DNA from: Minisyncoccota bacterium
GTDB taxonomy: Bacteria > Patescibacteriota > Minisyncoccia > UBA6257 > 2-01-FULL-56-20
NCBI GenBank assembly: GCA_041664245.1
Contig: JBAYLC010000001.1
Span: 190,585 to 254,584 of the forward strand
Length of the DNA stretch: 64,000 bases
Direction of reading: 5' to 3'
Shown here: in pieces, positions 1-64,000 of the stretch
Numbering within the stretch: the stretch's first letter is position 1
Layout: each line of letters starts with the position of its first letter
Program-made: the position numbers and the translations under genes
The notes under the pieces: generated by a model
Told to the model about the DNA's origin: nothing
What the model saw: the letters and a program-made list of their open reading frames with translations, nothing else
Database searches by the model: none

Positions 1-202
1 GCGCTTTTGAGCGAGCGCTTGAGCTTTTTGACTTAACCTTAAGCGACCCTCGCTGGTTTGGCCGTAAGCAAGAAATCGCCCGCGCGCGGGAATTATTTTG
101 CGCCGCCGCGCTTAAATCAGAAGAATTTAAAACATCCCTTAATGATCTCGATAAATATTTTTTGGAATTTGCTGTGGCAGCCCAAAGAATAAAGTTATAA
201 AA

Positions 203-1111
203 ATGATAAAAAATAAAATAATTATCGACTGTGATCCCGGAGTAGATGATGCCTTAGCTATTATTTTTGTTCTTCAAAGCCCAAAACTAGAAATTCTTGG
301 GATAACCACAGTCGCGGGGAATCGCGATTTAAAATCAACGACTAGAAACGCCCTCCGCGTTTTATCAAGTTTTAATATAACTACTATTCCAGTTTGCGCT
401 GGAGCGTCAAAACCGCTGAGTCGAAATCTTTATGAACCAAAAGAAGACAGCTCTCACGGGATAGATGGTCTCGGCGATGCCAATATTCCAGAAGCAAGTT
501 TCGAGGCAAAAGAAAACGCCGTAGAATTCTTAAAAAATTTGATAGAAAAAAATCCGGGCGAAGTTTCTCTAGTTGCAATTGGTCCATTAACCAATATTGC
601 TAATGTTCTAAACGTAGTGGACCCAAAAAAAATTAAAGATATTTGGATAATGAACGGAGTTTTCTGGAAAGAAGGAAACGCCACGCCTTATGCCGAATTT
701 AACGCCTATATTGATCCCGAAGCAACAAAGATAGTTTATGAATCGGGAGTGCCAATATATGCGGTTGGGTTAGATGCTACTGACCAGTTTAGTCTAAGTC
801 GCGCTGAATTTGAAAAATTAAAAGAGATAAAAACTTTTCAAGCTCAATTCGTCAGCAAGATTTTTGATTGGGCTTTCAAACGTCGCGAACGTGAAAAATA
901 TGCGGTTTTTTGGGATTTCCTTACAGTCTTCTGGTTGTTAAACCGAAGTCTAATTTCTTCACGGCATGGCAAAGTTGAAGTTGAGATTTCCGGAGAACAA
1001 GAAGGTCAAACAAAATTTATAGAAACAAATGATGGGCAAGTAGAAGTCGCCGAGAAATTAGACATAAACCAATGTCAAAAAATATTTTTTGAATTTTTTA
1101 ATGCCATTTGA
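203..1111 (+). CDS. Inosine-uridine preferring nucleoside hydrolase (IUNH family)
   Basis: N-terminal DCDPGVDDALAI aspartate cluster typical of IU-nucleoside hydrolases; 302 aa. Confidence 0.85.
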   Translation: MIKNKIIIDCDPGVDDALAIIFVLQSPKLEILGITTVAGNRDLKSTTRNALRVLSSFNITTIPVCAGASKPLSRNLYEPKEDSSHGIDGLGDANIPEASFEAKENAVEFLKNLIEKNPGEVSLVAIGPLTNIANVLNVVDPKKIKDIWIMNGVFWKEGNATPYAEFNAYIDPEATKIVYESGVPIYAVGLDATDQFSLSRAEFEKLKEIKTFQAQFVSKIFDWAFKRREREKYAVFWDFLTVFWLLNRSLISSRHGKVEVEISGEQEGQTKFIETNDGQVEVAEKLDINQCQKIFFEFFNAI

Positions 1112-1565
1112 ACCAAAATTTATTCCCAAATCTGGTCAAATTGACTTCACCAACATCCGCCGCGCGCCGGTCATAAATTGCCTCGTCAAATATAAAGACA
1201 ATATTTTACTCCTCAAAAGAAGTAAGAAAATGCGCCTCTATCCCGGTTATTGGAGTGGTGTATCTGGATTTTTAGATGACGATCAAGGCGTTGAGGCGAA
1301 AGTGAGAGAAGAATTGAAAGAAGAATTAGGAATCAGCAAGGAAGATATTTTGTCTATTAAACAGGGCGAAGTTTTTGAAAGAGAAGAAGAAAAATATCAA
1401 AAGACGTGGGTAGTCCATCCGATCTTCGTTAGCTTAAAAACCGATAAAATCAGATTAGATTGGGAGGCGGAAGAATATGTTTGGGCATCTCCAAAAGAAA
1501 TTAAGAATTTTGATGTCATTCCCGGATTCGAAAAAATCCTAAAATCATTTGATTTAATGATCTAA
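1101..1565 (+). CDS. NUDIX hydrolase
   Basis: Nudix box GFLDDDQGVEAKVREELKEELGI (GX5EX7REUXEEXGU); ORF track start 1089 overlaps upstream stop, ATG at 1101 preferred. Confidence 0.8.
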   Translation: MPFEPKFIPKSGQIDFTNIRRAPVINCLVKYKDNILLLKRSKKMRLYPGYWSGVSGFLDDDQGVEAKVREELKEELGISKEDILSIKQGEVFEREEEKYQKTWVVHPIFVSLKTDKIRLDWEAEEYVWASPKEIKNFDVIPGFEKILKSFDLMI

Positions 1566-1645
1566 AATCACTAATAATAAGAAAGGCCCGCCCTCCGTAG
1601 CTTGCCTGTCCTTTGTAGCTTTAGCGAAGGAGGAAGCGAAGGAGG

Positions 1646-1670
1646 GTAACTTTCTTATAGTAATAGCGTA
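1646..1670 (+). promoter_or_regulatory. ECF-type promoter (GTAAC-N16-CGTA) ending 6 nt before the sigma-factor ATG; likely autoregulated, leaderless
   Basis: AAC at 1648-1650, 16-nt spacer, CGTA 1667-1670; ATG at 1677; matches AAC-N16/17-CGT ECF promoter architecture. Confidence 0.45.
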
Positions 1671-1676
1671 CTACCA

Positions 1677-2231
1677 ATGAGAATCTTCTCCCAAAAAAGC
1701 GAGTTTAATAAACTCGCAAAAAGAATGAAATCCGGTGACGAAGCCGCTGCCGCCGAACTTTATGAAAAACTCTCAAGTAAGGTTTTCGGTTTTTGTATGA
1801 ATAGAGTCAAACTGAAATCTGAAGCTGAAGATTTGACTCAGGAAATTTTCTTGAAGCTGGTTTTCAATATTGATCAATTTGATGATAAAAAAGGGAATTT
1901 CTTGGTCTGGTTTTGGCAGTTATCACGCAATGCCGTGATTGATTCTTATCGGAAGCAAAAAGATCTTACCTTTAGTGATGTGGCGAACGAAGATGGCGAG
2001 TTCGACCACCCCGCCAACGTTAATGTCCAAGAATCAACAGAAAGAAATATGGCTTTAGCTAAAGTTAAAGATTTTATAAAATCTTTAAAACCGGAAGAGC
2101 AAGAGCTTTTCGAATTGCGTTTTGTAGCCGATCTACCATACCGAGAGATCGCCAATCTCCTGAAGCGCCCGGAAGGGAATCTTCGGGTTGCCGCCAACCG
2201 GCTTCGCCAGAAAATTAAAGAATTGGTTTGA
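1677..2231 (+). CDS. ECF-family RNA polymerase sigma factor (sigma-70 regions 2 and 4)
   Basis: Region 2 (DLTQEIFLKL...FLVWFWQLSRNAVIDSYRKQ) and region 4 HTH (LPYREIANLLKRPEGNLRVAANRLRQKI). Confidence 0.85.
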   Translation: MRIFSQKSEFNKLAKRMKSGDEAAAAELYEKLSSKVFGFCMNRVKLKSEAEDLTQEIFLKLVFNIDQFDDKKGNFLVWFWQLSRNAVIDSYRKQKDLTFSDVANEDGEFDHPANVNVQESTERNMALAKVKDFIKSLKPEEQELFELRFVADLPYREIANLLKRPEGNLRVAANRLRQKIKELV

Positions 2232-2239
2232 ATAATTAA

Positions 2240-3094
2240 ATGAAAATATTTCGTCACATTTTTAAGATGGATAAAGAAACGGACACTAAAATTAAAAGCG
2301 TCTACCTCCAAGCGTTTCGAGAAAAATACGGCAACGCCCTAAAGCCCAATTTAGCTTTTGCTTTTCGGTTTCGTTATTTTGTTCGCGGTGCCGGTGCCGG
2401 TATTGCGTTTATGTTGATATTTTTTGCTTTTTCCACTTATGCCGATCAGCAAAACGTTGGCGCGGGGAGTATTCTTTATCCTCTTAAACGCTCCCAGGAA
2501 AGCGTGCGCATGAGTCTAACCGGCGCCGCTAGCCAGCCCGCTCTTCACTTAGAATTTGCTCAGCGTCGGCTTGCCGAAATCAAAGATGTTAAATCTAAAG
2601 ATCCTCAAAATCCCCAAATCAAAACTTTAAATAATGATTTAAAAAAAGAAATTACCGAATCAATCGCGACCATTCAGGAAGACGTTATTGAAGCCACAAA
2701 TTCCATAAGAGATATCCAAAGTGGCTCGGCCGCTTCAGCGCCCAATCCAGTCGCCGTTCCAATTCTAAATATTCCAGCTAATCAAATAACACCGCGATAT
2801 CCCATTGTTTCTACCGCTTCAATAAATCAAGTTTCTCCTCCAAAGTCCCCCGAAAATTATAATCCGGGCGGCCAGATTAATTTCGAAAAATCCGATCACG
2901 AAAAAGAAGCTGATAAAAAACGCGCCGATATTTGTGAATCTTGGACGGAGATAATCGAAAGCGAAGAAGGTGGCGTTAGAGAAGCTATTAGTAATGAACC
3001 TAGTTTTGTCACTCACTTTAACGAAAAGTGTGGTGGATCATTTCAATTTCCAAAGATTCCACCTGAATCTAATAAATCAGATTCCGGCGACTAG
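2240..3094 (+). CDS. Membrane-anchored protein immediately downstream of ECF sigma; putative anti-sigma factor (DUF5667-like)
   Basis: Single TM segment (GAGAGIAFMLIFFAFSTYA), gene position after ECF sigma, LYPLKR motif; function inferred from context only. Confidence 0.45.
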   Translation: MKIFRHIFKMDKETDTKIKSVYLQAFREKYGNALKPNLAFAFRFRYFVRGAGAGIAFMLIFFAFSTYADQQNVGAGSILYPLKRSQESVRMSLTGAASQPALHLEFAQRRLAEIKDVKSKDPQNPQIKTLNNDLKKEITESIATIQEDVIEATNSIRDIQSGSAASAPNPVAVPILNIPANQITPRYPIVSTASINQVSPPKSPENYNPGGQINFEKSDHEKEADKKRADICESWTEIIESEEGGVREAISNEPSFVTHFNEKCGGSFQFPKIPPESNKSDSGD

Positions 3095-3133
3095 ATCTTT
3101 ATTTTTTCGATAATATCTGATAGCATCATTCTC

Positions 3134-3655
3134 ATGAACAAAGAAACCATTATTCCCATTCTCGTCATTATCATCCTTTTAGTCGGTATAGTTTATGCCA
3201 TTACGCTTATTAATAAACCTAGCAGCGAATTAGTAAAAAATCTGACCGAAGGACCAACGAAAGCGCCGACCGACGCTGATCTTCTAGCCGCCGCCGAAGC
3301 GGACGGACTAATCGTTAATGATGTTATCGAGGGGAAAGGGGACGGGGCAAAGAAAGGAGAAGTCGTATCAGTCAATTATATCGGCACTCTTCTTAACGGT
3401 GTAAAATTTGATAGCTCTTACGACCGCAATCAACCATTTGAATTTACACTGGGCGGGGGACAAGTCATTGCTGGTTGGGATCTTGGTGTTTTAGGAATGA
3501 AAGTTGGCGGTAAAAGAGAATTAACCATTCCCGCCAAATACGCCTACGGCGATCAAGCCCAAGGAAAAATCCCCGCCAGTTCCACTCTAAAGTTCACGAT
3601 TGAATTACTATCCAAGAAAAATCCCGGCGATCAAATTCTCAAAATTGGCCAATAA
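3134..3655 (+). CDS. FKBP-type peptidyl-prolyl cis-trans isomerase, membrane-anchored
   Basis: N-terminal TM helix plus canonical FKBP domain (VNYIGTLLNGVKFDSSYDRNQPFEFTLGGGQVIAGWDLGVLGMKVGGKRELTIP). Confidence 0.9.
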   Translation: MNKETIIPILVIIILLVGIVYAITLINKPSSELVKNLTEGPTKAPTDADLLAAAEADGLIVNDVIEGKGDGAKKGEVVSVNYIGTLLNGVKFDSSYDRNQPFEFTLGGGQVIAGWDLGVLGMKVGGKRELTIPAKYAYGDQAQGKIPASSTLKFTIELLSKKNPGDQILKIGQ

Positions 3656-3690
3656 AAAAGCGGCGGACTGATTTGTCCGCCGTAGTGTCT
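3655..3690. terminator. Bidirectional intrinsic terminator between convergent genes
   Basis: GCGGCGGAC-tgattt-GTCCGCCG hairpin flanked by A-run upstream and U-rich downstream. Confidence 0.6.
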
Positions 3691-3708
3691 CTTCTCGATC
3701 GGTTACAC

Positions 3709-3975
3709 CTACTCCCTAATTGTGTGTGGATCAATGAAGTATTCTTCTTTTGATGTTTCCCCTTGAGAATGTAGTTTGATTCCGGCAAGAACTTCCACAT
3801 TCATACCCTTTGTGCAGAATCTCACATTTCCAGTAAGCAACACCGCTGTTCCGGCCATCACATCACGAGTACTTGTCGTGAAAGAACTTCCGCTTCCAGT
3901 GAACTGATATACTGTAACAGTGGCTGGCCAGGTGGTGAGCTCTAGGCCATTAACCTCTTTTGGGGTTTTATACAT
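3709..3975 (-). CDS. Hypothetical small protein (88 aa)
   Basis: ORF with GGAGGA SD 5 nt upstream of ATG at 3975 (MYKTPKEV...); no recognisable domain. Confidence 0.5.
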   Translation of the reverse strand: MYKTPKEVNGLELTTWPATVTVYQFTGSGSSFTTSTRDVMAGTAVLLTGNVRFCTKGMNVEVLAGIKLHSQGETSKEEYFIDPHTIRE

Positions 3976-4105
3976 CGGTATCCTCCAAAGATTTAAAAAA
4001 TTCCTAGGCACATTATACTAAATACACCGAAAAAGTCAACCAGGTAGTGAAATTTCGACCTCACCGAGAAATTTCCAGTCGAAATTCTACTACCCGGTCA
4101 AGTTT

Positions 4106-6154
4106 ATGGAATTTAAACTAGAATCAAAATATAAACCAGCCGGTGACCAGCCCCAAGCTATCGCCGACTTGGTGGCGGGAATCAAAAAAGGATATCGCGA
4201 CCAGACTCTTTTGGGCGTCACCGGTAGCGGTAAAACCTTTACCGTCGCTAATGTAATTGCCCAGATTAATAAACCCGCGCTGGTTATCGCCCACAATAAA
4301 ACTCTTGCCGCCCAGCTTTGCAACGAATTCCGTGAACTGTTTCCCAATAATTCGGTTAATTATTTTGTTTCCTATTACGACTACTACCAGCCAGAAGCCT
4401 ATATGCCGACCACTGATACCTATATCGACAAAGAAGCCTTAATTAACGACGAGATCGATAAACTCCGCCACGCTGCGACCACCGCGCTCCTAACCCGTCG
4501 GGATGTTATCGTTGTCGCTTCGGTTTCTTGTATCTACGGTCTTGGCGCGCCCGAGGTTTACGCCCAAAATATTTTCAAACTAAAAATCGGCGATGAAATT
4601 AAACGCCAAATTTTTGCCCGCCGTTTAGTCGAACTTCAATACAGTCGCACTAATTCCGATTTAAAGCGCGGCACATTTCGCCTCCGCGGCGAGCAGTGGG
4701 AAATAATGCCGCCCGATCGGGAATTAATTTACACTTTCGAAATCAAAGGCGGAATAATTAAAGAAATTTACGAAGTGGATCCGGTCAAGGGTTTTCAACC
4801 GGGAAGCACCCCGAAATTAGATAAAGTAATTATCGCCCCCGCCAAGCATTTTATCACTCCACCAGAAGACAGGGAGCGAGCCATCAAAGCCATCAAAGAT
4901 GAACTTAGAGAACGTCTCAAATATTTTGAAAAAAACGGAAAACTCTTAGAAGCCGAAAGATTAGAGCGAAGAACAAAATTTGATTTAGCAATGATGAAAG
5001 AGGTTGGTTATTGCCACGGTATTGAAAACTACTCGCGCCACCTCTCTGGCCGATCGGCTGGCGAAGCGCCGGATACACTCCTGGATTATTTCCCAAAAAC
5101 CGAATCCGGCGAAGCCGATTTTTTGACGATTATTGACGAATCCCATGTCACTGTTCCGCAAATTAGAGGGATGTATTTCGGTGATGCTTCAAGAAAAAAA
5201 ACATTAGTTGAATATGGTTTCCGTTTGCCGTCCGCCTCCGACAATCGGCCGCTAAAGTTTAATGAGTTTGAATCTCGCATTGCGCAGGTAATCTATACTT
5301 CTGCTACCCCCGCCGAATTTGAACGAGAGAAAAGTCAGAAGATTATAGAGCAAATTATTCGCCCGACCGGTTTAGTTGATCCCAAAATCACCGTTCGTCC
5401 GGTTCGCGGGCAGATTGATGATTTGATTCCACGAATAGAAGATCGAGTCGCCAAAAAAGAGCGGGTCTTGGTAACAACCTTAACCAAAAAAATGGCGGAA
5501 GATTTGACTGACTATCTGAATGAATTAAATAAGAAAAAAACAAATCCAAAAGAAAGTCGTAATTTTAAATCTAAAGTTAAAGTTGCGTATCTCCATAGCG
5601 ACGTTAAAACTTTAGATAGAATCAGAATTCTAACCTCGCTTCGAAAAAGGGAGTATGACGTTCTAGTTGGCGTCAATCTTTTAAGAGAGGGTCTCGATTT
5701 GCCGGAAGTTTCTTTAGTCGCAATTTTAGATGCCGACAAAGAAGGATTTTTAAGAAGCGAAACTTCGCTTATCCAAACTATTGGCCGGGCCGCTCGTAAC
5801 GCGCAAGGGGAAGTTTTAATGTACGCCGATAATATTACCGGTTCTATAAAGCGAGCCATTGATGAAACCGAGCGCCGTCGCGTCATACAATTGGCCTACA
5901 ATAAAAAACATGGCATCACACCTAAAACTATCATTAAGGCAATTAAAGATATTCTTCCGGATGCCGGCGCCGCTCTGAAGCTTGAACTAAAGCCAGTCCA
6001 GAAATCTAAAGCCAGCTTGGAAAAATTGATTAAGCAAAAAGAAAAAGAGATGAGGGAGGCGGCTAGCCAGCTTGATTTTGAGTTGGCCGCTCTACTACGC
6101 GATGAAATAAGGGCACTAACTAAAAAAGTAAAAGAAAAAGTTGAGTCGTCCTAA
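4106..6154 (+). CDS. uvrB: Excinuclease ABC subunit B (UvrB)
   Basis: Helicase motifs ([11 protein letters not shown]), beta-hairpin region, C-terminal UVR domain; 682 aa. Confidence 0.97.
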
Positions 6155-6221
6155 ATTTTAGAACCTTCTTCCTTGGGACGACGAAATCCCGCACCAAAGG
6201 TTGTGGTGCGGGAAAAGGGAA

Positions 6222-6308
6222 ATGCGCGAAGCGGCCAAGGAATTGAACTTCGAATTAGCCGCAATTTTAAGAGACGAAATCCGTGTCTTGACAAAAAAAT
6301 TAAAATAA
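6222..6308 (+). CDS. 28-aa stand-alone UVR-domain micropeptide (paralog of UvrB C-terminus)
   Basis: MREAAKELNFELAAILRDEIRVLTKKLK versus UvrB tail [28 protein letters not shown]; not in ORF track (below 60 aa); SD-like GGAAAAGGGAA upstream. Confidence 0.5.
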   Translation: MREAAKELNFELAAILRDEIRVLTKKLK

Positions 6309-6329
6309 GATGGCTGCTTATCGTCAATA

Positions 6330-6358
6330 TTGACAAAATATTTCTAAGACGCTATAAT
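6330..6358 (+). promoter_or_regulatory. Consensus sigma70 promoter TTGACA-N17-TATAAT for the flotillin gene
   Basis: TTGACA 6330-6335, 17-nt spacer, TATAAT 6353-6358; AAGGAGG SD at 6428-6434; GTG start 6439. Confidence 0.7.
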
Positions 6359-6438
6359 ATCACCAGCAAAAAATTGAGTGTTTTGATTTCAAAACCATCA
6401 ATTCACTTAACCATTTTACAACCTAATAAGGAGGTCAG

Positions 6439-8853
6439 GTGTTACATCAGCCTGTGTCGCTTCTCTTTCCGGCAATCGGAATTGGAGCAGTGCTTTTTCT
6501 CATTGTGATCCTTAAGTCTTTTGTCATCGCAAAAGGCAATCAGATCATCACCCTTGAGAGACGTTGGTTCGGCGCGCAAATGCCGGACGGGCGTACGGTC
6601 GCTCTAAGCAACGAAGTTGGTCTCCAAGCTAGAGTGCTTGGACCGGGATTTCACTTTCTCATACCTTTTTTGTACAAAACGAAAAAGCATGATTTTCTAG
6701 TAATCTCAGCGAATCATGTCGGTATGGTGAGAGCAATCACCGGTGCGCCAATGCCATCAGGAAGTATCATGGCCAAACCGATTGACTGTGATTTATTTCA
6801 AGACGGCGAATTGTTTCTCCAGAACGGCGGCGAAAAGGGCCCTCAGCTCAGTATTCTCCCCGAGGGCGAATACAAAATCAACCCGCACTTATTTAGTATC
6901 GACATTGTCCAAGCTGTCATGATCGAAGACAGCGAAGTCGGTTACGTTGAATCAATTGCAGGAGAACCGGTCAAACGTGAAGGCGGCAATTTCGGTTCGC
7001 CAGTCGATTGCGACAATTTTCAGGATGCAGCAGCATTCATGAAAAATGGCGGGCAAAAAGGTCCTCAAATTTCCTTCCTTGTTCCCGGTCTCTATCGAGT
7101 CAATACGATCTTGTTCAAAGTGGAGAAGAAACCGATCACTGAGATACAAGGTGGTAAAGTCGGACTGATCGAAGCAACTGACGGCGCAAGAATTCCCGAA
7201 GGACGACTTCTCGCCAAAAGAGTGGAAGGCCACAATAACTTCAATGACGGCCAGGCGTTTATCGAAAAAGGTGGCGAGAAAGGTCGTCAGCTCGACGTTT
7301 TGATGCCGGGCAGATATCGTTTGAATCCAGCCCTATTCAGAGTCGTCGAAGTTGTCGACTGGACACATGTCCAGGCCGACGAAGTCGGTATTGTCACAAT
7401 CAACGAGGGGAAGCCAATCACGGATCCTTTGAAGATTGCGGCAGAAGAACTTCCGCTTGAGAAACACAACAACTTCCAAGACCCGCAGGCATTCATAACG
7501 GCGGGCGGACAAAAGGGATTGCAGATTCCAGTATTGCGTGCTGGTAATTATGCCATCAACCCATGGTTCGCCACCATCAAAAAAGTGCCGATGACCAAGG
7601 TGGCTATTGGCGAATGTGGTGTTGTCACAAGTTATGTCGGTGAGGACGGTGCTGACACAACAGATGAGGCCGTGAATGCCAAGATCGTCAAAAACGGATG
7701 CAGAGGTATCTGGGCAGAACCGTTGCAGCCCGGAATGCATCCGATCAATACGAGTATCTGCAAAGTTGACATCGTGCCTACCACGCAGATTCTGCTGAAT
7801 TGGGCGGATAATCGTTCGAGCGCGCATGAGCTCGACGAGAACCTGAAGACCATCACGCTACGAACCGCGGACGCATTCAGCGTGAATATGGACGTAAGCG
7901 TGATTATCCATATTCCCATGCAGAACGCGCCCAAGGTAATTGCCAATCTCGGATCAATGCAGAACATGATTTCTCAGGTCCTAGAACCGGCGATAAGTTC
8001 ACACTTCAGAAATGCCGCGCAGTACATCGAGGCGCTCGATCTGTACACTAAACGGAAAGAGCTTCAAGATGCCGCGAAAAAGCACATCGACGAAGTGTTG
8101 AAGACGCATCATATCGATTCACGTGATACTCTCATCGCGGACGTGGTATTGCCGATTGAACTCACTAAAACGGTTTCCGACCGGCAAATTGCGGAACAGG
8201 AGAAGAAAACCTACGGAGTGCAGAAGGAAGCTCAAAATACAAGAAGAGAGCTTGAGAACGCAACGGCGCAAGCCAATATGCAGACTGAAGTTGTGAAATC
8301 CGAGCGAAATGTTGAAATTGCGAGGAACGTCGCTGACGGAAAGGTGAATGAAGCCACAGGCGCAAGACAGGCAGCAATTTTACACGCGGAAGGCGCGGCC
8401 GAAGCGGTTAAGATCACTGCTGCCGCAAATGCAGAAGCAACGAAGGTGAACGCGGAAGCCAATGCCGAAGCAATCACTAAGGTTGGCAACGCCGAAGCAG
8501 AGGTTATTCTTGCTAAAGGAACATCAACTGCAAAAGCTTACGAGCTCGAAGTCAAGGCGATGGGCGAGAAGAACTTCGGCCAGATCCGTGTCGTCAACGC
8601 AATCGCCGAAAAGGGTGTAAAGCTGATACCGGACAATCTAGTCATTGGCGGCGGAGGCGGAAACGGAAGTGGCGATCTTATTGGCAGCTTCTTAGGACTT
8701 CGTCTTCTTGAGCAGCTGTCTGGTAAACCGTTCGCTGTCAGCGTTCCGAAAACTGACGAGGTGACCACTACGAAAGTAGACGAAGCCAGCGCTACGGGAA
8801 CCGACCTTAAAAAGGAAGGCCCCCAATCTGGTTCCGACAAGAAGAAATCGTAA
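6439..8853 (+). CDS. Flotillin-like SPFH/Band-7 protein with N-terminal tandem repeat expansion and EA-repeat coiled-coil tail
   Basis: N-terminal TM; SPFH start (GPGFHFLIPF); 4-5 repeats of NFQD..AF...GG.KG.Q...L.PG.Y..NP.LF; flotillin EA repeats (AEANAEAITKVGNAEAEVILAKG). Confidence 0.8.
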   Translation: MLHQPVSLLFPAIGIGAVLFLIVILKSFVIAKGNQIITLERRWFGAQMPDGRTVALSNEVGLQARVLGPGFHFLIPFLYKTKKHDFLVISANHVGMVRAITGAPMPSGSIMAKPIDCDLFQDGELFLQNGGEKGPQLSILPEGEYKINPHLFSIDIVQAVMIEDSEVGYVESIAGEPVKREGGNFGSPVDCDNFQDAAAFMKNGGQKGPQISFLVPGLYRVNTILFKVEKKPITEIQGGKVGLIEATDGARIPEGRLLAKRVEGHNNFNDGQAFIEKGGEKGRQLDVLMPGRYRLNPALFRVVEVVDWTHVQADEVGIVTINEGKPITDPLKIAAEELPLEKHNNFQDPQAFITAGGQKGLQIPVLRAGNYAINPWFATIKKVPMTKVAIGECGVVTSYVGEDGADTTDEAVNAKIVKNGCRGIWAEPLQPGMHPINTSICKVDIVPTTQILLNWADNRSSAHELDENLKTITLRTADAFSVNMDVSVIIHIPMQNAPKVIANLGSMQNMISQVLEPAISSHFRNAAQYIEALDLYTKRKELQDAAKKHIDEVLKTHHIDSRDTLIADVVLPIELTKTVSDRQIAEQEKKTYGVQKEAQNTRRELENATAQANMQTEVVKSERNVEIARNVADGKVNEATGARQAAILHAEGAAEAVKITAAANAEATKVNAEANAEAITKVGNAEAEVILAKGTSTAKAYELEVKAMGEKNFGQIRVVNAIAEKGVKLIPDNLVIGGGGGNGSGDLIGSFLGLRLLEQLSGKPFAVSVPKTDEVTTTKVDEASATGTDLKKEGPQSGSDKKKS

Positions 8854-8871
8854 TAATTTGTAACTTAGCAA

Positions 8872-8905
8872 CCCACCCTGTTGGATACAGGGTGGGCTTT
8901 TTTTT
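8872..8905 (+). terminator. Intrinsic terminator after flotillin gene
   Basis: CCCACCCTG-ttggata-CAGGGTGGG followed by T9. Confidence 0.8.
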
Positions 8906-9033
8906 GCCTTTTTAAAATCCTTACATTAAACTCTTCTGTATCTACCCCCTATAGGTCCAAGACTGGGGGCAGTTCTCGTATTCATATAAAACCATAATTC
9001 GTAATTCTTTATTCCTAATTCACGTTTAACAAA

Positions 9034-11553
9034 ATGAAAGACAAAATAATTATCAAAGGCGCCCGCGAGCATAATCTGAAAAATATTAATCTCGAAATTC
9101 CTCGCGATAAAATGATTGTTTTTACTGGGTTATCTGGTTCCGGAAAATCTTCGCTGGCTTTTGATACCATTTTCGCCGAAGGCCAACGCCGCTATATTGA
9201 ATCCCTTTCCGCCTACGCCCGGCAGTTTTTAGGCCGGCTCGATAAACCCGACGTCGATGAAATTGAAGGTCTCTCGCCGTCAATTTCTATTGATCAAAAA
9301 AGCCATTCGTCCAATCCTCGTTCCATCGTTGCGACCATCACGGAAATTTACGACTATCTCCGCGTTCTTTTCGCGCGGGTTGGCAAGCCGTTTTGCCCCA
9401 AGTGCGGCAAAGAAATCCGCCGAATGACCAATGAAGAGATTGTCGACGCTGCCATTGATTTTTCCAAAGCTCACAAAAATATTCGCGAAATTACAATTCT
9501 TGCGCCCGTGGTGCGGGGACGAAAAGGGGAGTATTACCAGATGCTTTACGATTTTCTAAACGCCGGTTTTTCGGAAGTTCGTTTAGATGGAGAATTCAAA
9601 TCGCTTCGCCATCGGATTGAACTAAGCCGTTATAAACAGCACACGATTGAATTAATCGTCGATAAAATTCCCGGCAATATGAATTTCAAGGAAAAAGATA
9701 ATCGGCTTCGCTTGGCCGAGGCCGTTGAATCAGCGCTTAAATACGGCCATGATGTTATCACGATTTTAATCGGCGGTGAAGAACTTTCCTTGTCTTCAAA
9801 ATTCGCCTGCCCCGAAGATAATTTTTCCTTTCCCGAAATCGAACCCCGCTTGTTTTCGTTTAATAGCCCCTATGGCGCTTGTCCGGAATGCCATGGATTA
9901 GGCACGGAAGATGTCTGGTCCGAAAAAATTTGTTTGCTCTGCCAAGGCAAGCGATTAAAAGAAGAAGCGCTTAACGTTTTAATAAAAAATAAAAATATTG
10001 TTTCCTTAACTGCTTTATCAATTTCCGAAGCGTTCGCTTTTTTCACCAAACTAGAAGAATCATCGGCCGATAAATTTATGGCCGTGGCCGAACTGCCGCT
10101 TCGGGAAATCAAAAGCCGTTTGAAGTTTATGATTGATGTCGGTCTTGATTATCTGACTCTCGATCGCAAGGCCGGAACGCTCTCGGGCGGCGAGGCGCAA
10201 AGAATTCGATTAGCTTCTCAAATCGGTTCTCGCTTGGTTGGCACTTTATATATTTTAGACGAACCGACGATTGGTCTTCATCAGCGCGATAACGCTAAAC
10301 TAATCAAAACTCTCCATGATCTCCGCGACATTGGCAACACAATTATCGTTGTTGAACACGACGAAGAAACTATTCGAGAATCAGATTATCTTGTTGATTT
10401 TGGACCCGCCGCCGGCGTTCACGGCGGCAAGATTGTTGCCCAAGGGCCGATCCCGGAAATTTTTAAAGACCCAAAGCAAAGTTCGCTTACTCTGGATTAT
10501 TTAAACGGCAAGAAGTCAATTCCTATTCCCGATGAACGCCGTAAAATCGGGAAAAATCAAGAATATTTAAAAATCAAAAGCGCCTTTGCTAATAATCTTC
10601 AAAACATTGATATTAACATTCCTCTCCGGCGTTTTACCGCCATCACCGGTGTTTCCGGTTCGGGTAAAAGTTCGCTCCTTTATGATGTCATCTATAAATC
10701 CCTTTCTGACGGTGTAAGTCGCGCCAGAAGCAAGCCAGAGGGCTGTAAAGGGGTTCTAGGCACGGAATACTTTAACCGCACGATAAATATTGACCAATCA
10801 GCAATCGGTCGCACTCCGCGCTCCAATCCGGCGACCTACGTCGGCGCTTGGACTCATGTTCGTGATCTTTTTGCCTCCACGCCTGATGCCCGAGTTCGCG
10901 GTTATAAACCCGGCCGATTTAGTTTTAATGTTCCCGGCGGGCGTTGTGAAAACTGCGAAGGCCACGGCACCATCGCCATTGAAATGCATTTTTTGCCGAC
11001 CGTTTATGTTGAATGCGATATTTGCCACGGCAAACGTTTTGATCGGGAAACATTAGAGGTTGAGTATAACGGAAAAAATATCCATGACGTTTTAAAAATG
11101 ACCGTCGAAGAGGCCGTGAAATTTTTCCGCGATATCCCGTGGCTTCACGAAAGATTAAATATTTTAGAAGAAGTCGGTCTTGGTTATCTTGAGCTCGGCC
11201 AATCCGCTACCACTCTTTCGGGCGGTGAAGCTCAAAGAGTTAAGCTCTCGGCCGAGCTTGGCAAGCGCGATACCCATCGCACGCTTTATCTTCTAGACGA
11301 ACCAACCACCGGCCTTCATTTCGGCGATATTCAAAAACTTCTGGAAGTTTTGAATCGTCTCGTGGAAAAAGGGAATACAGTTGTTTTAATTGAGCACAAC
11401 TTAGACGTTATTAAAACCGCCGACTGGGTAATTGACCTCGGTCCCGAAGGCGGAGTGAAAGGCGGCAAAATTATCGCCGAGGGAACGCCGGAAGAAATCG
11501 CCAGAAAGGCAAATAGTTTTACCGGCGAATATTTAAGAAAAGTTTTGAAGTAA
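9034..11553 (+). CDS. uvrA: Excinuclease ABC subunit A (UvrA), short form with reduced insertion domain
   Basis: Two ABC ATPase modules ([14 protein letters not shown]; [13 protein letters not shown]), zinc-finger cysteines, LSGGE signatures; 839 aa versus about 940 typical. Confidence 0.95.
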
Positions 11554-11685
11554 AACTTTTTATTGGTAAAAAAGAATTCATAAATCTTTATTCTTAAATC
11601 ATAAATCGATTTTATCTTGTATGTTATAATACAAAAGCGCGAAAATTGAATTAGAAAAGGCCGAATTAATATATAAAACAACAAC

Positions 11686-11871
11686 ATGGACCAAGAAATT
11701 GTTAAGCAAAAAATGAGTGTTCTAATGAATGCCTGTCCGTGTAGTTCGGGAAAGATGTTCTTTGCCTGTTGCGGCAAAGAAAAAGCTATGGAAATTTCCA
11801 GCGAAATTTGCCCGTGCGGTTCTGGGAGTATGGTCAAAGATTGCTGTATGAAAAGTCCCGAAAGCCATTAG
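11686..11871 (+). CDS. Small protein composed of two SEC-C zinc-binding motifs (YchJ/SecA C-terminus-like)
   Basis: CPCSSGKMFFACCG and CPCGSGSMVKDCCM match SEC-C motif CPCGSGKKYKxCxG twice; 61 aa. Confidence 0.7.
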   Translation: MDQEIVKQKMSVLMNACPCSSGKMFFACCGKEKAMEISSEICPCGSGSMVKDCCMKSPESH

Positions 11872-11894
11872 TTTTTGACAGGTTGATTTCTAAG

Positions 11895-11922
11895 CCGCGG
11901 CTTCCAATGGCTGCGGTTTTTG
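11895..11922 (+). terminator. Intrinsic terminator after SEC-C gene
   Basis: CCGCGGC-ttccaatg-GCTGCGG then TTTTTGTTTAT. Confidence 0.55.
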
Positions 11923-11940
11923 TTTATATTAAGCACGAAA

Positions 11941-13158
11941 ATGACTAAAGAAATATTTTACAAAAACTTACCCCTTACCCCCGGCGTTTATTTAATGAAA
12001 AATAAAAAAGGGGAGATTATCTACGTTGGCAAGGCTGGCAATTTAAAGCGTCGAGTTTCAAGCTATTTTCAGCGCGCCGGTGACTGGAAAACCGAAAAAC
12101 TAGTCAACGAAATAAAGAAAATTGATTATCGGAAAACCGACACCGCGCTTGAAGCGCTCATTCTAGAAGCCGATCTAATCAAAAAATATCAACCAAAATA
12201 TAACGTCTTGGAAAAAGATGACCGCAGTTTTTTGTATGTTGTCATTACTAAAGAAGAATTTCCCCGTTTAGTTCTTGCCCGCGGAAAAGACATAAAAAGC
12301 GAAAAAGATAAATATTCAAAAATCTACGGCCCATTTGTCTCCGCGCGAAGCGTCCGCGAAGCTCTAAAAATTATCCGCCGGATTTTTCCGTGGAATACTC
12401 ATGACGAAAATTTTTTAAAACAGAGTAATAATCGCCCTTGTTTTGATTTTCAAATCGGCAATTGTCCCGGTGTTTGTGTCGGTGAGATCAGTAAAAAAGA
12501 TTACCAAAAAACCGTGAAACAAATTGAACTATTTTTTGCCGGTAAAAAGAAAAAAATTATTCAAGCTCTAAATAAAGAAATGAAAATAAAAAGTAGGGGA
12601 TTAGAATTTGAAGCCGCCGAAAAAATCCACCGGCAAATTTTCGGCCTCCAACATATCAACGACATCGCTTTCATCAACGAAAATCAAGCTCCCCATTCTC
12701 CATTCTACATTCTCCATTCCACCCGTATTGAGGGCTACGATATCTCCAATATTTCTGGCACCTCCGCCGTCGGCTCAATGGTTGTTTTTTCTAATAACAA
12801 ACCCGATAAAAATGAATATCGAAAATTCAAAATTAAAACCGTAAAAGGCGCCAATGATGTTGGTATGTTAAAAGAAGTTTTAACTCGCCGATTTAAAAAT
12901 AACTGGCCGCAACCGCAATTGATTCTAATTGATGGGGGAGTGGGACAGATAAACTCTGCCCGAAAAGTTTTGAAAGAATTTAATCTTAAAATTCCCATGC
13001 TTGGCATCGTCAAAGGCCCGCAAAGAAAAAACAATTTCATAATTGGCAATATTCCTAGTTGGACCGATAGAAAAACCTTAATTCAAATTCGCGACGAAGC
13101 CCACCGTTTTGCAATCAGTTACCATAAAAATCTAAGATCCAAACAAAGTTTGACTTAA
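11941..13158 (+). CDS. uvrC: Excinuclease ABC subunit C (UvrC), lacking C-terminal (HhH)2 domain
   Basis: GIY-YIG (GVYLMKNKKGEIIYVGKAGNLKRRVSSYF), UVR domain, RNase-H-like EndoV domain ending ...IRDEAHRFAISYH; ORF track start 11920 overlaps terminator so ATG 11941 preferred. Confidence 0.9.
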   Translation: MTKEIFYKNLPLTPGVYLMKNKKGEIIYVGKAGNLKRRVSSYFQRAGDWKTEKLVNEIKKIDYRKTDTALEALILEADLIKKYQPKYNVLEKDDRSFLYVVITKEEFPRLVLARGKDIKSEKDKYSKIYGPFVSARSVREALKIIRRIFPWNTHDENFLKQSNNRPCFDFQIGNCPGVCVGEISKKDYQKTVKQIELFFAGKKKKIIQALNKEMKIKSRGLEFEAAEKIHRQIFGLQHINDIAFINENQAPHSPFYILHSTRIEGYDISNISGTSAVGSMVVFSNNKPDKNEYRKFKIKTVKGANDVGMLKEVLTRRFKNNWPQPQLILIDGGVGQINSARKVLKEFNLKIPMLGIVKGPQRKNNFIIGNIPSWTDRKTLIQIRDEAHRFAISYHKNLRSKQSLT

Positions 13159-13222
13159 ATTAATATTTATATTATTTTATAGTTAGTAAAATTGATAATC
13201 TACAAGCAATAAGGAGGAATTT

Positions 13223-13573
13223 ATGTCTGATTTTCAGCCACTCTCGAAAGTTGATTCGGTCTGGTTCATCACTTCTAGTATATTGTCAATAAGGGAACTG
13301 CAGTCTTCTCAAGAGAATAACTGTTCAATTACCTTTTCGATTGAGAAGGTTGGAGAGGAAGGGAAAACTCTCAAGGTTGAAGTAACCATCGACGGAATTT
13401 CGGTTTCTGGTGTGAGAAAGTGGGATTCAGGACGACCAAACAAGCGACAGTTTGAGGGCACGTATGATGTCAAGGGTATCGTGATGTATGGCAAAGTCTG
13501 GTCGTATTTTCTTGGAACTTTCAATTTCAATACCGGCAAAGGGCGGATTGAGTTGAGTTCCACTATCGATTAG
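13223..13573 (+). CDS. Hypothetical protein (116 aa)
   Basis: Strong SD AAGGAGG 5 nt before ATG; no recognisable domain. Confidence 0.55.
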   Translation: MSDFQPLSKVDSVWFITSSILSIRELQSSQENNCSITFSIEKVGEEGKTLKVEVTIDGISVSGVRKWDSGRPNKRQFEGTYDVKGIVMYGKVWSYFLGTFNFNTGKGRIELSSTID

Positions 13574-13636
13574 AACATTTGAATAGTTGCTGAAATCAAA
13601 AAATAAGTTGTTCTGGTAACACGAAAGGATTTTCAA

Positions 13637-13849
13637 ATGAAATTACCACTCCAAGAACTAGGGTCAGAGGGCAAATTCCTTCATCCCAGTGACCCCGATG
13701 GGAGCAATGGTCAAACGTCGGTATCGGGGGCAACATTAAGCATCTTTTGTCGATTTGTTGATAGATTTGGTTGGCCTCTTCGCCCCCAAACTCACCAAAC
13801 CAGATGGGAGAGAATTTACCAGGGACTTAAGCTAATCTTTGGGAAATAA
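13637..13849 (+). CDS. Hypothetical small protein (70 aa)
   Basis: ORF only; weak SD; followed by terminator at 13865-13900. Confidence 0.3.
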   Translation: MKLPLQELGSEGKFLHPSDPDGSNGQTSVSGATLSIFCRFVDRFGWPLRPQTHQTRWERIYQGLKLIFGK

Positions 13850-13864
13850 TCACCAATTTCAATA

Positions 13865-13900
13865 GGCGAGCGCTGCTAGTTAGTGCTCGCCTGTTTTTTA
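13865..13900 (+). terminator. Intrinsic terminator
   Basis: GGCGAGCGC-loop-GTGCTCGCC then T6. Confidence 0.7.
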
Positions 13901-13927
13901 TTTCAAAATTTGTTAAAATCATTACCT

Positions 13928-14899
13928 ATGGACCAAAAACAAAAAGTTTCACCCAAAGATGTTTTTATTCATCTTTTAGCGATTATCGCGCTTTACTTTA
14001 GCGCCGGCAGTTTTATCACTTTAATTTTTCAAGCGGTAAATTTAAAGTTTCCCGATAAACTGGAAGCTGGGCAATATTACCTCGCGAGCAGTTCCCTTGT
14101 TTCAATTCGTTTTGCCATCGCTTCGCTAATTATCATTTTTCCGGTTTATATTATCACTAGTTGGTTTCTAAATCGCCTTTACACGAAAGAGCCAGATAAG
14201 CGGAATATTCGCATTCGCAAATGGTTGATTTACTTCACGCTTTTTATCGCCGCCCTAACCATTATTGGTAATTTAGTGACTTTAGTTTATACCTTTCTTC
14301 AGGGCGAGCTAACCACCCGCTTTATCTTCAAAGTTATTACGATTTTCTTCGTTGCCGGTTCAATTTTCTTTTACTATTGGACCGAACTAAAAAATTATCA
14401 AGACAGCATCGCCAAAAAGAAACTAGCTCTAGGTCCAAAGATTTTCGTCTATAGTGTGGTGGCTATTGTACTAGCCGCTCTTATTTGGGGATTTACTCTA
14501 GCGGGTTCGCCAAAAAATGAACGCCTTCGCCGTTTCGATAATCAACGCATCAGTGATCTTCAAATGATCCAATCCTATCTAACTGACTATTGGCAAAACA
14601 AAAATAAATTGCCAGAAAAACTGGCGGATCTAAATGACAATCTCCGTGGCGTTGTTGTTCCTAAGGATCCGGAAACCAGTTCGGACTATTCTTACGGCAT
14701 CAATAGTTCAACCTCTTTCAAGCTATGCGCCAATTTTTCTTTTGCTGACCAAAATGTTTTCGGCGTTGATATCCCCGCGGTGCCAACCAAACCAATTTCC
14801 GCTTTTTCCAGTCCGGTCAGCTGGCAACATTCCACCGGCGAAAATTGTTTCGACCGAGTTATTGATAAAGACTTTTTCCCTAAACCGATTAAGCTTTAA
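13928..14899 (+). CDS. Polytopic membrane protein with C-terminal pseudopilin (GspG)-like domain
   Basis: 4-5 predicted TM helices N-terminal; C-terminal RRFDNQRISDLQMIQSYLTDYW...DPETSSDYSY resembles T2SS/T4P pseudopilin globular domain (cf DPWGNPYQY). Confidence 0.55.
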   Translation: MDQKQKVSPKDVFIHLLAIIALYFSAGSFITLIFQAVNLKFPDKLEAGQYYLASSSLVSIRFAIASLIIIFPVYIITSWFLNRLYTKEPDKRNIRIRKWLIYFTLFIAALTIIGNLVTLVYTFLQGELTTRFIFKVITIFFVAGSIFFYYWTELKNYQDSIAKKKLALGPKIFVYSVVAIVLAALIWGFTLAGSPKNERLRRFDNQRISDLQMIQSYLTDYWQNKNKLPEKLADLNDNLRGVVVPKDPETSSDYSYGINSSTSFKLCANFSFADQNVFGVDIPAVPTKPISAFSSPVSWQHSTGENCFDRVIDKDFFPKPIKL

Positions 14900-15116
14900 A
14901 AAATAAGCCCCGACTTTGATCGGGGCTTTTATTCCTGTTATTAGGATAATTTCCAGAAAAGTTGCAGATGCCGAAAATGGACAAGATTAATCCGATTAGT
15001 AATACGATTAAAAATCGTTTGACTTTTTTATCACGCAAAAACCAAAATGATAAAAAAGATATTCCAATTCCAGCACCCAGAATCAACACCGGCCATTGTC
15101 GGAAAAATTCCTTCAT
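14889..15116 (-). CDS. Small two-TM membrane protein (hypothetical)
   Basis: GAAAGGAG SD 6 nt upstream of ATG; hydrophobic; 3' end overlaps convergent gene and terminator so extent uncertain. Confidence 0.35.
   Translation of the reverse strand: MKEFFRQWPVLILGAGIGISFLSFWFLRDKKVKRFLIVLLIGLILSIFGICNFSGNYPNNRNKSPDQSRGLFFKA
14905..14932 (+). terminator. Intrinsic terminator
   Basis: AGCCCCGA-ctttga-TCGGGGCT then TTTTATT. Confidence 0.75.
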
Positions 15117-15257
15117 CTATCGCTCCTTTCTATTCTCGAGATTTGATTTGTTAGCTCATTTTAAGATATAGGCAGTTTCAATAACTGTCAATCCTGAAAT
15201 AGTAAAATTGCTAAAGTCCTTATAATTATCTAAAATCACCAAGTTAGCATTAAATTA

Positions 15258-15926
15258 ATGGACATTTTTTCTCACGGTCTCTGGGCTAACGCAGTTTTCG
15301 AAACTGCCGCTCAAATAAAATTTAAAAAAAGAAATCGCCTTAGTGTTTGGTTGGGCATCTTTTTTGGAATCATGCCTGATCTTTTTTCCTTTGGTATTTT
15401 TTTCGCCGTTGGCATTTTTAATAAATTACCGGTAATTCTAAGTTATATAGGCTCCAGATTACTAGAAGAATTGAATCGAATTATTACTAGCATATCTTCT
15501 TTGGCGCCCAATACCGGGCAAACCATCGGTAAAATTGCGGAAAAAACTTGGGGAGCATTACCGAGCGGCCCGCCCGATCCCGGGTCAATCCCAAATTACG
15601 TTTACACTCTCTATAATTTCACTCATAGCTTTCTGATCTTCGCTCTTATTTTTGGAGTTGTCTGGTTTCTCCGAAAAAAACCCTATTGGCTCTTGGCTGG
15701 TTGGGGACTTCATATTTTCATCGATATCTTTTCGCATACCGAAAAGTTTTTCCCGACTCCCTTTTTATTTCCAATTTCCAATTTTCACGTCAGTTTAACT
15801 AGCTGGGGCAATCCACTTTTTATGATTATTAATTATTCCGCTCTGATCAGTGTCTACCTTTGGCTATATGGTTTTTCCTCCCGAAAAAAATCAATCAAAA
15901 AAAGTGCTAAAAGTAAAAAGGATTAA
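15258..15926 (+). CDS. Membrane-bound metal-dependent hydrolase (DUF457/YdjM-like)
   Basis: Starts MDIFSHGLWA with conserved His, multiple TM helices, HTEKFFPTP motif. Confidence 0.5.
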   Translation: MDIFSHGLWANAVFETAAQIKFKKRNRLSVWLGIFFGIMPDLFSFGIFFAVGIFNKLPVILSYIGSRLLEELNRIITSISSLAPNTGQTIGKIAEKTWGALPSGPPDPGSIPNYVYTLYNFTHSFLIFALIFGVVWFLRKKPYWLLAGWGLHIFIDIFSHTEKFFPTPFLFPISNFHVSLTSWGNPLFMIINYSALISVYLWLYGFSSRKKSIKKSAKSKKD

Positions 15927-16467
15927 TCCGGCGATTAAAAAAATTGTCAGAAGCGGGGGAGTGGGGGTTATGCCAACCGACACAATTTATGGCCTAGTCG
16001 GTTCTGCGATGATCCCAGAAACAGTCGAACGAATTTATAAACTTCGCCGCCGTGATCCAAAAAAACCGCTTATTGTCTTAATCGACAAAATTTCCGACCT
16101 CAAAAAATTCAAAATTACCCTAAACCCTAAACTCTATAACCTAGCGGCTAGTTATTGGCCGGGTCCAGTCAGTATTATTTTGCCTTGCCCACTAAAAAAT
16201 TTTTCCTATCTTCATCGCGGCACCAAAACAATTGCTTTTCGCCTCCCTAAGTTAAAATGGCTTATAGAATTTTTAGATGAGGTTGGGCCGCTTGTCGCGC
16301 CGAGCGCAAACCCGGCGGATAGGCATCCGGCTAGGAACATTCGTCACGCCGTTAGATATTTTGGAAATCAGGTGGATTTTTATATCGATAGCGGCGAAAA
16401 AAAAATAACCAAGCCGTCAACCCTACTTAAAATTACAGAAAAGGGAATCGAAACACTGCGCCAGTAA
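15868..16467 (+). CDS. tsaC: L-threonylcarbamoyladenylate synthase (TsaC/YrdC family)
   Basis: YrdC signature SGGVGVMPTDTIYGLVGSA...KLRRRDPKKPLIVLI; exact start ambiguous (GTG 15850 / ATG 15868), overlaps upstream gene. Confidence 0.8.
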   Translation: MVFPPEKNQSKKVLKVKRINPAIKKIVRSGGVGVMPTDTIYGLVGSAMIPETVERIYKLRRRDPKKPLIVLIDKISDLKKFKITLNPKLYNLAASYWPGPVSIILPCPLKNFSYLHRGTKTIAFRLPKLKWLIEFLDEVGPLVAPSANPADRHPARNIRHAVRYFGNQVDFYIDSGEKKITKPSTLLKITEKGIETLRQ

Positions 16468-16479
16468 TGAATCCAAAAG

Positions 16480-16992
16480 CTATTTTTTATTTATCATCCC
16501 CGCAATCAGATTATTGATTTCATCAAGGGGTTTTGCTAATTCCTCTGAAAGCGTATTGTCGGGGCCGGCAAAAAAACGGTCTACCAAAACATTGCCATTT
16601 ATTTCAATTTTTATGCTTGTTAACATTCCCTCACCTGGTTGAGACAAAACAGGAACTGTGTCCTTCTCGGTAAGATTCTGATATTTTTTAAAATCAAGAA
16701 TTAGAATCTTATCCCAAATTTCCTGAAATTCTGAGATATTAATTTGCATTGTCTTCGGCGCTACTCCTTTTATTCCATTTCTCTCCATGGCGGCGGCGTT
16801 TAAACCCGGAACGTATTTCAATTCAATTTTATCTCCCTCTTTTTTTAGGTTATATTCGTTGCCGTAAGCGAAAACAATAGAATTTGGAATGTTCTCAATT
16901 TTTTCCATATTTTTAGAATTAAATTTAAAAGAGAAAATTATCGCTCCAACCGCAATAATAAAGGCAACGATTATAAGCATTACTGAACGCAT
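16480..16992 (-). CDS. Hypothetical membrane-anchored protein
   Basis: N-terminal TM helix, no recognisable domain. Confidence 0.5.
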   Translation of the reverse strand: MRSVMLIIVAFIIAVGAIIFSFKFNSKNMEKIENIPNSIVFAYGNEYNLKKEGDKIELKYVPGLNAAAMERNGIKGVAPKTMQINISEFQEIWDKILILDFKKYQNLTEKDTVPVLSQPGEGMLTSIKIEINGNVLVDRFFAGPDNTLSEELAKPLDEINNLIAGMINKK

Positions 16993-17202
16993 TTCCGTTA
17001 GTATTAATTATACAACAATTTCCATCCATAAATTAACGTCATTCGCATGTAATTCGCAATGTTTATGTCGATAACAACTAGTCCGAATTCTTGACTCACA
17101 GTTCCGCAAAATGCTACAATCCCTAAAAGCTCTCAGCGAGTGCTTTTTTCTTCTCGAAAAATAATTTCTTAAAGGTCGGCTATTAGAAATAAAAAAATAA
17201 AA

Positions 17203-17715
17203 ATGTCAAAAAAAACATACATAATAATTGCCGTAATCGTTGTTGTGGTTGTGATCTTTATATTGATCAGCGGAAATAAAAATAACGAAAACTTGAACAC
17301 CGTTAAAACCTCCACCGTCAATATTGCTGCTTTTGATAACTCGGGCATTTCGGGAACTGCCACAATCACGGAAGTAGAAGGCAAGTCTAAGGTTGTCGTC
17401 TCTCTAAATGGATATCCAGTTGATGCTAACGAACCAGCTCGAATTAATACTGGTTCTTGCGCGAGTTTGGGCGGTGAAAAATATCCCCTTACTAATGTTG
17501 TAGGCGGCGCTTCTGAAACCGTTCTTGAAGTTTCTTTTGATGATTTAATGAAGCAGTTGCCATTGGCGATTAACATTCATAAATCAGAAACCGAATCCGA
17601 CAAAAACGTTGCTTGCGGCGACATTGTCGCGCCAACTCCGGTCGGAGATGACAGTCAAACTACTCCGCCTGCCGTGAACGAAAACAGCACCGGAACCGCT
17701 CCTGTTACTGAATAA
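17203..17715 (+). CDS. Membrane-anchored Cu/Zn-superoxide-dismutase-like (SodC-fold) protein lacking metal-ligand histidines
   Basis: GISGTATITEVEGKSKVVVSLNGYP...INTGSCASLGGEKYP aligns with SodC (GSVTITETDKGLEF...HGFHIHAKGSC...AGGHLDP) but His ligands replaced; N-terminal TM anchor. Confidence 0.45.
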   Translation: MSKKTYIIIAVIVVVVVIFILISGNKNNENLNTVKTSTVNIAAFDNSGISGTATITEVEGKSKVVVSLNGYPVDANEPARINTGSCASLGGEKYPLTNVVGGASETVLEVSFDDLMKQLPLAINIHKSETESDKNVACGDIVAPTPVGDDSQTTPPAVNENSTGTAPVTE

Positions 17716-17751
17716 GTTTTGTAGTTAGAATATATAAATATCACTTAAACT

Positions 17752-17789
17752 AAAAAGTTCCGAAATATTCGGAACTTTTTAGTTTTTTC
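17752..17789 (+). terminator. Intrinsic terminator
   Basis: AAAAAGTTCCGAA-atat-TTCGGAACTTTTT then AGTTTTTT. Confidence 0.8.
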
Positions 17790-17817
17790 AGAATGGTAAA
17801 AATGCTAAAATAAAAAA

Positions 17818-18141
17818 ATGATTCCTTATGAAGATTTTTCAAAAATTGATTTAAGAGTAGTAAAAATATTAAATGCCGAAAGAATCTCTGGTTCGGATAA
17901 ACTTTTAAAACTTCAAGTTAACTTAGGTGAGGAAGGAAATCGCCAAATCATCGCCGGCATCGGAAAAGTCTACAATCCAGAAACTTTAGCCAATAAAGAG
18001 ATAATTATCGTTTCCAATTTAGAAACCCGAATTCTCTTAGGTGAAGAAAGCCAAGGAATGCTTCTTGCCGCCTCTGGTGAAAATGGCCCAGTTCTATTAG
18101 TTCCTGAAAAAGAGACTCCGCCTGGCGCCAAAATCAGTTAA
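17818..18141 (+). CDS. tRNA-binding domain protein (CsaA/Trbp111/MetRS C-terminal domain-like)
   Basis: KIDLRVVKILNAERISGSDKLLKLQVNLGEEGNRQIIAGI classic OB-fold tRNA-binding domain. Confidence 0.8.
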   Translation: MIPYEDFSKIDLRVVKILNAERISGSDKLLKLQVNLGEEGNRQIIAGIGKVYNPETLANKEIIIVSNLETRILLGEESQGMLLAASGENGPVLLVPEKETPPGAKIS

Positions 18142-18204
18142 TTTGACCGGTTAGTAGAGCTTCGAATAAACACACGCCGAAGAATTCGGAGTTTCACTAC
18201 TCGG

Positions 18205-18233
18205 TTGACAAAATTACTCAAACCGATTATAAC
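18205..18233 (+). promoter_or_regulatory. Consensus sigma70 promoter TTGACA-N17-TATAAC driving a non-coding transcript
   Basis: TTGACA 18205-18210, 17-nt spacer, TATAAC 18228-18233. Confidence 0.6.
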
Positions 18234-18239
18234 AAACGA

Positions 18240-18445
18240 AGATACTCCATTTAGTCAAGCCATTGCCTGGGTCCTATGACATCCAATCCCGGGCTCTGAT
18301 TCCTTCGGTTTCAACCAAGACCGGAGGGCTTAAGCGTTGACGTGCGTGAAAAAGCTTATCCTGCCTAACATCCCCCCATAGCTTTTTGCGTATGTCAACG
18401 CCCATTCCTACCGGGGCAGCCATCGACTGCCCCGTTTTTTATTTC
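18240..18445 (+). ncRNA. Candidate structured ncRNA or riboswitch-like leader (about 205 nt), class unassigned
   Basis: Own promoter, no ORF, several stable stems (CCUUCGGU/ACCGGAGG; GCGUUGAC...GUCAACGC), ends in GGGGCAG-loop-CUGCCCC + U6 terminator 49 nt before a micro-ORF. Confidence 0.45.
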
Positions 18446-18498
18446 TTGTGTGATATAATACCCAAGTCGGGTAAAATATTTTTTTTATCACCATCAAT

Positions 18499-18651
18499 AT
18501 GCTAAGGCACTATATCTGCCCTGGCGGCTGTGAGGGAGTTTCCGAAAAACAAGGAGTTTGTCAGGCCAAGGATTGTGAAAGAAATGGCGAGGCGCTCGAA
18601 GAGTGCGATTGTCAAAATGGCGCTCATCATCGATCGGAAAATAATCAATAA
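18499..18651 (+). CDS. Cys-rich micro-protein (50 aa, 6 Cys + HH)
   Basis: MLRHYICPGGCEGVSEKQGVCQAKDCERNGEALEECDCQNGAHHRSENNQ; unlisted (below 60 aa); extended -10 TGaTATAAT at 18451-18459; no SD. Confidence 0.4.
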   Translation: MLRHYICPGGCEGVSEKQGVCQAKDCERNGEALEECDCQNGAHHRSENNQ

Positions 18652-18659
18652 AAATAAAA

Positions 18660-18875
18660 ATGACTCAAAAAACTGATGTCCACGGGTTTGTTGTCGTTTA
18701 TGAAGAAAATAGTCGTGAGGGAGTTGCTTATCTTCGCGATGATCTCGATTTAAATGAGGCCCGGGTTTTCTTTGACCAAGCAAAAATAAAAGGTTCTGCC
18801 GAGTTTGAAGATGACGACGATCGGCCATTTACTTTGAGCTATCACGACGGCGAATATACTTTGATTCACCGTTAA
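18660..18875 (+). CDS. Hypothetical acidic small protein (71 aa)
   Basis: ORF directly after Cys-rich ORF; no recognisable domain. Confidence 0.4.
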   Translation: MTQKTDVHGFVVVYEENSREGVAYLRDDLDLNEARVFFDQAKIKGSAEFEDDDDRPFTLSYHDGEYTLIHR

Positions 18876-18912
18876 ACTTGTGTCTTGATACCTGACACTT
18901 GATACTTTTAAC

Positions 18913-19761
18913 ATGCCAATAATCGGCGCTCATGTTTCCACCGCCGGCGGTCTTTCTATGGTGGCTCAAAACGCCAATCGAATTGGCGCTCAAGCCCTTC
19001 AGATTTTTGGCGCTTCGCCCCGGCAGTGGCAAGCTAAAATTCCGGAAAAAATTGAGGTTTCAAAATATCAGGCCGAACTAAAAAAATACAAACTCGGCCC
19101 AGTTTTTCTTCATGCCGCCTATCTAGTGAATCTCGCCAGCCCCGACGAAATGATCCGGGCAAAATCCATAATGTCTTTGACGGCCCATCTTAAAATATCC
19201 GAGGCGATCGGCGCCGAAGGATTAATTTTTCACGTCGGCTCTGGTAAGGAAGCGCCAAAAGAAGAAGCAATGAGTCATATTATTGAAGGCGTAAAAAAAG
19301 TGCTTAAAGAAGTCCCCGGTCAGGCTAAAATTATTCTGGAAAATTCTGCCGGCGGGGGACAGAAACTCGGTTCAAATGCTAAGGAAGTCGGCCAGCTTTT
19401 AGAAAAAATAAATTCTCCGCGCGCCAAAGTTTGTTTTGATACTGCCCACGCTTTCGAAGCGGGGATTATAGAATCTTATTCGCCGGAAAATATTAAAAAA
19501 CTTTTCGACGAATGGGATAGGGGAGTAGGTCTAGAAAATTTTGCCGCCCTTCACGTAAACGATTCCAAAACCGCTTTCAATTCCCATAATGATCGCCATG
19601 AAAATCTCGGCGAGGGTTTTATTGGCCTTAATGGTTTCAAGAATCTCGCAAAAGAAAAAAGAATTAATATTTTGCCGTGGCTTTTAGAAGTTCCCGGTTT
19701 TGATAATCTTGGACCAGACAAAGAAAATGTCGAAATTTTGAAGAAATGTTTTGTGGTATAA
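18913..19761 (+). CDS. nfo: Endonuclease IV (AP endonuclease, Nfo)
   Basis: TIM-barrel AP endonuclease 2 family, MPIIGAHVSTAGG start and metal-binding His/Asp/Glu pattern. Confidence 0.92.
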   Translation: MPIIGAHVSTAGGLSMVAQNANRIGAQALQIFGASPRQWQAKIPEKIEVSKYQAELKKYKLGPVFLHAAYLVNLASPDEMIRAKSIMSLTAHLKISEAIGAEGLIFHVGSGKEAPKEEAMSHIIEGVKKVLKEVPGQAKIILENSAGGGQKLGSNAKEVGQLLEKINSPRAKVCFDTAHAFEAGIIESYSPENIKKLFDEWDRGVGLENFAALHVNDSKTAFNSHNDRHENLGEGFIGLNGFKNLAKEKRINILPWLLEVPGFDNLGPDKENVEILKKCFVV

Positions 19762-19796
19762 TTTTGGAGTCGTAAATTACACATTTTACATACTAC

Positions 19797-20423
19797 ATGG
19801 CTAAACACGTTCTTCCCCAGCTTCCATACATCTACAACGCCCTTGAGCCGTACATCGACGCGCAAACGATGGAAATTCATTACTCCAAACACCATCAAGC
19901 ATATGTTAATAATTTGAACGCCGCGCTGGAAAAATATCCCGAGTTGTTTGAAAAACCGCTTGAAGAATTAATTAAAAACCCAGCTAGTATCCCGGAAGAT
20001 ATCCGAACGGCCGTTCAAAATAACGGCGGCGGCCATCTAAATCACAGCTTTTTCTGGCAAGTTATGGCGCCCGCCTCCGCTGAAGCTGTGGCGGGCAAGC
20101 CCAACGAGCCAACTGGCGAACTAGCCGAATTAATCAATAAAAATTTTCAAAACTTTACTAACTTTAAGGAACTTTTCACTAAAGCCGCCACCGGCCGTTT
20201 TGGCAGCGGTTGGGTTTGGTTAAGCCAAACTCCGGCAGGGGAATTAAAGATTCATTCCACCGCCAACCAAGACAGCCCATTGATCGAAGGACTTAAACCG
20301 CTTTTGACTTTGGACGTCTGGGAACACGCCTATTATCTAAAATACCAAAACCGCCGCGCTGATTATATTGCGGCTTGGTGGAATGTGGTCAATTGGGAAA
20401 AAGTATCAGAAAATTTAGAATAA
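19797..20423 (+). CDS. sodA: Superoxide dismutase, Fe/Mn family
   Basis: [28 protein letters not shown] signatures; extended -10 TGGTATAAT at 19754-19762. Confidence 0.95.
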
Positions 20424-20427
20424 AAAA

Positions 20428-21213
20428 ATGAAAAATTATTCGAAATTATTTAAAGTTTTTTTAGTCGCCATTTGCATTGAAGCAGTATCGATGTTTGAAA
20501 TAACGCGTTATTGGATCAACGACGGACCTCGCGGAATTATTTTTTTAATTTCTGTTCTTTTTCTCATCCTAATGCTTGTGGGGATTTGGTTAGCTCTCCT
20601 AAGAAAACGGCTCGGCATATTAATTGCCATAATATCAAGCGCGGTAGCCCTCATTGAATCACTTATATCTATTCTTGCTCTCGGTTTTGGTGGTGATGCA
20701 CCATCTTCCTATAATGTACTCCTAGACATTTCAGCAATTTTTAGTATTGGAGTGCTAATATTGGGAAGTATGGCATTAGCTCATTTTAAAAAAAATATCG
20801 CCGAGAATTCAAACCAAATTAAAAATTATTCAAAATTATTGAAATCCTTTTTAATCATTGTTTGTATTGAAGCGGCAGCAATGTTTGGATTGTTGTTCAC
20901 TGTCTTTGATATTATTCCCTTCTCTATACCCCTTTTCATATTGATGATTGGCGGTATATTTTTAACATTCCAAAAATATTGGTGGGGTATAATCCTAACG
21001 CTAATTCCTTATTTATTCATCCACTCGTCTTTTCTATCAAATTACATTTTTTCCAACTGGCTGTCGTTGTCTCCAGGTGATTCTTGGCCTCTTTTTGCTG
21101 TGGTGCTAAATTTTATTTTTCTCCCCGGAATTTTAATTTTGGGAATTATAAATATAATTAATCTAATAAAAGAGAAAAAGGTCGCCGAAAATTTACTCCC
21201 TCACCAAAATTAG
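20428..21213 (+). CDS. Polytopic membrane protein with internal tandem duplication (hypothetical)
   Basis: KNYSKLFKVFLVAICIEAVSMF repeated as KNYSKLLKSFLIIVCIEAAAMF about 125 aa later. Confidence 0.55.
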   Translation: MKNYSKLFKVFLVAICIEAVSMFEITRYWINDGPRGIIFLISVLFLILMLVGIWLALLRKRLGILIAIISSAVALIESLISILALGFGGDAPSSYNVLLDISAIFSIGVLILGSMALAHFKKNIAENSNQIKNYSKLLKSFLIIVCIEAAAMFGLLFTVFDIIPFSIPLFILMIGGIFLTFQKYWWGIILTLIPYLFIHSSFLSNYIFSNWLSLSPGDSWPLFAVVLNFIFLPGILILGIINIINLIKEKKVAENLLPHQN

Positions 21214-21232
21214 TGAGGGCTTAAATAAAAAA

Positions 21233-21469
21233 ATGAATTTTAACTTTCTAAATTTACAGAATTATTTCGGCCCAGATTTCGTAACAAACTACGCTTGGCT
21301 AATTTCTCTTATTTTTATCTGGAGCATTATCTGGAAAGGTCTTGCGCTCTGGAAGGCCGCCGGTCGAAAAGAAAAATGGTGGTTTATCGTTCTTTTGATC
21401 GTCAATACCATCGGCATCTTAGAAATTCTCTATCTTTTCGTTTTTAGTAAAGACAAAAAACAAGTTTAA
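21233..21469 (+). CDS. Small membrane protein (78 aa, hypothetical)
   Basis: Two predicted TM helices; followed by terminator 21481-21516. Confidence 0.5.
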   Translation: MNFNFLNLQNYFGPDFVTNYAWLISLIFIWSIIWKGLALWKAAGRKEKWWFIVLLIVNTIGILEILYLFVFSKDKKQV

Positions 21470-21480
21470 GATTCAATTTA

Positions 21481-21516
21481 AAAACCGGTCCCGCTTAGCG
21501 GGACCGGTTTTTGGTT
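21481..21516 (+). terminator. Intrinsic terminator
   Basis: AAAACCGGTCCCGC-ttag-GCGGGACCGGTTTT. Confidence 0.85.
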
Positions 21517-21817
21517 CTTTATTTTTTAAACTTAACAAAATTCCATGCCCGATCGGCAGGAACTTTGCCCTTTCCGACTTGAAAGGAATCGCTTTGCTAT
21601 TTCGGAGAAAAGCGATGATTCCGCGAATTAATAATATTGGTATCCGCAGGGGCGAACCCGCAGGTTGCCACGATTTGGATCCTTATTTTATTTTTGTTAA
21701 CCGGAACATCGATCTCCCCCGGCAAAGCTACTTTTATATTCCCACCTAGTAAGACATTGTCAATAAAAATAGGGGAGATCCAGTTGAAAAATTGTGGAAA
21801 AATTGAATTTTTCTAGA

Positions 21818-22738
21818 TTAAGACACCGCGGTATTCTGGATAATTGTTTTTAAAACTCCATCGTTTTCCAATTCTCCTAATTTTATATCCTTCTTTTCAG
21901 ACAGAACGGAATCAATTATGCCGATTAACCTTTCTAGCTGTTTAGAATTCACACCTTCCTCTGTGGTCTTTTTTTCCACTAAATTTTTATAAAATTCCAG
22001 TTGTTTTTGAATCTCTAAAAGAAAAGCTATTTGCGCCGGATTAGTCTTCATCTTTTCGTTTAGATTATGAAGGGTTTCTTTTTGGAGGCCATTTTTTTCT
22101 GGTATTCTCTTTAATTTAATAATTTGCGCAAAATCGGCAAAAAGTTGATTGCAATTATTTCCCTCCAATCCAACCACCACTGGAATAATGTGCCTTAAAC
22201 TGCGTTTATTCCGATCAATTTGAGATTCAAAATATTTTACCTCGGTCGGTCTTGTTTCTCCTGTGATGCTTTTGATATTTCTTCTAATTTTTGAAGTTGT
22301 TAAGTGATAATCATTCCGCATTGAAGCATCCACCGCCAAAGCAATTGTCTCGGGATTATCTTCCCCTAGGTCAAATTCTAAAACGGCATCAACGTGATTT
22401 ATAACATCATCGAACTCCGTTGTTCTTGAAATAAGAACATTATCACCGAACCAGTCGTTCAATTCCGCCTGATTAGTGACTAAAATTTCCAACGCTTCAC
22501 TTCTTAATTTTCCCTCCCTAGTTTTCTGCACCTCTTCGTCCGTTAAATGTTCTTCGTTTTCAGAAAAATTCCTTTTAGCGGCCGCTAAAAGTTGCTCATC
22601 ACGCTTTATTTCATCTGTCGGAAAAATGTCACTAAAATTATCAAGCTCCGGTCGTTTTTCGGCGGCGGATAAAATCAAGCCAACATTTTCTCGGTTTTCG
22701 TTAAAATTTCCTACTTGTTCGAACATTGATTGTTTCAT
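21818..22738 (-). CDS. Hypothetical acidic protein (306 aa), no recognisable domain
   Basis: Long ORF in AT-rich background; no motifs recognised. Confidence 0.5.
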   Translation of the reverse strand: MKQSMFEQVGNFNENRENVGLILSAAEKRPELDNFSDIFPTDEIKRDEQLLAAAKRNFSENEEHLTDEEVQKTREGKLRSEALEILVTNQAELNDWFGDNVLISRTTEFDDVINHVDAVLEFDLGEDNPETIALAVDASMRNDYHLTTSKIRRNIKSITGETRPTEVKYFESQIDRNKRSLRHIIPVVVGLEGNNCNQLFADFAQIIKLKRIPEKNGLQKETLHNLNEKMKTNPAQIAFLLEIQKQLEFYKNLVEKKTTEEGVNSKQLERLIGIIDSVLSEKKDIKLGELENDGVLKTIIQNTAVS

Positions 22739-22777
22739 TATTTAATTCTATCACCTTAACTGATCTCACGGGAAACA

Positions 22778-22805
22778 CAAAAGCGGCCCCGAAGGACCGC
22801 TTTTG
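22778..22805. terminator. Bidirectional intrinsic terminator
   Basis: AAAAGCGGCCCC-gaa-GGACCGCTTTT with T/A runs both sides. Confidence 0.7.
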
Positions 22806-22809
22806 CGTT

Positions 22810-23244
22810 TTATTCTAATACGATAATTTTGCTATAGGCAAGGCCGAAATGAATCGCTTCCGCTTTCGTTGGCATCCAAACATCAACATTCTCTTTTTTT
22901 CTTGGATGCATTCGATCGTCCACCGTGAATACTTTTTCTCCGAAAAATTCCGGAATCATAATTTTTGTTCCGAAAGGCAGTAAGTTAGTTGCCACAATTC
23001 CATCTCGCACCCGGTTTCCGGTTGCGGTGATGAAAGGAGTGTCGTCGGTTTCATCTGGGGTGCTTGAGTAAGCCGTCACCCACAGATGAAGAGTGTCTTT
23101 CACCTTAGTGGTCGTATAAGCGACCGTACTTTGGTTAACTTCGCTTTCCACCGAATAAATTCGGGGGGAAGTGCTGTTAACTGTACTGGCAGCAATCGGT
23201 TGCAAGCTGGCGATTCCTATCGCTAGTAACGCTAATGTATGCAT
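22810..23244 (-). CDS. Secreted 3D-domain protein (YuiC/MltA-like double-psi beta-barrel; putative cell-wall lytic enzyme)
   Basis: Signal peptide, then GIVATNLLPFGTKIMIPEFFGEKVFTVDDRMHPRKKENVDVWMP matching 3D domain with three conserved Asp. Confidence 0.7.
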   Translation of the reverse strand: MHTLALLAIGIASLQPIAASTVNSTSPRIYSVESEVNQSTVAYTTTKVKDTLHLWVTAYSSTPDETDDTPFITATGNRVRDGIVATNLLPFGTKIMIPEFFGEKVFTVDDRMHPRKKENVDVWMPTKAEAIHFGLAYSKIIVLE

Positions 23245-23449
23245 ATTTCAAGGTTCAATCCGTCAACCCATATATCCGGATCGATCAGGTAAGGTTTTCT
23301 GGTTATTTCTGCGCTAGGCGCGAACCAAGAAGCCTTTCTCCTGTTTTAAGCCCTGTTTTGCTGGGCTTTAAGGTAATAAAAAACCCCCGCCAAGGGGTAC
23401 CATTTATTACGCTTCCAGTATACTCGCCTGTCTGAAAAAGTCAAATTCA

Positions 23450-23483
23450 AGTGAAAAAGAAGAATCCCTAGTAACAGGGATTC
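23450..23483 (-). terminator. Intrinsic terminator for small membrane gene
   Basis: GAATCCCT-agtaac-AGGGATTC perfect IR followed (minus strand) by TTCTTTTTC. Confidence 0.7.
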
Positions 23484-23501
23484 AAAAAGGGGCGTTGCAA
23501 G

Positions 23502-23780
23502 TTACGAATTTCGTAAACGGCATCGATTCTGACGAGCGAGAAGGGAATCTGCCAAACCCGCAATACCGAGAACAAAAGTGAGTAAACCAAATATCAGGCC
23601 CACTGCAAAGTGGGCAACCCTAGATTTTTCTCCAAGCCATTTTGGAGCAGAGGGAGCACTCACTCGATCGGCAATAAACATAAGAACTGAGCCGACCAAA
23701 CCTAAAACAAGCCAACCGCCTACCAACCAAAACATAACAAAACCTCCAAAAAAGTTACTCAACTTACTAAAACAATACAA
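23502..23780 (-). CDS. Small membrane protein (hypothetical)
   Basis: Three hydrophobic segments; start site uncertain. Confidence 0.45.
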   Translation of the reverse strand: MYCFSKLSNFFGGFVMFWLVGGWLVLGLVGSVLMFIADRVSAPSAPKWLGEKSRVAHFAVGLIFGLLTFVLGIAGLADSLLARQNRCRLRNS

Positions 23781-23896
23781 TCACTTAATTATATAAATGT
23801 CAATATAAAAATAGGAAAGACTAGATATGTTAAAATTAAGCAACAACAATTTGATTAGTATCATTAGCACTATTAGTATATTTGTACCATCCCAAA

Positions 23897-25195
23897 ATGC
23901 TCATAAAGAATTTTGACTCGCTTACTAAGTCTGATGCCCGCAAGGCAATTTTGGAAATTGCCGAAGCCGGACTAAAAGCGATTAACACCGAACTGGCTAT
24001 AAAAAAATCCGTTAAAGTTGTTGGTGATAAGCTTATTGTTGAAAAGGAGGAATTTTCACTTAAAAAAAATCAAAAAATTATTCTGATTGGCGTTGGTAAG
24101 TGTGCTCTTGATGGTATCTCGGCGCTTCAAAATATTTTGGATTATCGGGTCACAAAAGGAATCGCCCTCGATGTTCGAAAGGGATATATTTCCAGTCGAG
24201 TAAAAGTTTTAACTGGCACTCATCCCTTACCGACCAAAACTAATGTTGATGCATCGAAAAAAATTGTCGAACTTCTTAGTAAGTTAGATGAAGACGATCT
24301 TGTCATTTTTTTGATCTCTGGCGGCGGCTCCACTTTACTTTGTTTACCAGATGAAATGAGTTGCCAAGCCGAGGCCGCAATATTGGATAATTTAATCCAT
24401 TCTGGTGTTGATATTGTTCACGTCAATACGGTTCGAAAACATCTATCTCTCGCTCGCGGCGGTTTTCTGGCGAAATACGCCTACCCGGCCAATGTTCTTT
24501 CCTTAATTTTTTCCGATATCCCGACCAACGATATAGAGTTTATTGCTTCCGGACCAACCGTAAAAGACAACACCACTATTCAAGACGCGGCAAAAATTTT
24601 AGCCGAGTTTGATGTTCTCGAAAAATGCGGTTTGAATAATTGCGGCTTAACGGAAACCCCCAAGGAGGATAAATATTTTAAAAAAGTAAGAAATATTCTT
24701 TTAGTTTCGAATAAGGTTGCCCTATTCGCCATGGCCGAAAAATCAAAGGAATTAGGATATGAAAGCGAAATCTGTTCTACGCACCTGACCGGCGAAGCCC
24801 AAAGCGTTGGCAATAACCTAGCCGTTGAACTTCATCAATCTTCTTTCGGAAAAGTTTTTCTCTATGGCGGTGAAACAACGGTTAATATAAAAGGCCAGGG
24901 CAAAGGCGGCCGTAATCAAGAATTAGTCCTAGGTGCTCTCAGCGAAGTCAAAAATGACGAAATAATTTTATCCATCGCTTCCGATGGAAGAGATAACACC
25001 GATCATGCCGGAGCGATTTGTGATATAATTACCAAGAAGAATGCTGAAATAAATAAGGTCGATTCGTTATCGTATCTAAAAAATAATAACTCGTATAATT
25101 TTTTTGAAAAAACTGGAGATTACATCTTAACCGGCAATACTGGCTCCAATGTTTCGGATTTGGTGATTGCTTTAAAAAATAAAGTCGCAACTTAA
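23897..25195 (+). CDS. Glycerate 2-kinase (MOFRL family)
   Basis: DUF4147 + MOFRL architecture; GVGKCALDG and LISGGGSTLL motifs; ATG at 23897 preferred over TTG at 23882. Confidence 0.8.
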   Translation: MLIKNFDSLTKSDARKAILEIAEAGLKAINTELAIKKSVKVVGDKLIVEKEEFSLKKNQKIILIGVGKCALDGISALQNILDYRVTKGIALDVRKGYISSRVKVLTGTHPLPTKTNVDASKKIVELLSKLDEDDLVIFLISGGGSTLLCLPDEMSCQAEAAILDNLIHSGVDIVHVNTVRKHLSLARGGFLAKYAYPANVLSLIFSDIPTNDIEFIASGPTVKDNTTIQDAAKILAEFDVLEKCGLNNCGLTETPKEDKYFKKVRNILLVSNKVALFAMAEKSKELGYESEICSTHLTGEAQSVGNNLAVELHQSSFGKVFLYGGETTVNIKGQGKGGRNQELVLGALSEVKNDEIILSIASDGRDNTDHAGAICDIITKKNAEINKVDSLSYLKNNNSYNFFEKTGDYILTGNTGSNVSDLVIALKNKVAT

Positions 25196-25206
25196 TAACA
25201 AAATAA

Positions 25207-27681
25207 ATGCTCAAAAATATTTTAAAACGAAATAAAAAAGAAAGTACAAACACCATGGTGGTTCCCATGGAAAAACTCGGAATAAAAGACGTCGCTATTG
25301 CCGGCGGCAAAAATGCTTCGCTCGGCGAAATGTTGAAAAATCTCAAACCAAAAGGCGTAAACATTCCTTCTGGCTTTGTGGTCACCGCCGATGCTTACCG
25401 CTACTTTTTAAAAGAAACGAAACTTGATGAGTTCATAAAAAATAGTCTAAAAGACCTCGATACTTCCAATTTAAAAAATCTTGCCAAGCGCGGGAAAGAA
25501 ATTCGGGAAAAAATTAAAAAAAGTAATTTTCCCGATGATTTAAAGAAAGCGATTGCCGCCGGTTATGTCGAGATGGAAAAAACCTACGGCAAAAATATTG
25601 ATGTGGCGGTTCGTTCGAGCGCTACCGCCGAAGATCTGCCCGGCGCCAGCTTTGCTGGCGAGCACGAAACCTATCTGGGCATTCGCGGCATAAACCAAGT
25701 AATGGAAGCCACTCGCGCCGCCATGGCCTCGCTTTTTACTAACAGGGCTATTTCATATCGCGTTGATAAAAAATTTGATCACCTAAAAGTCGCTCTCTCG
25801 GTTGGCGTTCAAAAAATGGTTCGCTCCGATATGGGCGCTTCGGGGATAATGTTCACTCTCGACACCGAATCGGGTTTTCCAAACGTAATCATAATCAACG
25901 CCTCTTGGGGCTTAGGTGAAATGATTGTCCAGGGTGAAGTCACTCCCGATGAATTTTTCGTTTTCAAAGGCGGGCTTAATAAACCCGATCAGAAATTAAA
26001 ACCGATAATCAGCAAGCATCTTGGCGTCAAAAATAAAAAGATGATTTATTCTGCCACCGGGCAGGGGATTAAACAAACCAAAGTTATTTCTACTACCGAA
26101 AAAGAAGAAAATGAATTTGTTTTATCCGATGAAGAAATTCTAAAACTCGCCACCTGGGGATATCTTATTGAAGAGCATTACTCCAATAGAAATAAAAAAT
26201 GGACGCCGATGGATATTGAATGGGCAAAAGACGGCAAAACCGGTGAACTCTTTATTGTCCAAGCTCGGCCGGAAACGATTCACGCCGATCGCGATTTCAC
26301 TAAGGTAAAAGAATATGTCCGCTCCGACGAAGGTCCGATTATCACTAAAGGTGCCTCGGTTGGCAGCCGCATCGCCACCGGCAGCGCCAGAGTTATTTTG
26401 GAAACCAAGAAACTTGGTGAATTTAAAAAAGGTGAAATTCTAGTAACGGGTATGACGGATCCCGACTGGGAACCGATTATGAAAATCGCCTCGGCGATTG
26501 TTACTGATAAGGGCGGTCGAACCTCGCATGCCGCGATCGTTTCACGGGAATTAGGAATTCCTTGCGTGGTTGGAACCGAAAACGCCACGCAAAAAATTAA
26601 AACCGGCGATAAAATTACCGTGGATACAACTGGCAGCGAAGGAATTATTTTCCGGGGAATTATCAAATATAAAATTGTTGAAAATGATGTAAAAACCTTG
26701 CCAAAGATTCACACTAAGTTAATGGTGAACATCGCCACCCCTGAAACCGCTTTTGAAAAATCTTTTTTACCGAACGACGGCGTCGGTCTTGCGCGGGAAG
26801 AATTTATTATCGCTTCAGCGATTGGTATCCATCCCTTAGCTCTTCTGAATTACCAAAAAATGCCCGCTCGCATTAAAAGCGAGATTGATAAAAAAACTCG
26901 CGGTTGGAAAGAGAAAGATGATTTTTACGTTGACAATCTTGCCTACGGCATTGCCAAAATCGGCGCCGCTTTTTACCCGAAACCGGTAATCGTCCGATTT
27001 TCTGATTTCAAAACTAATGAATATAGAACCTTACTGGGCGGTGAATTTTACGAGCCGAACGAGGAAAATCCAATGACTGGTTGGCGCGGCGCTTCTCGTT
27101 ACTACGATCCAAAGTTCGAAGCCGCTTTTAAGCTTGAATGTCTAGCGATGAAAAAAGTTCGTGATGAAATGGGATTAGATAATGTTATCCCGATGGTGCC
27201 TTTCTGCCGTACCGAAGAAGAGGGAATAAAAGTTTTGCAAATTTTAGCCAAATCCGGTTTAGTTTCTCGCTACATCGCCGAAACACAAAAAATAAAAACC
27301 AAAAAAATTACGCCGGTTTATGTGATGTGCGAGATTCCATCGAACGTTTTACTAGCTGATGAATTCCTGGAAATTTTTGACGGCATGTCGATTGGCTCGA
27401 ACGATTTAACCCAGTTGACCGTCGGTCTCGATCGGGACTCGGGTACGTTAAGCTATATCGCCAACGAAAATAATCCGGCGGTCAAAAAACTAATTGAAAT
27501 AGTTATCAAGAAGTGCAACGAACGTTTCCGCTATATCGGCATCTGCGGTCAAGCGCCGTCCGATTACCCTGACTTTGCCGAGTTCTTAGTTGAAAAGGGG
27601 ATTCACAGCATTTCCGTCAATCCGGATGTTGTTGTCTCAACTCTTCTTACTATCGCCAAAAAAGAAGGAAAAACGTTGTAA
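25207..27681 (+). CDS. ppsA: Phosphoenolpyruvate synthase (pyruvate, water dikinase)
   Basis: ATP-grasp N-domain (GGKNASLGEM), phosphohistidine domain GGRTSHAAIVSRELGIPCVVG, C-terminal PEP-utilising TIM barrel; true start possibly ATG 25255. Confidence 0.92.
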   Translation: MLKNILKRNKKESTNTMVVPMEKLGIKDVAIAGGKNASLGEMLKNLKPKGVNIPSGFVVTADAYRYFLKETKLDEFIKNSLKDLDTSNLKNLAKRGKEIREKIKKSNFPDDLKKAIAAGYVEMEKTYGKNIDVAVRSSATAEDLPGASFAGEHETYLGIRGINQVMEATRAAMASLFTNRAISYRVDKKFDHLKVALSVGVQKMVRSDMGASGIMFTLDTESGFPNVIIINASWGLGEMIVQGEVTPDEFFVFKGGLNKPDQKLKPIISKHLGVKNKKMIYSATGQGIKQTKVISTTEKEENEFVLSDEEILKLATWGYLIEEHYSNRNKKWTPMDIEWAKDGKTGELFIVQARPETIHADRDFTKVKEYVRSDEGPIITKGASVGSRIATGSARVILETKKLGEFKKGEILVTGMTDPDWEPIMKIASAIVTDKGGRTSHAAIVSRELGIPCVVGTENATQKIKTGDKITVDTTGSEGIIFRGIIKYKIVENDVKTLPKIHTKLMVNIATPETAFEKSFLPNDGVGLAREEFIIASAIGIHPLALLNYQKMPARIKSEIDKKTRGWKEKDDFYVDNLAYGIAKIGAAFYPKPVIVRFSDFKTNEYRTLLGGEFYEPNEENPMTGWRGASRYYDPKFEAAFKLECLAMKKVRDEMGLDNVIPMVPFCRTEEEGIKVLQILAKSGLVSRYIAETQKIKTKKITPVYVMCEIPSNVLLADEFLEIFDGMSIGSNDLTQLTVGLDRDSGTLSYIANENNPAVKKLIEIVIKKCNERFRYIGICGQAPSDYPDFAEFLVEKGIHSISVNPDVVVSTLLTIAKKEGKTL

Positions 27682-27780
27682 GTGAAACAGTAAAAATCCG
27701 TCATTGATGTTTTTGCTAAAAGTTCACTCATATGTAACAATAAACAAAAGGGCGGAATCTAAAATATTTAAAATAATATT

Positions 27781-28104
27781 ATGTCAAAAGAAGGTTTTCC
27801 GGGTAATAATGAAGAAAATCCCGAAGCTGTGAAACGTGTTCCTGGATTGGAATCGTTGCAACCAGGAGAAAGTATGAAGGATCATGACGAAAAAAGAAAA
27901 CAGCGTGAAGAATATTTAGACAATATTGGCGCAGGATTTTCGGATGATCCACATGAGCTTCAAAAAATGCGTGAAGAATTAGTTAAACAAGGTGAGGAGC
28001 TAACAAAAAATCGAGGAAATTCGGACGAAGTACAGGACAAAATTGTTGCTATCAACCGAAAGCTTTTAAAGATTAGAGATTCAAAATATAACGAATCAGA
28101 ATAG
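27781..28104 (+). CDS. Hypothetical acidic protein (107 aa)
   Basis: ORF followed by strong terminator 28133-28166. Confidence 0.45.
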   Translation: MSKEGFPGNNEENPEAVKRVPGLESLQPGESMKDHDEKRKQREEYLDNIGAGFSDDPHELQKMREELVKQGEELTKNRGNSDEVQDKIVAINRKLLKIRDSKYNESE

Positions 28105-28132
28105 GTTGATAAATCTTTCCAAATAAAGAAGT

Positions 28133-28166
28133 CCACCGTAGTAAGTTCCATCGGTGGTCTTTTTTT
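28133..28166 (+). terminator. Intrinsic terminator
   Basis: CCACCG-loop-CGGTGG then TCTTTTTTTG. Confidence 0.75.
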
Positions 28167-28188
28167 GCCAATCCTGTATAATTACCCT

Positions 28189-29205
28189 ATGCAAATAGCC
28201 TTTTTTGGCGCTAAGCCCTGGGAGAAAGAATTCCTAACCACCGCGATAAAAAATCAAATTCCGGATAACGAACCGGTTTTTTATGATGAAATTTTAGATA
28301 AAGACCATCTCCCAGAACAAAAAGATTTTGAAGTAATTTCGGTTTTTGTCGATTCCACAGTTGACGCGACGGTTATTGATGATTTTCCCAATCTAAAACT
28401 AATTACTGCCCGTTCGACTGGTTACGATAATGTCGACTTGAATAAATGCAAAGAAAAAAATATCGCCGTGGCGACCGTGCCATCGTATGGCGAAGAGACT
28501 GTGGCGGAATATGCCTTTGCCCTAATTTTATCGCTTTCAAGAAAAGTTTCTAAATCTTTCGACCAAATCCGCGAGACGGGCAGTTTTAATCTCGAAGGAA
28601 TGTCCGGCTTTGATCTCCAAGGAAAAACTCTCGGCGTTGTTGGTACCGGCAAAATCGGCCGGAATGTTATTCGCATTGCCAAAGGTTTTGAAATGAATGT
28701 AATCGCTTCCGATAATTTTCCCAACGAAGAAGCCGCCAAGACTTTAGGTTTTTCTTATTATCCATTAAACGAACTCCTCGCCAAAAGCGATATTGTCACC
28801 CTTCATGTACCCTATCTCAAAGAAACCCATCATTTAATAAACGAGCAAACCTTAGACCAAATGAAACTAGGCGCCTATTTAATTAACACCAGCCGCGGTC
28901 CGGTTGTTGAGACGGAAGCTCTAGTTAAAGCTCTAAAAAACGGCCAGCTAGCCGGCGCCGGTTTAGATGTTTTAGAAGAAGAAGGAATTATTAAAGACGA
29001 ACTGGATTTTATCGTGAGCGGCCACCCCGAAGAGCATAATCTTCGCGCGGCACTGGCCAATCACGTCTTAATCGATATGCCTAATGTGATTATTACTCCC
29101 CATAATGCTTTCAACACTCGCGAAGCCCTCCAAAGAATTCTTCAAACTACTGTGGATAATATAAAAGCCTTCCAAAGTGGAGCGCCAACTAATCTTGCCA
29201 AATGA
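28189..29205 (+). CDS. D-isomer-specific 2-hydroxyacid dehydrogenase (glycerate dehydrogenase/hydroxypyruvate reductase-like)
   Basis: NAD-binding GVVGTGKIGRNVIRIAKGF; catalytic R/E/H triad context; extended -10 TGTATAAT 28175-28182 ends 6 nt before ATG. Confidence 0.85.
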   Translation: MQIAFFGAKPWEKEFLTTAIKNQIPDNEPVFYDEILDKDHLPEQKDFEVISVFVDSTVDATVIDDFPNLKLITARSTGYDNVDLNKCKEKNIAVATVPSYGEETVAEYAFALILSLSRKVSKSFDQIRETGSFNLEGMSGFDLQGKTLGVVGTGKIGRNVIRIAKGFEMNVIASDNFPNEEAAKTLGFSYYPLNELLAKSDIVTLHVPYLKETHHLINEQTLDQMKLGAYLINTSRGPVVETEALVKALKNGQLAGAGLDVLEEEGIIKDELDFIVSGHPEEHNLRAALANHVLIDMPNVIITPHNAFNTREALQRILQTTVDNIKAFQSGAPTNLAK

Positions 29206-30377
29206 GTAAAATAAAAAACATCGAAGGCCGCCCAATCTTAGATTCTCGCGGCGACTGGACTATCGAGGTCAGCCTCGCTCTACAAGACGGCGTAATCGCC
29301 AAAGCCGCGATCCCGCAAGGTAAAAGCCGGGGTTCAAGCGAAGCAATCTTTCTACCACCCCAAAAAGCCATTCAAAAAATTAAATCTCTTTCCAAAATTT
29401 TTCATGGATTTGATGTTTTTAATCAAGAAAAAATCGATCAAACTTTAATAAAACTCGACGGCACCCGTTCTAAATCAAAACTCGGCGGCAATACCACTCT
29501 TGGCATATCTCTAGCCGCCGCCAAAGCCGCGGCTAAATCAAAAAACGTTTATCTCTGGAAATATTTCCGCGATTTAAGCGGTCTTTCCATAATTCCGAAC
29601 TCTCGGCCTCGCCTCTTGGCTAATCTTGTAAACGGCGGACTTCACGCCGGTAATAATTTGGATTTTCAAGAATATCTGGTAATCCCCAAATCTCAAAACT
29701 TTAGCTCAGCGATTGAAAAAATTGTTAAAATTTATAACCGGCTCCGTGATTCGCTCAATGAAAAATTTGGCCCGGGCTCAACTAGTGTTGGAGATGAAGG
29801 CGGTTTTGCGCCGGATTTTAAAAATAATAGCGAACCATTTGAAATGATTTCTCTTGTTTTAAAAAATTTGAAACTTTCTGCCGAAGTAAATTTAGGTCTT
29901 GATGCCGCCGCTAGTAATATTAAAAAAATCAGCCCTGATGATCTTTTTGGTATTTACTTAAACTTTATAAACGATTTTAATTTTCTGTTTCTAGAAGATT
30001 TATTCAACGAAAATGACTTTAAAAATTTCGCCAAATTTAAAGCTGAGGCTAAAAAAAATCTTTGGATAGTTGGTGACGATTTAACCACTACCAACGTATC
30101 ACTTATCGAAAAAGCCGAAGCCGCCAAAGCGATTAACGCTATTGTTATCAAGCCCAATCAAATCGGCACTATCACTGAAACTCTAGAAGCGATTAAGAAA
30201 TCAAGAAATTACGACTGGAAGGTTATTGTTTCGCATCGGAGCGGGGAAACAAATGACGATTTTATTGCCGATTTGGCCGTAGGTGTTGGCGCTGACGGCC
30301 TTAAACTTGGCGCTCCCGCTCGCGGCGAAAGAATCGCTAAATATAACCGGCTCCTAGAGATCGAATCTGAAAAATAA
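29202..30377 (+). CDS. eno: Enolase (phosphopyruvate hydratase), short divergent form
   Basis: SHRSGETNDDFIADLAVGVGADGLKLGAPARGERIAKYNRLLEIE matches enolase C-terminal signature; 391 aa. Confidence 0.85.
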   Translation: MSKIKNIEGRPILDSRGDWTIEVSLALQDGVIAKAAIPQGKSRGSSEAIFLPPQKAIQKIKSLSKIFHGFDVFNQEKIDQTLIKLDGTRSKSKLGGNTTLGISLAAAKAAAKSKNVYLWKYFRDLSGLSIIPNSRPRLLANLVNGGLHAGNNLDFQEYLVIPKSQNFSSAIEKIVKIYNRLRDSLNEKFGPGSTSVGDEGGFAPDFKNNSEPFEMISLVLKNLKLSAEVNLGLDAAASNIKKISPDDLFGIYLNFINDFNFLFLEDLFNENDFKNFAKFKAEAKKNLWIVGDDLTTTNVSLIEKAEAAKAINAIVIKPNQIGTITETLEAIKKSRNYDWKVIVSHRSGETNDDFIADLAVGVGADGLKLGAPARGERIAKYNRLLEIESEK

Positions 30378-30385
30378 TTTTTATT

Positions 30386-30847
30386 ATGGTTGAAATAAGT
30401 CAAACCAAAAATTGGATTCTCTATTCCATACTCATCCTCGCCTTAGTCGGCCTAATTGACACCGGCTACTTGAGCTATGCTGCTTTGGCCGGCATTGACG
30501 CGATTTGCGCTCCGGGGGGCGGCTGTAGTCAGGTCCTGAATAGTTCTTATTCAAAAATCGGATCAATCCCCTTAGGAATATTCGGAGCTGCTTATTATAC
30601 TTTTCTTGTTATTCTAATTTTATTTTGCTTTAAATATAGAAATTATCGCTATGCTTCTTTTATCGTGATTCTCAGTGGTCTTGGTTTTGCTTTTTCACTT
30701 TTTCTAACCTATCTTCAATTTTTCGTTATTCATGAGTTATGTGAATATTGTCTAACTTCTGCCGCCTCCTCAACCCTTATTTTTTTTGTTTGTATTTTTG
30801 GGTTAAAACGGAAAAAGGTCGTTGAAATTGAATTAAATAAAAGTTAA
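30386..30847 (+). CDS. Vitamin K epoxide reductase (VKOR) family membrane oxidoreductase
   Basis: Loop cysteine pair (CAPGGGC) and active-site CEYC in last TM helix. Confidence 0.75.
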   Translation: MVEISQTKNWILYSILILALVGLIDTGYLSYAALAGIDAICAPGGGCSQVLNSSYSKIGSIPLGIFGAAYYTFLVILILFCFKYRNYRYASFIVILSGLGFAFSLFLTYLQFFVIHELCEYCLTSAASSTLIFFVCIFGLKRKKVVEIELNKS

Positions 30848-31111
30848 ATGATGGATAATTTTTTCGCCGGCCATATGTATGGTTTTGGTTGGGGAATCGT
30901 AAATTTTATTGGGGTAATTGTTTTTTGGGTTTTTATAATATTATCAGTGGTTTGGGTTATTAGAGAATTAAGTAAGAATAATTCTCATTCCAATCAAGCT
31001 AGTTCTCACGAAGAGCAAAGAATTACTCCAGTTGAGATATTGAAAGAGCGTTTTGCTAAAGGGGAAATCACCAAAAAAGAATTCGAGGAAAGAAGAGGAT
31101 TACTTGAATAA
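30848..31111 (+). CDS. SHOCT-domain membrane protein
   Basis: N-terminal TM helix; C-terminal ILKERFAKGEITKKEFEERRGLL SHOCT motif. Confidence 0.75.
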   Translation: MMDNFFAGHMYGFGWGIVNFIGVIVFWVFIILSVVWVIRELSKNNSHSNQASSHEEQRITPVEILKERFAKGEITKKEFEERRGLLE

Positions 31112-31339
31112 AAAAAGACTCCCGGCAAAAGGAGTTGTAAACTGCGTGAGTGTAAACTGTTCTGATAAGCAAACACCCTAAGACACCGAAAAGACTGATC
31201 AAGCCCGAAATGCCGGGAGCAAAATCTATGATAGAAAAGGAAAGGACTAGTGCGAGTATATCAAATTTTTAATAAATATCAAATAATCTGTAAAATTTTG
31301 CCTCTCGCTGAAAGAGAGGTCTTTGCTAGTATTAGTTAA

Positions 31340-32497
31340 ATGTCGATATATAAGCTTTTAAAAAATGACGGCGAAGCTCGGCTAGGGACGATTGAGACAA
31401 AGAACGGAAAAATAGAAACCCCAAGCTACGTGGTCGTCGGTACCGATGGCCACATTCGCTGTCTTGAGCCGGAGGACATTCCGAAAACCCAAACGCAGGT
31501 AATTATTTCTAACACCTTTCACTTATGGAAATCTTTAGGTGATGAAGGCCTGAACGAATTTCCTGGCCTCCATGAATTTATGGAATGGTCTGGTCCGATT
31601 ATGACTGATAGCGGCGGTTTCCAGGTTTTTAGTATGGGTTCAGCTCGTGAACATGGCACTGGAAAAATAAAACAAAAACCTAGCGGAGAAAGCGAAGCTG
31701 GAATCGTCCGGGTTACCGATTCCGGAGTTTATTTTCAAGATGAGTCGGGTGAAGAAATTTATCTTGATGCCGAATTGTCAATGAAGATTCAAGAACAGCT
31801 TGGCGCCGACATTGTTTTGGCTTTTGACGAACCGAGTTCGCCTTTGCACGATTATGAATACACGAAAAAAGCGATGGTTCGAACTCATCAATGGGCCGAA
31901 CGTTCGCTTGAGGCCAAAACTTCGGATCAATTCATCTACGGCATAGTCCAAGGTGGAATTTTTGAGGATCTTCGCAAAGAAAGCGCCAAGTTTATAAATA
32001 ATTTTCCGTTTGATGGGTTTGCCATCGGCGGCGCTTTCGGTAGTTCTTTCGGTAGTAAAAAAGGTAATACTTTTCAGGAATTAAGTTGGGTTAATCCGTT
32101 GTTAGATAAAACTAAGCCTCGACACTTACTAGGCATTGGTCGCATTGACGATATTTTTGAAGCGGTTGAAAGGGGAGTGGATACTATGGATTGTGTTATT
32201 CCCACCCGCGAAGCCCGCCACGGCGCCATTTGGGTCAAAGGCGGGCGGTTTGATATCAAGAAGGGTATTTATACTGCCGACGATAGTCCGCTCGGTGAAG
32301 GCTGCGAATGTGAAATTTGCGGTGAAAAAAATGTAACCAAATCCGAACTTCACAATTTATTTAAAAATAAGGAATTAAACGCCGCCCGATATGCCACTAT
32401 CCATAACGTTTATTTTTTTAATGACTTAATGAAGCAAATTCGAAGCGCCATTTCCGAGAGTCGTTTTTGGGAATTTAAAAAATGGTATCTTTCGTAA
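31340..32497 (+). CDS. tgt: Queuine tRNA-ribosyltransferase (tRNA-guanine transglycosylase)
   Basis: DSGGFQ substrate motif, MDCVIPTREARHG, zinc site CECEICG...H. Confidence 0.9.
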   Translation: MSIYKLLKNDGEARLGTIETKNGKIETPSYVVVGTDGHIRCLEPEDIPKTQTQVIISNTFHLWKSLGDEGLNEFPGLHEFMEWSGPIMTDSGGFQVFSMGSAREHGTGKIKQKPSGESEAGIVRVTDSGVYFQDESGEEIYLDAELSMKIQEQLGADIVLAFDEPSSPLHDYEYTKKAMVRTHQWAERSLEAKTSDQFIYGIVQGGIFEDLRKESAKFINNFPFDGFAIGGAFGSSFGSKKGNTFQELSWVNPLLDKTKPRHLLGIGRIDDIFEAVERGVDTMDCVIPTREARHGAIWVKGGRFDIKKGIYTADDSPLGEGCECEICGEKNVTKSELHNLFKNKELNAARYATIHNVYFFNDLMKQIRSAISESRFWEFKKWYLS

Positions 32498-32516
32498 AAT
32501 AGGCTAGAATAACGAA

Positions 32517-33227
32517 ATGCCTAAATTAGTTTTTGATATTGAAACCATAGGTGAAAATTTTGATGAATTAGATAAAGCCACTCAAGAATCCCTGACCCGC
32601 TGGCTTAAAAAGGAATCATTAAGCGATGAGGAATATAACTTTGCCTTAAACGAATTAAAGGATGGCCTGGGTTTTTCGCCTCTAACCGGAGAAATCGTCG
32701 CTATCGGCGTTCTTGATGTGGAAAAAAATCAAGGCGTTGTTTACTTCCAATCTCCTGATAAAAAAGCAGAAGAATGGACTGACGATAATTTTAAATTCAA
32801 ACCAATGAGTGAAAAAGAGATGCTCGAAAGTTTTTGGCAAGGCGCCAAAAATTATGATGAGTTTATCAGTTTCAATGGCCGGGCTTTTGACGTTCCATTT
32901 TTAGCAACCCGCTCCGCGGTTCACGAAATTCGCCCTACTAAAGATTTAATGGAAGGTCGGTATTTGTATCAACAGCGAAATTGCCGCCATATCGACCTCT
33001 TAGACCAGCTTTCATTCTACGGTGCCGTTTATCACCGAAAAGGTAATCTCCACCTCTGGAGCCGCGCTTTTGGAATTAAAAGCCCTAAGGCCGATGGTGT
33101 TACAGGCGATGATGTTAGCCGTTTATTTAAAGAGAAGAAATATAAAGAAATCGCCATTTATAATGTTGGTGATCTCGTTGCCACCAAAGAACTTTACCAT
33201 CGGTGGGAGAAGTATATTCGATTTTAA
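32517..33227 (+). CDS. RNase-H-fold 3'-5' exonuclease (PolB-exo-like, DNA_pol_B_exo2 family)
   Basis: Exo I FDIET, Exo II FNGRAFDVPFL, Exo III YNVGDLVATKELY. Confidence 0.7.
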   Translation: MPKLVFDIETIGENFDELDKATQESLTRWLKKESLSDEEYNFALNELKDGLGFSPLTGEIVAIGVLDVEKNQGVVYFQSPDKKAEEWTDDNFKFKPMSEKEMLESFWQGAKNYDEFISFNGRAFDVPFLATRSAVHEIRPTKDLMEGRYLYQQRNCRHIDLLDQLSFYGAVYHRKGNLHLWSRAFGIKSPKADGVTGDDVSRLFKEKKYKEIAIYNVGDLVATKELYHRWEKYIRF

Positions 33228-33233
33228 AATTTA

Positions 33234-36206
33234 ATGACCTCCGAAAAATTTGAAATTCTCCTTAGCCAATTAAATAAAAAGCAACGGGAAGCCGTTGAAA
33301 CAATTGAGGGTCCGGTTATGGTTATCGCCGGTCCCGGCACTGGTAAAACTCAAATCCTAACTGTCCGGATCGCTAATATTTTAGAAAAAACCGACACCGC
33401 CGCCGATTCTATTTTAGCTCTTACCTTTACTGAAGCCGCGGCTGCTAATATGCGCTCCCGTCTCGTTTCTTTAATTGGAAGCCGGGGCTATTACGTGAAT
33501 ATTTCCACCTTTCACGGTTTTTGCAATCGTTTAATCCAAGGTTACCCGGAGCACTTTGACGAGATCATCGGCCGAAAAAATGCCAACGAAGTTGACCGTA
33601 TTTCTGTTATTCGCAAAATAATTGAAGAAAATGAGTTTAAAAATCTCAAACCTTTCGGCGATAATTTTTTTCACGTCCGGGATATTCTTAGTGCTATTCG
33701 CGACCTTAAAAACGAAGGCTTAGATTACCAGGAATTCGAAAAATTGATGGGAGAAGAAAAAAGTAATTTTGAAAAAAATGATGATCTTTATTATGAGCAA
33801 GGCGCCCACAAGGGAAAAATGAAAGGAGTGTATCAAAAACAACTTAAACAAATTGAAAAAAATTCCGAGCTATCCAAAATTTACTTCGCCTATCAGAAGG
33901 AATTAGAACAGAGGCGGCTCTATGATTTTGAAGATATGATTTTGAAAACCATCGAGGCCTTAGAAAAAAAAGAGGATTTTCTACTAGAAATTCAAGAAAG
34001 ATATCAATATTTGCTAGTTGATGAGCATCAAGACACAAACGGCGCTCAAAACCGAGTCCTAGAGCTCCTCGCCAGTTTTTACCCGAATCCCAATCTTTTT
34101 GTTGTTGGAGATGAAAAGCAAGCGATTTTCCGCTTTCAAGGTGCTAGCTTGGATAATTTTTTGTATTTTCAAAAAAAATATCCGGCTGTAAAACTTATTA
34201 ACTTAGAAGAAAATTATCGTTCGCCGCAAAGTATTCTTGATTCCGCCCAAAGTTTAATTGAGAAAAATCAAGCGACAATTTTCGCGCCTCTGAAATCTCG
34301 AACGTCACTTGGCGGCCAAAAAATTAAAATTTTAAACTTTTCCCAGCCCGAAGCTGAATTGCTTTTTATCTCGGAAAAAATTCGGGAAAAATTAGAAGCT
34401 GGAACCCCGCCTAACGAAATCGCCATTCTTTACCGGGAAAATCGCGATGTTTTTTCGATTGCCGATTTTCTTAGTAAAAAAGGAATTTCTTACGTTATCG
34501 AATCGGATTTAAACATTCTTGATGATTCCGAGATAAAAAAACTAAATCGGCTTTTGATTGCGGTTAATGATTTTGGCAATGATGAAAAATTAATTTCCGC
34601 TCTCCATATCGATTTTCTGAATATCGATCCACTTGATATCTACGCTTTAATTCAAAAATCTAAAGACGATAAAAAATCGATTCATCGCCTAATTGCCCAA
34701 TCAAAAGATATTACCGACCTAGAAAACGCCGGAACGATTATTTCCGCCTACAATAATATTCGTGACTGGCAACAAAAAAGTAAAAATGAAAATTTCCTTG
34801 AGTTTTTCGAAAGAGTTGTCAGGGAATCGGGACTTTTTGCTCAACTGTTAAAAAACGAGCGCTTTCAAAAATTAGAAAAATTAGGAACCCTATTTAATGA
34901 AATCAGAAAAATCGTTCAGAATCACCGGGATTTTAGTTTAAGAAACTATATCGAATATTTGGAAATTTTAGAAAGCCACGGAGTTTCAATTACCGGCCGT
35001 TCCGCCCGCAATGCCAAGGCTATCCGTTTAATGACCGCCCATCGAGCGAAAGGATTAGAATTTGATTTTGTTTTTATTATTGGTGCCTCTGATGGCCATT
35101 GGGGCAATCGGCGGGAATTCGGCGGATTTAGTTTGCCAATCAAAACCAGTATTGATATAAGTAAAATCGAAAAAAACGAGGACGAACGCCGGCTTTTCTA
35201 TATGGCGATGACCCGCGCCAAAAAATCGGTCTACATTACCTGGAGCCGCCATTCACCAGATGGCCGAGAGCAAGTACCCAGCCAATTTATAAATGAAATT
35301 AAAGAAGAACTTAAAGAAGAAGTAGATGATAAAGAATTTGGAGAAAAAATAACTAAAAACCAAAATCTTCTTTTTAACAAACGAGTTAATGAAGAGCCAA
35401 CATTAAAAAACGCGGAGTATGTAAAAGATATTTTTGAGAAGAGGGGATTGTCAGTAACCGCGCTTAATAACTACCTTAAGTGCCCGTGGCGGTATTTTTA
35501 TCTCAATTTAGTTCGGATTCCGAAAGCCAAAAGCAAGCATCAAATTTTTGGCACCGCCGTCCATTTCGCGCTTAAAAATTTCTTTGATGAAAAAAGAAAA
35601 GGCAATAATATTGATAGTAAATTTCTATTAGAAAGATTTCGCCAGAATCTAGAACGGGAGCCGCTAAATGAAAATGAATTTTTGGAAATCTATAAAAAAG
35701 GCGAGAGCTTCTTGCCAAAATATTTCGATTTCTATAAAAATATTTGGAATTACAATACTATAAATGAATTTAAAATTAGCGGCGTTCATTTAGCGGATAA
35801 CATAAAACTCGTCGGCAATCTGGATAAACTGGAAATTCAGGATAATCCCACTCATGTTATTGTGGTCGATTATAAAACCAAAAAACCAGAGAGTCGAAAT
35901 TCGATTGAAGGCGGAACAAAACTTGGCACTGGCGACTATAAAAGACAACTGGTTTTATATAAAATTCTTTTAGATTTAAAACCGGAAAAAACCTGGAGTA
36001 TGGATGCCGGTGTAATTGATTTCATCGAACCGAACGAGCGGGGAATTTTTAAAAAGGAAGTCTTTGAAATAACTTCTGCCGAAACTGAAGAGTTAAAGGA
36101 AACAATCAAAAAAATCGCGGGCGAGATTGTCAATTTAAGCTTTTGGTCCAACCGCTGTAGTGACAAAAAATGTGAATATTGCGCTTTGCGTAACCTAATG
36201 GAATGA
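33234..36206 (+). CDS. UvrD/PcrA-family SF1 helicase fused to C-terminal PD-(D/E)xK Cas4/AddB-like Fe-S nuclease domain
   Basis: Walker A AGPGTGKTQILT, UvrD motifs; C-terminal KCPWRYFY, VVDYKT (RecB motif III), C-x4-C-x2-C cysteine cluster. Confidence 0.85.
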   Translation: MTSEKFEILLSQLNKKQREAVETIEGPVMVIAGPGTGKTQILTVRIANILEKTDTAADSILALTFTEAAAANMRSRLVSLIGSRGYYVNISTFHGFCNRLIQGYPEHFDEIIGRKNANEVDRISVIRKIIEENEFKNLKPFGDNFFHVRDILSAIRDLKNEGLDYQEFEKLMGEEKSNFEKNDDLYYEQGAHKGKMKGVYQKQLKQIEKNSELSKIYFAYQKELEQRRLYDFEDMILKTIEALEKKEDFLLEIQERYQYLLVDEHQDTNGAQNRVLELLASFYPNPNLFVVGDEKQAIFRFQGASLDNFLYFQKKYPAVKLINLEENYRSPQSILDSAQSLIEKNQATIFAPLKSRTSLGGQKIKILNFSQPEAELLFISEKIREKLEAGTPPNEIAILYRENRDVFSIADFLSKKGISYVIESDLNILDDSEIKKLNRLLIAVNDFGNDEKLISALHIDFLNIDPLDIYALIQKSKDDKKSIHRLIAQSKDITDLENAGTIISAYNNIRDWQQKSKNENFLEFFERVVRESGLFAQLLKNERFQKLEKLGTLFNEIRKIVQNHRDFSLRNYIEYLEILESHGVSITGRSARNAKAIRLMTAHRAKGLEFDFVFIIGASDGHWGNRREFGGFSLPIKTSIDISKIEKNEDERRLFYMAMTRAKKSVYITWSRHSPDGREQVPSQFINEIKEELKEEVDDKEFGEKITKNQNLLFNKRVNEEPTLKNAEYVKDIFEKRGLSVTALNNYLKCPWRYFYLNLVRIPKAKSKHQIFGTAVHFALKNFFDEKRKGNNIDSKFLLERFRQNLEREPLNENEFLEIYKKGESFLPKYFDFYKNIWNYNTINEFKISGVHLADNIKLVGNLDKLEIQDNPTHVIVVDYKTKKPESRNSIEGGTKLGTGDYKRQLVLYKILLDLKPEKTWSMDAGVIDFIEPNERGIFKKEVFEITSAETEELKETIKKIAGEIVNLSFWSNRCSDKKCEYCALRNLME

Positions 36207-36264
36207 AAATTGGTAATTATGGTAAAATAAAACGGTCGAAAAACTGTTATATGTTACATGCTAT

Positions 36265-36501
36265 ATGAAACACGTAATAATCTACAGCACTCCCACCTGC
36301 GTCTATTGCAAGATGGCCAAGGCTCTTTTTAAAGAGAAAGAAATTCCATACGAAGAAAAGGATGTCGCCGTTGATATGGCGGCGAGAGATGAAATGATCG
36401 AGAAATCAGGCCAACTAGGGGTTCCGGTGATCGATATCGGCGGCCATATTGTCGTCGGCTTTGATCGCTCAAAATTATTAGATCTGATTGGAGTAAAATA
36501 A
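36265..36501 (+). CDS. Glutaredoxin-like protein (NrdH/Grx family)
   Basis: CVYC active site in thioredoxin fold; 78 aa. Confidence 0.85.
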   Translation: MKHVIIYSTPTCVYCKMAKALFKEKEIPYEEKDVAVDMAARDEMIEKSGQLGVPVIDIGGHIVVGFDRSKLLDLIGVK

Positions 36502-36550
36502 AAAGCCGCGACAAAATTAATTGCCGCAGCCGAGTTTTCGTTCGTCGTTA

Positions 36551-36721
36551 CTAGTTGTCGATGTTTTTAACAATATACATCGCAAACACCAGAGCGCAAA
36601 GTGCGCAACCGACACCAAATCCGATCAAATAACTGCGAGTCGCCAAGCCAAACATAGTGCCAGAGGCAGCTGTAAACCCGAGAAAAAGAAAAACATCACT
36701 AGACTTAATCTTAACTTTCAT
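36551..36721 (-). CDS. Small membrane protein (56 aa, hypothetical)
   Basis: GGAGGA SD 4 nt upstream of ATG, two TM-like segments (MKVKIKSSDVFLFLGFTAASGTMFGLATRSYLIGFGVGCALCALVFAMYIVKNIDN); unlisted; replaces + strand ORF 36521..36745. Confidence 0.45.
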   Translation of the reverse strand: MKVKIKSSDVFLFLGFTAASGTMFGLATRSYLIGFGVGCALCALVFAMYIVKNIDN

Positions 36722-36841
36722 AAATCCTCCAGAGTTTCAAACTAAAGCTTCTTTACAGATTATACACCTAATATTATACTTTGTCAAGATTATGCATTAG
36801 AGCTTGATACCTAATACACGACACTTGATACACAACAAACC

Positions 36842-37810
36842 ATGGAAAAATCCATCAGAGATTTCCCAAAACAATTCGACTTCAAGCCAAAAATTGAGAA
36901 TCAAAATAAGCTTGGATCTTGCAAGCGTTTTTTGGCGGTTGGGATGGGCGGTTCGGCTTTTCCTGCCGAAATTATCAAATTTGCCTGCCCTCAAACCTAC
37001 ATTCGGGTTCATAAAAATTACAATCTGCCTAATATTTTAAAAAGCGACGAAAAGGAAACTCTCGTTATTGCTTGTTCTTACTCCGGCAATACCGAAGAAA
37101 CTATTAGCGCTTATCAAGAGGCGAAAAAGCGAAAGCTGAATTTGGCGGCGATTGCCGTCGGCGGCAAGCTTCTTGAATTAGCCAAAAAAGATAAAGTTCC
37201 ATTTATAAAAATTCCTCAAACCGGAATTCAACCAAGAGTGGCTCTCGGTTTTATTTTGATTTCCTATCTCAAATTATTCGGCGACGAAAAAGAATTAAAA
37301 ACCTTCTCAGGTTTTTCAAAAACCTTAAATTCAAAAACTGCCGAGAAAAAGGGCAAATACTTAGCTGAAATTCTTTGGGATAAAGTGCCGGTAATTTACG
37401 CTTCCGAAAAAAATTCCGCGGTAGCTTATAACTGGAAAATAAAATTTAATGAAAGTGCTAAAATCCCCGCCTTCTATAATATTTTTCCCGAACTAAATCA
37501 TAATGAAATGACCGGCTTTGATGTTCGGAAAACCACTAAAACACTTAGTGATAAATTTCATTTCATTTTTCTTAAAGATAAAACCGACCATCCAAAAATA
37601 ATTAAAAGAATGGCTATTTGTGAAAAACTTTATCGCCAAATGGGGCTAGGAGTGGAAATTTTTAATTTAGAGGGAAAGGATAAGTGGATAAAAATTATCA
37701 GTAGTATTATGGTTGCCGATTGGACCACTTTCAATCTAGCCAGCTATTATGGCAACGATCCGGAACAAATCCCGATGGTGGAAGAGTTTAAGCGATTGAT
37801 TACTAAATAA
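36842..37810 (+). CDS. Bifunctional phosphoglucose/phosphomannose isomerase (SIS-domain PGI/PMI family)
   Basis: SIS domain GMGGSA, about 320 aa archaeal-type PGI/PMI architecture. Confidence 0.75.
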   Translation: MEKSIRDFPKQFDFKPKIENQNKLGSCKRFLAVGMGGSAFPAEIIKFACPQTYIRVHKNYNLPNILKSDEKETLVIACSYSGNTEETISAYQEAKKRKLNLAAIAVGGKLLELAKKDKVPFIKIPQTGIQPRVALGFILISYLKLFGDEKELKTFSGFSKTLNSKTAEKKGKYLAEILWDKVPVIYASEKNSAVAYNWKIKFNESAKIPAFYNIFPELNHNEMTGFDVRKTTKTLSDKFHFIFLKDKTDHPKIIKRMAICEKLYRQMGLGVEIFNLEGKDKWIKIISSIMVADWTTFNLASYYGNDPEQIPMVEEFKRLITK

Positions 37811-37845
37811 CGTGTTATAATTAAGCGAATTAAAAATAAGGAAAC

Positions 37846-38667
37846 ATGTATCTATTATTCGACATCGGCGGCACAAATATGCGTTTTGTCGCCTGTAAAG
37901 ACGGAAAAACTCTTGGTGACGTGAAGGTATTTCCGACTCCGGCCGAATTCAACGAAGGAGTTTTAGTTTTCAAAAGAATCAAAGAGGAATTTTTTGATGG
38001 CTTTCAGATCAAAGGCGTCGCCGGCGGTCTGCCAGGACCGTTCAATCGGGAGAAAACCGAAATTGCCGCCGCGCCCAATATGCCCGGTTGGAACGGCAAG
38101 CCGTTGAAAATTGAACTAGAAAAAATTTTAGAAGCGCCGGTTTATTTGGAAAACGATGCCGCCCTAGCCACATTGGGGGAAGCAACTTACGGCGCCGGCA
38201 ATGGCAAGAATAACGTTGTTTATTTCACCATCAGCACTGGAGTCGGTGGAGCCAGAGTGGTAAATGGTGTTATCGATGAAAACGTCTCTGGATTCGAGCC
38301 CGGTAGTCAATTCGTCGATATGAAAGATTATAAAACCCTAGAAGATTCCATTTCCGGCAAAGCCGTTGAAGCTAAATATGGCAAAAAGCCATATGAAATA
38401 ACCGACCCCGCCGTTTGGGATGAGCTGGCCAAAATTCTTGCCTACGGCATTCACAATAGCATTGCTCACTGGTCACCTGATATTGTTGTTTTAGGCGGCT
38501 CGATGATGAAAGAAATTGGCATTCCCGTAGACAGAGTTAGATTCCATTTGGGTCAAATGCCCCGAGTTTTTCCCGATTTGCCGCTCATTGAGAAATCTCG
38601 CCTCGGCGACGAAAGCGGCCTCTACGGCGCTTTGGCTTATATAAAGAAATTAATTCCAGCGGAATAA
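37846..38667 (+). CDS. ROK-family glucokinase
   Basis: N-terminal DIGGTNMR ATP-binding motif, ROK fold; 273 aa. Confidence 0.75.
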   Translation: MYLLFDIGGTNMRFVACKDGKTLGDVKVFPTPAEFNEGVLVFKRIKEEFFDGFQIKGVAGGLPGPFNREKTEIAAAPNMPGWNGKPLKIELEKILEAPVYLENDAALATLGEATYGAGNGKNNVVYFTISTGVGGARVVNGVIDENVSGFEPGSQFVDMKDYKTLEDSISGKAVEAKYGKKPYEITDPAVWDELAKILAYGIHNSIAHWSPDIVVLGGSMMKEIGIPVDRVRFHLGQMPRVFPDLPLIEKSRLGDESGLYGALAYIKKLIPAE

Positions 38668-38672
38668 TAAAA

Positions 38673-38705
38673 ATGGCCAGTACCTTAATACTGGTCATTT
38701 TTTTA
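38673..38705 (+). terminator. Intrinsic terminator
   Basis: ATGGCCAGTA-cctta-TACTGGTCAT then T8. Confidence 0.8.
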
Positions 38706-38802
38706 GCAGATGCTGGCATCTACTCCGAAGGCGAAGATTCAGGATCTTTTACTTCGCACAGAAACGCCATGCTGAAATGAGTAGCGTCATCACTAAGACA
38801 AC

Positions 38803-38934
38803 TTAGGGTAAAGCTGATGACTTCTGGCTCAGGATAATGACCGCATTGGAACCGGTCTTTTCTTCGAGCCATTTGTTCGCTGCAGTTTCCAAGGTGGTTG
38901 CGTCAGGGGCGTTAAATATTTTCACTTGCTTCAT
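38803..38934 (-). CDS. Small protein (43 aa), possibly truncated
   Basis: AGGGAGGTG SD before ATG; MKQVKIFNAPDATTLETAANKWLEEKTGSNAVIILSQKSSALP; unlisted. Confidence 0.3.
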   Translation of the reverse strand: MKQVKIFNAPDATTLETAANKWLEEKTGSNAVIILSQKSSALP

Positions 38935-39085
38935 TCCATCCACCTCCCTTCGTTACAGAAAAAAGCTGGATCCATCCTCAAAAAATAACGAAAATTTGTA
39001 AAGATAAAATAGTTGACATTATTTGAATAATACCCCAGAATATTGATAGCAAACTGATAATCACTAACTTGAATAGGAGGTCGTA

Positions 39086-39814
39086 ATGGCCGGACGTTTT
39101 GATGGAACGCGAACTCTTGTTTTTGGCGCCGCTGGAACAATTGGTAAAGAAATCGTCCTTGATATTCTCGGTGAGGGCGGGAAAGTTGCAGCTGTTTACA
39201 AAAACAGAAAGCAAGCGGAAGCATCGACACCAGATCTTCCGGAGCTAGAAAAGCATTTTTGCAATGTTGAGTCAATTCCACAACTTACTCAACTGGCTAG
39301 AAGTTTTTTGGACAGCATCCGAAGCTTTGACCATCTAATTTACACTGTCGGCCATTGCCCGCCCGGAGATTTTGAAAGACAGGTGAGTCGTAATCTGATG
39401 TCGCTCGACGACCAAACACTCGAGGATGATTTTGGAATATTGGTTACCGGTCTCTTGAATGTCTACCGGGAATTCACCCACCTCTTAAATGCAAGAGGAC
39501 GGATCCTTGTCGTTGGGTCCGCAATCACTCGTTTCCCGGTGACGGATCTACCGCCGTGGCTAAATGCCGGATCGTATTATATCGCCCAAAATGCTCAGCG
39601 AAATCTTGTCGAGTGGATTCGGCGAGAAGATGACCTGCTAAGTAGGGAAATAGGAGTTATCCGGTTGGCATTCGGAGCAATTAATACTCCGTTTCATGCT
39701 GGTTCGATTCCGACGCACGTTCCGCCAAAAATGCTGGAACTCAAACAGGTAGTCGCCGAAATCATAAATGCTCTTAAGTCGGAGACGCCACTTGATTGGG
39801 ACATCCTCGCCTAA
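39086..39814 (+). CDS. Short-chain dehydrogenase/reductase-like Rossmann protein (atypical SDR)
   Basis: GAAGTIGKEIV Rossmann motif; AGGAGG SD; no canonical YxxxK. Confidence 0.6.
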   Translation: MAGRFDGTRTLVFGAAGTIGKEIVLDILGEGGKVAAVYKNRKQAEASTPDLPELEKHFCNVESIPQLTQLARSFLDSIRSFDHLIYTVGHCPPGDFERQVSRNLMSLDDQTLEDDFGILVTGLLNVYREFTHLLNARGRILVVGSAITRFPVTDLPPWLNAGSYYIAQNAQRNLVEWIRREDDLLSREIGVIRLAFGAINTPFHAGSIPTHVPPKMLELKQVVAEIINALKSETPLDWDILA

Positions 39815-39842
39815 AAGTATCTATCACTATCCTAAGTATGAT

Positions 39843-39881
39843 AGCGCAGACAAAACCAGGTCTGCGCTATTTTATTTTTTT
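39843..39881 (+). terminator. Intrinsic terminator
   Basis: AGCGCAGAC-aaaaccag-GTCTGCGCT then ATTTTATTTTTTT. Confidence 0.85.
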
Positions 39882-39899
39882 GATATAGAATTATATGAA

Positions 39900-40217
39900 A
39901 TGCCAATTCTATCAGGCCCCAAAAAACTCATCTGGACGACCCATAGCCGCGCCAAAATGCGCTATTACGGCATCTCCGAACAGCGAACAAAAAGAGTATT
40001 AAATATGCCCAAGCGAATAGAAGAGGGTATTGCGATGAAAACTATAGCCATGATGCAATCAGCGGGCAGCAAGAAGCATCCCTACGAAATCTGGGTGATG
40101 CTTCAAGAAGAAAAAAATCAGCGTAAAATAATTTCGGTCTGGCGTTTTCCCGGCATAACTAAACCCGGCGCGCCAATTCCCGAAGAAGTAATTGCGGAAA
40201 TTAAAAATTTAATATGA
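39900..40217 (+). CDS. Hypothetical protein (105 aa), translationally coupled to downstream PEBP gene
   Basis: ATG at 39900 after terminator; stop overlaps next start (ATGA). Confidence 0.45.
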   Translation: MPILSGPKKLIWTTHSRAKMRYYGISEQRTKRVLNMPKRIEEGIAMKTIAMMQSAGSKKHPYEIWVMLQEEKNQRKIISVWRFPGITKPGAPIPEEVIAEIKNLI

Positions 40218-40777
40218 AAAGCGCCAAAAAATTAGTTTTAATATTATTCGCCATTATTGTTATACTTTTCTTGATATTAATTTTAGTGCCTTCGCCAAAT
40301 AAAAAGTCGCCAATAAATAATTCAAAAGGATCTATGCTTATTTTAAGTCCGTCTTTTACCGGTAACGGAAAGATCCCGGCTAAATTCACCTGTGACGGTG
40401 GCAACATCAATCCAGAATTGCAAATTCAAAACATTCCCGCTGGCACCAAAAGTTTAGCGTTGATTTTAGATGATCCGGATGCTACAAGAGGAATAACTTT
40501 TACTCATTGGCTCATCTGGAATATTGATCCCGAAACAATCAATATTAAACAGGAAAGCAAATCGGCGAATAGTATCGAAGGTTTAAATGATGCTCAAGAA
40601 ATCGGTTACACTGGTCCCTGTCCGCCAGTCGGCAAGCCACATCGCTATTTTTTCAAACTTTACGCTTTGGATATAGTGCTTGATTTAAAATCCGGTTCAA
40701 CGAAAGCAGAACTTGAAACGGCAATCAACAGCCACGTAATAGAAAAAACGGAACTTATTGGAATTTACGAGAGATAA
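40214..40777 (+). CDS. YbhB/YbcL-family PEBP (Raf kinase inhibitor-like) protein, secreted/membrane-anchored
   Basis: GPCPPVGKPHRYFFKLYALD PEBP signature; N-terminal TM/signal. Confidence 0.85.
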   Translation: MKSAKKLVLILFAIIVILFLILILVPSPNKKSPINNSKGSMLILSPSFTGNGKIPAKFTCDGGNINPELQIQNIPAGTKSLALILDDPDATRGITFTHWLIWNIDPETINIKQESKSANSIEGLNDAQEIGYTGPCPPVGKPHRYFFKLYALDIVLDLKSGSTKAELETAINSHVIEKTELIGIYER

Positions 40778-40821
40778 TCTTCTTGGCTGAATTTTCGAAA
40801 AATTATGCTATTCTTACCCGT

Positions 40822-41817
40822 ATGAAATTAAGTATTGGCATCGTCGGCCTACCTAACGTTGGCAAATCCACCTTATTTAAAATCCTCACTAAAAACGAGG
40901 TTCATATTGCTAATTATCCTTTTGCTACTATCGACCCGAATGTCGGCGTTGTTCCGGTTCCCGACGAAAGATTAGAAAAACTCGCGGCCATTAGCCATTC
41001 TAAAAAAATCATTCCCGCGGTAGTAGAATTTTATGATATTGCGGGTCTCGTTAAAGGCGCCAACAAAGGCGAAGGTTTGGGCAATCAATTTCTTTCCCAT
41101 ATTCGCGAAACCCAGGCCATCGTGGTTGTTCTTAGAGTTTTCGAAAATCAGGAAATTATTCACGTCGAAAATTCGGTTAATCCGCTTCGTGATCTGGAAA
41201 TCATCAACACCGAGTTAATTTTGAAAGATATAGAAACTGTTGAAAAACGCCTTAGTTCGCTTGAGGCTGAAGTAAGGAGGGGCGATAAAAAATCAATAAA
41301 GAGCCTCGAAGTTTTAAAAAATCTAAAAATAGAATTAAATAATAATGAATTAGCGCTCAAATTTTCTGATGAAGAAATAGTAAAGGAGCTTCAACTTCTA
41401 ACCGCCAAAAAACAAATATACCTTCTAAATGGAGAAGAAAAAGATGTTTCCAGTGAATTAAAAGAAAAAATAGAAAACCTCGGCGCCGAATTTATCGTGG
41501 CCGATCTTGCAAAAGACGCCGAAATTGAAAATTTAATCGCTAAATCCTATTTAATTTTAAATTTAATAAGTTTCTTAACCACCGGCGAGGATGAAACTCG
41601 CGCTTGGACCATCAAAAAAGGAGCGCTAGCGCCGGAAGCCGCCGGGGTTATCCACACTGATTTTGAAAATAAATTCATTCGGGCCGAAGTAATAAACTGG
41701 CAAAAACTTTTAGAAGCGGGGGATTGGGTTAAAGCTAAGCAAAAAGGGCAGCTCCGCGTTGAGGGGAAAGAATATCAAATTCAAGACGGCGATGTTCTAG
41801 TCATCCGCCACGGATAA
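40822..41817 (+). CDS. ychF: Ribosome-binding ATPase YchF (Obg-family)
   Basis: GIVGLPNVGKSTLF G1, DIAGLVKGA G3, C-terminal TGS domain. Confidence 0.92.
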   Translation: MKLSIGIVGLPNVGKSTLFKILTKNEVHIANYPFATIDPNVGVVPVPDERLEKLAAISHSKKIIPAVVEFYDIAGLVKGANKGEGLGNQFLSHIRETQAIVVVLRVFENQEIIHVENSVNPLRDLEIINTELILKDIETVEKRLSSLEAEVRRGDKKSIKSLEVLKNLKIELNNNELALKFSDEEIVKELQLLTAKKQIYLLNGEEKDVSSELKEKIENLGAEFIVADLAKDAEIENLIAKSYLILNLISFLTTGEDETRAWTIKKGALAPEAAGVIHTDFENKFIRAEVINWQKLLEAGDWVKAKQKGQLRVEGKEYQIQDGDVLVIRHG

Positions 41818-41841
41818 TCCTCTGTCCATAATTCTTCATTC

Positions 41842-42444
41842 CTAATTCCTTCTTAGAAGCGCCTCACCGAGCGTTTCTTCGTCCGCAAATTCAATCTCTC
41901 CGCCGGTTGGGAGTCCTCTTCCTAAGCGGCTTATTTTTTTCGCCAGTGGTTTTAGTTCTTGATTAATCAAAGAAGCGTTAAAATCTCCATTACCAGTAGG
42001 ATTGAAAGCTAAAATGATTTCCTCGGCCTGTCCCTTTAGCTCTTTTTGAATAATTATTTTCAAGTGTTCAATTCTGATTTTTTGAGTATCGCTTAGCATT
42101 CCGGTTCTAGCCACCGGACCGATGATAAGATAAGTTCCTATAAACTTCCGAGTATTTTCAATCGAAATTAAATCGGTCTCTTTCTCCACTATTGCGACTA
42201 TATCTTTCCGACGGCTGGAATCTCCGCAAATATCGCAAAGCTCACCGGCATTTTGATGGATAAAAAAACAACGGTGGCACAGTTTTATTTTTTGCAAATT
42301 ATTTATATTAGTCGCCAAAGAATGGATCGAAGTCTTCTTTTGGTTTATTAAATAAAAAGCCAACCGGGTGGCTTGTCGCGGCCCTATTGAGGGCAACTCG
42401 GATAATTGTTCAATAACTTTCTTAATCGGCTCCGGTAAGTTCAT
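41842..42444 (-). CDS. recR: Recombination protein RecR
   Basis: C4 zinc finger (CHRC...CDIC), Toprim domain. Confidence 0.92.
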   Translation of the reverse strand: MNLPEPIKKVIEQLSELPSIGPRQATRLAFYLINQKKTSIHSLATNINNLQKIKLCHRCFFIHQNAGELCDICGDSSRRKDIVAIVEKETDLISIENTRKFIGTYLIIGPVARTGMLSDTQKIRIEHLKIIIQKELKGQAEEIILAFNPTGNGDFNASLINQELKPLAKKISRLGRGLPTGGEIEFADEETLGEALLRRN

Positions 42445-42513
42445 AAACTAATTCTAGCTTAATATCCAAAAATTCATAAATCATTATTCCTGAATCTTAA
42501 ATCATAATACGCA

Positions 42514-43884
42514 TTACATCTCTCCCGCCGGCGCATCGCCAAACCTATCTTCAATCTCATGAAAACAAACTCTCTCCGAATCAAATTTGAATTTAACGGT
42601 TCCTAAGGGGCCGTTTCGATGTTTCGCTACAATAATTTGGGCGACATTTTGCTCTTCGAGTGGCGCTTCGATATCAGTTCGATCCTTATCCTTTCGGTAG
42701 ATAAATAAAACCACGTCGCTATCTTGTTCAATACTTCCCGATTCGCGCAAGTCCGAAAGCCGTGGCTGTTTATGGTCTCTCTGGTCAACCGCGCGGGAAA
42801 GCTGGGATAAAGCTAAGACCGGTACTTTGAGTTCTCGAGCCAGCGCTTTTAGTCCTCTCGAAATTTCTGTCACCTGATTAACCATGTTGTCCGATTTTGT
42901 TCTTGGTTGAATCAATTGGAGGTAATCAACAACGATTAATCCGAGTCCGTGTTCGATCTGCAATCGCCTTGCCATCGCCCGCATCTGTAAAAGTGTTGGG
43001 GAAGGTGTATCATCAATAAAAAGCGGCGCTTTTGAAAGCCGATCGAGCGCATATTGAATCATCTCGAATTCCATATCATCAGAAATTCTTCCCGTCCTAA
43101 GCTTCCAAAGCGAAACCTGCGACTCAGAGGAAATTAAGCGGTCAATCACTTGTTCGCGGGACATTTCGATTGAAAAGTATCCAACCGGTATGCCGGCTTT
43201 AAGCGAGGCGTAACGGGCAATATCTAATGAGAATGCTGTCTTGCCAAGCGAAGGGCGCGCGCCGATAATAATTAAATCTGATTTTTGTAGTCCAGAAAGA
43301 AGATTGTCGATTCCCTTGAATCCCGTCGGCACGCCTCGAATCGCGCCATCGCCTTGATGCAGCCGCTCAATTCGCTCGTAAGCGGTTTTTAATTCATCTT
43401 TAATATGAACAAAATTTTGAGGCGTTGATTTTTGGGAAATCGCAAAAATTTTCTGCTCGATACTATCAAGCAAATCTTCAACTTCATCCGTACCGCCAAA
43501 AACATCTTCGGTAATTTCGGCTGAAGCTTTTATTAAATCTCGCAAAGTCTTTTTCTCTTTTACAATCTTGGCGTAATTTTCAATATGCGCCGATGTCGGC
43601 ACTTGATTGGTCAAATCAGCGATATAGCTAGAGCCGCCAACTTCCTGAAGCAGGTTGGCTTCTTTTAATCGGCTAGTCACGCTCAAAATATCAATTGGCT
43701 GCCGTTTCTCAAAAAGTTCTAAAATTATTTGAAAAATTTTCTCGTGGGCGGGAAGATAAAAATCGCTAGGTGTTATCAAGTCGGCAACTTTAATAATTGA
43801 ATCCTTATCAATTAAAATAGCGCCCAAAACGGATTGTTCGGCGTCGGTATTATTCGGCGGAACTTTTAATGATTGTTTACTCAT
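42514..43884 (-). CDS. dnaB: Replicative DNA helicase DnaB
   Basis: N-terminal DnaB domain, Walker A GARPSLGKTAF, RecA-like fold. Confidence 0.95.
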   Translation of the reverse strand: MSKQSLKVPPNNTDAEQSVLGAILIDKDSIIKVADLITPSDFYLPAHEKIFQIILELFEKRQPIDILSVTSRLKEANLLQEVGGSSYIADLTNQVPTSAHIENYAKIVKEKKTLRDLIKASAEITEDVFGGTDEVEDLLDSIEQKIFAISQKSTPQNFVHIKDELKTAYERIERLHQGDGAIRGVPTGFKGIDNLLSGLQKSDLIIIGARPSLGKTAFSLDIARYASLKAGIPVGYFSIEMSREQVIDRLISSESQVSLWKLRTGRISDDMEFEMIQYALDRLSKAPLFIDDTPSPTLLQMRAMARRLQIEHGLGLIVVDYLQLIQPRTKSDNMVNQVTEISRGLKALARELKVPVLALSQLSRAVDQRDHKQPRLSDLRESGSIEQDSDVVLFIYRKDKDRTDIEAPLEEQNVAQIIVAKHRNGPLGTVKFKFDSERVCFHEIEDRFGDAPAGEM

Positions 43885-43946
43885 AAAACAAAAACCTAAG
43901 ATAGATTCTTAAGATCTAAGGTTGGAAATTAGAAATTAGATATTAG

Positions 43947-45350
43947 TCATTCCCTTGGCCACGTAAAAGGGCCAAGGGACGTATCCTCCACTTCAAATCC
44001 TAAATCATTAATTTCCTTTCTCAAACCGTCCGACTGGACAAACTGTTTACTAACCCTGAACTTCTCGCGTTTCTTGGCCAAAACAGCTACTTTGGCAGGT
44101 GTTTTGGGTAAAACTGGCTTTAATCCCAATATCTTCAAACTCCATCTAATTTTTTTAATTAACCCATTCGCTTCGCTTTTATCCAATTTATATACATTTG
44201 GGTTGATTGTGTTAATTAAGCTGAATATTTCCGCCATCGCTCCGGGGGTGCCAAAGTCATCTCCTAAACTCTCTAAAAATTTTCTCTCAAAGTTGATTAA
44301 GGTTTCCGCCGCCGAGAAATTATCGGTGTTTACCTTTCTGAAATTTTTTGAAACAAAATCTAATTTTCCTAAAAATTCTAAAATACTCTGCCAGCGCTTT
44401 AAATTCTCCTGCGCCAATTCGTCGGTGTAATTGAGAGGGGAGCGATAGTGATGAGATAAGGTTATCATTCGCAAAACTTCAGCCGGATGTTTTTTCAAAA
44501 AATCTTCTATTGTTACAAAGTTGCCCAAGCTTTTAGACATTTTCTCGCCATTCGCAGTAAGAAATCCCACATGAACCCAAATTTTAACAAACGGCTTTTT
44601 TCCGGATGCCGATTCTTGTTGGGCTATCTCCGCTTCATGGTGGGGGAATTTTAAATCCATCGCCCCGCCGTGAAGGTCATACTGGGGACCAAAAAAATGT
44701 TCCGATATTGCCGTGTCTTCAATGTGCCAGCCCGGCCGGCCAGCGCCAAGCGAGCTTTTCCAACTAGGCTCGCCAGGTTTGGAAAATTTCCAAAGCGCGA
44801 AGTCCCCTTTGTTTTTTTTGTTTATACTCTGATCAATTCGGCTCACCCCGTCTTCGGCTTGCTCCGCGGTTCGCTTGGCCAGTTTTCCGTAATCCGGAAA
44901 AGTGGAAATATCAAAATAATAACCATCGCCATCAATTTTGTACGCGTTTCCTTTTTCTAATAACTTCTGAACCTGTTTAGTGATGGCAGGAATAAATTTA
45001 GTCGCCGGCGCATATTTCGTCACGGAATCAATTCCCAGTTGTTTCATATTCCTCCGGTAAACTTCAAAAAACTTCTTAGAAATTTTTTTCCAATCCATTT
45101 TTTCATTTTCTGCTCTGGCAATAATCTTATCATCCACGTCGGTGATATTCTGAAGGTAGAAAACCTTAATAGATTGCGATCGCAAAAACTTAACCAAGGC
45201 GTCAAAAATTAAATATGTCCTCGCATTACCGATATGGGGATAGTCATAAACCGTTGGTCCGCAAACAAAAACCCGCAAAGGTTTCCCCTTGGAATTTTCA
45301 ACTAATTCTTTTTTTCCGCTTAAGCTATCAAAAAGAAAAACCGGCCGCAT
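43947..45350 (-). CDS. cysS: Cysteinyl-tRNA synthetase
   Basis: HIGN (HIGNARTY) and KMSKS motifs. Confidence 0.95.
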   Translation of the reverse strand: MRPVFLFDSLSGKKELVENSKGKPLRVFVCGPTVYDYPHIGNARTYLIFDALVKFLRSQSIKVFYLQNITDVDDKIIARAENEKMDWKKISKKFFEVYRRNMKQLGIDSVTKYAPATKFIPAITKQVQKLLEKGNAYKIDGDGYYFDISTFPDYGKLAKRTAEQAEDGVSRIDQSINKKNKGDFALWKFSKPGEPSWKSSLGAGRPGWHIEDTAISEHFFGPQYDLHGGAMDLKFPHHEAEIAQQESASGKKPFVKIWVHVGFLTANGEKMSKSLGNFVTIEDFLKKHPAEVLRMITLSHHYRSPLNYTDELAQENLKRWQSILEFLGKLDFVSKNFRKVNTDNFSAAETLINFERKFLESLGDDFGTPGAMAEIFSLINTINPNVYKLDKSEANGLIKKIRWSLKILGLKPVLPKTPAKVAVLAKKREKFRVSKQFVQSDGLRKEINDLGFEVEDTSLGPFTWPRE

Positions 45351-45438
45351 CCTTAAAGTATCCGATATATCATTCCGCTAATCAAGCATAATCTGATTTA
45401 TGCCGTGTTACGTGCTACATATTTCATGCCACATGACC

Positions 45439-46344
45439 CTAGATCCAATCCTTATTCCGAAAATATGCAAACATCCCGATCATTCCCACTAGCATAATCG
45501 CCACAATTATCCAAAAATCACCCGGCAAGCCGACGATTGGCGTGTCCTTAGCGTTCATGCTGAAAACCGTAGCGAAAAGCATCATTGGAAAAGTTAAAAA
45601 CGCCAAAATAGTAAAAGTTTTCACCACCTGGCCGCTTTTTATATTGATTAGCTCACTATTGGTATTTTCAAAGTCATCAATGGCTTGTTTATAATCGTCT
45701 AGCTGGTCAATAATTTTTAAATGTTCACCAACTAAATCGTTGAAGTAAATTGTACACTCCGGACCTAAAAGCCCGCCGCCGACGTTACAGAATGATTCTA
45801 AAATATGTTTTTGCGGCCGAACAATTACCCGGTATTGGGAAATATCTCGAGTTAAATAAGAAATTTTCTCAAGTAGTGCTCGTTCTCTCTGTTTTTCTCG
45901 GTCGCTGAAAAGTTCGTTGCTTATCTCGTCGATTTTTTCTCGGATATGAGCCAGCTGCCTCTGTTGAAAACTAAGCAAGGACTCAATTATCTTATGGATT
46001 AACTGCAAAGAATTATCAAAAGCGCGATTTTTAGGATTAATAGAGCTCAGAAGATCATTTAAAACCTCGATCTCTTCGTAAGTAATAGTTATCACCGCTT
46101 TCTTGGTAATTAAAAAATCGATCTCTGATCGCCGGGAAACTTTTTCTTTTCGGTCGTAAATCGGGAAATAATAAACCAAATATAAATAATCACCGTGCGC
46201 CTCAACTTTTGCCCGCGCCGAAGGAACTTTCAACTCATCCATAATCAAAGGATGAAATTTGAAATTCTTTTTCATCCAGCTAAAATCTCCCGCGGCTGGT
46301 TTTTGAATATTGTACCAGGCAACTTTACCTTTTATTGAATTCAT
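45439..46344 (-). CDS. CorA-family divalent cation transporter with SMN instead of GMN signature
   Basis: Two C-terminal TM helices with ...TVFSMNAKD at the GMN position; ORF track start 46416 gives 24 extra aa, ATG 46344 (MNSIKGK) preferred. Confidence 0.75.
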   Translation of the reverse strand: MNSIKGKVAWYNIQKPAAGDFSWMKKNFKFHPLIMDELKVPSARAKVEAHGDYLYLVYYFPIYDRKEKVSRRSEIDFLITKKAVITITYEEIEVLNDLLSSINPKNRAFDNSLQLIHKIIESLLSFQQRQLAHIREKIDEISNELFSDREKQRERALLEKISYLTRDISQYRVIVRPQKHILESFCNVGGGLLGPECTIYFNDLVGEHLKIIDQLDDYKQAIDDFENTNSELINIKSGQVVKTFTILAFLTFPMMLFATVFSMNAKDTPIVGLPGDFWIIVAIMLVGMIGMFAYFRNKDWI

Positions 46345-46439
46345 TCTCGAATTATACAAAAAAGTCAAAGTATTGTAAAAAGCAAGCAACCTATCTATAC
46401 TCCAACACAGAAACAACTTTATAACTCAATTTAAGGAAG

Positions 46440-46784
46440 GTGTTAATGTTATTTCTAAAAGTAATTTCGGTCACGAGAGATAGAGATCCCAATACGATCT
46501 TGATCGCCGCATGCTATGAAGTGGAAAGACCGACACTGAAGAGCGCCTCAATAAGTGCTGGGAATTCGCTGGTAGTGATAAAAAGAAACTACACTCGTGT
46601 AGAAAAAATCGATCTTTATCGCCTTAGTCCAAATAGCGCAACGGGACTTTGCATCAATCCCATCTGGCAGGTAGTAAGAAAGCGGGATAGAAAGAATAAT
46701 AGGTCGCGAGGATGGGTCGAAAGAACGTTCAATCGCCAAGGGCGCCTCATTCAAACGCGGGCAATAAAGATCGCGAAAAACTAA
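46440..46784 (+). CDS. Uncertain: basic 114-aa ORF or structured RNA (GC-enriched region)
   Basis: AAGGAAGG SD + ATG, ends before perfect terminator; but ORFs open on both strands and internal repeats suggest RNA structure. Confidence 0.25.
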   Translation: MLMLFLKVISVTRDRDPNTILIAACYEVERPTLKSASISAGNSLVVIKRNYTRVEKIDLYRLSPNSATGLCINPIWQVVRKRDRKNNRSRGWVERTFNRQGRLIQTRAIKIAKN

Positions 46785-46803
46785 TCGGGGTATGAGAAGT
46801 TGA

Positions 46804-46834
46804 AAAGGAGCGCTAAGCGCTCCTTTAATTTTTA
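46804..46834 (+). terminator. Intrinsic terminator
   Basis: AAAGGAGCGC-taa-GCGCTCCTTT then AATTTTT. Confidence 0.85.
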
Positions 46835-46843
46835 AGGGCTTTA

Positions 46844-46882
46844 TTAGCAATCTCTTGACACCATTGCCAATAGCGCTATAAT
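46844..46882 (+). promoter_or_regulatory. hrcA promoter (TTGACA-N16-TATAAT) overlapped by degenerate CIRCE-like inverted repeat
   Basis: TTAGCAATC-N9-CATTGCCAA (46844-46870) vs CIRCE TTAGCACTC-N9-GAGTGCTAA; TTGACA 46855-46860; TATAAT 46877-46882; ATG 46894. Confidence 0.55.
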
Positions 46883-46893
46883 GGCAAAACTAA

Positions 46894-47607
46894 ATGAAAG
46901 AACGTTCTGAAAATATTTTAAATGCCACCGTGGAAGGGTTTATAAAAATTGGCGAACCGATTAGTTCCGGTTGGCTTTATCGTAATCATAACTTCGGAAT
47001 TAAACCAGCCATGATCCGCTTAGAACTTGATGATCTAACCGATGCTGGCTATCTAGACCAGCCCTACCACTCAGCCGGCCGGATTCCTTCTGACCGCGGT
47101 TATGAATTCTTTACCACCCGCATCTTGGGAGATGATTCAATAAAATTTTCGTCTCAGCCAAAATTTGAAAATCTGATGTTTCGTTCTGATTGGCCGGATT
47201 TTCTGGAACATTTTTCTGATCAACTAGGAATCCTCAGTGTTTTAGTCGATAATTCGGACCAAAAAATTTACAAAAACGGCCTCGATGTCCTTTTCGAAAA
47301 AATTAGTGGATATTCCCGAGAAAAAATTCAGGAAGTTATAAAAGATTTTGAAGAATTAGACTCGCGAGTTGAAATTTTTGATGATGCGCCAAGCCAGGAA
47401 GATATAAATATTTTCATTGGCACCAAGAGTCCGATTACTGAATGTCCAGAACTATCAGTTATTACCCAGCATTTTAACGACAATCATCAACACTTCACCC
47501 TAATGGCCATCGGGCCAAAACGGATGGATTATAAAAAAATCGTCGGAGCTTTTAAAGGTCTAAAAAACAACAAAACTAAAATAAAACCAAAAAATGGAGG
47601 AAAATAA
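46894..47607 (+). CDS. hrcA: Heat-inducible transcription repressor HrcA (short form)
   Basis: wHTH with HSAGRIPSDRGYEFF (cf HTSAGRVPT..GYR); first gene of grpE-dnaK-dnaJ operon; 237 aa. Confidence 0.8.
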   Translation: MKERSENILNATVEGFIKIGEPISSGWLYRNHNFGIKPAMIRLELDDLTDAGYLDQPYHSAGRIPSDRGYEFFTTRILGDDSIKFSSQPKFENLMFRSDWPDFLEHFSDQLGILSVLVDNSDQKIYKNGLDVLFEKISGYSREKIQEVIKDFEELDSRVEIFDDAPSQEDINIFIGTKSPITECPELSVITQHFNDNHQHFTLMAIGPKRMDYKKIVGAFKGLKNNKTKIKPKNGGK

Positions 47608-48127
47608 TAATCAAAATCCGATTGAAGAAAAAATTACTGGTGAGTTGGAAGAAGTGGACGAAGTAAGAGATGAAAAAGAGAAACTAGAAAAGTGTGAAGT
47701 CGAAAAAGGTGAATATCTCGCTGGTTGGCAACGCGCCAAAGCAGATTTCATCAATTACAAAAAAGATGAGATAAAACGGCTCGAAGAATTCGCCAAATAT
47801 AGCAACGAGGAGTTAATCCGAGAGCTAATTGGAATTATGGACAACTTCGACATTGGCCTAGCGGCGTTGGAAAAATCCGGTCCGGTTGAAAAAGGGATTT
47901 ATATGATAAGAAACCAAATTGATGACATTTTAAAGAAGCGGGGTTTGGAAAAAATATCTGTAAAACCCGGCGAAGATTTTAATCCAGGTTTAGCCGAAGC
48001 AATGAGCGAGGTGGAATCAAAATATCCGCCCGGCGCCGTCGCCGAAGAGATTGAGCCCGGTTACAAAATTTATGAAAAATTAATCCGTCCCGCCCGCGTA
48101 AAATTATCAAAAGGTCAAAAAGCATAA
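47594..48127 (+). CDS. grpE: Nucleotide exchange factor GrpE
   Basis: Coiled-coil N-term and GrpE C-terminal domain; operon context. Confidence 0.9.
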   Translation: MEENNNQNPIEEKITGELEEVDEVRDEKEKLEKCEVEKGEYLAGWQRAKADFINYKKDEIKRLEEFAKYSNEELIRELIGIMDNFDIGLAALEKSGPVEKGIYMIRNQIDDILKKRGLEKISVKPGEDFNPGLAEAMSEVESKYPPGAVAEEIEPGYKIYEKLIRPARVKLSKGQKA

Positions 48128-48152
48128 ATAAAAATTAAAATAAAAAAATAAA

Positions 48153-50057
48153 ATGAGTAAAATAATTGGAATCGATTTAGGAACAACTAACTCCGCGGTT
48201 GCGGCCGTAAAAGGCGGCGAGCCGGAAATATTAGAAAACAGCGAAGGTAATCGTACTACTCCTTCGGTTGTTGCGGTTAACAAAAGCAACGAACGTTTAG
48301 TTGGAGTTTTAGCCAAAAGGCAAGCCATAACTAACCCAAAAAATACAATCTTTTCCGTTAAGCGCCTTATCGGTAGGAAATTCAGCGACCCAGAAATTCA
48401 AAAAGACAAAGCTTGGTTATCCTACGACACCAGAGCTTCCCAAAGCGGAGCAATTGAAGTTAAGATGGGAGAACGTTGGTACACTCCCGAGGAAATTTCC
48501 GCCGCGGTTTTAGGAAAACTAAAAGCCGATGCCGAAGCTCGCCTTGGCGAAAAAGTTGAAGAGGCGGTTATAACCGTCCCGGCTTATTTTGATGATGCGG
48601 AGCGGCAAGCTACAAAAAATGCCGGTGAAATTGCTGGTCTTAAAGTATTGCGGATTATCAACGAACCGACTGCCGCCGCTTTGGCCTACGGTGTTAATAA
48701 AAAGAAAAACGAAAAAGTTGTTGTCTACGATTTTGGCGGTGGCACTTTTGATATCTCGGTTCTTGAAATTGGCGATGATACCGTCGAGGTGAAAGCCACT
48801 GGCGGCGACACTCACTTGGGCGGTGATGATTTTGATAAAAAAATTAATGAGTATCTCGTTCAAGAATACAAGAAGCAAGAAGGGGTAGATATCTCCAAAG
48901 ATCCGCTTGCTCTTCAGCGCCTTAAAGAAGCCGCCGAAAGAGCGAAGCATGAACTTTCCACCGCCGCTGAAACCGAAATTAATTTGCCCTACGTAACATC
49001 AGACGCATCTGGTCCAAAACATTTCTTAATTAAATTAACCCGCGCCAAACTCGAAGAACTAGTAAGGGAATATATTGACCACTCTGTCGAATTAACCCGG
49101 CAGACAGTTACTTCGCCATCGCCCAAAGGTGCTGGCTATGCTCTTTCTGATATCAACGAAATAATTTTGGTTGGCGGTCAGACTCGAATGCCGGCTATTA
49201 GCGAAGCCGTTAAAAAGCTTTTCGGCAAAGAGCCAAACAAAGGAATTAATCCGGATGAAGTTGTGGCCGTCGGTGCCGCTATTCAGGCTGGCATTCTTCA
49301 GGGTGACGTAAAGGATATTCTGCTTCTTGATGTCACGCCGCTCACGCTCAGCATCGAAACTTTTGGCGCGGTGGCGACGCCGATGATTGAAAAAAACACC
49401 ACCGTCCCTACTGCTAAAACTCAGGTATTCTCCACCGCCGCCGACAATCAAACTTCGGTTGAAGTTCATATCCTTCAAGGCGAACGGCCAATGGCTGCTG
49501 ATAATAAAACCCTAGCTCGATTTATTCTTGATGGCATTCCGCCATCTCCAAGAGGTATGCCTCAAATTGAAGTTACTTTCGATATCGATGCCAACGGTAT
49601 TCTTAGCGTTTCCGCTAAAGATAAAGCTAGTGGCAAATCACAGTCCGTAAAAATCGAAGCCTCAACCAATCTATCTAAAGACGAGGTTGAAAAATTAAAA
49701 AAAGAAGCGGAAATGCATGCCTCCGAAGACGCCAAAAAGAGGGAAGTCATTGAAGCTCGCAATCAAGCGGAAAGTTTGATCTATTTGTCTGAAAAATCAC
49801 TTCGCGACGCCGGCGATAAAATTACTCCGGATATCAAAACCGGTGTCACTGAAAAAATTGAATCCCTCAAAAAGGTAAAAGACGGAGAAGATTTAGAAGT
49901 AATTAAATCCGCTTCGGCTGATTTATCCGCCGAGATTCAAAAAATTGGGCAAACAATGTATAATCAAAACCAAGGCGGTCCCGGCCAGAATCCAAGTGGT
50001 GAACAAACTCCAAACGAAAACGAAACTCCTCCTAATCCTGAGCCGCCGCAAAGTTAA
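48153..50057 (+). CDS. dnaK: Chaperone DnaK (Hsp70)
   Basis: [21 protein letters not shown], substrate-binding domain; 634 aa. Confidence 0.97.
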
Positions 50058-51100
50058 TGCCCGAAGATTTAAACGCTCAAAATTTTGTTCGACAATCGGG
50101 ATCGGTTGATTTAAAGCCTCAAAAACCGCAAGAATTTTTCAAAGCTTTGGCGCTGGAAATTTTAGCTTTTACTTCTGCTGTTGCTTTTAGTTTTATTTTT
50201 TGGCTCTATACTCTTGGTCAAACCAGCTTCGTACTTGCAGCTGCTGTTTTCCTTATTTTTGCGATCTTATCCACTCTTGAATTATTTTTAGTCAAAAATC
50301 TACTCCGGCGTTTTTTGGTCATTATTCTAGAGTCATTAGGGCTTCTTTCCGCCTTTATTATTAATAGTCGCCCTCTTACTGATTTATTGATTGTTTTTTT
50401 AGTTTTAACGATTTTTCATCTCTTCGGAGAACTAACTGGCCGCCACGAAGAAAAAAGCTACATCGAACAGCGGTTTTTTAAAGTGTCTCGAGTGAAACTT
50501 AGCAAGTTAGCGACCGCCATTACTTTTTTCGTGGTACTGCTATATCTTCCCAGCCTCAATTATCAAAATATCAAGTTAGAAGAAATTATAATCACGCCCA
50601 AAAATTTTAAAGTGGTCTACAACTGGGCCTCCGGTTTTTTCAAAAACATGGCGCCAGATTTAAATCTGAACCTAGACAGTAATGTTACCGATCTTGCCAA
50701 AAGTTTAGCTAAATCAAAACTTCAAAATATTCCGGCCTACAAGGATTTGAATCCTGCTGATCAGCAAAACGCCCTTGATAAAGCCGCCGGTGAAATCATC
50801 AAAAATTTTAGCGATAATTTTAAAACAACCATTGAGACCGACAAGCCGAGTAGCGATTTTTTCTATAACTTTTTAATCCAAAATCTTTACAACTGGAAGG
50901 CCAGTTTAGAAAAGAATGGTTTGGGCAATTGGTTTCTAGTTGGTTGGTTAGTGCTTTTTTTCTTAATCATTCGCAGCATTGGCGCAATTTTTTCTTTTCT
51001 CGCTGCCGGGTTAACCTTTATCATCATTCAGCTTTTGTTGGTTATCGGATTCATAAAAATTAAGACCGAATCCAAAACTAAAGAATCACTTACTCTTTGA
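50057..51100 (+). CDS. Polytopic membrane protein inserted between dnaK and dnaJ (hypothetical)
   Basis: Start overlaps dnaK stop (TAATG); 7+ TM helices; no recognised domain. Confidence 0.6.
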   Translation: MPEDLNAQNFVRQSGSVDLKPQKPQEFFKALALEILAFTSAVAFSFIFWLYTLGQTSFVLAAAVFLIFAILSTLELFLVKNLLRRFLVIILESLGLLSAFIINSRPLTDLLIVFLVLTIFHLFGELTGRHEEKSYIEQRFFKVSRVKLSKLATAITFFVVLLYLPSLNYQNIKLEEIIITPKNFKVVYNWASGFFKNMAPDLNLNLDSNVTDLAKSLAKSKLQNIPAYKDLNPADQQNALDKAAGEIIKNFSDNFKTTIETDKPSSDFFYNFLIQNLYNWKASLEKNGLGNWFLVGWLVLFFLIIRSIGAIFSFLAAGLTFIIIQLLLVIGFIKIKTESKTKESLTL

Positions 51101-51144
51101 CAGGTTAGTTCTAATTAAGAAAGAGTAAAATTTCTCAGAAAAGA

Positions 51145-51174
51145 TTGACTTGTCATAGCAATAATTTGTAAACT
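51145..51174 (+). promoter_or_regulatory. Candidate sigma70 promoter TTGACT-N18-TAAACT for dnaJ
   Basis: TTGACT 51145-51150, TAAACT 51169-51174, ATG 51185. Confidence 0.4.
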
Positions 51175-51184
51175 AAAAACTAAA

Positions 51185-52282
51185 ATGAAAGATTATTATC
51201 AAATACTTGGTGTTTCAAAAAACGCCACAGATGAAGAAATAAAAAAGGCGTTTCGCAAATTAGCCCACCAGCATCATCCCGACAAAAAGACCGGAGACGC
51301 GAATAAATTTAAGGAAATCAACGAAGCCTATCAGGTTCTTTCCGATAGAAATAAGCGCTTTCAATATGATCGTTTCGGAACGGCAGAGCCGTTTGCTGGT
51401 TTTCCGGGCGGTGGCCAAGCCGGACCGAATACTAATTGGGGTGGGTTTCCAGGTTTTGAGGGACAATTCAACGGCGACTTTGGTGATTTAAACGACATCT
51501 TTGATAGCTTCTTCGAGGGCCTCGGCGTTAAACCAAAAAGGCGAACCTATCAACGTGGCTCTGATTTGGAAACGATTCTGGAAATAACTCTTGAGGAAGC
51601 TTATCACGGAGTTTTAAAAAATATCGAGGTCAAAACCTATATCAAATGCCAAGATTGCAAAGGAAAGGGAGCTGATGAATCCGCCGGTTCCACGACTTGC
51701 TCAATTTGCAGCGGTCGAGGCGAGATAAAAGAACAAAGCCGAACTTTTTTTGGCAGCTTCTATCAAGTTAAACCTTGCACACACTGCCGTGGCGTTGGCC
51801 AAATTCCCAACAAAATTTGCGCTTCTTGCCACGGTACTGGCCGAAAACAATCTGAAAGAAAAATTTCGGTTGAAATTTTGCCTGGTGTCAACAACGATCA
51901 AATAATCAAAATGACCGGCGCCGGAGAAGCCGGGGAACGGGGAGCGACGGAAGGGGATTTGTATATCAGAATTAGGGTAAAATCCCACTCGATTTTTATG
52001 CGGCAGGGAAATGACCTGATTATTAAAAAAGATTTAAATGTTATTGATTTACTTTTAGGCAAAAAAATTGAAGTTCCCACTATTTCGGGCGGAAAAATCA
52101 CTGTGGAAATTCCTGCTCAGTTTAATCTAAAAGAGGATCTGCGCGTCCGAGGCGAAGGAATGCCTCGCTTTGGTAGTTTTGGCCGCGGTGATTTGATGAT
52201 AAATTTTTCACTTAAAGCGCCAAAAAAACTTGATTCAAAAACCAAAAAAACTCTTGAGGATATTCTAGGCAATGAAGCTTAG
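51185..52282 (+). CDS. dnaJ: Chaperone DnaJ
   Basis: J-domain HPD, G/F-rich region, four CxxCxGxG zinc repeats. Confidence 0.95.
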   Translation: MKDYYQILGVSKNATDEEIKKAFRKLAHQHHPDKKTGDANKFKEINEAYQVLSDRNKRFQYDRFGTAEPFAGFPGGGQAGPNTNWGGFPGFEGQFNGDFGDLNDIFDSFFEGLGVKPKRRTYQRGSDLETILEITLEEAYHGVLKNIEVKTYIKCQDCKGKGADESAGSTTCSICSGRGEIKEQSRTFFGSFYQVKPCTHCRGVGQIPNKICASCHGTGRKQSERKISVEILPGVNNDQIIKMTGAGEAGERGATEGDLYIRIRVKSHSIFMRQGNDLIIKKDLNVIDLLLGKKIEVPTISGGKITVEIPAQFNLKEDLRVRGEGMPRFGSFGRGDLMINFSLKAPKKLDSKTKKTLEDILGNEA

Positions 52283-52349
52283 GCGTTAATAAATAATAAT
52301 CTTGATAGATATATAGTACTGCACTGAGCGAGGGAAGCGAGCCGAAATG

Positions 52350-52423
52350 TGCGCCCACTAGGATTTGAACCTAGGACCATCTCCTTAAAAGGGAGCTGCT
52401 CTACCAGACTGAGCTATGGGCGC
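52350..52423 (-). tRNA. tRNA-Lys (anticodon UUU)
   Basis: Cloverleaf: acceptor GCGCCCA/TGGGCGC, D-arm GCTC-AGTCTGGTA-GAGC, anticodon loop CTTTTAA, T-arm CTAGG-TTCAAAT-CCTAG; no encoded CCA. Confidence 0.9.
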
Positions 52424-52470
52424 ATTCCAAAAATACTACAAGATTATCTTTGTTTTTTCAAACAATATAA

Positions 52471-52504
52471 AAAAACAGCTCACCACTCAGCCGAGCTGTT
52501 TTTT
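52471..52504. terminator. Bidirectional intrinsic terminator
   Basis: AACAGCTC-loop-GAGCTGTT flanked by A7 and T6. Confidence 0.7.
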
Positions 52505-52526
52505 GCATTAGACATCGTCGCTAACA

Positions 52527-52694
52527 TCAGTCGCCACTCAGCCATCTACTAAACCAACTTCGCCCGCCGAGAGCCAGAAAAAGTAAGAACGATACAACGG
52601 CAACGGCGATAATCAGGATTGCAATGGGCGGCAGTGGCGTAGGAACATGAGGAATCACAACAAATAATAAGATAATCAGTACTATAGCTGGCAT
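52527..52694 (-). CDS. Small membrane protein (55 aa, hypothetical)
   Basis: AGGAG SD 5 nt before ATG; MPAIVLIILLFVVIPHVPTPLPPIAILIIAVAVVSFLLFLALGGRSWFSRWLSGD; unlisted, preferred over ORF-track frame 52549..52740. Confidence 0.4.
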   Translation of the reverse strand: MPAIVLIILLFVVIPHVPTPLPPIAILIIAVAVVSFLLFLALGGRSWFSRWLSGD

Positions 52695-52847
52695 ATAAAC
52701 TCCTAGCTGTTGAAAAAAGTAACTCCAAAAACAATAGCAAAATTTCCGAAAAAGATAAATTATCCTAATTTCGCCTTCCGCCAGCCCATCCCCAGTTTTG
52801 CCGTTGTCGCTTTGCCGCCGCGGATGTAAAATTAGAGAGACAAATTA

Positions 52848-53888
52848 ATGAACGGACGCGTCAAAGTTGAGAAGCTAGGCATCATTCTGGCTCCGACAGA
52901 AAATTCATTTGAGAATCGTTCAGTTTTAAACCCTGGCTGTTATCAAGAGGGTGAATTTGTTCACCTTTTTTATCGTGCGATCGATAAAAAAATGAATTCA
53001 TCAATCGGTTACGCAAAATTAAAAGGGCCGACGGAAGTCGTTGAGCGCTGGGACCATCCGATTATCGAACGAAAATATAATTATGAAAAAAAGGGTTGTG
53101 AAGATCCAAGAATCGTTAAGCTTGGTAGCACATTCTACCTCACCTATGTCGCTCACGACGGGAAAAACGCCGTCTCTTGCTACGCCACTAGCCGGGATCT
53201 AAAAAAATTCGAGAAAAAAGGGATTATCACTCCAAAGATGAGCTATGACGCTATTGGTAGGATTTTCCGGCAGGAACAGCTTAAAGATCGTTACTTCATG
53301 TTTGAGTCATACTACGAAGAATATGGCGGCAAAAACGTTCTGCTCTGGGAAAAAGATGTTTTTATTTTTCCGAAAAAAATAAAAAATAAATTTGCGCTTA
53401 TCCACCGAATTTTGCCTGATATCCAAATTGTCTATTTTGACAGCTTTAGCCAACTCCAAAATAAAAATTTCTGGAAAAATTATTTAAAAAATCTTCCGAA
53501 GTACGTCGTTTTAGAAAACAAATATTGGTTTGAGTCTCGCAACATCGGTGGGGGAGCGCCGCCAATCGAAACCAAAGATGGCTGGCTTTTAATTTATCAC
53601 GCTGTTGAAGAACTAAATAAATCTAGAATCTATCATGCTGCCGCTGCCCTGCTTGATAAAAAAGATCCTCAAAAAGAAATTGCTAGATTAAATTATCCAC
53701 TTTTTTCACCAGATTTAGATTGGGAAAAGCACGGCTTTGTTCAGGATGTAGTTTTTCCGACCGGTACCGCGATTTTCGGCGAAGATTTGTATATCTACTA
53801 CGGCTCAGCGGATAAATTTATCGCCGTTGCCAAAGTTAATCTTCATCAACTCCTGAAAGATCTCAGAGCCTCTCGTATAAAAAACTAA
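52848..53888 (+). CDS. GH130-family glycoside phosphorylase/hydrolase (beta-mannoside phosphorylase-like, DUF377)
   Basis: 5-bladed propeller motifs: NPG, GCEDPRIVKLGSTFYLTYVAHDG; 346 aa. Confidence 0.6.
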   Translation: MNGRVKVEKLGIILAPTENSFENRSVLNPGCYQEGEFVHLFYRAIDKKMNSSIGYAKLKGPTEVVERWDHPIIERKYNYEKKGCEDPRIVKLGSTFYLTYVAHDGKNAVSCYATSRDLKKFEKKGIITPKMSYDAIGRIFRQEQLKDRYFMFESYYEEYGGKNVLLWEKDVFIFPKKIKNKFALIHRILPDIQIVYFDSFSQLQNKNFWKNYLKNLPKYVVLENKYWFESRNIGGGAPPIETKDGWLLIYHAVEELNKSRIYHAAAALLDKKDPQKEIARLNYPLFSPDLDWEKHGFVQDVVFPTGTAIFGEDLYIYYGSADKFIAVAKVNLHQLLKDLRASRIKN

Positions 53889-53889
53889 A

Positions 53890-56106
53890 ATGACTCTTAA
53901 GATTCCCGCATCAAAATCAAATTACGTCCTCCACCTTAGTTCCTATCCTCCTCGGGAGTGCGGCATTGCCACCTTCACTCAAGATTTAACTCTTGCTATA
54001 GATAATAAATTTAACCCCGCCATCAAATCAAGAATTATTGCCCTGAATGATCAGTCCACCAGCATTTATAACTACAACAATAGAGTTTTTGGAGAAATAA
54101 CCGCCACCGAAATCGAAAATTATGTTAATCTCGCTAGGGAAATCAATACTCGTTCGGACGTAAAAATTGTTAATATTCAGCACGAATTCGGTCTTTTTGG
54201 CGGCAGCTGGGGCGATTATTTGATTCCATTCCTTCAAGTCATTGAGAAACCCGTAGTTGTTACCTTCCACTCCGTTCTTTCTGGCCCCGAGGAGGAGCTT
54301 CGTAATATTGTCCGTTCCATCGCTGAAAAATCTGCCGCCCTCGTGGTCATGAATAAACTATCAGAAACGATATTGCTCAAGGAATACGGCATTCCTAAGG
54401 AAAAAGTCGTTATGATTCCCCACGGTATCCCGCAGGCTTCGTTTGAACCAAGTGATAAATTTAAATTGGAGCATGGTTTTGAGGGAAAAATTGTTCTTTC
54501 AACCTTTGGTCTTCTAAGTCCCAATAAAGGCATTCAATATGCCATTCGCGCTCTGCCAGAAGTAGTAAAAAAATATCCGAATGTTATCTATCTGGTTTTA
54601 GGCGCCACCCATCCGAACATTCGAAAAGAAAAAGGCGAGATTTACCGTAACGCTCTTAACGTTGAAGTTGAAAAACTAGGATTGAAAGATCACGTTAAGT
54701 TTTACAATAAATACCTAACTATTGAAGAAATTATCAGCTACCTGAAAGCAACTGATATTTATATTTCTCCGACCGTTGATCCCGATCAATCAGTGAGCGG
54801 CACGCTTTCTTATGCCATGGGTTGCGGCCGGCCGATTGTAAGCACTGCCACCGCATATGCCAAGTATTTAGTTACCGCAAAAAATGGAATTCTAGTGAAT
54901 TTTCGAAGCGCCAATTCAATTTCCGACGCCATTCTGAAGCTCTTGGATGATCCCAAAAAAATGAAATCATTAAGCAGTGAAGCCTACGAAGTTACTCGCC
55001 CAATGACCTGGCCAAACGTTGCCACCTCTTATTTCAAACTCTACGAAAATTTGGTTGATCTAGAAAGAGAAGAAAGAAAACTTCCAGAAATTAATCTTTC
55101 CCATCTTACGAGAATGACCGATAACTTTGGAATTTTTCATTTTGCTAAATATAGCAAACCAGAAAAACGTTATGGTTATAGTTTGGACGACAACGCTCGC
55201 GCTCTCGTCGTTTGCGCTAAATATTTTAAACTGAATCCCAAACCCGAAATAGAAAATCTGTTAAATATATTTTTGAAATTCATTAAATTTACCCAGCGGC
55301 CAAGCGGTACTTTTGCTAATATTGTCTCCTATCAAAAACAGAAAGACGCTACCACCGACGAGGACGTGCAGGGGAGAGCCATCTGGGCGCTCGGTTATGC
55401 CGCTTCGCAAACTTTATTGCCGGAAAAAGTAAGGTTGGAAGCGGAACGAATGCTCAAAAAAGCCCTGCCCCATGCCTTAAAAATTATTTCCCCCCGTGCT
55501 GTTGCCTTCACTCTCTCCGGCTTGTATTTCTACCTGAAACAAAATCCCGACAAGAAATTAACCGGCGAATTTATAAAATTAGCCGATCATCAGCTTAATC
55601 ATTACAAAAACGTTGCTTCGGAGGATTGGCATTGGTTTGAGGATCAGCTGACTTATTCAAATAGCAAACTGCCAGAATCTCTAATCTATGCTTACGATCT
55701 CATCGGCGATAAAAAATACCTAGAAGTCGCCAAAAAAACTGTGAACTTCCTTGATCAAATCACTTTTGAAAAAGATTATTATTCACCGATTGGCCAGAAC
55801 GGCTGGTACTTCCGCCAGAAAAAACGCTCCTATTTTGACCAGCAACCCGAAGACACTGCTTCTACGGTTGAAACAAAAGTCACTGCTTATAAAGTCACCA
55901 AAGATAAAAAACACCTGAAAGACGCCTACACGGCCTTCCAATGGTTCCTCGGGAAAAACCACCTTGGCCAGATGGTCTACGATGAAGTTACCGGCGGTTG
56001 CTGCGACGGCGTAGGCCAATACGCGATCAACCTCAACCAAGGCGCCGAATCAACTATTTCTTACTTAATGGCTCGCCTCGCGATTGAAGAGATTAAGGAA
56101 AATTAA
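53890..56106 (+). CDS. GT4 glycosyltransferase fused to C-terminal (alpha/alpha)6-barrel glycoside-hydrolase-like domain
   Basis: N-terminal GT-B fold about 400 aa; C-terminal about 330 aa with GYSLDDNARAL, QGRAIWALGYAAS, GGCCDGVGQY toroid-like motifs. Confidence 0.7.
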   Translation: MTLKIPASKSNYVLHLSSYPPRECGIATFTQDLTLAIDNKFNPAIKSRIIALNDQSTSIYNYNNRVFGEITATEIENYVNLAREINTRSDVKIVNIQHEFGLFGGSWGDYLIPFLQVIEKPVVVTFHSVLSGPEEELRNIVRSIAEKSAALVVMNKLSETILLKEYGIPKEKVVMIPHGIPQASFEPSDKFKLEHGFEGKIVLSTFGLLSPNKGIQYAIRALPEVVKKYPNVIYLVLGATHPNIRKEKGEIYRNALNVEVEKLGLKDHVKFYNKYLTIEEIISYLKATDIYISPTVDPDQSVSGTLSYAMGCGRPIVSTATAYAKYLVTAKNGILVNFRSANSISDAILKLLDDPKKMKSLSSEAYEVTRPMTWPNVATSYFKLYENLVDLEREERKLPEINLSHLTRMTDNFGIFHFAKYSKPEKRYGYSLDDNARALVVCAKYFKLNPKPEIENLLNIFLKFIKFTQRPSGTFANIVSYQKQKDATTDEDVQGRAIWALGYAASQTLLPEKVRLEAERMLKKALPHALKIISPRAVAFTLSGLYFYLKQNPDKKLTGEFIKLADHQLNHYKNVASEDWHWFEDQLTYSNSKLPESLIYAYDLIGDKKYLEVAKKTVNFLDQITFEKDYYSPIGQNGWYFRQKKRSYFDQQPEDTASTVETKVTAYKVTKDKKHLKDAYTAFQWFLGKNHLGQMVYDEVTGGCCDGVGQYAINLNQGAESTISYLMARLAIEEIKEN

Positions 56107-56450
56107 TGAAAAGTTTCTTAAAGCCGAAACTTGAAAAAATACTACTAACGTTTTTTTGTTTTCTTATACTGTCGGTTTTTTCTGGAATTGATCCAACTTT
56201 TGAATCCGGATTTATCAACCAAAATAACAAAACATTTCAAAGAATACCAGAGCCTACCGGTTGTGAGTTGTTTCGATATCAACTTGTTGGATTTTCATTG
56301 CCCGTTAATAAAATGCAATGTGGTCCAAATATAAGCACTTCATATAATTTTGCGATCTTTTTACTAATTATTTTTTATTTAATTACCTGCACGATAAATT
56401 TCATTTCAGATAAGATAAAAATTAGAAAGAAAAAATTTAAAAAAGAATAA
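56106..56450 (+). CDS. Small membrane protein (hypothetical)
   Basis: Start overlaps upstream stop (TAATG); two TM helices. Confidence 0.45.
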   Translation: MKSFLKPKLEKILLTFFCFLILSVFSGIDPTFESGFINQNNKTFQRIPEPTGCELFRYQLVGFSLPVNKMQCGPNISTSYNFAIFLLIIFYLITCTINFISDKIKIRKKKFKKE

Positions 56451-56453
56451 ATA

Positions 56454-57644
56454 ATGAATTTGATAGAAGAAACAAAAAACAGAGCAATAAATGTTTTAAA
56501 TCACTGCGCCAAAAAAACCGGCTTCTACGCCTCTGGTCTTCCCGGCGGTTACGAAGCCACTTGGGCGCGCGACAGCATGATCACCAGCCTTGGCGCTAGT
56601 TTGATCGCTAAAAAATTCCAAGTGCCATTCCGAAAAAGCCTCGAACTTTTATCAAAAAATCAATCCAAGCATGGCCAGATTCCTAATGCTGTTGGTTCGT
56701 GGAACACCGAACGCCGATCGGACGTTACTTTCAATTCCATCGATTCCACTCTTTGGTATCTAATCGGCCAGCAGGTTTACGCCAAAGCCTATAAAACTAA
56801 ATCGCTCCTAAATAAATACAAAAAAAATATCGCCGGCGCCTTAACTTGGCTCGAATATCAAGACCCGAACGAAGACTCTCTTTTAGTCCAGCAACCAACG
56901 ATGGATTGGGAAGACGCTTTTCCGCACAAATACGGCCGCGTTATTAACACCGAAGCTATGTATTATTTAGTTCTAAATTTATATGGCCAAAAAAAGAAAG
57001 CGGAACATCTCAAAAAAATCGTTAACGGCGAAACCGAAAAATATCTCTCTCTCTATGATTCTAAACTAGGGTTTTATCGTCCGTGGGTTTGGAAAACTCA
57101 CAGTCCGAAAGTTCGAGAACAAGAAGAGTGGTTTGATACCCTCGGTAATCTTTTAGCCATCGTGAGTGGTCTAGCCACGCCGAAAATCGCCAAAAATATT
57201 TTAAACTACATTGAGAAAAATAAAATTAATCGTCCCTATCCCTGTAAAGCCATTTATCCACCAATTAAAAGAGGGGACAAGGAATGGCATTCTTATTTTG
57301 ATGAATGCGAAGCCAAAGAGGCTTATCACTATCTAAACGGCGGGATCTGGCTGATGATCGGCGGTTTTTACGTTGCCGCCTTAGTCAAAGCCGGCCAACT
57401 CACTAAAGCGAAAAAGGAATTAGAATTTCTCGCTAAAGCTAACCGCGTCGGTCAATCGCTCGATCGTTTTGAACGTTCGAGCGCCATTCGTAAACTCGGA
57501 GTTATCAGCGAATGGCAATTTATGGAATGGTTAGACGGCAAAACTGGGAAAGTTATCGGTTCCGCCTCGCCCTACCAAGCTTGGAGCGCCGGCGCCTATC
57601 TTTTCGCTTATAACTGTGTAAAAACGAAAAAGGCGGGTTTTTAG
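56454..57644 (+). CDS. (alpha/alpha)6-barrel glycoside hydrolase (GH100 neutral-invertase/GDE_C-like)
   Basis: GGYEATWARDSMIT, QQPTMDWEDAF, YLNGGIWLMIGGFYVAAL resemble GH100/amylo-alpha-1,6-glucosidase catalytic motifs. Confidence 0.6.
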   Translation: MNLIEETKNRAINVLNHCAKKTGFYASGLPGGYEATWARDSMITSLGASLIAKKFQVPFRKSLELLSKNQSKHGQIPNAVGSWNTERRSDVTFNSIDSTLWYLIGQQVYAKAYKTKSLLNKYKKNIAGALTWLEYQDPNEDSLLVQQPTMDWEDAFPHKYGRVINTEAMYYLVLNLYGQKKKAEHLKKIVNGETEKYLSLYDSKLGFYRPWVWKTHSPKVREQEEWFDTLGNLLAIVSGLATPKIAKNILNYIEKNKINRPYPCKAIYPPIKRGDKEWHSYFDECEAKEAYHYLNGGIWLMIGGFYVAALVKAGQLTKAKKELEFLAKANRVGQSLDRFERSSAIRKLGVISEWQFMEWLDGKTGKVIGSASPYQAWSAGAYLFAYNCVKTKKAGF

Positions 57645-57658
57645 GCTCGCCGTAATCT

Positions 57659-57865
57659 TTAACCCAACGGAACCGCTTGTAGCGCAAGAAGAATTGCGAC
57701 TACAAACGAAAAGATAATAACGCAAATTTCTTGCGCAACTTTCCAGCTCTTTTTGTCGCGGAGTTTGTTTTCGCGACAATCACACGGCCGGCGCTTAAAA
57801 AGAATTAAAGCGCCAACAAACAACGAAACTGCCGCAATCGAGAGCAACGTCGTAGTCAAATTCAT
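57659..57865 (-). CDS. Small membrane protein (68 aa, hypothetical)
   Basis: GAGGAGG SD 6 nt before ATG (MNLTT...); ORF track uses upstream TTG. Confidence 0.45.
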   Translation of the reverse strand: MNLTTTLLSIAAVSLFVGALILFKRRPCDCRENKLRDKKSWKVAQEICVIIFSFVVAILLALQAVPLG

Positions 57866-57913
57866 GAAATACCTCCTCAAAGTAACTTCCGAATTTATAC
57901 CACTTAAATAAAC

Positions 57914-59059
57914 CTACTTCAATTTAAACCGCTCTTTAATCTTATCTGCCATTTGTTTAGCAATCTTATGGTATTCAAATTTTTCCACGGCGTGTTCGCG
58001 CGCTCGCGCTCCCATTTTTTCGCGCAAATCTTTATCTTTGAGCAATCGTAAAAGATAACCCGCCAGTTCTTCCACATCCGCGCGGTAAGCAAAAGTTTTT
58101 GGTTTCTCAAACTGGATTTTATGATCTTCCTCAAATCCCATTCCGACATAGGCCCACTCCTCGGTTAAATCAATCGTCGAAGCCACTTTTGCCAAAAAAC
58201 CGGTCTCGCCATGAATAATGGTCTCTTTCGGTCCCATTTCATCAATTGAAATAACCGGCTTTCCGCACGCCATCGCTTCCACTTGAATCATACCGAATCC
58301 CTCAAGCCGTGAAGGCGCAGCGTAAATATCACATGCATTTAAAAGTAGAGGCATGAATTCCCGAGACATAGAACCTTCTAAATAAATCACTTTATCCTTT
58401 GACACTCCCAGCTCCTCAATCAACGCCATTTCGTCATCATAATGATCATCAGCGCTCTCTCCACCCCAAATTTTACAGACGTATTTCCAATTTTCAAATT
58501 CCTGATCTACTTTTTTAAGCGCTCTAAAAATCTCCTGCGCCCCTTTCGAAGTCACATCGCCGCCGGCCGTCATAATCATCACTTCGTCCTCTTTGACGCC
58601 GATCATTTCGCGAACTAATTTTATTCGCGCGTCATCTCGGGGAATCGGTTTAAATTTTTCAGTTTCCAGCCCGATCGGCAGCGTCACAAAATTTTTTGTG
58701 TCCACTCCGTCGCGCGCAAAAGTTTTTGTCACCCAATCACTGGTTGTAAAAACTAAAGGCAGGCCACCGATTTCTTTGTGATAATTTGCCACCCAGCCGT
58801 CGGCTAAAAGCCATGGCACCGGTTGAATTCCATATTTTTGGGGATGAAAAATCAAGTCAAAGGCATGCCCCCAAAACCCGACACCGATCGCCACGTCAGG
58901 TTTTAAATACCTATAAATAAACTCTTTTTGGAATTCGCTGGAAAGATGGCAGGGGACAACCTCATCGCCGTTTTCCTTTAAACCGCGATAGAGCATATCG
59001 CCCTGCTGGCTTAAGCCGTCCGGTTCCGGCGGATATGCATATAAAACAATCGCTTTCAT
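57914..59059 (-). CDS. GT4-family glycosyltransferase (PIG-A/MshA/BshA-like)
   Basis: GT-B fold with EX7E motif (EGFGMIQVEAMACGKPVI); start overlaps stop of upstream PIG-L gene. Confidence 0.85.
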   Translation of the reverse strand: MKAIVLYAYPPEPDGLSQQGDMLYRGLKENGDEVVPCHLSSEFQKEFIYRYLKPDVAIGVGFWGHAFDLIFHPQKYGIQPVPWLLADGWVANYHKEIGGLPLVFTTSDWVTKTFARDGVDTKNFVTLPIGLETEKFKPIPRDDARIKLVREMIGVKEDEVMIMTAGGDVTSKGAQEIFRALKKVDQEFENWKYVCKIWGGESADDHYDDEMALIEELGVSKDKVIYLEGSMSREFMPLLLNACDIYAAPSRLEGFGMIQVEAMACGKPVISIDEMGPKETIIHGETGFLAKVASTIDLTEEWAYVGMGFEEDHKIQFEKPKTFAYRADVEELAGYLLRLLKDKDLREKMGARAREHAVEKFEYHKIAKQMADKIKERFKLK

Positions 59060-59661
59060 AAAATTAATTCCTTAAAACTTTCTTGTCTCGCGCAGCTTCT
59101 ATATTCAAACGAGCTCTTTTTGAATCCATAAATTTCATTAATAATATGCTTTTTTCGACTTAAAATATTTTGGGTAAGATTATTTATAAAGCTAGATTTA
59201 ATTTTAGGCTCTATGCGGCCATTTCTATCGTCTAGTTCATAATTAAAACAAAAAAACCGGCTCGCGCTAAGTTTCTTTTCTTCAGCCAAAGTTTTCAAAG
59301 CTCGATGGACGCCCTTGTGTCGCGGATGCCCATACTCACCATTATACGCGTGCGTAAAAATATAATCAAAACGTCGCGACGGAAGTTCCCGCAAAACCCG
59401 CCGGCGGATTTCGGGTAGACTCTCGCTTATGTTCAACTGCTCCTCGTCCTCGAGATTAGAAATAATTGCTTTCGCGCCGTAAACGTTGCAAACTTTTTTA
59501 AATTTAGGCGCTCTGTCAAGATCATCACCTCGGCAAAGTGAAAAAACTGTCCACTTGATTTGTGGATTAATCAAAATTGTTCCGCCCATCCAAATTGTTT
59601 CGTCATCTGGATGTGCAACTAATATCAGGGCGCGGCCGCCGCCCAGCAACAACTCTCGCAT
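59056..59661 (-). CDS. PIG-L/LmbE-family N-acetylglucosaminyl deacetylase
   Basis: VAHPDDE zinc-binding motif, HxxH (HPRHKGVH) later motif. Confidence 0.85.
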   Translation of the reverse strand: MRELLLGGGRALILVAHPDDETIWMGGTILINPQIKWTVFSLCRGDDLDRAPKFKKVCNVYGAKAIISNLEDEEQLNISESLPEIRRRVLRELPSRRFDYIFTHAYNGEYGHPRHKGVHRALKTLAEEKKLSASRFFCFNYELDDRNGRIEPKIKSSFINNLTQNILSRKKHIINEIYGFKKSSFEYRSCARQESFKELIL

Positions 59662-59759
59662 CTCAATATATTATCACTTTTCTTGCGACCTGTTACACGA
59701 TACGTGTTACATGCCTGCACTCTTGCTAGCAAACCCTAAATTTGTTATAGTGGCAACCA

Positions 59760-61004
59760 ATGAAACGCCACCCGGGTCTTTTTCTTTTTCTGATAGTTCT
59801 AATCACTATCGCCTCGGCAATTTTCATCTATCCAAAAAATTTTGGCGCTAATTTTCGCCAATGGCGCTTAGGACTTGACTTAGTCGGCGGTAGCCACCTT
59901 ATATATAATGTTGACCTGACCAAGGTTTCAAGTGGCGATCAAAGTTCGGTGTTAAACGGCCTCCGGGACGTTATTGAACGCCGAGTAAATCTTTTTGGCG
60001 TCAGTGAACCGCAAGTTTACACCGCCAAATCCGGGAATGACACCAATCTAATTGTAGAATTAGCCGGCGTTAAAAGTATCTCCGAGGCAATTAACCAAAT
60101 TGGCACCACTCCGATGCTTGATTTTCGCGAAGTGGCCGCAAATGGCTCTAGTACCGAGTTCATTCTCACAAACTTGACCGGCCGTTACATCACCAAAGCT
60201 CAACTCACTTTTGATCAAACCACTCAAGCTCCGCAAGTCGCTATTTCATTCAATAGTGAGGGCGCGGGGATTTTTGAGAAAATGACCGAAGCCAACGTCG
60301 GCAAGCCGATTGCTATCTTTTTAGATAATCAACTCATCGAAATGCCGACGGTCCAGCAAAAAATCGCTGGCGGACAAGCGGTTATCACCGGAAAATTTAC
60401 AATTGATACCGCCAAAAAACTTGTTGAGCGATTTAATGCCGGAGCCCTGCCGGCACCCATCACGCTTATCAATCAACAAACCGTTAGCCCGCTCTTAGGT
60501 TCCGATTCACTATCTAAAGCGTTAATCGCCGGACTACTTGGGACGCTGATCGTTATGCTTTTTATGGTTATCTATTATCGCTACCTAGGCGTCTTTGCCG
60601 TCTTTGCCCTTTTAATTTACGTAATATTGAACCTCGGAATATTTAAGATTTTTCCAGTAACGATGACTTTGGCTGGCCTGGCCGGTTTCATTTTAACGAT
60701 CGGCATGGCCGTCGATGCTAATATTTTAATTTTTGAACGAATCAAAGAAGAACTAAAGAGGGGACTAACAAAAGAAGCGGCCCTCGAGGAGGGTTTTCGC
60801 CGGGCTTGGCCGTCAATTCGTGATTCAAATACAAGTACTATCATAACAGCGCTTATTTTATACTTCTTTACTTCAAGTTTTGTTAAAGGTTTTGCGCTGA
60901 CTCTTTTGATTGGCGTCTTAGTTAGCATGTTTAGCGCCATCACCGTTACTAGAGCAATGCTGAGGACATTCATTAAGAGCAAAATTCAAAATAAAACAAC
61001 CTAA
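59760..61004 (+). CDS. secD: Protein translocase subunit SecD
   Basis: N-terminal TM, periplasmic domain, C-terminal 5-6 TM block. Confidence 0.92.
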   Translation: MKRHPGLFLFLIVLITIASAIFIYPKNFGANFRQWRLGLDLVGGSHLIYNVDLTKVSSGDQSSVLNGLRDVIERRVNLFGVSEPQVYTAKSGNDTNLIVELAGVKSISEAINQIGTTPMLDFREVAANGSSTEFILTNLTGRYITKAQLTFDQTTQAPQVAISFNSEGAGIFEKMTEANVGKPIAIFLDNQLIEMPTVQQKIAGGQAVITGKFTIDTAKKLVERFNAGALPAPITLINQQTVSPLLGSDSLSKALIAGLLGTLIVMLFMVIYYRYLGVFAVFALLIYVILNLGIFKIFPVTMTLAGLAGFILTIGMAVDANILIFERIKEELKRGLTKEAALEEGFRRAWPSIRDSNTSTIITALILYFFTSSFVKGFALTLLIGVLVSMFSAITVTRAMLRTFIKSKIQNKTT

Positions 61005-61005
61005 A

Positions 61006-61914
61006 ATGATTGATCTCATTAGAAGAAAATATCTCTTTTTATCTGTTTCCGGTGTTCTAGTAGCCGCCGCCATATTTTCGATACTAGTATTCGGTTTTCG
61101 AGAAGGTGTTGATTTTAAAGGTGGCACTCTTTGGCAAATAAAAATTAACGATCAGTCAGTAACTACCGAAGATGTCACGGCAATTATCCAACCGGAAATA
61201 AGTAAAATAGGGGAAGCGAAAATAAATCGGGATATAAGCAGTGATTCGTTCCTCGCCCGCCTACCGGTCTTAAATGAAACCGAACATCAAAAACTAATCG
61301 AGATTCTAAAAGCAAAATTTCCAAAGGCTGAAGAATTAAGCTTTCAATCAATCGGCCCGTCAGTCGGCGCCGCTCTCAGGAAAAACGCTTTTATTTCCAT
61401 CGCTCTAGTCCTAATCGGAATTTCACTCTACATCGCTTATTCTTTCCGAAAAGTTTCCCGGCCGATTAGCTCCTGGAAGTACGGTTTTGTCACTCTTATT
61501 TCGCTCTTCCACGACATCGCCATTCCCGCCGGTTTATTGGCTATTTTAGGCCACTTCGGAACGGTTGAAATTGATGGCAATTTTGTCGTTGCTCTTTTGG
61601 TCATCATGGGCTTCTCGGTTCACGATACCATTGTTGTATTTGACAGAATACGAGAAAACCTATATAATGACAAAGGAAAGAGTGATTTTGGTCAGGTTAT
61701 CAATACTAGCGTTAATCAAACCATTGCCCGATCAATAAACACCTCTTTAACCCTAGTTTTAGTGCTCTTGGCTCTTTTCTTTGCCGGGCCGATAAACCTT
61801 AAATACTTCATTCTTACCCTACTTATTGGAGTTGTGATGGGTACTTATTCGTCAATTTTTGTAGCCAGTCCAGCTCTTTATATATGGCAGAAACTGTCAA
61901 AAAAGGGAAAATAA
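61006..61914 (+). CDS. secF: Protein translocase subunit SecF
   Basis: Adjacent to secD, 6 TM, conserved SecF motifs. Confidence 0.9.
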   Translation: MIDLIRRKYLFLSVSGVLVAAAIFSILVFGFREGVDFKGGTLWQIKINDQSVTTEDVTAIIQPEISKIGEAKINRDISSDSFLARLPVLNETEHQKLIEILKAKFPKAEELSFQSIGPSVGAALRKNAFISIALVLIGISLYIAYSFRKVSRPISSWKYGFVTLISLFHDIAIPAGLLAILGHFGTVEIDGNFVVALLVIMGFSVHDTIVVFDRIRENLYNDKGKSDFGQVINTSVNQTIARSINTSLTLVLVLLALFFAGPINLKYFILTLLIGVVMGTYSSIFVASPALYIWQKLSKKGK

Positions 61915-61966
61915 CCAATTTATACCAACTATTGACTATTAAATAAAATAGTTATAACATAACAGC

Positions 61967-63001
61967 ATGATTCAAGCAGATAAAATTTTTAATAATCTCT
62001 TAGAAGACTTATCTCCTAGACAAAAGGAAGTTATTTGTGGCCGTTTTAATATTGACAATAAATATAACGAGCCGCAAACCCTGGCCGCCCTCGGAGAAAA
62101 ATACGGAGTCACCCGAGAAAGAATCCGCCAAATAGAGGCCGGCAGCCTTGTTAATCTCAAGAGAAAAATTGCTCAAAACAAAGAATGCAATGAAATCCTT
62201 TCGAGTGGTCAAAAAGTTTTAGCCAACGCCGGCGGTCTAGTAAAAAGCGATGTTCTTTTAGCCTCTCTTAATAATCAATTTAGCGGTCTGACCCAGGACC
62301 ATCTTTCTCTTCTTCTCGAAGTTTCAAAAAATTTCCATTTCTACGGAGAAGACAAGGATTTTAATTCTTTCTATTATATTGATAAAAACAAATTCGCCGC
62401 GGCTGATAAATTAATTAATCAATTTGTAAAATCACTACGCCAGCAAAAAGAAGCAATCCTTGCCGGCGGATATTTTGATTCGTTTAAAAAATTCGTCGTT
62501 GCTCAAGAAATTAAAGAGTCTATTTTCCAAAATTTTTTGAATGTCTCTAAAAAAATTCACAAAAGCACCCTAAACGACGTTGGCTTAAGCGAGTGGCCGG
62601 AAATTAAACCACAAAACATCCGAGATCGAATTTATTTGATTCTCAAAAAGAACAACAAACCTCTTCATTTTGAAACCATCACCAAGTTGATTAACGAATC
62701 AAAATTTGATTCAAAGATTGCCCTTACGCCGACCGTCCATAATGAGCTAATCAAGGATTCCCGGTTTATTCTAGTCGGACGGGGAACCTACGCTCTAGCT
62801 GAAAACGGATATAAACCGGGGACAGTACAAGAGGTGATAAAGCGGATCATTAAATCTGACGGTCCTATGAGACCAAAAGAAATCTCACTAGCCGTTGAAA
62901 AGGAAAGAATACTAAAACCAAATACCATCCTCGTTAATCTGCAAAACCGAAAAGTTTTTTCCCGTCTTTCGGATGGGCGCTACACTATACGAGAAGCGTA
63001 A
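61967..63001 (+). CDS. Protein with N-terminal sigma-70 region-4-like HTH and C-terminal winged-helix-like domain (hypothetical regulator)
   Basis: LSPRQKEVICGRF...TLAALGEKYGVTRERIRQIEAGSLVNLKRKI resembles sigma70 r4 HTH. Confidence 0.5.
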   Translation: MIQADKIFNNLLEDLSPRQKEVICGRFNIDNKYNEPQTLAALGEKYGVTRERIRQIEAGSLVNLKRKIAQNKECNEILSSGQKVLANAGGLVKSDVLLASLNNQFSGLTQDHLSLLLEVSKNFHFYGEDKDFNSFYYIDKNKFAAADKLINQFVKSLRQQKEAILAGGYFDSFKKFVVAQEIKESIFQNFLNVSKKIHKSTLNDVGLSEWPEIKPQNIRDRIYLILKKNNKPLHFETITKLINESKFDSKIALTPTVHNELIKDSRFILVGRGTYALAENGYKPGTVQEVIKRIIKSDGPMRPKEISLAVEKERILKPNTILVNLQNRKVFSRLSDGRYTIREA

Positions 63002-63093
63002 AAAAATATAACCGTATTTAGGCAAACACCGTTAGAATTAATTCTTCTAGCGGTGTTTGCTATTCAGCGAAGAATTTGAGAAAATTAAAGGTA

Positions 63094-64000
63094 ATGAACG
63101 GTTTTTCACAATTCTTTCTCGATATTGAACGTGATTTTTCTAAAACCTTCGGATCGGTTTGGGATCAGATTTGGTGGATCGTCCTTCTTGTCATCGCCGT
63201 CATGCTATTTTGGCATTGGTGGGAAGAATACCTTACTTTTAAATTTTTAAGTTCGATAAATTGGAAACTTCTGGAAATAAAAGTTCCTAAAAACGTTCTC
63301 CAGACTCCTCGCTCAATGGAGCAAATCTTCGCTGCCGCGCACGCTCCCTATTCTTACGGTCTAAAATTTTTAGAGAGGCATTGGGAAGGTAAGAGGGAAT
63401 GGCCGATGGTTTTTGAGATGGTTGGTATCGGCGGGGATATTCACTTCTATCTTCGAGTTCCCGCCCAGCATCAAAACCTGATGGAGTCCGCCATTTATTC
63501 TCAATATCCAGAAGCAGAAATTACTGAAATTCCCGCTTCCAAAGATTACGTTAAGCAAATGCCGGCAGTTCTCCCTAATAAAATTTTTGACCTCTTCGGA
63601 ATAGAATTTTATCTTCAAAAACCCAACCCATATCCGATTCGGACTTATATAATGTTCGAGGATCCGATTGAAGAACGGCGAGTTGATTCTATCGGTATTC
63701 TAACTGAACTTATGTCCAAATTAAAAAATGACGAACAAATTTGGATTCAAATTATAATTCGCCCCATTGACGACTCGTGGACAAAAGAAGGCAAAGAAAT
63801 TATCGACAAAATAATGGGCCGAGATAAAAAGAAAGAAGCCGGTCCACCGCTCTTCGGCGTTTCTATGCAAGAGGCTATTCTCTCTCCTATTGAACATCCC
63901 TCTCTGGAAGTTGAAAAGAAAAAAAATGATAAGGATTTTAAGTTTGTCGTTTTGAGTCCAAGCGAAAAAGAAGCCGCCGAAGGAATTGAGAAGAAAATGG
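63094..64000 (+). CDS. Hypothetical membrane-anchored protein, 3' end truncated by window
   Basis: ATG 63094, one TM helix (IWWIVLLVIAVMLFW), open to window end; not in ORF track because no stop. Confidence 0.5.
   Translation, partial: MNGFSQFFLDIERDFSKTFGSVWDQIWWIVLLVIAVMLFWHWWEEYLTFKFLSSINWKLLEIKVPKNVLQTPRSMEQIFAAAHAPYSYGLKFLERHWEGKREWPMVFEMVGIGGDIHFYLRVPAQHQNLMESAIYSQYPEAEITEIPASKDYVKQMPAVLPNKIFDLFGIEFYLQKPNPYPIRTYIMFEDPIEERRVDSIGILTELMSKLKNDEQIWIQIIIRPIDDSWTKEGKEIIDKIMGRDKKKEAGPPLFGVSMQEAILSPIEHPSLEVEKKKNDKDFKFVVLSPSEKEAAEGIEKKM

Follow-up and report, generated by a model that had tools for sequence, protein, structure and literature searches.

The window, i.e. the whole stretch of 64,000 nucleotides analysed here, carries between uvrB and uvrA a gene for an SPFH-family protein of 804 aa, to which an entry of a public protein collection (P0001) is identical. 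The genes and signals found at this locus are the following:

4106-6154: uvrB (ORF list)
6212-6308, plus strand: relic of the 3' end of a uvrB gene, out of frame (UVR domain, ...REMREAAKELNFELAAILRDEIRVLTKKLK*), after the stop of the intact uvrB and before the promoter
6330-6358, plus strand: sigma-70-type promoter, TTGACA-17 nt-TATAAT, matching 12/12 consensus positions
6428-6434, plus strand: Shine-Dalgarno sequence AAGGAGG, 4 nt 5' of the GTG, read from the sequence
6439-8853, plus strand: CDS of the SPFH-family protein with MVP-like domain order, GTG start, 804 aa (ORF list)
8872-8906, plus strand: intrinsic terminator, 10-bp GC-rich stem (8872-8896) then T8 (-21.4 kcal/mol, z = -3.4)
9034-11553: uvrA (ORF list)
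11920-13158: uvrC-like ORF (ORF list)

The position between uvrB and uvrA given in the original prediction is borne out by the ORF list, and the two expression signals it had put forward, namely a perfect consensus promoter and an AAGGAGG Shine-Dalgarno sequence, are both present. Promoter patterns with at most one mismatch occur five times in the window vs. 0.72 expected from shuffles, and three of the matches in the window are perfect (at 6330, at 36759 on the minus strand and at 61640); given this enrichment, the promoter at 6330 looks genuine but is not unique in this genome. Judged from the promoter and Shine-Dalgarno signals, high expression of the SPFH gene is plausible.

Modular organization of the protein

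From the N- to the C-terminus, the protein can be divided as follows (AF2 refers to the AlphaFold model):

6445-6519, plus strand: predicted N-terminal transmembrane (TM) helix (aa 3-27), a helix at 3-27 in AF2
6520-6693, plus strand: unit 0 (aa 28-85), a short beta domain of five strands with the canonical SPFH motif GPGFHFLIPF, without inserted helix (AF2/DSSP)
6694-6912, plus strand: unit 1 (aa 86-158), hhalign against units 2-4 with E of 8e-29, 3e-27 and 8e-16
6913-7137, plus strand: unit 2 (aa 159-233), profile-profile comparison and AF2
7138-7365, plus strand: unit 3 (aa 234-309), profile-profile comparison and AF2
7366-7593, plus strand: unit 4 (aa 310-385), profile-profile comparison and AF2
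7594-8238, plus strand: SPFH core with a sixth, degenerate unit attached (aa 386-600), at the place of SPFH1+SPFH2 or of the vault "shoulder"
8179-8610, plus strand: long alanine/glutamate-rich alpha-helix (aa 581-724), at the position of the SPFH CC1/CC2 or of the vault cap helix
8611-8850, plus strand: C-terminal segment with a conserved KLIPENLVIGGGGG motif, a short helix (aa 747-761) and a variable charged tail (alignment conservation, AF2)

Four of the units are robust, each 73-76 aa long and 35-41% identical to one another within the protein, with unit-vs-unit profile-profile comparisons giving E values of 6e-14 to 8e-29 (probability 98-99.8%); all four carry an inserted short helix and a loop with the conserved motif F-Q-D...A-F...G-G-x-K-G-x-Q. 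The flanking segments, aa 29-85 and aa 386-452 (i.e. the start of the SPFH domain), show marginal sequence similarity to the units, with a best E of about 1e-4 (1.5e-4 for the weak profile similarity of unit 0 to unit 3). BLASTP of the protein against itself returned the identity match only, and the repeats are thus brought out by the profile-profile comparison of units. The internal repetition is real, as are the serial degenerate copies described originally, although the 4-5 copies of 80-95 aa then proposed have to be replaced by four clear and two degenerate ones with a unit of 73-76 aa. No tandem repetition was found in the gene at the DNA level, and the duplications are therefore old.

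Downstream of the units, Pfam Band_7 (PF01145) is matched at aa 415-599 (E 3.9e-26, 92.6 bits vs. a cut-off of 23.6), as it is in all 56 relatives, and the core is matched by sequence to prohibitin, QmcA and HflC; across these 56 members, Band_7 and Band_7_1 are the only Pfam families reported. The general layout is that of SPFH proteins, with the core followed by long helices and by a C-terminal closing segment containing KLIPENLVIGGGGG. An SPFH protein with a TM anchor and an alanine/glutamate-rich helical tail, as originally proposed, is thereby recovered. Its designation as a flotillin does not hold: the FloT equivalog (NCBIfam NF058507) scores 17.4 bits vs. a cut-off of 700, and the tail gives no other Pfam match. 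The protein bears the JGI label "uncharacterized membrane protein YqiK" and its helical tail weakly matches the coiled coils of FloT, as well as those of Scy and DivIVA, which could speak for an ordinary flotillin or YqiK orthologue with an N-terminal region that merely looks repeated. Such a reading is hardly credible, being contradicted by the significance of the repeats, by the FloT score and by the placement of the Band_7 match about 360 residues after the TM helix; besides, the number of units ranges from 2 to 13 over the family.

Predicted structure and resemblance to the vault

In the AF2 monomer model, computed from an input alignment shallow in diversity (67-76% identity), aa 28-385 form five serial five-stranded domains with pLDDT of 85-95. 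Unit 1 modelled alone reaches a pLDDT of 86.5, while the strands assigned by DSSP to unit 0 span aa 28-31, 35-41, 59-67, 70-73 and 79-85 (pLDDT 84-90). The SPFH core at aa 388-583 is poorly modelled (pLDDT < 50) and the junction between repeats and core is not visible, so that aa 386-600 are assigned from sequence evidence only; the tail is modelled as helices at 581-708 and 710-724 with pLDDT of about 50-75.

When the model is compared with the PDB using Foldseek, the top 16 matches are all MVP (E 3e-6 to 3e-4), followed by SPFH proteins, and the beta domains of the repeat region superpose on MVP repeats. For the model of a single unit, the best folds are prohibitin, erlin, HflK/C, stomatin and QmcA, and the unit HMM matches the N-terminal segment of SPFH in a relative from Ralstonia (i-E 2.7e-7), while aa 52-81, which encompass GPGFHFLIPF, align with the N-terminal strand of prohibitin. 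These results uphold the earlier proposal that the unit corresponds to the N-terminal beta region of SPFH proteins. In ECOD, ordinary SPFH proteins of archaea have their N-terminal domain classified in the "MVP repeat" group (PMC13607799).

The resemblance to MVP (e.g. PDB 3GF5, 4V60, 6BP7, 9R86) extends to the domain order, that is beta repeats, an SPFH-like domain, a very long helix and a short C-terminal segment. Several features nonetheless set the two apart. MVP lacks a TM helix and its N-termini make up the waist at which the halves of the vault join, whereas the N-terminus of the present protein is a conserved predicted TM helix rather than the free end of a soluble protein; MVP has nine repeats instead of five to six; the helix and the FQD...GGxKGxQ loop inserted into the units are unlike MVP; and in place of an MVP_shoulder the SPFH part has a regular Band_7 domain. 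The gene is bacterial and solo, with no equivalents of vault RNA, TEP1 or PARP4 evident. As for sequence, the similarity is undetectable: the Pfam Vault repeats (PF01505, PF17794-6) and MVP_shoulder (PF11978) match 0/56 members at E <= 10, neither the unit profile searched against PDB sequences nor the nine- and eight-unit relatives searched against the PDB retrieved MVP, and hhalign against human MVP (its sequence verified against PDB 11dr_A) or an MVP alignment gave non-significant probabilities of 0.3-9%. The SPFH and helix region aligns co-linearly, but non-significantly, with the MVP shoulder and cap helix, and a homolog search started from human MVP returned vertebrate MVPs only, without bacterial MVP-like sequences.

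A true prokaryotic MVP, i.e. an orthologue or direct ancestor forming closed, soluble, two-halved vault particles, would account for the shared domain order, for the fact that MVP is what the repeat region matches best in the PDB and for the wider-family members that have no TM helix (e.g. P0134 and P0135). There are moreover reports of prokaryotic MVP-like proteins, limited on the bacterial side to a few cases, namely in Myxococcales, Cytophagales and Oscillatoriales (Daly 2013, PMC3762200; Sokolskyi 2019, bioRxiv 10.1101/872010) and, with five repeats, in Asgard archaea (PMC12962969). They have in common with the present family a prokaryotic origin, repeats, a band-7-like shoulder and a coiled coil, and some of them carry the annotation "band 7"; however, they were retrieved through their resemblance to MVP, by BLAST or as reciprocal best structural hits, and the descriptions make them MVP homologues that lack a membrane anchor. 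On that account they would differ from the present family, which is predicted to be TM-anchored, bears no sequence similarity to MVP that could be detected and is far more widespread (> 3,400 clusters at 90% identity near the query). With a predicted TM helix conserved where the vault halves would have to meet, a Band_7 rather than MVP_shoulder match and non-significant profile-profile alignments, a true MVP appears very unlikely.

SPFH complexes are otherwise built as TM/SPFH1/SPFH2/CC/CT cages on membranes, the vault being the non-membrane exception (PMC12624060). With HflK/C, QmcA, prohibitin, erlin, stomatin and flotillin, the present protein shares an N-terminal anchor, Band_7, a long helix and a C-terminal closing segment, and a single unit, as modelled, adopts the fold of their N-terminal beta subdomain; but where these proteins have one SPFH1 subdomain, it would have about six in series. 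Nor is an HflC/HflK paralogue, NfeD/YbbJ or FtsH partner found near the gene, whose neighbours in the window are uvrB and uvrA, or as a flanking family recurring across lineages in the 90 loci compared.

Distribution and predicted membrane topology

Close relatives of 761-827 aa (60-80% identity) exceed 3,400 (90%-identity clusters) and are scattered over at least six phyla, in a patchy distribution with 58-80% identity. The unit itself is present in 1,343 clusters at 50% identity, with 2-14 matched stretches per protein. The repeat architecture is ancient and highly conserved; the local repeat expansion first envisaged gives way to an organization common to thousands of proteins. The repeat has no domain model at present and the family is labelled just "SPFH domain-containing protein" or "YqiK". 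Wider relatives have 2-13 units, with or without TM anchor (an N-terminal TM helix is present in 77/108 complete representatives and absent from 31/108), and some are encoded on plasmids and phages, including plasmids of Ralstonia, Rhizobium, Streptomyces and Clostridium, cultured Vibrio phages, and one uncultured phage of 642 kb. Further relatives lie on IMG/VR contigs, four of which (L086-L089) have a mixed gene content and may be either phage or cellular. Two relatives from cultured sources, neither of them chromosomal, are a protein of the Ralstonia insidiosa ATCC 49129 megaplasmid pRI-1 (WP_024979564.1, 696 aa, "SPFH domain-containing protein") and Kuja_1010 of Vibrio phage Kuja (547 aa, "putative membrane protein"); both follow the same plan of a TM helix, a short first unit, tandem units and then SPFH, with three full units in the former, whose repeat region is 41% identical to that of the window protein, and one in the latter.

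Across homologs, the best hydrophobic 19-mer has a mean Kyte-Doolittle value of 2.44. In 54 homologs, an average of 7 residues with 0.15 K+R precede the TM helix, and K+R are commoner after the helix than before it in 49/54, which suggests an N-out/C-in topology; as the 2.1 K+R following the helix are accompanied by 1.4 D+E, the positive-inside signal is modest. This distribution of charges suggests that the bulk of the protein is cytoplasmic.

Some distant relatives carry additional modules. Giant relatives possess an extra C-terminal VWA domain and repeats with summed weak matches to the CshA adhesin repeat, and one relative combines an N-terminal VWA, units and RTX calcium-binding repeats without any SPFH domain; such VWA or RTX modules would fit an extracytoplasmic location and run against a cage on the cytoplasmic face. 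The protein could accordingly be envisaged as a cell-surface stalk or adhesin, with the TM helix acting as an N-in signal anchor, the bulk outside, the beta domains forming a rigid stalk and the SPFH domain and helix oligomerising, all the more as HflK/C and QmcA show that periplasm-facing SPFH cages are possible (PMC12624060). The window protein itself has no CshA, VWA or RTX match, a signal-peptide-like positive N-region is absent from the pre-TM segment, the charge bias is of the opposite sense, and the closest folds belong to MVP and SPFH proteins rather than to adhesins. A surface stalk is consequently deemed rather unlikely.

A proposed membrane-bound half vault

The interpretation we favour, and consider fairly probable, is that of a single-pass membrane SPFH protein with about six serial SPFH1 beta subdomains, which would form a tall "half vault" cage on the cytoplasmic face of the membrane. 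The six copies comprise a short one following the TM helix, four of 73-76 aa and a last degenerate one on the SPFH core; behind the core lie a helix about 140 residues long and a C-terminal segment rich in Gly. Subunits would assemble side by side into a homo-oligomeric ring, as in other SPFH proteins, the helices would converge into a roof and the TM helices would fix the rim in the cytoplasmic membrane, while the stacked beta domains would lengthen the cage wall. The assembly would thus be a high dome that closes off a patch of membrane together with a space on its cytoplasmic side; over the wider family, the number of units (2-13) may set the height of the wall. The cage is drawn by analogy.

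A broader proposal, to be taken as tentative and with considerable doubt, is that the family is the bacterial counterpart of the vault: members would form half vaults sized by their number of units, those devoid of a TM helix would be free particles, and all vault-type shells, eukaryotic, archaeal and bacterial alike, would derive from ordinary membrane SPFH cages by serial duplication of SPFH1, then loss of the anchor in some lineages. The presence of members on plasmids and phages would then explain the spread of the family.

Since the predicted chain closely resembles MVP, it may shed light on the relation between vault-like cages and the usual membrane-bound ones of the SPFH family. The vault is regarded as the sole SPFH assembly with "MVP domains" and the sole one not fixed to a membrane (PMC12624060, PMC13100048), and among prokaryotes its relatives are said to be limited to ten proteins of Asgard archaea and a small number of Bacteria (PMC12962969). 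With its anchor, MVP-like domains, Band_7 and cap-like helix, a family this widespread and conserved would stand structurally midway between the two kinds of cages; the "MVP repeat" would have arisen from SPFH1 by duplication, as supported by fold and, weakly, by sequence; and the variable number of units would offer a natural series on how wall height is built. Plasmid pRI-1 of R. insidiosa ATCC 49129 and the Vibrio phages would be tractable sources for cryo-EM and genetics.

Gene history and genomic context

In related Paceibacterota, the order FKBP-uvrB-spacer-uvrA-uvrC is kept and the SPFH gene is absent from that spacer; uvrB and uvrA were not found adjoining relatives of the gene in other genomes, and over the 90 loci no flanking gene family recurs across lineages, i.e. 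the family has no conserved partner gene. The relic upstream of the promoter is about 65% identical at the nucleotide level to the 3' end of the window's own uvrB vs. 81-82% over 62 nt to genuine uvrB 3' ends of related Paceibacterota; from this comparison, it is probably a scar that recombination left at the border of the inserted gene. This Paceibacterota lineage would have gained a solo gene by insertion into a variable uvrB-uvrA spacer, from a family that spreads horizontally and has members on plasmids and phages.

The GC content of the gene (0.498 vs. 0.409 for the window) was considered as a strong argument for recent transfer and dropped, because gene GC follows flank GC across 39 loci (r = 0.98), always drawn towards about 50%, and the window gene lies only somewhat above this trend. 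The same tracking points to long residence in most hosts.

This context invites one more explanation, namely an accessory of mobile elements, either an anti-phage or a phage-encoded membrane scaffold that would act in infection or defence instead of housekeeping at the membrane and would for instance sequester or perturb membrane components, which would be compatible with the cage structure. The isolated position of the gene in a variable spacer, with a strong promoter and a terminator to itself, the patchy spread of its relatives over phyla and their occurrence on plasmids and in phages would all agree with such a role, to which we give a fairly slim chance: PADLOC defence-system models match the gene in 0 families at E <= 1, the 90 loci show neither defence-island neighbours nor a recurrent partner, and long residence in most hosts speaks against it.

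The SPFH Gene and Its Tandem Units

Domain order and folds support a membrane-anchored SPFH protein in which a subdomain resembling SPFH1, the small beta subdomain preceding the SPFH core, has been multiplied to give the building plan of the eukaryotic major vault protein (MVP). The gene lies between uvrB and uvrA, as originally predicted, and the perfect consensus promoter and AAGGAGG Shine-Dalgarno sequence claimed for it are both present.

Features of the locus
4106-6154, uvrB, flanking gene
6212-6308 (+), out-of-frame relic of a uvrB 3' end (UVR domain, ...REMREAAKELNFELAAILRDEIRVLTKKLK*), by nucleotide identity to uvrB ends
6330-6358 (+), promoter TTGACA-17-TATAAT, 12 of 12 positions matching
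6428-6434 (+), AAGGAGG, four bases 5' of the start
6439-8853 (+), SPFH-protein ORF, GTG start, 804 aa
8872-8906, strong stem-loop and T-run downstream of the ORF
9034-11553, uvrA, flanking gene
beyond uvrA, further from the SPFH ORF, uvrC-like ORF

Consensus promoters are enriched in the window (five with at most one mismatch vs. 0.72 expected, three being perfect), and that of the SPFH gene is credible yet not exclusive to it. The other perfect promoters are located at 36759-36787 (-) and 61640-61668 (+), and those with one mismatch at 18205 and 46351.

Regarding the protein, Band_7 (the Pfam SPFH domain) is the sole Pfam match, at aa 415-599 (E 3.9e-26), while the canonical SPFH N-terminal strand motif GPGFHFLIPF, which aligned with the start of prohibitin, occurs at aa 68-77, about 340 residues N-terminal of this match. 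The label of flotillin given in the original prediction is rejected, as the FloT equivalog model scores 17 bits for a cut-off of 700; the tandem N-terminal repeats proposed at the same time hold, with four clear copies.

Repeat units of the SPFH protein
aa 86-158, unit 1, clear repeat
aa 159-233, unit 2, clear repeat
aa 234-309, unit 3, clear repeat
aa 310-385, unit 4, clear repeat

These units share 35-41% pairwise identity and, using per-unit profiles cut as column blocks from a 56-homolog alignment, match one another at E 6e-14 to 8e-29 in profile-profile comparison, with the consensus ..I..d.VG.Veai.Gapip.G...A.pv.c.dnFQDgeAFlknGGqKGpQl.vL.pG.YrINP.lF.Vekv. On either side, aa 29-85 and aa 386-452 (start of the SPFH domain) show marginal sequence similarity to the units (best E ~1e-4). 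No repetition was found at the DNA level, so the duplications are old.

Predicted Fold and Relation to MVP

In the AlphaFold2 model, built from a 56-sequence alignment, a TM helix is predicted at aa 3-27, followed by five serial five-stranded beta domains (aa 28-385, pLDDT 85-95), the last four each bearing a short inserted helix, then by a poorly modeled SPFH core (aa 388-583, pLDDT < 50) and a helix of about 140 residues (aa 581-724). The barrel wall of MVP is itself built from MVP repeats. With Foldseek against the PDB, MVP accounts for all top 16 matches to the window protein (E 3e-6 to 3e-4), SPFH proteins coming next, yet there is no significant sequence similarity; by domain order and folds, the two proteins share the same building plan. 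When a single unit was modeled (pLDDT 86.5) and compared to 48,164 chains, the top ten consisted exclusively of MVP and SPFH proteins, namely erlin-2, HflK, HflC, stomatin and QmcA, so that the unit is the small N-terminal beta subdomain of SPFH proteins and likewise the MVP repeat fold. At the sequence level, a Ralstonia relative ties the unit to the N-terminal segment of SPFH: the unit HMM matches it at aa 335-379, within the SPFH match (i-E 2.7e-7). Besides, it was published in 2026 that ECOD classifies ordinary archaeal SPFH proteins, by their N-terminal domain, under "MVP repeat" (PMC13607799), and the SPFH-shoulder relation is likewise an already known element.

MVP identity by sequence is rejected: the Pfam Vault-repeat and MVP_shoulder models do not match any member of the repeat family, a search of PDB sequences with the unit profile recovers no MVP, and neither human MVP (sequence confirmed against PDB 11dr_A) nor an alignment of vertebrate MVPs gives a significant profile comparison, the co-linear match of the SPFH and helix part to the MVP shoulder and cap helix included (E 0.0034, probability 9%).

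Structurally characterized SPFH proteins all build membrane-bound rings or domes (PMC12624060). By analogy with them and with the MVP barrel wall, the protein would most likely assemble into a tall homo-oligomeric dome, in which protomers would stand side by side and the N-terminal helices would fix the dome to the membrane. Mean K+R content is 0.15 before the TM helix vs. 2.13 after, a pattern found in 49 of 54 homologs, which suggests that the bulk of the protein is cytoplasmic and weighs against the main rival, an extracytoplasmic stalk, at which relatives with VWA and RTX regions hint. Cage, orientation and function of the cytoplasmic dome are what we infer.

Bacterial MVP-like proteins are already known in a few lineages (PMC3762200; 10.1101/872010), as are five-repeat MVPs in Asgard (PMC12962969); in the literature, no description was found of an SPFH family that is TM-anchored, widespread in bacteria and also borne by plasmids and phages, and that has 2-13 MVP-like units in tandem.

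Insertion and Horizontal Transfer

The gene order FKBP, uvrB, spacer, uvrA, uvrC is common to related Paceibacterota, in which the spacer spans 0.6-1.1 kb and carries unrelated small ORFs but no SPFH gene; the latter was therefore inserted in the lineage of the window.

uvrB-uvrA spacers in related Paceibacterota
L090, 8038-8745, 167-aa ORF
L091, 3079-4185, 90- and 75-aa ORFs
L092, 8044-8747, 51-aa ORF

None of these spacer ORFs belongs to a Pfam family, and the spacer is a variable spot. About 60 nt past the stop of the intact uvrB and before the SPFH promoter, the uvrB relic shows 81-82% nucleotide identity to the genuine uvrB ends of L090 and L092 vs. ~65% to that of the window; it is probably a recombination scar, which suggests a replacement of uvrB or, alternatively, that a piece of a relative's uvrB came in with the cassette. 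Across 90 loci, no recurrent neighbor gene family was found, and PADLOC models did not match the SPFH gene.

The SPFH protein has more than 3,400 matches, and the best 120 of them are all 761-827 aa long and 69-78% identical, so the close subfamily has a fixed four-unit architecture. Among 185,579 species, each represented by a single genome, 117 relatives of 58-80% identity were found, all in metagenome-assembled genomes, belonging to Patescibacteria, Acidobacteriota, Verrucomicrobiota, Bacteroidota, Myxococcota and Gammaproteobacteria. The name of its UvrB marks the host as a Candidatus Paceibacterota bacterium. Within this group UvrB is 72-82% identical, and a Thermoanaerobaculia protein shares 78% identity with the SPFH protein, which implies horizontal transfer. 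As gene GC tracks host GC across homologs (r = 0.98), most copies are long-resident. The window copy (GC 0.498, GC3 0.528) exceeds the window overall (GC 0.409), uvrB (0.436/0.422) and uvrA (0.452/0.438), whereas homologs in other AT-rich hosts lie just 4-7 points over their flanks, so it may have arrived comparatively recently, from a donor richer in GC.

Wider Family and Variants

Searching 1.84 billion representatives with the single-unit profile retrieved 1,343 clusters at E <= 1e-3, of which 179 reach E <= 1e-30, and each protein contains 2-14 matched stretches. In a set of 108 complete representatives that include the SPFH part, units number 2-13 and the N-terminal TM helix is present in 77 and absent from 31. 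Cultured material yields more distant relatives, on plasmids of Ralstonia, Rhizobium, Streptomyces and Clostridium and in Vibrio phages, and they extend to an uncultured phage of 642 kb. In WP_024979564.1, from Ralstonia insidiosa ATCC 49129 pRI-1, the TM helix and a short first unit are followed by three full units and the SPFH domain, whereas Kuja_1010 of phage Kuja has a single unit.

Giant relatives (P0121, P0123 and P0140; 1,140-1,802 aa) combine Band_7 with a C-terminal VWA domain, those of 1,600-1,800 aa having up to 13 units (11-13 by local scan). A vWA domain is also present in the minor vault protein PARP4, any connection being speculative. The repeats of these three proteins give summed weak matches to the CshA adhesin repeat model. 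P0153, which lacks an SPFH domain, carries its units together with RTX calcium-binding repeats and a VWA domain at the N-terminus. P0134 and P0135 have no TM helix at all, the soluble P0134 ending in a CxxC...CxxC zinc-ribbon-like motif.

Homologs are also carried by IMG/VR contigs, three of them (L087-L089) of 40-178 kb. On L088 (2168-7658, 13676-16242), which looks like a large phage, a 59%-identical homolog directly follows the gene of a 580-aa protein that weakly matches DUF2828, and an AAA_5 (MoxR-like) ATPase is encoded nearby; adenylosuccinate synthetase and IMPDH/GMP-reductase genes lie on the 3' side, and many ORFs have no Pfam match. On another of 169 kb (L086; 853-1890, 11897-12928, 15519-17510), the neighbors of a 63%-identical homolog include a homing endonuclease of HNH/NUMOD4 type, a PspA/IM30-like protein and an ABC-transporter ATPase split by a LAGLIDADG-domain intein.

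What the first reader, a model, noticed from the sequence alone, without database searches (positions are those of the whole stretch)
18205..18445. Promoter-to-terminator non-coding transcript (about 205 nt) of unassigned class
A perfect TTGACA-N17-TATAAC promoter (18205-18233) is followed by roughly 200 nt with no ORF but several stable helices (for example CCUUCGGU/ACCGGAGG enclosing a 10-nt loop, and GCGUUGAC.../...GUCAACGC). It ends in a canonical intrinsic terminator (GGGGCAG-loop-CUGCCCC-U6, 18413-18445). A second extended -10 promoter and a Cys-rich micro-ORF lie 49 nt downstream. This layout is also what a riboswitch or attenuator leader looks like. Motifs of SRP RNA, tmRNA, 6S, and the TPP, FMN, SAM, glycine and cobalamin riboswitches were checked by eye and not found.
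Basis: seen in the sequence. Interest (0 to 1): 0.65.

Follow-up and report, generated by a model that had tools for sequence, protein, structure and literature searches.

The report
Lineage-specific small RNA with C-rich loop
This is a real, independently transcribed, strongly folded small RNA of about 200 nt, matching no catalogued family and found only in a narrow group of uncultured Paceibacterota (CPR) bacteria, next to oxidative-stress genes; it probably acts as a regulatory RNA through a conserved cytosine-rich loop, but its targets are unknown.

Summary
TTGACA-N17-TATAAC (18205-18233), about 200 nt with no conserved ORF, three hairpin domains and a strong intrinsic terminator (18412-18440) are all present. 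The + strand folds far better than shuffles (z = -6.2; - strand -2.05). No Rfam 15 family matches, even at E <= 10. I found five further distinct versions of the unit in related Paceibacterota contigs. They form two subtypes, always just upstream of the same cluster: Cys-rich micro-ORF, 71-aa protein, endonuclease IV, Fe/Mn SOD. Promoter, length and terminator are kept. Helices are maintained by compensatory and wobble-compatible changes, and no peptide is conserved. Between subtypes only one feature survives: a C-rich apical loop (YCUGCC...C6) on the long hairpin before the terminator, duplicated in one subtype. That motif occurs by chance only 3 times in 1.48 Mb. The micro-ORF keeps its own -10 element in all six loci, and no terminator/antiterminator alternative is conserved, so a riboswitch or attenuator is unlikely. 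Best reading (inferred): a trans-acting sRNA whose C-rich loop is the seed, analogous to RsaE/RoxS, IsrR or RsaC. No target was identified, and Shine-Dalgarno sites are rare here. It is a new, narrow sRNA family of moderate interest.

The parts
18152..18199 (+). 16-bp hairpin (GUAGUAGAGCUUCGAA / UUCGGAGUUUCACUAC) between the tRNA_bind stop codon and the sRNA promoter. It is probably the 3' end or terminator structure of the upstream tRNA-binding-domain gene, not part of the sRNA.
   Evidence: Read. The same inverted repeat is found in L138 (I1). Relative to the window it carries G-U to A-U and C-G to U-A changes.
18205..18233 (+). Sigma-70-type promoter: -35 TTGACA (18205-10), 17-nt spacer, -10 TATAAC (18228-33).
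   Evidence: It is identical in L136 and L138. L084, L135 and L137 have TTGACA-N16-TATAAT at the equivalent place.
18240..18257 (+). Predicted 5' single-stranded leader, AGAUACUCCAUUUAGUCA. The start site near 18240 is inferred from the -10 position.
   Evidence: Unpaired in the MFE folds of all three W-type variants. The start site is an inference.
18258..18301 (+). Helix P1 (18258-62/18297-301) encloses hairpin P2 (18265-71/18288-94), whose 16-nt loop UCCURUGACAUCCAAU is nearly invariant.
   Evidence: Curated alignment. P1 shows a C-G to U-A compensatory change, and P2 shows G-C to G-U changes.
18302..18327 (+). Hairpin P3: CCUUCGGU / ACCGGAGG with a 10-nt loop.
   Evidence: U-A/U-G swaps keep both pairs in L136 and L138.
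18334..18401 (+). Long hairpin P4 (21 bp, two single-nucleotide bulges plus an unpaired G) capped by the 23-nt C-rich loop UAUCCUGCCUAACAUCCCCCCAU (18357-18379). This loop is the only element shared with the second subtype and is the proposed functional (seed) element.
   Evidence: The motif YCUG(CC..)C6 is present in all six variants and occurs only 3 times by chance in 1.48 Mb.
18412..18440 (+). Intrinsic terminator: 8-bp G+C-rich stem, 7-nt loop, U6.
   Evidence: There is a compensatory G-C to A-U change in L138. A terminator is present at the same place in all six variants.
18451..18459 (+). Separate extended -10 promoter element (TGaTATAAT) of the downstream Cys-rich ORF. It marks the boundary of the sRNA unit.
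   Evidence: A -10 element directly upstream of the ORF is kept in L136, L138, L084, L135 and L137, although the flanks have diverged.
18499..18651 (+). Neighbouring gene, not part of the RNA: a conserved 50-aa Cys-rich protein. It is the first gene of the cluster Cys-ORF, 71-aa protein (18660-18875), endonuclease IV (18913-19761), Fe/Mn SOD (19797-20423).

Best explanation
The region is a stand-alone small-RNA gene. A near-consensus sigma-70 promoter drives an RNA of about 200 nt: a 5' single-stranded leader, hairpins P1/P2, P3 and P4, then a strong intrinsic terminator. It belongs to a narrow family in uncultured Paceibacterota (Patescibacteria/CPR) that has two divergent subtypes. Both subtypes lie directly upstream of, and in the same direction as, a redox/metal-stress cluster: Cys-rich micro-protein, 71-aa protein, endonuclease IV, Fe/Mn superoxide dismutase. 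The scaffold evolves fast while the helices are preserved. The only element conserved across subtypes is the unpaired C-rich apical loop (YCUGCC...CCCCCC) of the long terminator-proximal hairpin, which one subtype carries twice. I infer that this loop is the business end. Most likely the RNA acts in trans and uses the C-rich loop as a seed to pair with G-rich stretches in target RNAs, changing their translation or stability, as the C-rich-loop sRNAs of Firmicutes do (RsaE/RoxS, IsrR/FsrA, RsaC). Shown here: the sequence features, the conservation, structure-preserving substitutions, the strand, the lack of any Rfam match, and independence from the downstream ORF. Inferred: transcription, the 5' end, trans action, the seed role of the loop, and any link to oxidative or metal stress.
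For: The promoter and terminator are present and above chance. The fold is strand-specific: z = -6.2 on + versus -2.05 on -, and the homologues give z = -7.6 and -4.6. W-type variants L136 and L138 were compared in a curated alignment of 49 pairs. Of these, 35 are invariant, 9 show one-sided changes that all keep pairing through G-U, 2 are compensatory, and 3 have non-pairs only at helix ends. G-U pairs make up 17 of 142 cells, which fixes the strand. The L084-type has 7-8 compensatory pairs. No peptide is conserved: frames differ between variants (and my reading). The C-rich motif sits in the apical loop of the last hairpin in all six variants and is unpaired in every MFE fold. It occurs only 3 times outside these RNA loci in 1.48 Mb, all unrelated; one checked (L005) lies in a coding region. 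In L084, L135 and L137 the loop hairpin is duplicated (GAG-UUUCCUNGCCCCCU-CUC), a pattern typical of redundant seeds or binding sites. The Cys-ORF keeps its own -10 element in all loci. Literature analogues are RoxS/RsaE (PMC4409812), RsaC, which modulates the oxidative stress response during Mn starvation (PMC6765141), and IsrR (PMC11257911).
Against: There is no expression data. No target was found. Duplex scans of neighbouring genes and of all translation-initiation regions in the 64-kb window gave nothing conserved or striking. The recurring hits are simply glycine-codon G-runs inside nfo and the Cys-ORF. Shine-Dalgarno sequences, the classic target of C-rich sRNA loops, are rare in this organism (3 of 49 long ORFs). 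The two subtypes cannot be linked statistically by sequence or covariance model, so their relationship rests on synteny, architecture and the loop motif. Only six distinct sequences from close relatives exist, too few for an R-scape-type significance test. The -10 hexamer lacks the usual final T.
Confidence: 0.45

Rival explanations
1. It is a protein-binding or sequestering RNA. The repeated C-rich apical loops would be binding sites for an RNA-binding protein, for example a KH-type poly(C) binder. The RNA would then titrate or scaffold that protein, as CsrB/RsmZ do for CsrA.
For: The nearly identical loop hairpins in L084, L135 and L137 are closed by the same GAG/CUC pairs. The near-consensus promoter suggests abundance. 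No base-pairing target was found, and SD sites are rare.
Against: The W-type has only one such loop, and an insertion (UAACAU) splits the motif. No candidate binding protein is linked to the locus. The adjacent 71-aa protein occurs in many genomes without the RNA and has no recognisable RNA-binding fold. The loops carry no GGA motif, so CsrA itself is not the partner.
Confidence: 0.2
2. It is a cis-acting leader (riboswitch, or protein- or tRNA-dependent attenuator) that controls read-through into the Cys-ORF, 71-aa, nfo and sod operon.
For: The position and orientation directly upstream of the same operon are constant in all six loci. The structured domain is followed by a terminator. In P3 the segment ACCRAG-ACCGRRG offers two alternative partners for CUUCGGU (my reading).
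Against: The Cys-ORF has its own conserved -10 element in every locus; in the L084-type it lies 6 nt before the ATG, so that mRNA would be leaderless. The terminator-to-ORF distance varies from about 58 to 230 nt and contains unrelated repeats. No conserved sequence can pair with the terminator 5' arm: the loop/terminator complementarity seen in the window is absent in the L084-type. The putative aptamer part is not conserved between subtypes, whereas riboswitch aptamers are the most conserved part. In L137 the ORF is truncated but the RNA is intact. Cys-ORF homologues elsewhere lack the RNA. No Rfam cis-regulatory family matches.
Confidence: 0.1
3. It is a highly divergent copy of a housekeeping RNA (6S, SRP/4.5S, or similar) that Rfam models fail to recognise in CPR bacteria.
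For: The promoter is strong, the size is about 200 nt, the RNA has its own terminator, and CPR RNAs are often atypical.
Against: No Rfam hit appears even at E <= 10 for three variants. The 5' and 3' ends do not pair and there is no rod with a central bubble, so it is not 6S-like. There is no GNRA-capped helix with SRP domain IV loops. The RNA is absent from syntenic loci of slightly more distant relatives and shows very fast sequence turnover, which is unlike an essential RNA.
Confidence: 0.04
4. It has no function of its own: a decaying gene remnant or mobile-element-derived palindromic DNA that happens to carry promoter-like and terminator-like sequences.
For: The distribution is narrow. MITE-like repeats lie nearby (L138 insertion, L084 repeats).
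Against: Helices are kept by compensatory and wobble changes on one strand only. Promoter, terminator and the loop motif are retained across two subtypes whose neighbouring proteins are only 58-83% identical. The feature is single-copy in the window. In L138 a MITE inserted at the -35 element regenerates TTGACA.
Confidence: 0.06

Closest known systems
RsaE / RoxS (Rfam RF01820), C-rich-loop sRNA of Bacillales (PMC4409812)
   Same: It is a stand-alone sRNA gene with its own promoter and intrinsic terminator. Unpaired C-rich motifs sit in hairpin loops and are sometimes repeated. It is linked to redox physiology. The scaffold diverges while the C-rich seed stays.
   Different: There is no sequence or covariance-model similarity. 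This RNA is about twice as long, and its motif is YCUGCC...C6 rather than UCCC/CCCC next to U. The host rarely uses Shine-Dalgarno sites. The phylum is different (Patescibacteria). Targets and regulation are unknown.
IsrR / FsrA and RsaC (iron- or manganese-responsive C-rich sRNAs; PMC11257911, PMC6765141)
   Same: These sRNAs carry C-rich regions and are tied to metal and oxidative stress; RsaC modulates the oxidative stress response during manganese starvation (PMC6765141; that it acts by repressing sodA is my own recollection, not read here). Here the sRNA sits beside a Fe/Mn SOD gene, endonuclease IV and a Cys/His-rich micro-protein.
   Different: No Fur or PerR box is recognisable at the promoter (my own reading). 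No complementarity to the sod or nfo initiation regions was found. There is no homology, and RsaC is 3'UTR-derived while this RNA has its own promoter.
CsrB/RsmY/RsmZ-type protein-sponge RNAs
   Same: A short loop motif is repeated on hairpins of an otherwise fast-evolving RNA that ends in a terminator.
   Different: The loops are C-rich and have no GGA motif. There are only one or two motif copies. No partner protein is known.
Riboswitch or transcription-attenuation leaders
   Same: A structured 5' region is followed by an intrinsic terminator upstream of an operon in the same orientation.
   Different: The operon has its own conserved promoter and the spacer is variable. There is no conserved antiterminator and no conserved aptamer core between subtypes.

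Membership tests
Any Rfam 15 family (4227 covariance models) | A covariance-model match at or near the family's gathering score | tested here: not met
   At gathering thresholds the whole window gives only one tRNA, at 52350-52423. At E <= 10 the window 18100-18700, L135 and L084 give only chance-level hits far below gathering.
RsaE/RoxS-like C-rich sRNA | Homology to RF01820 (sequence plus structure) | tested here: not met
   There is no RF01820 hit at E <= 10 in any of three variants.
RsaE/RoxS-like C-rich sRNA | Unpaired C-rich motif(s) in hairpin loops, conserved while the scaffold varies | tested here: met
   The loop YCUG(CC..)C6 is unpaired in all six MFE folds. It is the only element shared by both subtypes and is rare by chance.
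RsaE/RoxS-like C-rich sRNA | The seed pairs with Shine-Dalgarno or G-rich sites of target mRNAs | tested here: inconclusive
   No conserved or striking site was found in neighbouring genes or in the initiation regions of the 64-kb window. SD motifs precede only 3 of 49 long ORFs. The full genomes were not available.
Stand-alone bacterial sRNA gene | Own promoter and own Rho-independent terminator, non-coding, conserved in relatives | tested here: met
   promoter and terminator; conservation; no conserved ORF.
Stand-alone bacterial sRNA gene | A discrete transcript is detected in vivo | not testable with these tools
   No RNA-seq or metatranscriptome data were accessible.
Riboswitch / attenuator leader | Mutually exclusive terminator and antiterminator, conserved among homologues | tested here: not met
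   The loop B / terminator complementarity (CUGCCCC vs GGGGCAG) exists in the window and L136. It is weakened in L138 and absent in the L084-type.
Riboswitch / attenuator leader | The leader is contiguous with the regulated ORF, with no intervening promoter | tested here: not met
   A conserved -10 element lies directly upstream of the Cys-ORF in all six loci. The spacer is about 58-230 nt and contains repeat insertions.
6S RNA | Rod-like fold with paired 5'/3' ends and a large central bubble | tested here: not met
   MFE and centroid folds show three or four independent hairpins and an unpaired 5' end. There is no RF00013 hit.
SRP (4.5S) RNA | Domain IV helix with a GNRA tetraloop and conserved symmetric and asymmetric loops | tested here: not met
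   No SRP model hit was found. The apical loops are 10-23 nt and C-rich, not GNRA.

The most novel reading that the evidence does not exclude
This would be the first defined riboregulator family of Paceibacterota (CPR). It is an abundant ~200-nt RNA whose conserved YCUGCC...C6 loop does not mask Shine-Dalgarno sites, which are nearly absent here. Instead it would pair with a G-rich element elsewhere, for example coding-region Gly-codon runs of stress genes such as nfo, or a G-rich rRNA segment such as the GGGNGGCAG stretch of 16S helix 13/14. Alternatively it would sequester a poly(C)-binding protein. Either way it would couple the adjacent SOD / endonuclease IV / Cys-rich-protein cluster to redox or metal stress.
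Probability: 0.25. Interest if true: 0.6.

Novelty: new member of a known kind. Interest (0 to 1): 0.45.

Why it matters
Regulatory RNAs of the Candidate Phyla Radiation are essentially uncharted, because the organisms are uncultured and standard RNA family libraries were built from other phyla. My literature searches found no description of an sRNA in these bacteria. This locus gives a concrete candidate supported by structure-preserving substitutions, with a clear putative functional element (the C-rich loop) and a defined genomic context of oxidative and metal-stress genes. It also raises a specific question: what does a C-rich seed target in an organism that rarely uses Shine-Dalgarno sequences? 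The family is narrow and its function unproven, so the impact is moderate.

Tried and rejected
- **Rfam.** Scans at gathering and at E <= 10 on three variants found nothing.
- **Sequence searches.** blastn and nhmmer of the RNA against 80 syntenic tRNA_bind loci from GTDB genomes found nothing beyond identical copies.
- **Linking the subtypes.** nhmmer, blastn and covariance models between the two subtypes gave no significant match.
- **More distant loci.** 42 metagenome loci carrying the 71-aa gene have no RNA. Six loci with more distant Cys-ORF homologues have none either.
- **Apparent second copy in the window.** A motif at about 55464-55495 lies inside a 738-aa glycosyltransferase ORF and is chance. 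An L005 motif hit is also coding.
- **Viral contig scans.** Two conserved blocks gave 0 hits.
- **Target searches.** Duplex folding of loops and leader against neighbouring initiation regions, the whole window, all window initiation regions, and the downstream operon in five genomes gave only G-rich Gly-codon runs (nfo about +430, Cys-ORF about +22 to +48). Nothing was conserved at start sites.
- **Small-ORF reading.** A UUG 9 nt after the GGAGG in P3 opens a frame, but the peptides are not conserved and the start codon is buried in P4. Rejected.
- **tRNA-Gly anticodon-loop mimicry** (U-GCC). Rejected because position 37 is a pyrimidine.
- **Fur/PerR operator at the promoter.** No convincing box by eye. 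The TCGGTT/AACCGA inverted repeat is not kept in L138.
- **Neighbouring proteins.** PDB sequence searches found nothing useful. A confident AlphaFold model of the 71-aa protein (pLDDT 94) has no significant PDB fold match. The Cys-rich protein model has only moderate confidence.

Full report
**1. The observation**

- TTGACA lies at 18205-18210, followed by a 17-nt spacer and TATAAC at 18228-18233.
- About 200 nt follow without a meaningful ORF.
- A G+C-rich hairpin, CGGGGCAG-7 nt-CUGCCCCG, lies at 18412-18434 and is followed by T6 at 18435-18440.
- TGaTATAAT lies at 18451-18459, and a 50-codon Cys-rich ORF starts at 18499.

The promoter scanner skipped the site only because the -10 hexamer ends in C. 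In the whole window there are 8 sites with at least 11 of 12 matches to the sigma-70 consensus, against 1.6 +/- 1.1 in randomised sequence. This organism therefore uses canonical promoters, and this site is one of the best.

As RNA, the + strand from 18238 to 18445 folds to -75.1 kcal/mol. That gives z = -6.18, and none of 200 dinucleotide shuffles folds as well. The reverse strand gives z = -2.05.

**2. No known family matches**

- Rfam 15 at gathering thresholds finds only one tRNA in the 64 kb.
- At E <= 10, the region and two homologous regions give only chance hits far below threshold.
- The RNA is single-copy in the window.

**3. Source and context**

Identical copies of the region lie on a 287-kb JGI contig and a Logan contig. 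A source names the proteins as Candidatus Paceibacterota.

The gene order is:
- tRNA-binding-domain protein (17818-18141)
- the RNA
- Cys-rich 50-aa ORF (18499-18651)
- 71-aa protein of unknown function (18660-18875)
- endonuclease IV (18913-19761)
- Fe/Mn superoxide dismutase (19797-20423).

**4. Relatives**

Plain sequence searches fail outside identical copies. Walking along homologues of the 71-aa and Cys-rich proteins recovered five further distinct versions of the same unit, always directly upstream of the Cys-ORF and in the same orientation.
- W-type: L136:1583-1784 and L138:165-353 (identical to L139).
- L084-type: L084:341-560 (identical to L085 and L086), L135:509-727 and L137:30-251.

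All six have TTGACA-N16/17-TATAAY, about 190-220 nt, and a strong terminator. L084 and L135 fold with z = -7.6 and -4.6.

The unit is absent in several related settings:
- In Wolfebacteria-like loci the tRNA_bind gene abuts the 71-aa gene.
- It is missing from 42 metagenome loci carrying the 71-aa gene.
- It is missing next to more distant Cys-ORF homologues, whose neighbours are a pyridine-nucleotide-disulfide oxidoreductase or a VIT1 iron/manganese transporter.

**5. Structure support**

For the W-type I built a segment-wise alignment of three sequences with 49 base pairs.
- 35 pairs are invariant.
- 9 pairs change on one side, always keeping a pair through G-U.
- 2 pairs are compensatory: C-G to U-A in P1 and G-C to A-U in the terminator.
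- 3 pairs have a non-pair, all at helix ends.
- 17 of 142 cells are G-U, which would be C-A on the other strand. The transcribed strand is therefore +.

For the L084-type, RNAalifold finds 7 compensatory pairs and no broken pair between L084 and L135, and 8 with L137 added. The pairs listed as broken there lie in regions with indels, where each sequence forms its own equivalent helix. Open reading frames across the region differ between variants, so no peptide is conserved. With only six sequences from close relatives this is good qualitative support, not a statistical proof.

**6. What is conserved between the subtypes**

A covariance model built from the L084-type does not find the window's RNA, even with filters off. 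A W-type profile does not find the L084-type. The 5' domains differ:
- The W-type has P1/P2 with loop UCCURUGACAUCCAAU, plus P3.
- The L084-type has one long hairpin.

What the two subtypes share is position, orientation, promoter, size and terminator. They also share a long terminator-proximal hairpin whose apical loop carries YCUGCC followed by a run of six or more C.

| Variant | Apical loop |
|---|---|
| Window | UAUCCUGCCUAACAUCCCCCCAU |
| L136 | CAUCCUGCCUUAUAUCCCCCCCAUU |
| L138 | CCGUUCUGCCCCCUACAACCCCCCCU |
| L084-type | UUUCCUGCCCCCCU |

In the L084-type a second hairpin carries almost the same loop (UUUCCUAGCCCCCU in L135 and L137), closed by the same GAG/CUC pairs. Across 1.48 Mb of scanned sequence (both strands of the window and all fetched loci) the motif occurs only three times outside these RNAs. 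The one I inspected lies inside a coding region. I conclude that the two subtypes are divergent homologues, or at least functional equivalents, and that the C-rich loop is the selected element.

**7. Cis or trans**

Several observations argue against the riboswitch or attenuator alternative.
- A -10 element directly upstream of the Cys-ORF is kept in all six loci although the flanks diverge.
- In the L084-type this element lies 6 nt before the ATG, which implies a leaderless mRNA.
- The terminator-to-ORF distance ranges from about 58 to 230 nt and includes unrelated repeats.
- No sequence able to compete with the terminator stem is conserved.
- In L137 the Cys-ORF is truncated while the RNA is intact.

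**8. Mechanism**

The pattern is a fast-evolving scaffold, a conserved unpaired C-rich loop that is sometimes duplicated, an own promoter and an own terminator. This is the signature of trans-acting sRNAs of Gram-positive bacteria that use C-rich loops as seeds: RsaE/RoxS (PMC4409812), IsrR (PMC11257911) and RsaC (PMC6765141). Several of these are tied to redox or metal stress, and the neighbourhood here has the same flavour (SOD, endonuclease IV, a Cys/His-rich micro-protein). That is my preferred explanation.

Two caveats weaken it.
- Shine-Dalgarno motifs precede only 3 of 49 long ORFs in the window.
- I found no conserved complementary site in the neighbouring genes or in any initiation region of the window.

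A protein-sponge role for the repeated loops is the main rival. The adjacent 71-aa protein is not an obvious partner. It occurs widely without the RNA, and its confident AlphaFold model (pLDDT 94) has no significant PDB fold match.

**9. Comparison and novelty**

The RNA works like a C-rich-loop sRNA, but it is not a member of RsaE/RoxS or of any other Rfam family. The membership features "covariance-model match" and "homology" were tested and not met. Literature searches found no description of sRNAs in Patescibacteria. I file it as a new family of a known kind, with a narrow distribution. Expression, targets and physiological role remain to be shown.

**10. Verdict**

Interest is moderate (0.45).

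Noticed in passing
window 18499-18651 (also L136:1841-1993, L138:419-571, L084:792-953, L135:864-1025, L116:230-457, L140-L145): The Cys-rich micro-ORF is a real, conserved small-protein family: H-Y-x-C-x-G-x-C-x-G...G-x-C-x4-C...L-x-E-C-x-C-x2-G-x-H, with six invariant Cys and two invariant His. It has no Pfam, NCBIfam or PDB match. Gene callers missed it on the two copies of this contig examined (L001, L002). Elsewhere it sits next to Pyr_redox_2 or VIT1 genes, which suggests a metal or redox role.
   Followed up: partly
window 18660-18875: The 71-aa protein family (motifs YLRDDLD..EA.VFFDQA...AEFEDD.DRQFTL) is widespread in Paceibacterota and Wolfebacteria. It has no Pfam family. AlphaFold gives a very confident beta-beta-alpha-alpha-beta-beta-beta fold (pLDDT 94) with no significant PDB match; there is only a faint, non-significant resemblance to RelE/HigB-type toxins.
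   Followed up: partly
L138:54-133 (= L139:55-134): A roughly 70-bp palindromic MITE-like element, with 14-bp terminal inverted repeats ATCCCGTTAGAAAT/ATTTCTAACGGGAT, is inserted exactly at the -35 element of the sRNA promoter. TTGA is present on both sides, so a TTGACA hexamer is regenerated.
   Followed up: partly
L084:127-181 and 559-625: Short dispersed repeats (TATTTTATCTCGCCGWAGT and CAYCTGTGCGAAGGAGG) flank the sRNA gene on both sides. A perfect 34-bp palindrome lies at L084:81-114, just after the upstream terminator.
   Followed up: no
L137:330-420: In this variant the Cys-rich ORF appears truncated by a deletion; only the C-terminal '...EECNCQDG...' part remains after the -10 element. 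The upstream sRNA is intact.
   Followed up: no
window, whole 64 kb: Shine-Dalgarno motifs are rare (3 of 49 ORFs of >=150 aa), although a few genes have strong ones, for example GGAGGA before the 56-aa membrane protein at 36551-36721 (- strand). Near-perfect TTGACA-N17-TATAAT promoters are over-represented (8 observed versus 1.6 expected), with 12/12 matches at 6330 (+), 46855 (+), 61640 (+) and 36787 (-). In L084, L135 and L137 the Cys-ORF promoter implies a leaderless mRNA.
   Followed up: partly
window 8940-8975: An intergenic hairpin, ACCCCC...GGGGGCAG, contains one of the few G-runs complementary to the sRNA loop motif (CUGCCCCC). It lies between a terminator (about 8870-8905) and the gene starting near 9034. 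It was not evaluated as a target.
   Followed up: no
L097:366-627; L119:493-915 / L120:1524-1971: Two other conspicuous non-coding stretches lie next to 71-aa gene homologues. In L097 an inverted repeat of about 25 bp encloses a ~200-nt structured region. In L119 and L120 a tRNA-like gene is followed by a second strongly structured segment ending in a tRNA-like 3' part. Neither is related to the sRNA.
   Followed up: no

What the first reader, a model, noticed from the sequence alone, without database searches (positions are those of the whole stretch)
18499..18875. Unlisted Cys-rich 50-aa ORF plus 71-aa acidic ORF immediately downstream of the candidate RNA element
MLRHYICPGGCEGVSEKQGVCQAKDCERNGEALEECDCQNGAHHRSENNQ has six Cys in three pairs (C-x3-C, C-x4-C, C-x-C) plus a HH pair. 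That is a metal-binding or redox mini-protein signature, or possibly a RiPP-like precursor. It is followed 9 nt later by a 71-aa acidic ORF. Neither has an SD. Both sit behind an extended -10 (TGaTATAAT, 18451-18459). A metal-sensing riboswitch controlling a metal-binding peptide would fit the geometry, but that is inference.
Basis: partly seen in the sequence, partly recalled or inferred. Interest (0 to 1): 0.5.

Follow-up and report, generated by a model that had tools for sequence, protein, structure and literature searches.

The report
Conserved eight-ligand metal-binding mini-protein gene
The 50-codon cysteine-rich reading frame is a real, conserved gene of an undescribed family of tiny, probably metal-binding proteins found widely in candidate-phyla-radiation bacteria; it is made from its own promoter together with a small acidic protein and is not controlled by the RNA upstream.

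Summary
Both ORFs exist as described: 18499-18651 and 18660-18875, both on the + strand. Both are under strong purifying selection.

**ORF50.** It belongs to a large family that has no name.
- A full HMMER scan found 393 cluster representatives, nearly all 46-80 aa.
- The signature is almost invariant: H-x2-C-x3-C-x9-C-x4-C-x9-C-x-C-x4-H, followed by an acidic tail.
- It matches no Pfam, NCBIfam, PHROG, PADLOC or PDB sequence.
[quoted passage not shown] All these matches are below significance.
- It fails the HMBD sequence tests, so it is HMBD-like in fold but not a member.

**ORF71.** It belongs to a separate, well-conserved Parcubacteria family. Its model is confident (pLDDT 94) but has no PDB fold match.

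**Linkage.** The two genes are linked only in this clade and in one distant lineage (L053). Both places also carry endonuclease IV, superoxide dismutase and DUF5652.

**Best reading.** ORF50 is a cytoplasmic, probably two-zinc mini-protein that handles or senses metal or redox state.

**Rejected.** Riboswitch control is not supported: a terminator and a promoter lie between the RNA and ORF50, and homologues have little or no leader. A RiPP precursor is not supported either. The lack of a Shine-Dalgarno site is normal for this genome.

The parts
18449..18459 (+). Extended -10 promoter-like box (TGTGATATAAT) for the ORF50-ORF71 transcript. It lies downstream of the terminator of the upstream RNA.
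   Evidence: Sequence. The matching box in L001 is TGTGCTACAAT. L002/L003 have TATAAT 7 nt before the ATG. Promoter function is inferred, not shown.
18499..18651 (+). ORF50, a 50-aa mini-protein with the signature H-x2-C-x3-C-x9-C-x4-C-x9-C-x-C-x4-H. It belongs to an unnamed family widespread in Patescibacteria.
   Evidence: purifying selection; 393 representatives; invariant ligands; AF2 pLDDT 78.7; nearest fold is the LpCopA HMBD, then zinc ribbons.
18660..18875 (+). ORF71, a 71-aa acidic alpha/beta protein (beta-beta-alpha-alpha-beta-beta-beta) of a conserved Parcubacteria family. It starts 8 nt after ORF50.
18412..18444 (+). Intrinsic terminator with an 8-bp stem (7 G-C pairs) and a T run. 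It ends the upstream structured RNA and separates that RNA from the ORF50 promoter.
   Evidence: It is conserved with compensatory changes in L001.
18240..18411 (+). Body of the upstream structured RNA. Its putative promoter is TTGACA-17-TATAAC at 18207-18235. It is context for ORF50, not a leader of it.
   Evidence: z -6.6. No Rfam hit. Found only in L001 by nhmmer and a covariance model.
18913..19761 (+). Endonuclease IV (AP_endonuc_2), the next gene downstream. It recurs near ORF50 homologues.
   Evidence: PF01261, 1.4e-38. Recurs in L001, L002, L046 and L053.
19797..20423 (+). Fe/Mn superoxide dismutase, part of the recurring neighbourhood.
   Evidence: Sod_Fe_N/Sod_Fe_C in the syntenic genes of L001 and L002. 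tblastn finds it in L046. The L053 copy was recognised from its translation.
21233..21469 (+). DUF5652 small membrane protein. It is part of the recurring neighbourhood and, in one other organism, is fused to the ORF50-type domain.
   Evidence: PF18893, 3e-24; fusion protein P0146 scores 9.4e-21. Present in L053.
17818..18141 (+). tRNA_bind-domain protein upstream. It recurs next to ORF50 homologues in L037 and L040 and next to ORF71 homologues in L007 and L017.

Best explanation
ORF50 and ORF71 are two real protein-coding genes. They are probably transcribed together from a sigma-70-type promoter at 18449-18459, after the terminator of an independent upstream small RNA. Read-through into nfo and sod is possible.

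ORF50 belongs to a large, undescribed, mostly Patescibacteria family of 46-80-aa proteins. These have a fixed His-Cys6-His signature and a disordered acidic tail. [quoted passage not shown] With eight conserved ligands it probably holds two metal ions. My inference is one Cys4 site from the C-x3-C and C-x4-C knuckles and one His2Cys2 site from His4, C-x-C and His43, with zinc the most likely metal.

The protein lacks a signal peptide. In membrane-fused relatives, positive charges flank the junction with the domain. So the domain is probably cytoplasmic and metal-loaded rather than disulfide-bonded.

Its likely role is a small metal- or redox-sensing, or metal-handling, module. It would act alongside small membrane proteins and oxidative-damage genes: SOD, endonuclease IV, redoxins and DJ-1. 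ORF71 is a separately evolving acidic alpha/beta protein of unknown activity that is co-expressed with it in this clade.

- Shown here: coding status, family size, ligand conservation, gene neighbourhoods and fusions.
- Inferred: metal identity and number, fold, promoter use and physiological role.
For: **Coding status.** Third-position bias and low dN/dS in both ORFs. Both are annotated by NCBI.

**Family.**
- 10 extra metagenome loci.
- 393 representatives with E <= 1e-3 and 39 with E <= 1e-10.
- Six Cys invariant, and His4, Gly9 and His43 at >= 90%, in 78 sequences.
- Of 151 sequences with the full motif, 146 have the 9/9 spacing, 150 have His at -3, and 140 have His at +5.

**Fold.**
- AF2 core pLDDT is 81-92.
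- The Foldseek top hit is the same entry, with TM 0.67 normalised to the target.
- The next hits are the zinc ribbons eL40, L33 and TFIIE.
- The LpCopA domain is a rubredoxin-knuckle copper sensor that shares its fold with zinc domains (PMC11970713).

**Fusions.**
- To DJ-1/PfpI and to DUF5652.
- To N- or C-terminal membrane segments.
- The membrane part of P0114 is 41% identical (E 5e-16) to the gene that follows the homologue in L053.

**Neighbourhoods of ORF50 homologues.**
- nfo and SOD in the window clade, L046 and L053.
- Glutaredoxin in L052, AhpC/TSA redoxin in L035, FMN reductase in L054, VIT1 in L030.
- DNA glycosylases in L040 and L038.
- Sources.
- An ORF71 homologue sits in the same gene string in distant L053.

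**Own promoter.**
Against: - No metal binding was measured, and the model coordinates could not be inspected for ligand geometry.
- Sequence tests against HMBD fail.
- Gene contexts vary. Several of the roughly 16 contexts carry only unrelated genes: methyltransferases, an esterase, EF-P. tRNA and translation genes recur about as often as redox genes.
- The nfo/SOD contexts may reflect shared ancestry rather than independent association. No background-corrected enrichment was computed.
- ORF50 and ORF71 homologues co-occur in only 2 lineages. None of the 23 other ORF71 genome loci has an ORF50-type gene within 3 kb.
- Promoter and operon structure rest on consensus matches only.
Confidence: 0.55

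Rival explanations
1. ORF50 is a structural zinc-ribbon protein with a housekeeping role in translation or tRNA metabolism, comparable to small zinc-ribbon ribosomal proteins. It would have no role in sensing metal or redox state.
For: tRNA and translation genes recur next to homologues:
- TruB directly upstream in L053 and L054, and 1.3 kb upstream in L046.
- tRNA_bind in the window, L037 and L040.
- MnmA and EF-P in L051.
- aminoacyl-tRNA synthetases in L047.

Against: - Translation genes make up a large share of these small genomes, so chance adjacency is high.
- Fusions are to membrane segments, DUF5652 and DJ-1/PfpI, not to RNA-binding domains.
- The protein is acidic with an acidic tail (E+D about 30% of tail residues), which is unusual for an RNA binder.
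- The structural matches are insignificant.
Confidence: 0.17
2. ORF50 is a redox-active iron protein, with a rubredoxin-like Fe(Cys)4 centre or a small Fe-S centre. It would pass electrons to oxidative-stress enzymes.
For: - It has paired-Cys knuckles with a rubredoxin-knuckle-like fold (PMC11970713).
- Its neighbours include SOD, glutaredoxin, AhpC/TSA redoxin, FMN reductase and a VIT1 iron transporter.
Against: - No rubredoxin or Fe-S family hit in Pfam or NCBIfam, even at E <= 10.
- The knuckles are C-x3-C and C-x4-C, not the C-x2-C-G and C-P-x-C-G of rubredoxins.
- The two invariant histidines and the C-x-C motif fit a second zinc-type site better.
Confidence: 0.13
3. The upstream structured RNA is a metal-sensing riboswitch, and its terminator controls transcription of ORF50 and ORF71.
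For: - A strongly structured RNA (z -6.6) ends in an intrinsic terminator 65 nt before ORF50.
- The RNA-ORF order is kept in L001.
- L003 also has a structured RNA upstream of its homologue.
Against: - The RNA has its own promoter-like TTGACA-17-TATAAC, and an extended -10 box follows the terminator.
- No Rfam match.
- nhmmer and a covariance model find the RNA only in L001.
- In L003 about 230 nt of unrelated sequence, and then a TATAAT 7 nt before the ATG, separate the RNA from the ORF.
- Other homologues have upstream spacers of 9-120 nt.
- The actual leader is unstructured.
Confidence: 0.04
4. ORF50 is a precursor of a ribosomally made, post-translationally modified peptide, or a secreted disulfide-rich peptide.
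For: It is short and Cys-rich with a variable C-terminal tail.
Against: - No maturation enzyme, protease or exporter lies in any of about 16 contexts.
- There is no signal peptide, and the invariant positions begin at residue 4.
- The domain occurs fused to a cytoplasmic enzyme and to membrane anchors with positive charges on the domain side.
- It is single-copy in the window.
Confidence: 0.02

Closest known systems
HMBD, the heavy-metal-binding domain (Pfam PF19335). Example: the N-terminal metal-binding core of Legionella pneumophila CopA (PDB 8OVL).
   Same: - Both are roughly 35-residue cores in which the first and last strands pair and two loops carry the ligands.
- Local motifs correspond: Y-x-C-P, (P/Q)-G-x-C and G-x-A-L-E.
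- Both are cytoplasmic domains that occur attached to membrane proteins.
- In LpCopA the domain acts as a metal sensor rather than a carrier (PMC11970713).
   Different: - No sequence-level relationship. There is no PF19335 hit at E <= 10, hhalign probability is 0.9%, and the family HMM scores the CopA fragment about 1 bit.
- The Met and His ligands of HMBD (C-P-M-H, C-G-M) are absent.
- The second knuckle is C-x4-C-x3-G, not C-x2-C-G.
- There is an extra invariant C-x-C-x4-H segment and an invariant His at position 4.
- It is usually a free-standing protein and was never seen on a P-type ATPase or a CusB/SilB adaptor.
Zinc-ribbon mini-proteins, such as ribosomal proteins eL40 and bL33 and the TFIIE-alpha zinc finger.
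   Same: - Two Cys-pair knuckles on a small beta scaffold.
- Size of 40-60 aa.
   Different: - Knuckle spacing is unusual.
- Eight conserved ligands rather than four.
- The protein is acidic rather than basic.
Zinc-thiolate redox switches and bacterial metallothioneins, such as the Hsp33 C-x-C...C-x2-C centre and SmtA. This comparison comes from my own knowledge and was not tested.
   Same: - A high density of conserved Cys, including a C-x-C motif, with His.
- Genomic association with oxidative-stress genes.
   Different: - No sequence or profile match to any such family.
- No chaperone or regulator domain is attached.
- Only eight ligands, which is too few for a metallothionein-type cluster.

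Membership tests
HMBD (Pfam PF19335) | Scores at or above the Pfam gathering threshold of 23.6 bits against the PF19335 model. | tested here: not met
   ORF50 and 9 homologues give no hit even at E <= 10. The LpCopA fragment used as a positive control scores 58.8 bits.
HMBD (Pfam PF19335) | The motif Y-x-C-P-M-H-P ... P-G-x-C-P-x-C-G-M-x-L, with Met, His and Cys ligands. | tested here: not met
   Y-x-C-P, G-x-C and G-x-x-L-E are present. The Met and His ligands are absent and the second knuckle is C-x4-C. hhalign probability is 0.9% and the family HMM scores the CopA fragment about 1 bit.
HMBD (Pfam PF19335) | A rubredoxin-knuckle two-loop beta fold. | tested here: inconclusive
   [not shown]
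HMBD (Pfam PF19335) | Found as a terminal domain of P1B-type ATPases or CusB/SilB-type adaptors. | tested here: not met
   Among the 150 best hits nearly all are free-standing proteins of 46-80 aa. Fusions are to small membrane proteins, DUF5652 or DJ-1/PfpI.
Unnamed His-Cys6-His mini-protein family (defined here) | The signature H-x2-C-x3-C-x9-C-x4-C-x9-C-x-C-x4-H in a protein of about 50-80 aa with an acidic tail. | tested here: met
   ORF50 has every element. The family HMM scores it 74.8 bits.
Zinc ribbon (structural class) | Two Cys-pair knuckles that bind one zinc ion on a three-stranded beta scaffold. | tested here: inconclusive
   [not shown]
Riboswitch-controlled gene | A conserved aptamer within the gene's own 5' leader, with the arrangement conserved across homologues. 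| tested here: not met
   - A terminator and then a promoter lie between the RNA and the ORF.
- The leader is unstructured.
- No Rfam hit in the window or in 18 loci.
- The RNA is found only in L001.
RiPP precursor | A leader-core peptide encoded beside its maturation enzymes or transporter. | tested here: not met
   No such genes occur in about 16 independent contexts. Conservation spans the whole core.
Rubredoxin / bacterial metallothionein | A match to the curated family models. | tested here: not met
   No Pfam or NCBIfam hit of any kind. No PDB sequence hit with the 78-sequence profile.

The most novel reading that the evidence does not exclude
The His-Cys6-His mini-protein would be the soluble sensor or metal-handling part of an unrecognised stress system specific to Patescibacteria. 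It would work with small membrane proteins (DUF5652 and the 86-aa membrane protein fused to it in P0114) and with an oxidative-damage gene set (SOD, endonuclease IV, redoxins, DJ-1). ORF71 would be a partner protein with a new fold. This would be a new metal-binding domain family, convergent with or very distantly related to HMBD. It would also give a first handle on how these reduced, largely anaerobic bacteria sense oxidants or metals.
Probability: 0.2. Interest if true: 0.6.

Novelty: new variant of a known kind. Interest (0 to 1): 0.42.

Why it matters
Candidate-phyla-radiation bacteria carry many small conserved genes of unknown function, and gene callers often skip proteins of about 50 aa.

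This analysis turns an unannotated-looking ORF into a defined family. The family has hundreds of cluster representatives, a fixed eight-ligand signature and a structural lead pointing to a copper-sensor domain and zinc ribbons. Its gene fusions and neighbours give testable partners: DUF5652, a small membrane protein, DJ-1, SOD and endonuclease IV.

If metal binding is confirmed, the family would merit its own Pfam entry. It may also show how organisms with minimal regulatory equipment deal with metal or oxidative stress.

ORF71 adds a second, highly conserved small protein with a confident model and no known structural relative.

For annotation practice, two further points follow. The adjacent structured RNA should not be read as a riboswitch for these genes. 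The absence of a Shine-Dalgarno site says nothing in this genome.

Tried and rejected
**Searches that found nothing**
- Pfam, NCBIfam, PHROGs and PADLOC scans of both proteins.
- PDB sequence searches with single sequences and profiles: nothing, or chance hits to RelB and GLI zinc fingers.
- The word-indexed protein search, which found only 2-3 ORF50 relatives. The family appeared only with the DNA-pattern metagenome scan and the full HMMER scan.
- A viral-contig scan.

**Structure**

**HMBD membership**
- hhalign and HMM tests of a sequence relationship to HMBD were negative.

**Upstream RNA**
- Rfam at permissive thresholds found only chance matches to microRNA and snoRNA families.
- nhmmer and a covariance model (R1) did not link the window RNA to the L003 RNA or to any other locus.

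**Literature**
- Searches found no description of this family.
- A paper that mentions PF19335 (PMC13254101) proved irrelevant.

**Considered and rejected**
- The minus-strand 108-aa ORF at 18502-18828 as the real gene. The codon-position pattern fits the plus-strand frames.
- A toxin-antitoxin or defence role. There are no hits and no paired architecture.

Full report
**1. The observation**

The window is low-GC (41%) DNA from a Candidatus Paceibacterota (candidate phyla radiation) metagenome-assembled genome.

Its Cys residues are at 7, 11, 21, 26, 36 and 38, and His residues at 43 and 44.
- ORF71 (18660-18875, +) starts 8 nt after ORF50's stop codon. It is strongly acidic.
- TGaTATAAT lies at 18451-18459.
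- GenBank already lists both ORFs as hypothetical proteins WCX12_01195 and WCX12_01200.
- Neither ORF has a Shine-Dalgarno site, but only 3 of 48 large ORFs in the window do. Many genes carry a -10-like box 6-10 nt before the ATG, so this feature says nothing here.

**2. Both ORFs are genes**

Three related contigs keep both ORFs in the same order: L001 (80% and 94% protein identity for ORF50 and ORF71) and L002/L003 (58% and 83%). All are followed by endonuclease IV, superoxide dismutase and a DUF5652 protein.

Substitutions concentrate at third codon positions:
- ORF50 against L001: 6/6/23 changes at codon positions 1/2/3, with dN 0.115 and saturated dS. ORF50 against L002 gives dN/dS 0.11.
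- ORF71 against L001: 3/1/25 changes, with dN/dS 0.02.

This pattern also excludes the overlapping minus-strand 108-aa ORF as the real gene.

**3. The ORF50 family**

The word-indexed protein search found only two relatives. Two other searches showed the family is much larger.
- A DNA-pattern scan of metagenomes found ten more loci, with GC content of 32-55%.
- A full HMMER scan of 1.84 billion cluster representatives found 393 proteins at E <= 1e-3 and 39 at E <= 1e-10. Nearly all are 46-80 aa.

Conservation is strict.
- In a 78-sequence alignment the six cysteines are invariant, and His4, Gly9 and His43 are at least 90% conserved.
- Of 162 retrieved sequences, 151 carry the full Cys pattern. 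The other 11 are truncated, lack a ligand or have altered spacing, or are DJ-1-only cluster members.
- Of those 151, 146 have spacers of exactly 9 and 9 residues, 150 have His three residues before the first Cys, and 140 have His five residues after the C-x-C motif.
- The tail after the core is about 30% Glu plus Asp.

The signature is therefore H-x2-C-x3-C-x9-C-x4-C-x9-C-x-C-x4-H. Every source name attached to these proteins is 'hypothetical' or 'uncharacterized', for example OGD32615.1 of Candidatus Azambacteria. No Pfam, NCBIfam, PHROG, PADLOC or PDB sequence match exists. The family is absent from the viral contig collection.

**4. Fold of ORF50**

The AlphaFold2 model built on the 78-sequence alignment has mean pLDDT 78.7. 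The first 40 residues score 81-92 and the tail is disordered. Residues 4-6 and 34-36 form paired strands.

- The zinc ribbons eL40, L33 and TFIIE-alpha follow.
- Foldseek independently ranks the same entry first, with E 3.5 and TM 0.67 normalised to the target.
- For domains this small, none of these scores is significant.

I confirmed that LpCopA residues 35-70 are the deposited sequence and that they match Pfam HMBD (PF19335) at 5e-16. In contrast, the ORF50 family gives no PF19335 hit. hhalign gives 0.9% probability, and the family HMM scores the CopA fragment about 1 bit.

The paper describing 8OVL reports a rubredoxin-knuckle core that binds Ag(I)/Cu(I) through three sulfurs. The core acts as a copper sensor that releases an autoinhibitory tail, and it shares its fold with zinc-binding domains (PMC11970713).

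I conclude that ORF50 probably works like a small zinc-ribbon or HMBD-type metal-binding module. It is not a demonstrable member of HMBD. It lacks the Met and His ligands, has a C-x4-C second knuckle, and carries an extra invariant C-x-C-x4-H segment plus His4. Eight conserved ligands suggest two tetrahedral sites. This is an inference, because the model coordinates could not be inspected.

**5. ORF71**

This family is separate and well conserved. The word-indexed search returned 21 proteins, and 20 of them align with 19 invariant columns. Twenty-four genome loci were found across Parcubacteria-type assemblies.

Apart from L006, which is the same contig as L002, none of the 24 genome loci has an ORF50-type gene within 3 kb. 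So ORF71 is usually not paired with ORF50.

**6. Linkage and neighbourhoods**

The two genes lie 8 nt apart in the window and in L001, and they overlap by ATGA in L002.

In the distant contig L053 the gene order is: TruB, ORF50 homologue (75 aa), 86-aa membrane protein, DUF5654, ORF71 homologue, PCC, endonuclease IV, SOD, DUF5652. The same gene set therefore recurs in a second lineage, with insertions.

| Locus | Genes around the ORF50 homologue |
|---|---|
| L046 | SOD, Pterin_4a, homologue, 122-aa ORF, endonuclease IV |
| L040 | HD, homologue, HhH-GPD glycosylase, tRNA_bind |
| L038 | methylpurine-DNA glycosylase (MPG) adjacent |
| L052 | glutaredoxin directly upstream |
| L035 | AhpC/TSA redoxin downstream |
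| L054 | TruB upstream, FMN reductase downstream |
| L030 | VIT1 iron transporter upstream |
| L047 | homologue fused in frame to DJ-1/PfpI |
| L032, L033, L049, L050, L051 | unrelated genes |

Further fusions join the domain to DUF5652 (P0146), to N-terminal membrane helices (P0044, P0050) and to C-terminal membrane segments (P0114, P0125, P0139). The membrane part of P0114 is 41% identical (E 5e-16) to the gene that directly follows the homologue in L053.

Roughly nine of about sixteen contexts include a redox, oxidative-stress or base-excision-repair gene. However:
- several of these contexts share ancestry;
- tRNA and translation genes recur about as often (TruB three times, tRNA_bind three times, MnmA and EF-P once);
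- no background-corrected statistic was possible.

The functional theme is therefore suggestive, not established.

**7. The upstream RNA and the riboswitch idea**

The region 18240-18445 folds far better than shuffled controls, with z -6.6. It is preceded by TTGACA-17-TATAAC at 18207-18235. It ends in an 8-bp, 7-GC terminator with a T run at 18412-18444.

- The extended -10 box for ORF50 comes after that terminator.
- The remaining leader of about 33 nt is not unusually structured, with z -1.2.
- Rfam gives no match in the window at gathering or permissive thresholds, nor in 18 related loci.
- nhmmer and a covariance model find the RNA only in L001.
- L003 has a promoter-to-terminator RNA of similar layout, with a C-rich loop. 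Its homology is unproven. About 230 nt of other sequence follow it, and then a TATAAT only 7 nt before the ATG.
- Other homologues have upstream spacers of 9-120 nt.

The RNA is best read as an independent small-RNA gene that happens to lie next to ORF50 in one narrow clade.

**8. Verdict**

The 'metal-binding or redox mini-protein' reading is supported by conservation and by the nearest structural neighbours, though not by any measurement. The riboswitch and RiPP readings are not supported.

ORF50 represents an undescribed family that resembles, but fails the membership tests for, the HMBD copper-sensor domain. I rate it a new variant of a known kind, small zinc-ribbon-type metal-binding modules. 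Interest is moderate and rests on three things: the family's breadth in candidate-phyla-radiation bacteria, its fusion and neighbourhood links, and the accompanying ORF71 family with a confident model and no structural relative.

Noticed in passing
window 18207-18445 (+): A unit that runs from a promoter-like site to a terminator and encodes a roughly 200-nt structured RNA (MFE z -6.6). It has a long hairpin whose 23-nt loop is C-rich (UUAUCCUGCCUAACAUCCCCCCAUA). There is no Rfam match. It is conserved in L001 with compensatory changes. L003 340-562 has an RNA of similar layout, also with a C-rich loop, but homology could not be shown.
   Followed up: partly
window 18140-18210 (+) and 4025-4105 (-); L001 1-61: A repeated hairpin element, TTGACCGGnTAGTAGA...TTTCACTACnnGGTTGAC. 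Its flanks are conserved and the stem shows compensatory changes between copies. The 3' flank of the 18140 copy supplies the TTGACA -35 box of the small-RNA promoter.
   Followed up: partly
whole window: Only 3 of 48 large ORFs have a Shine-Dalgarno-like motif. Many have a TATAAT-like box 6-10 nt before the ATG, which suggests widespread leaderless or short-leader mRNAs in this organism.
   Followed up: partly
L040 4204-5028: The HhH-GPD (MutY/Nth-like) glycosylase encoded right after the ORF50 homologue contains a single cysteine. It therefore lacks the four-Cys iron-sulfur loop typical of such enzymes.
   Followed up: no
L046 2707-2850: A 47-aa protein made of two SEC-C-type Cys/His motifs lies just upstream of SOD, in the same neighbourhood as the ORF50 homologue. 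It is a second putative metal-binding mini-protein.
   Followed up: no
L053 2463-2723; protein P0114: An 86-aa two-helix membrane protein directly follows the ORF50 homologue, overlapping it by 11 nt. It is 41% identical to the C-terminal part of P0114, where it is fused to the Cys-rich domain. It has no Pfam family.
   Followed up: partly
L007 3238-3495; L053 2723-2998: A DUF5654 small membrane protein lies directly next to the ORF71 homologue in two distant genomes. A DUF5652 gene lies about 1 kb from the ORF71 homologue in L012.
   Followed up: no
[not shown]
   Followed up: partly
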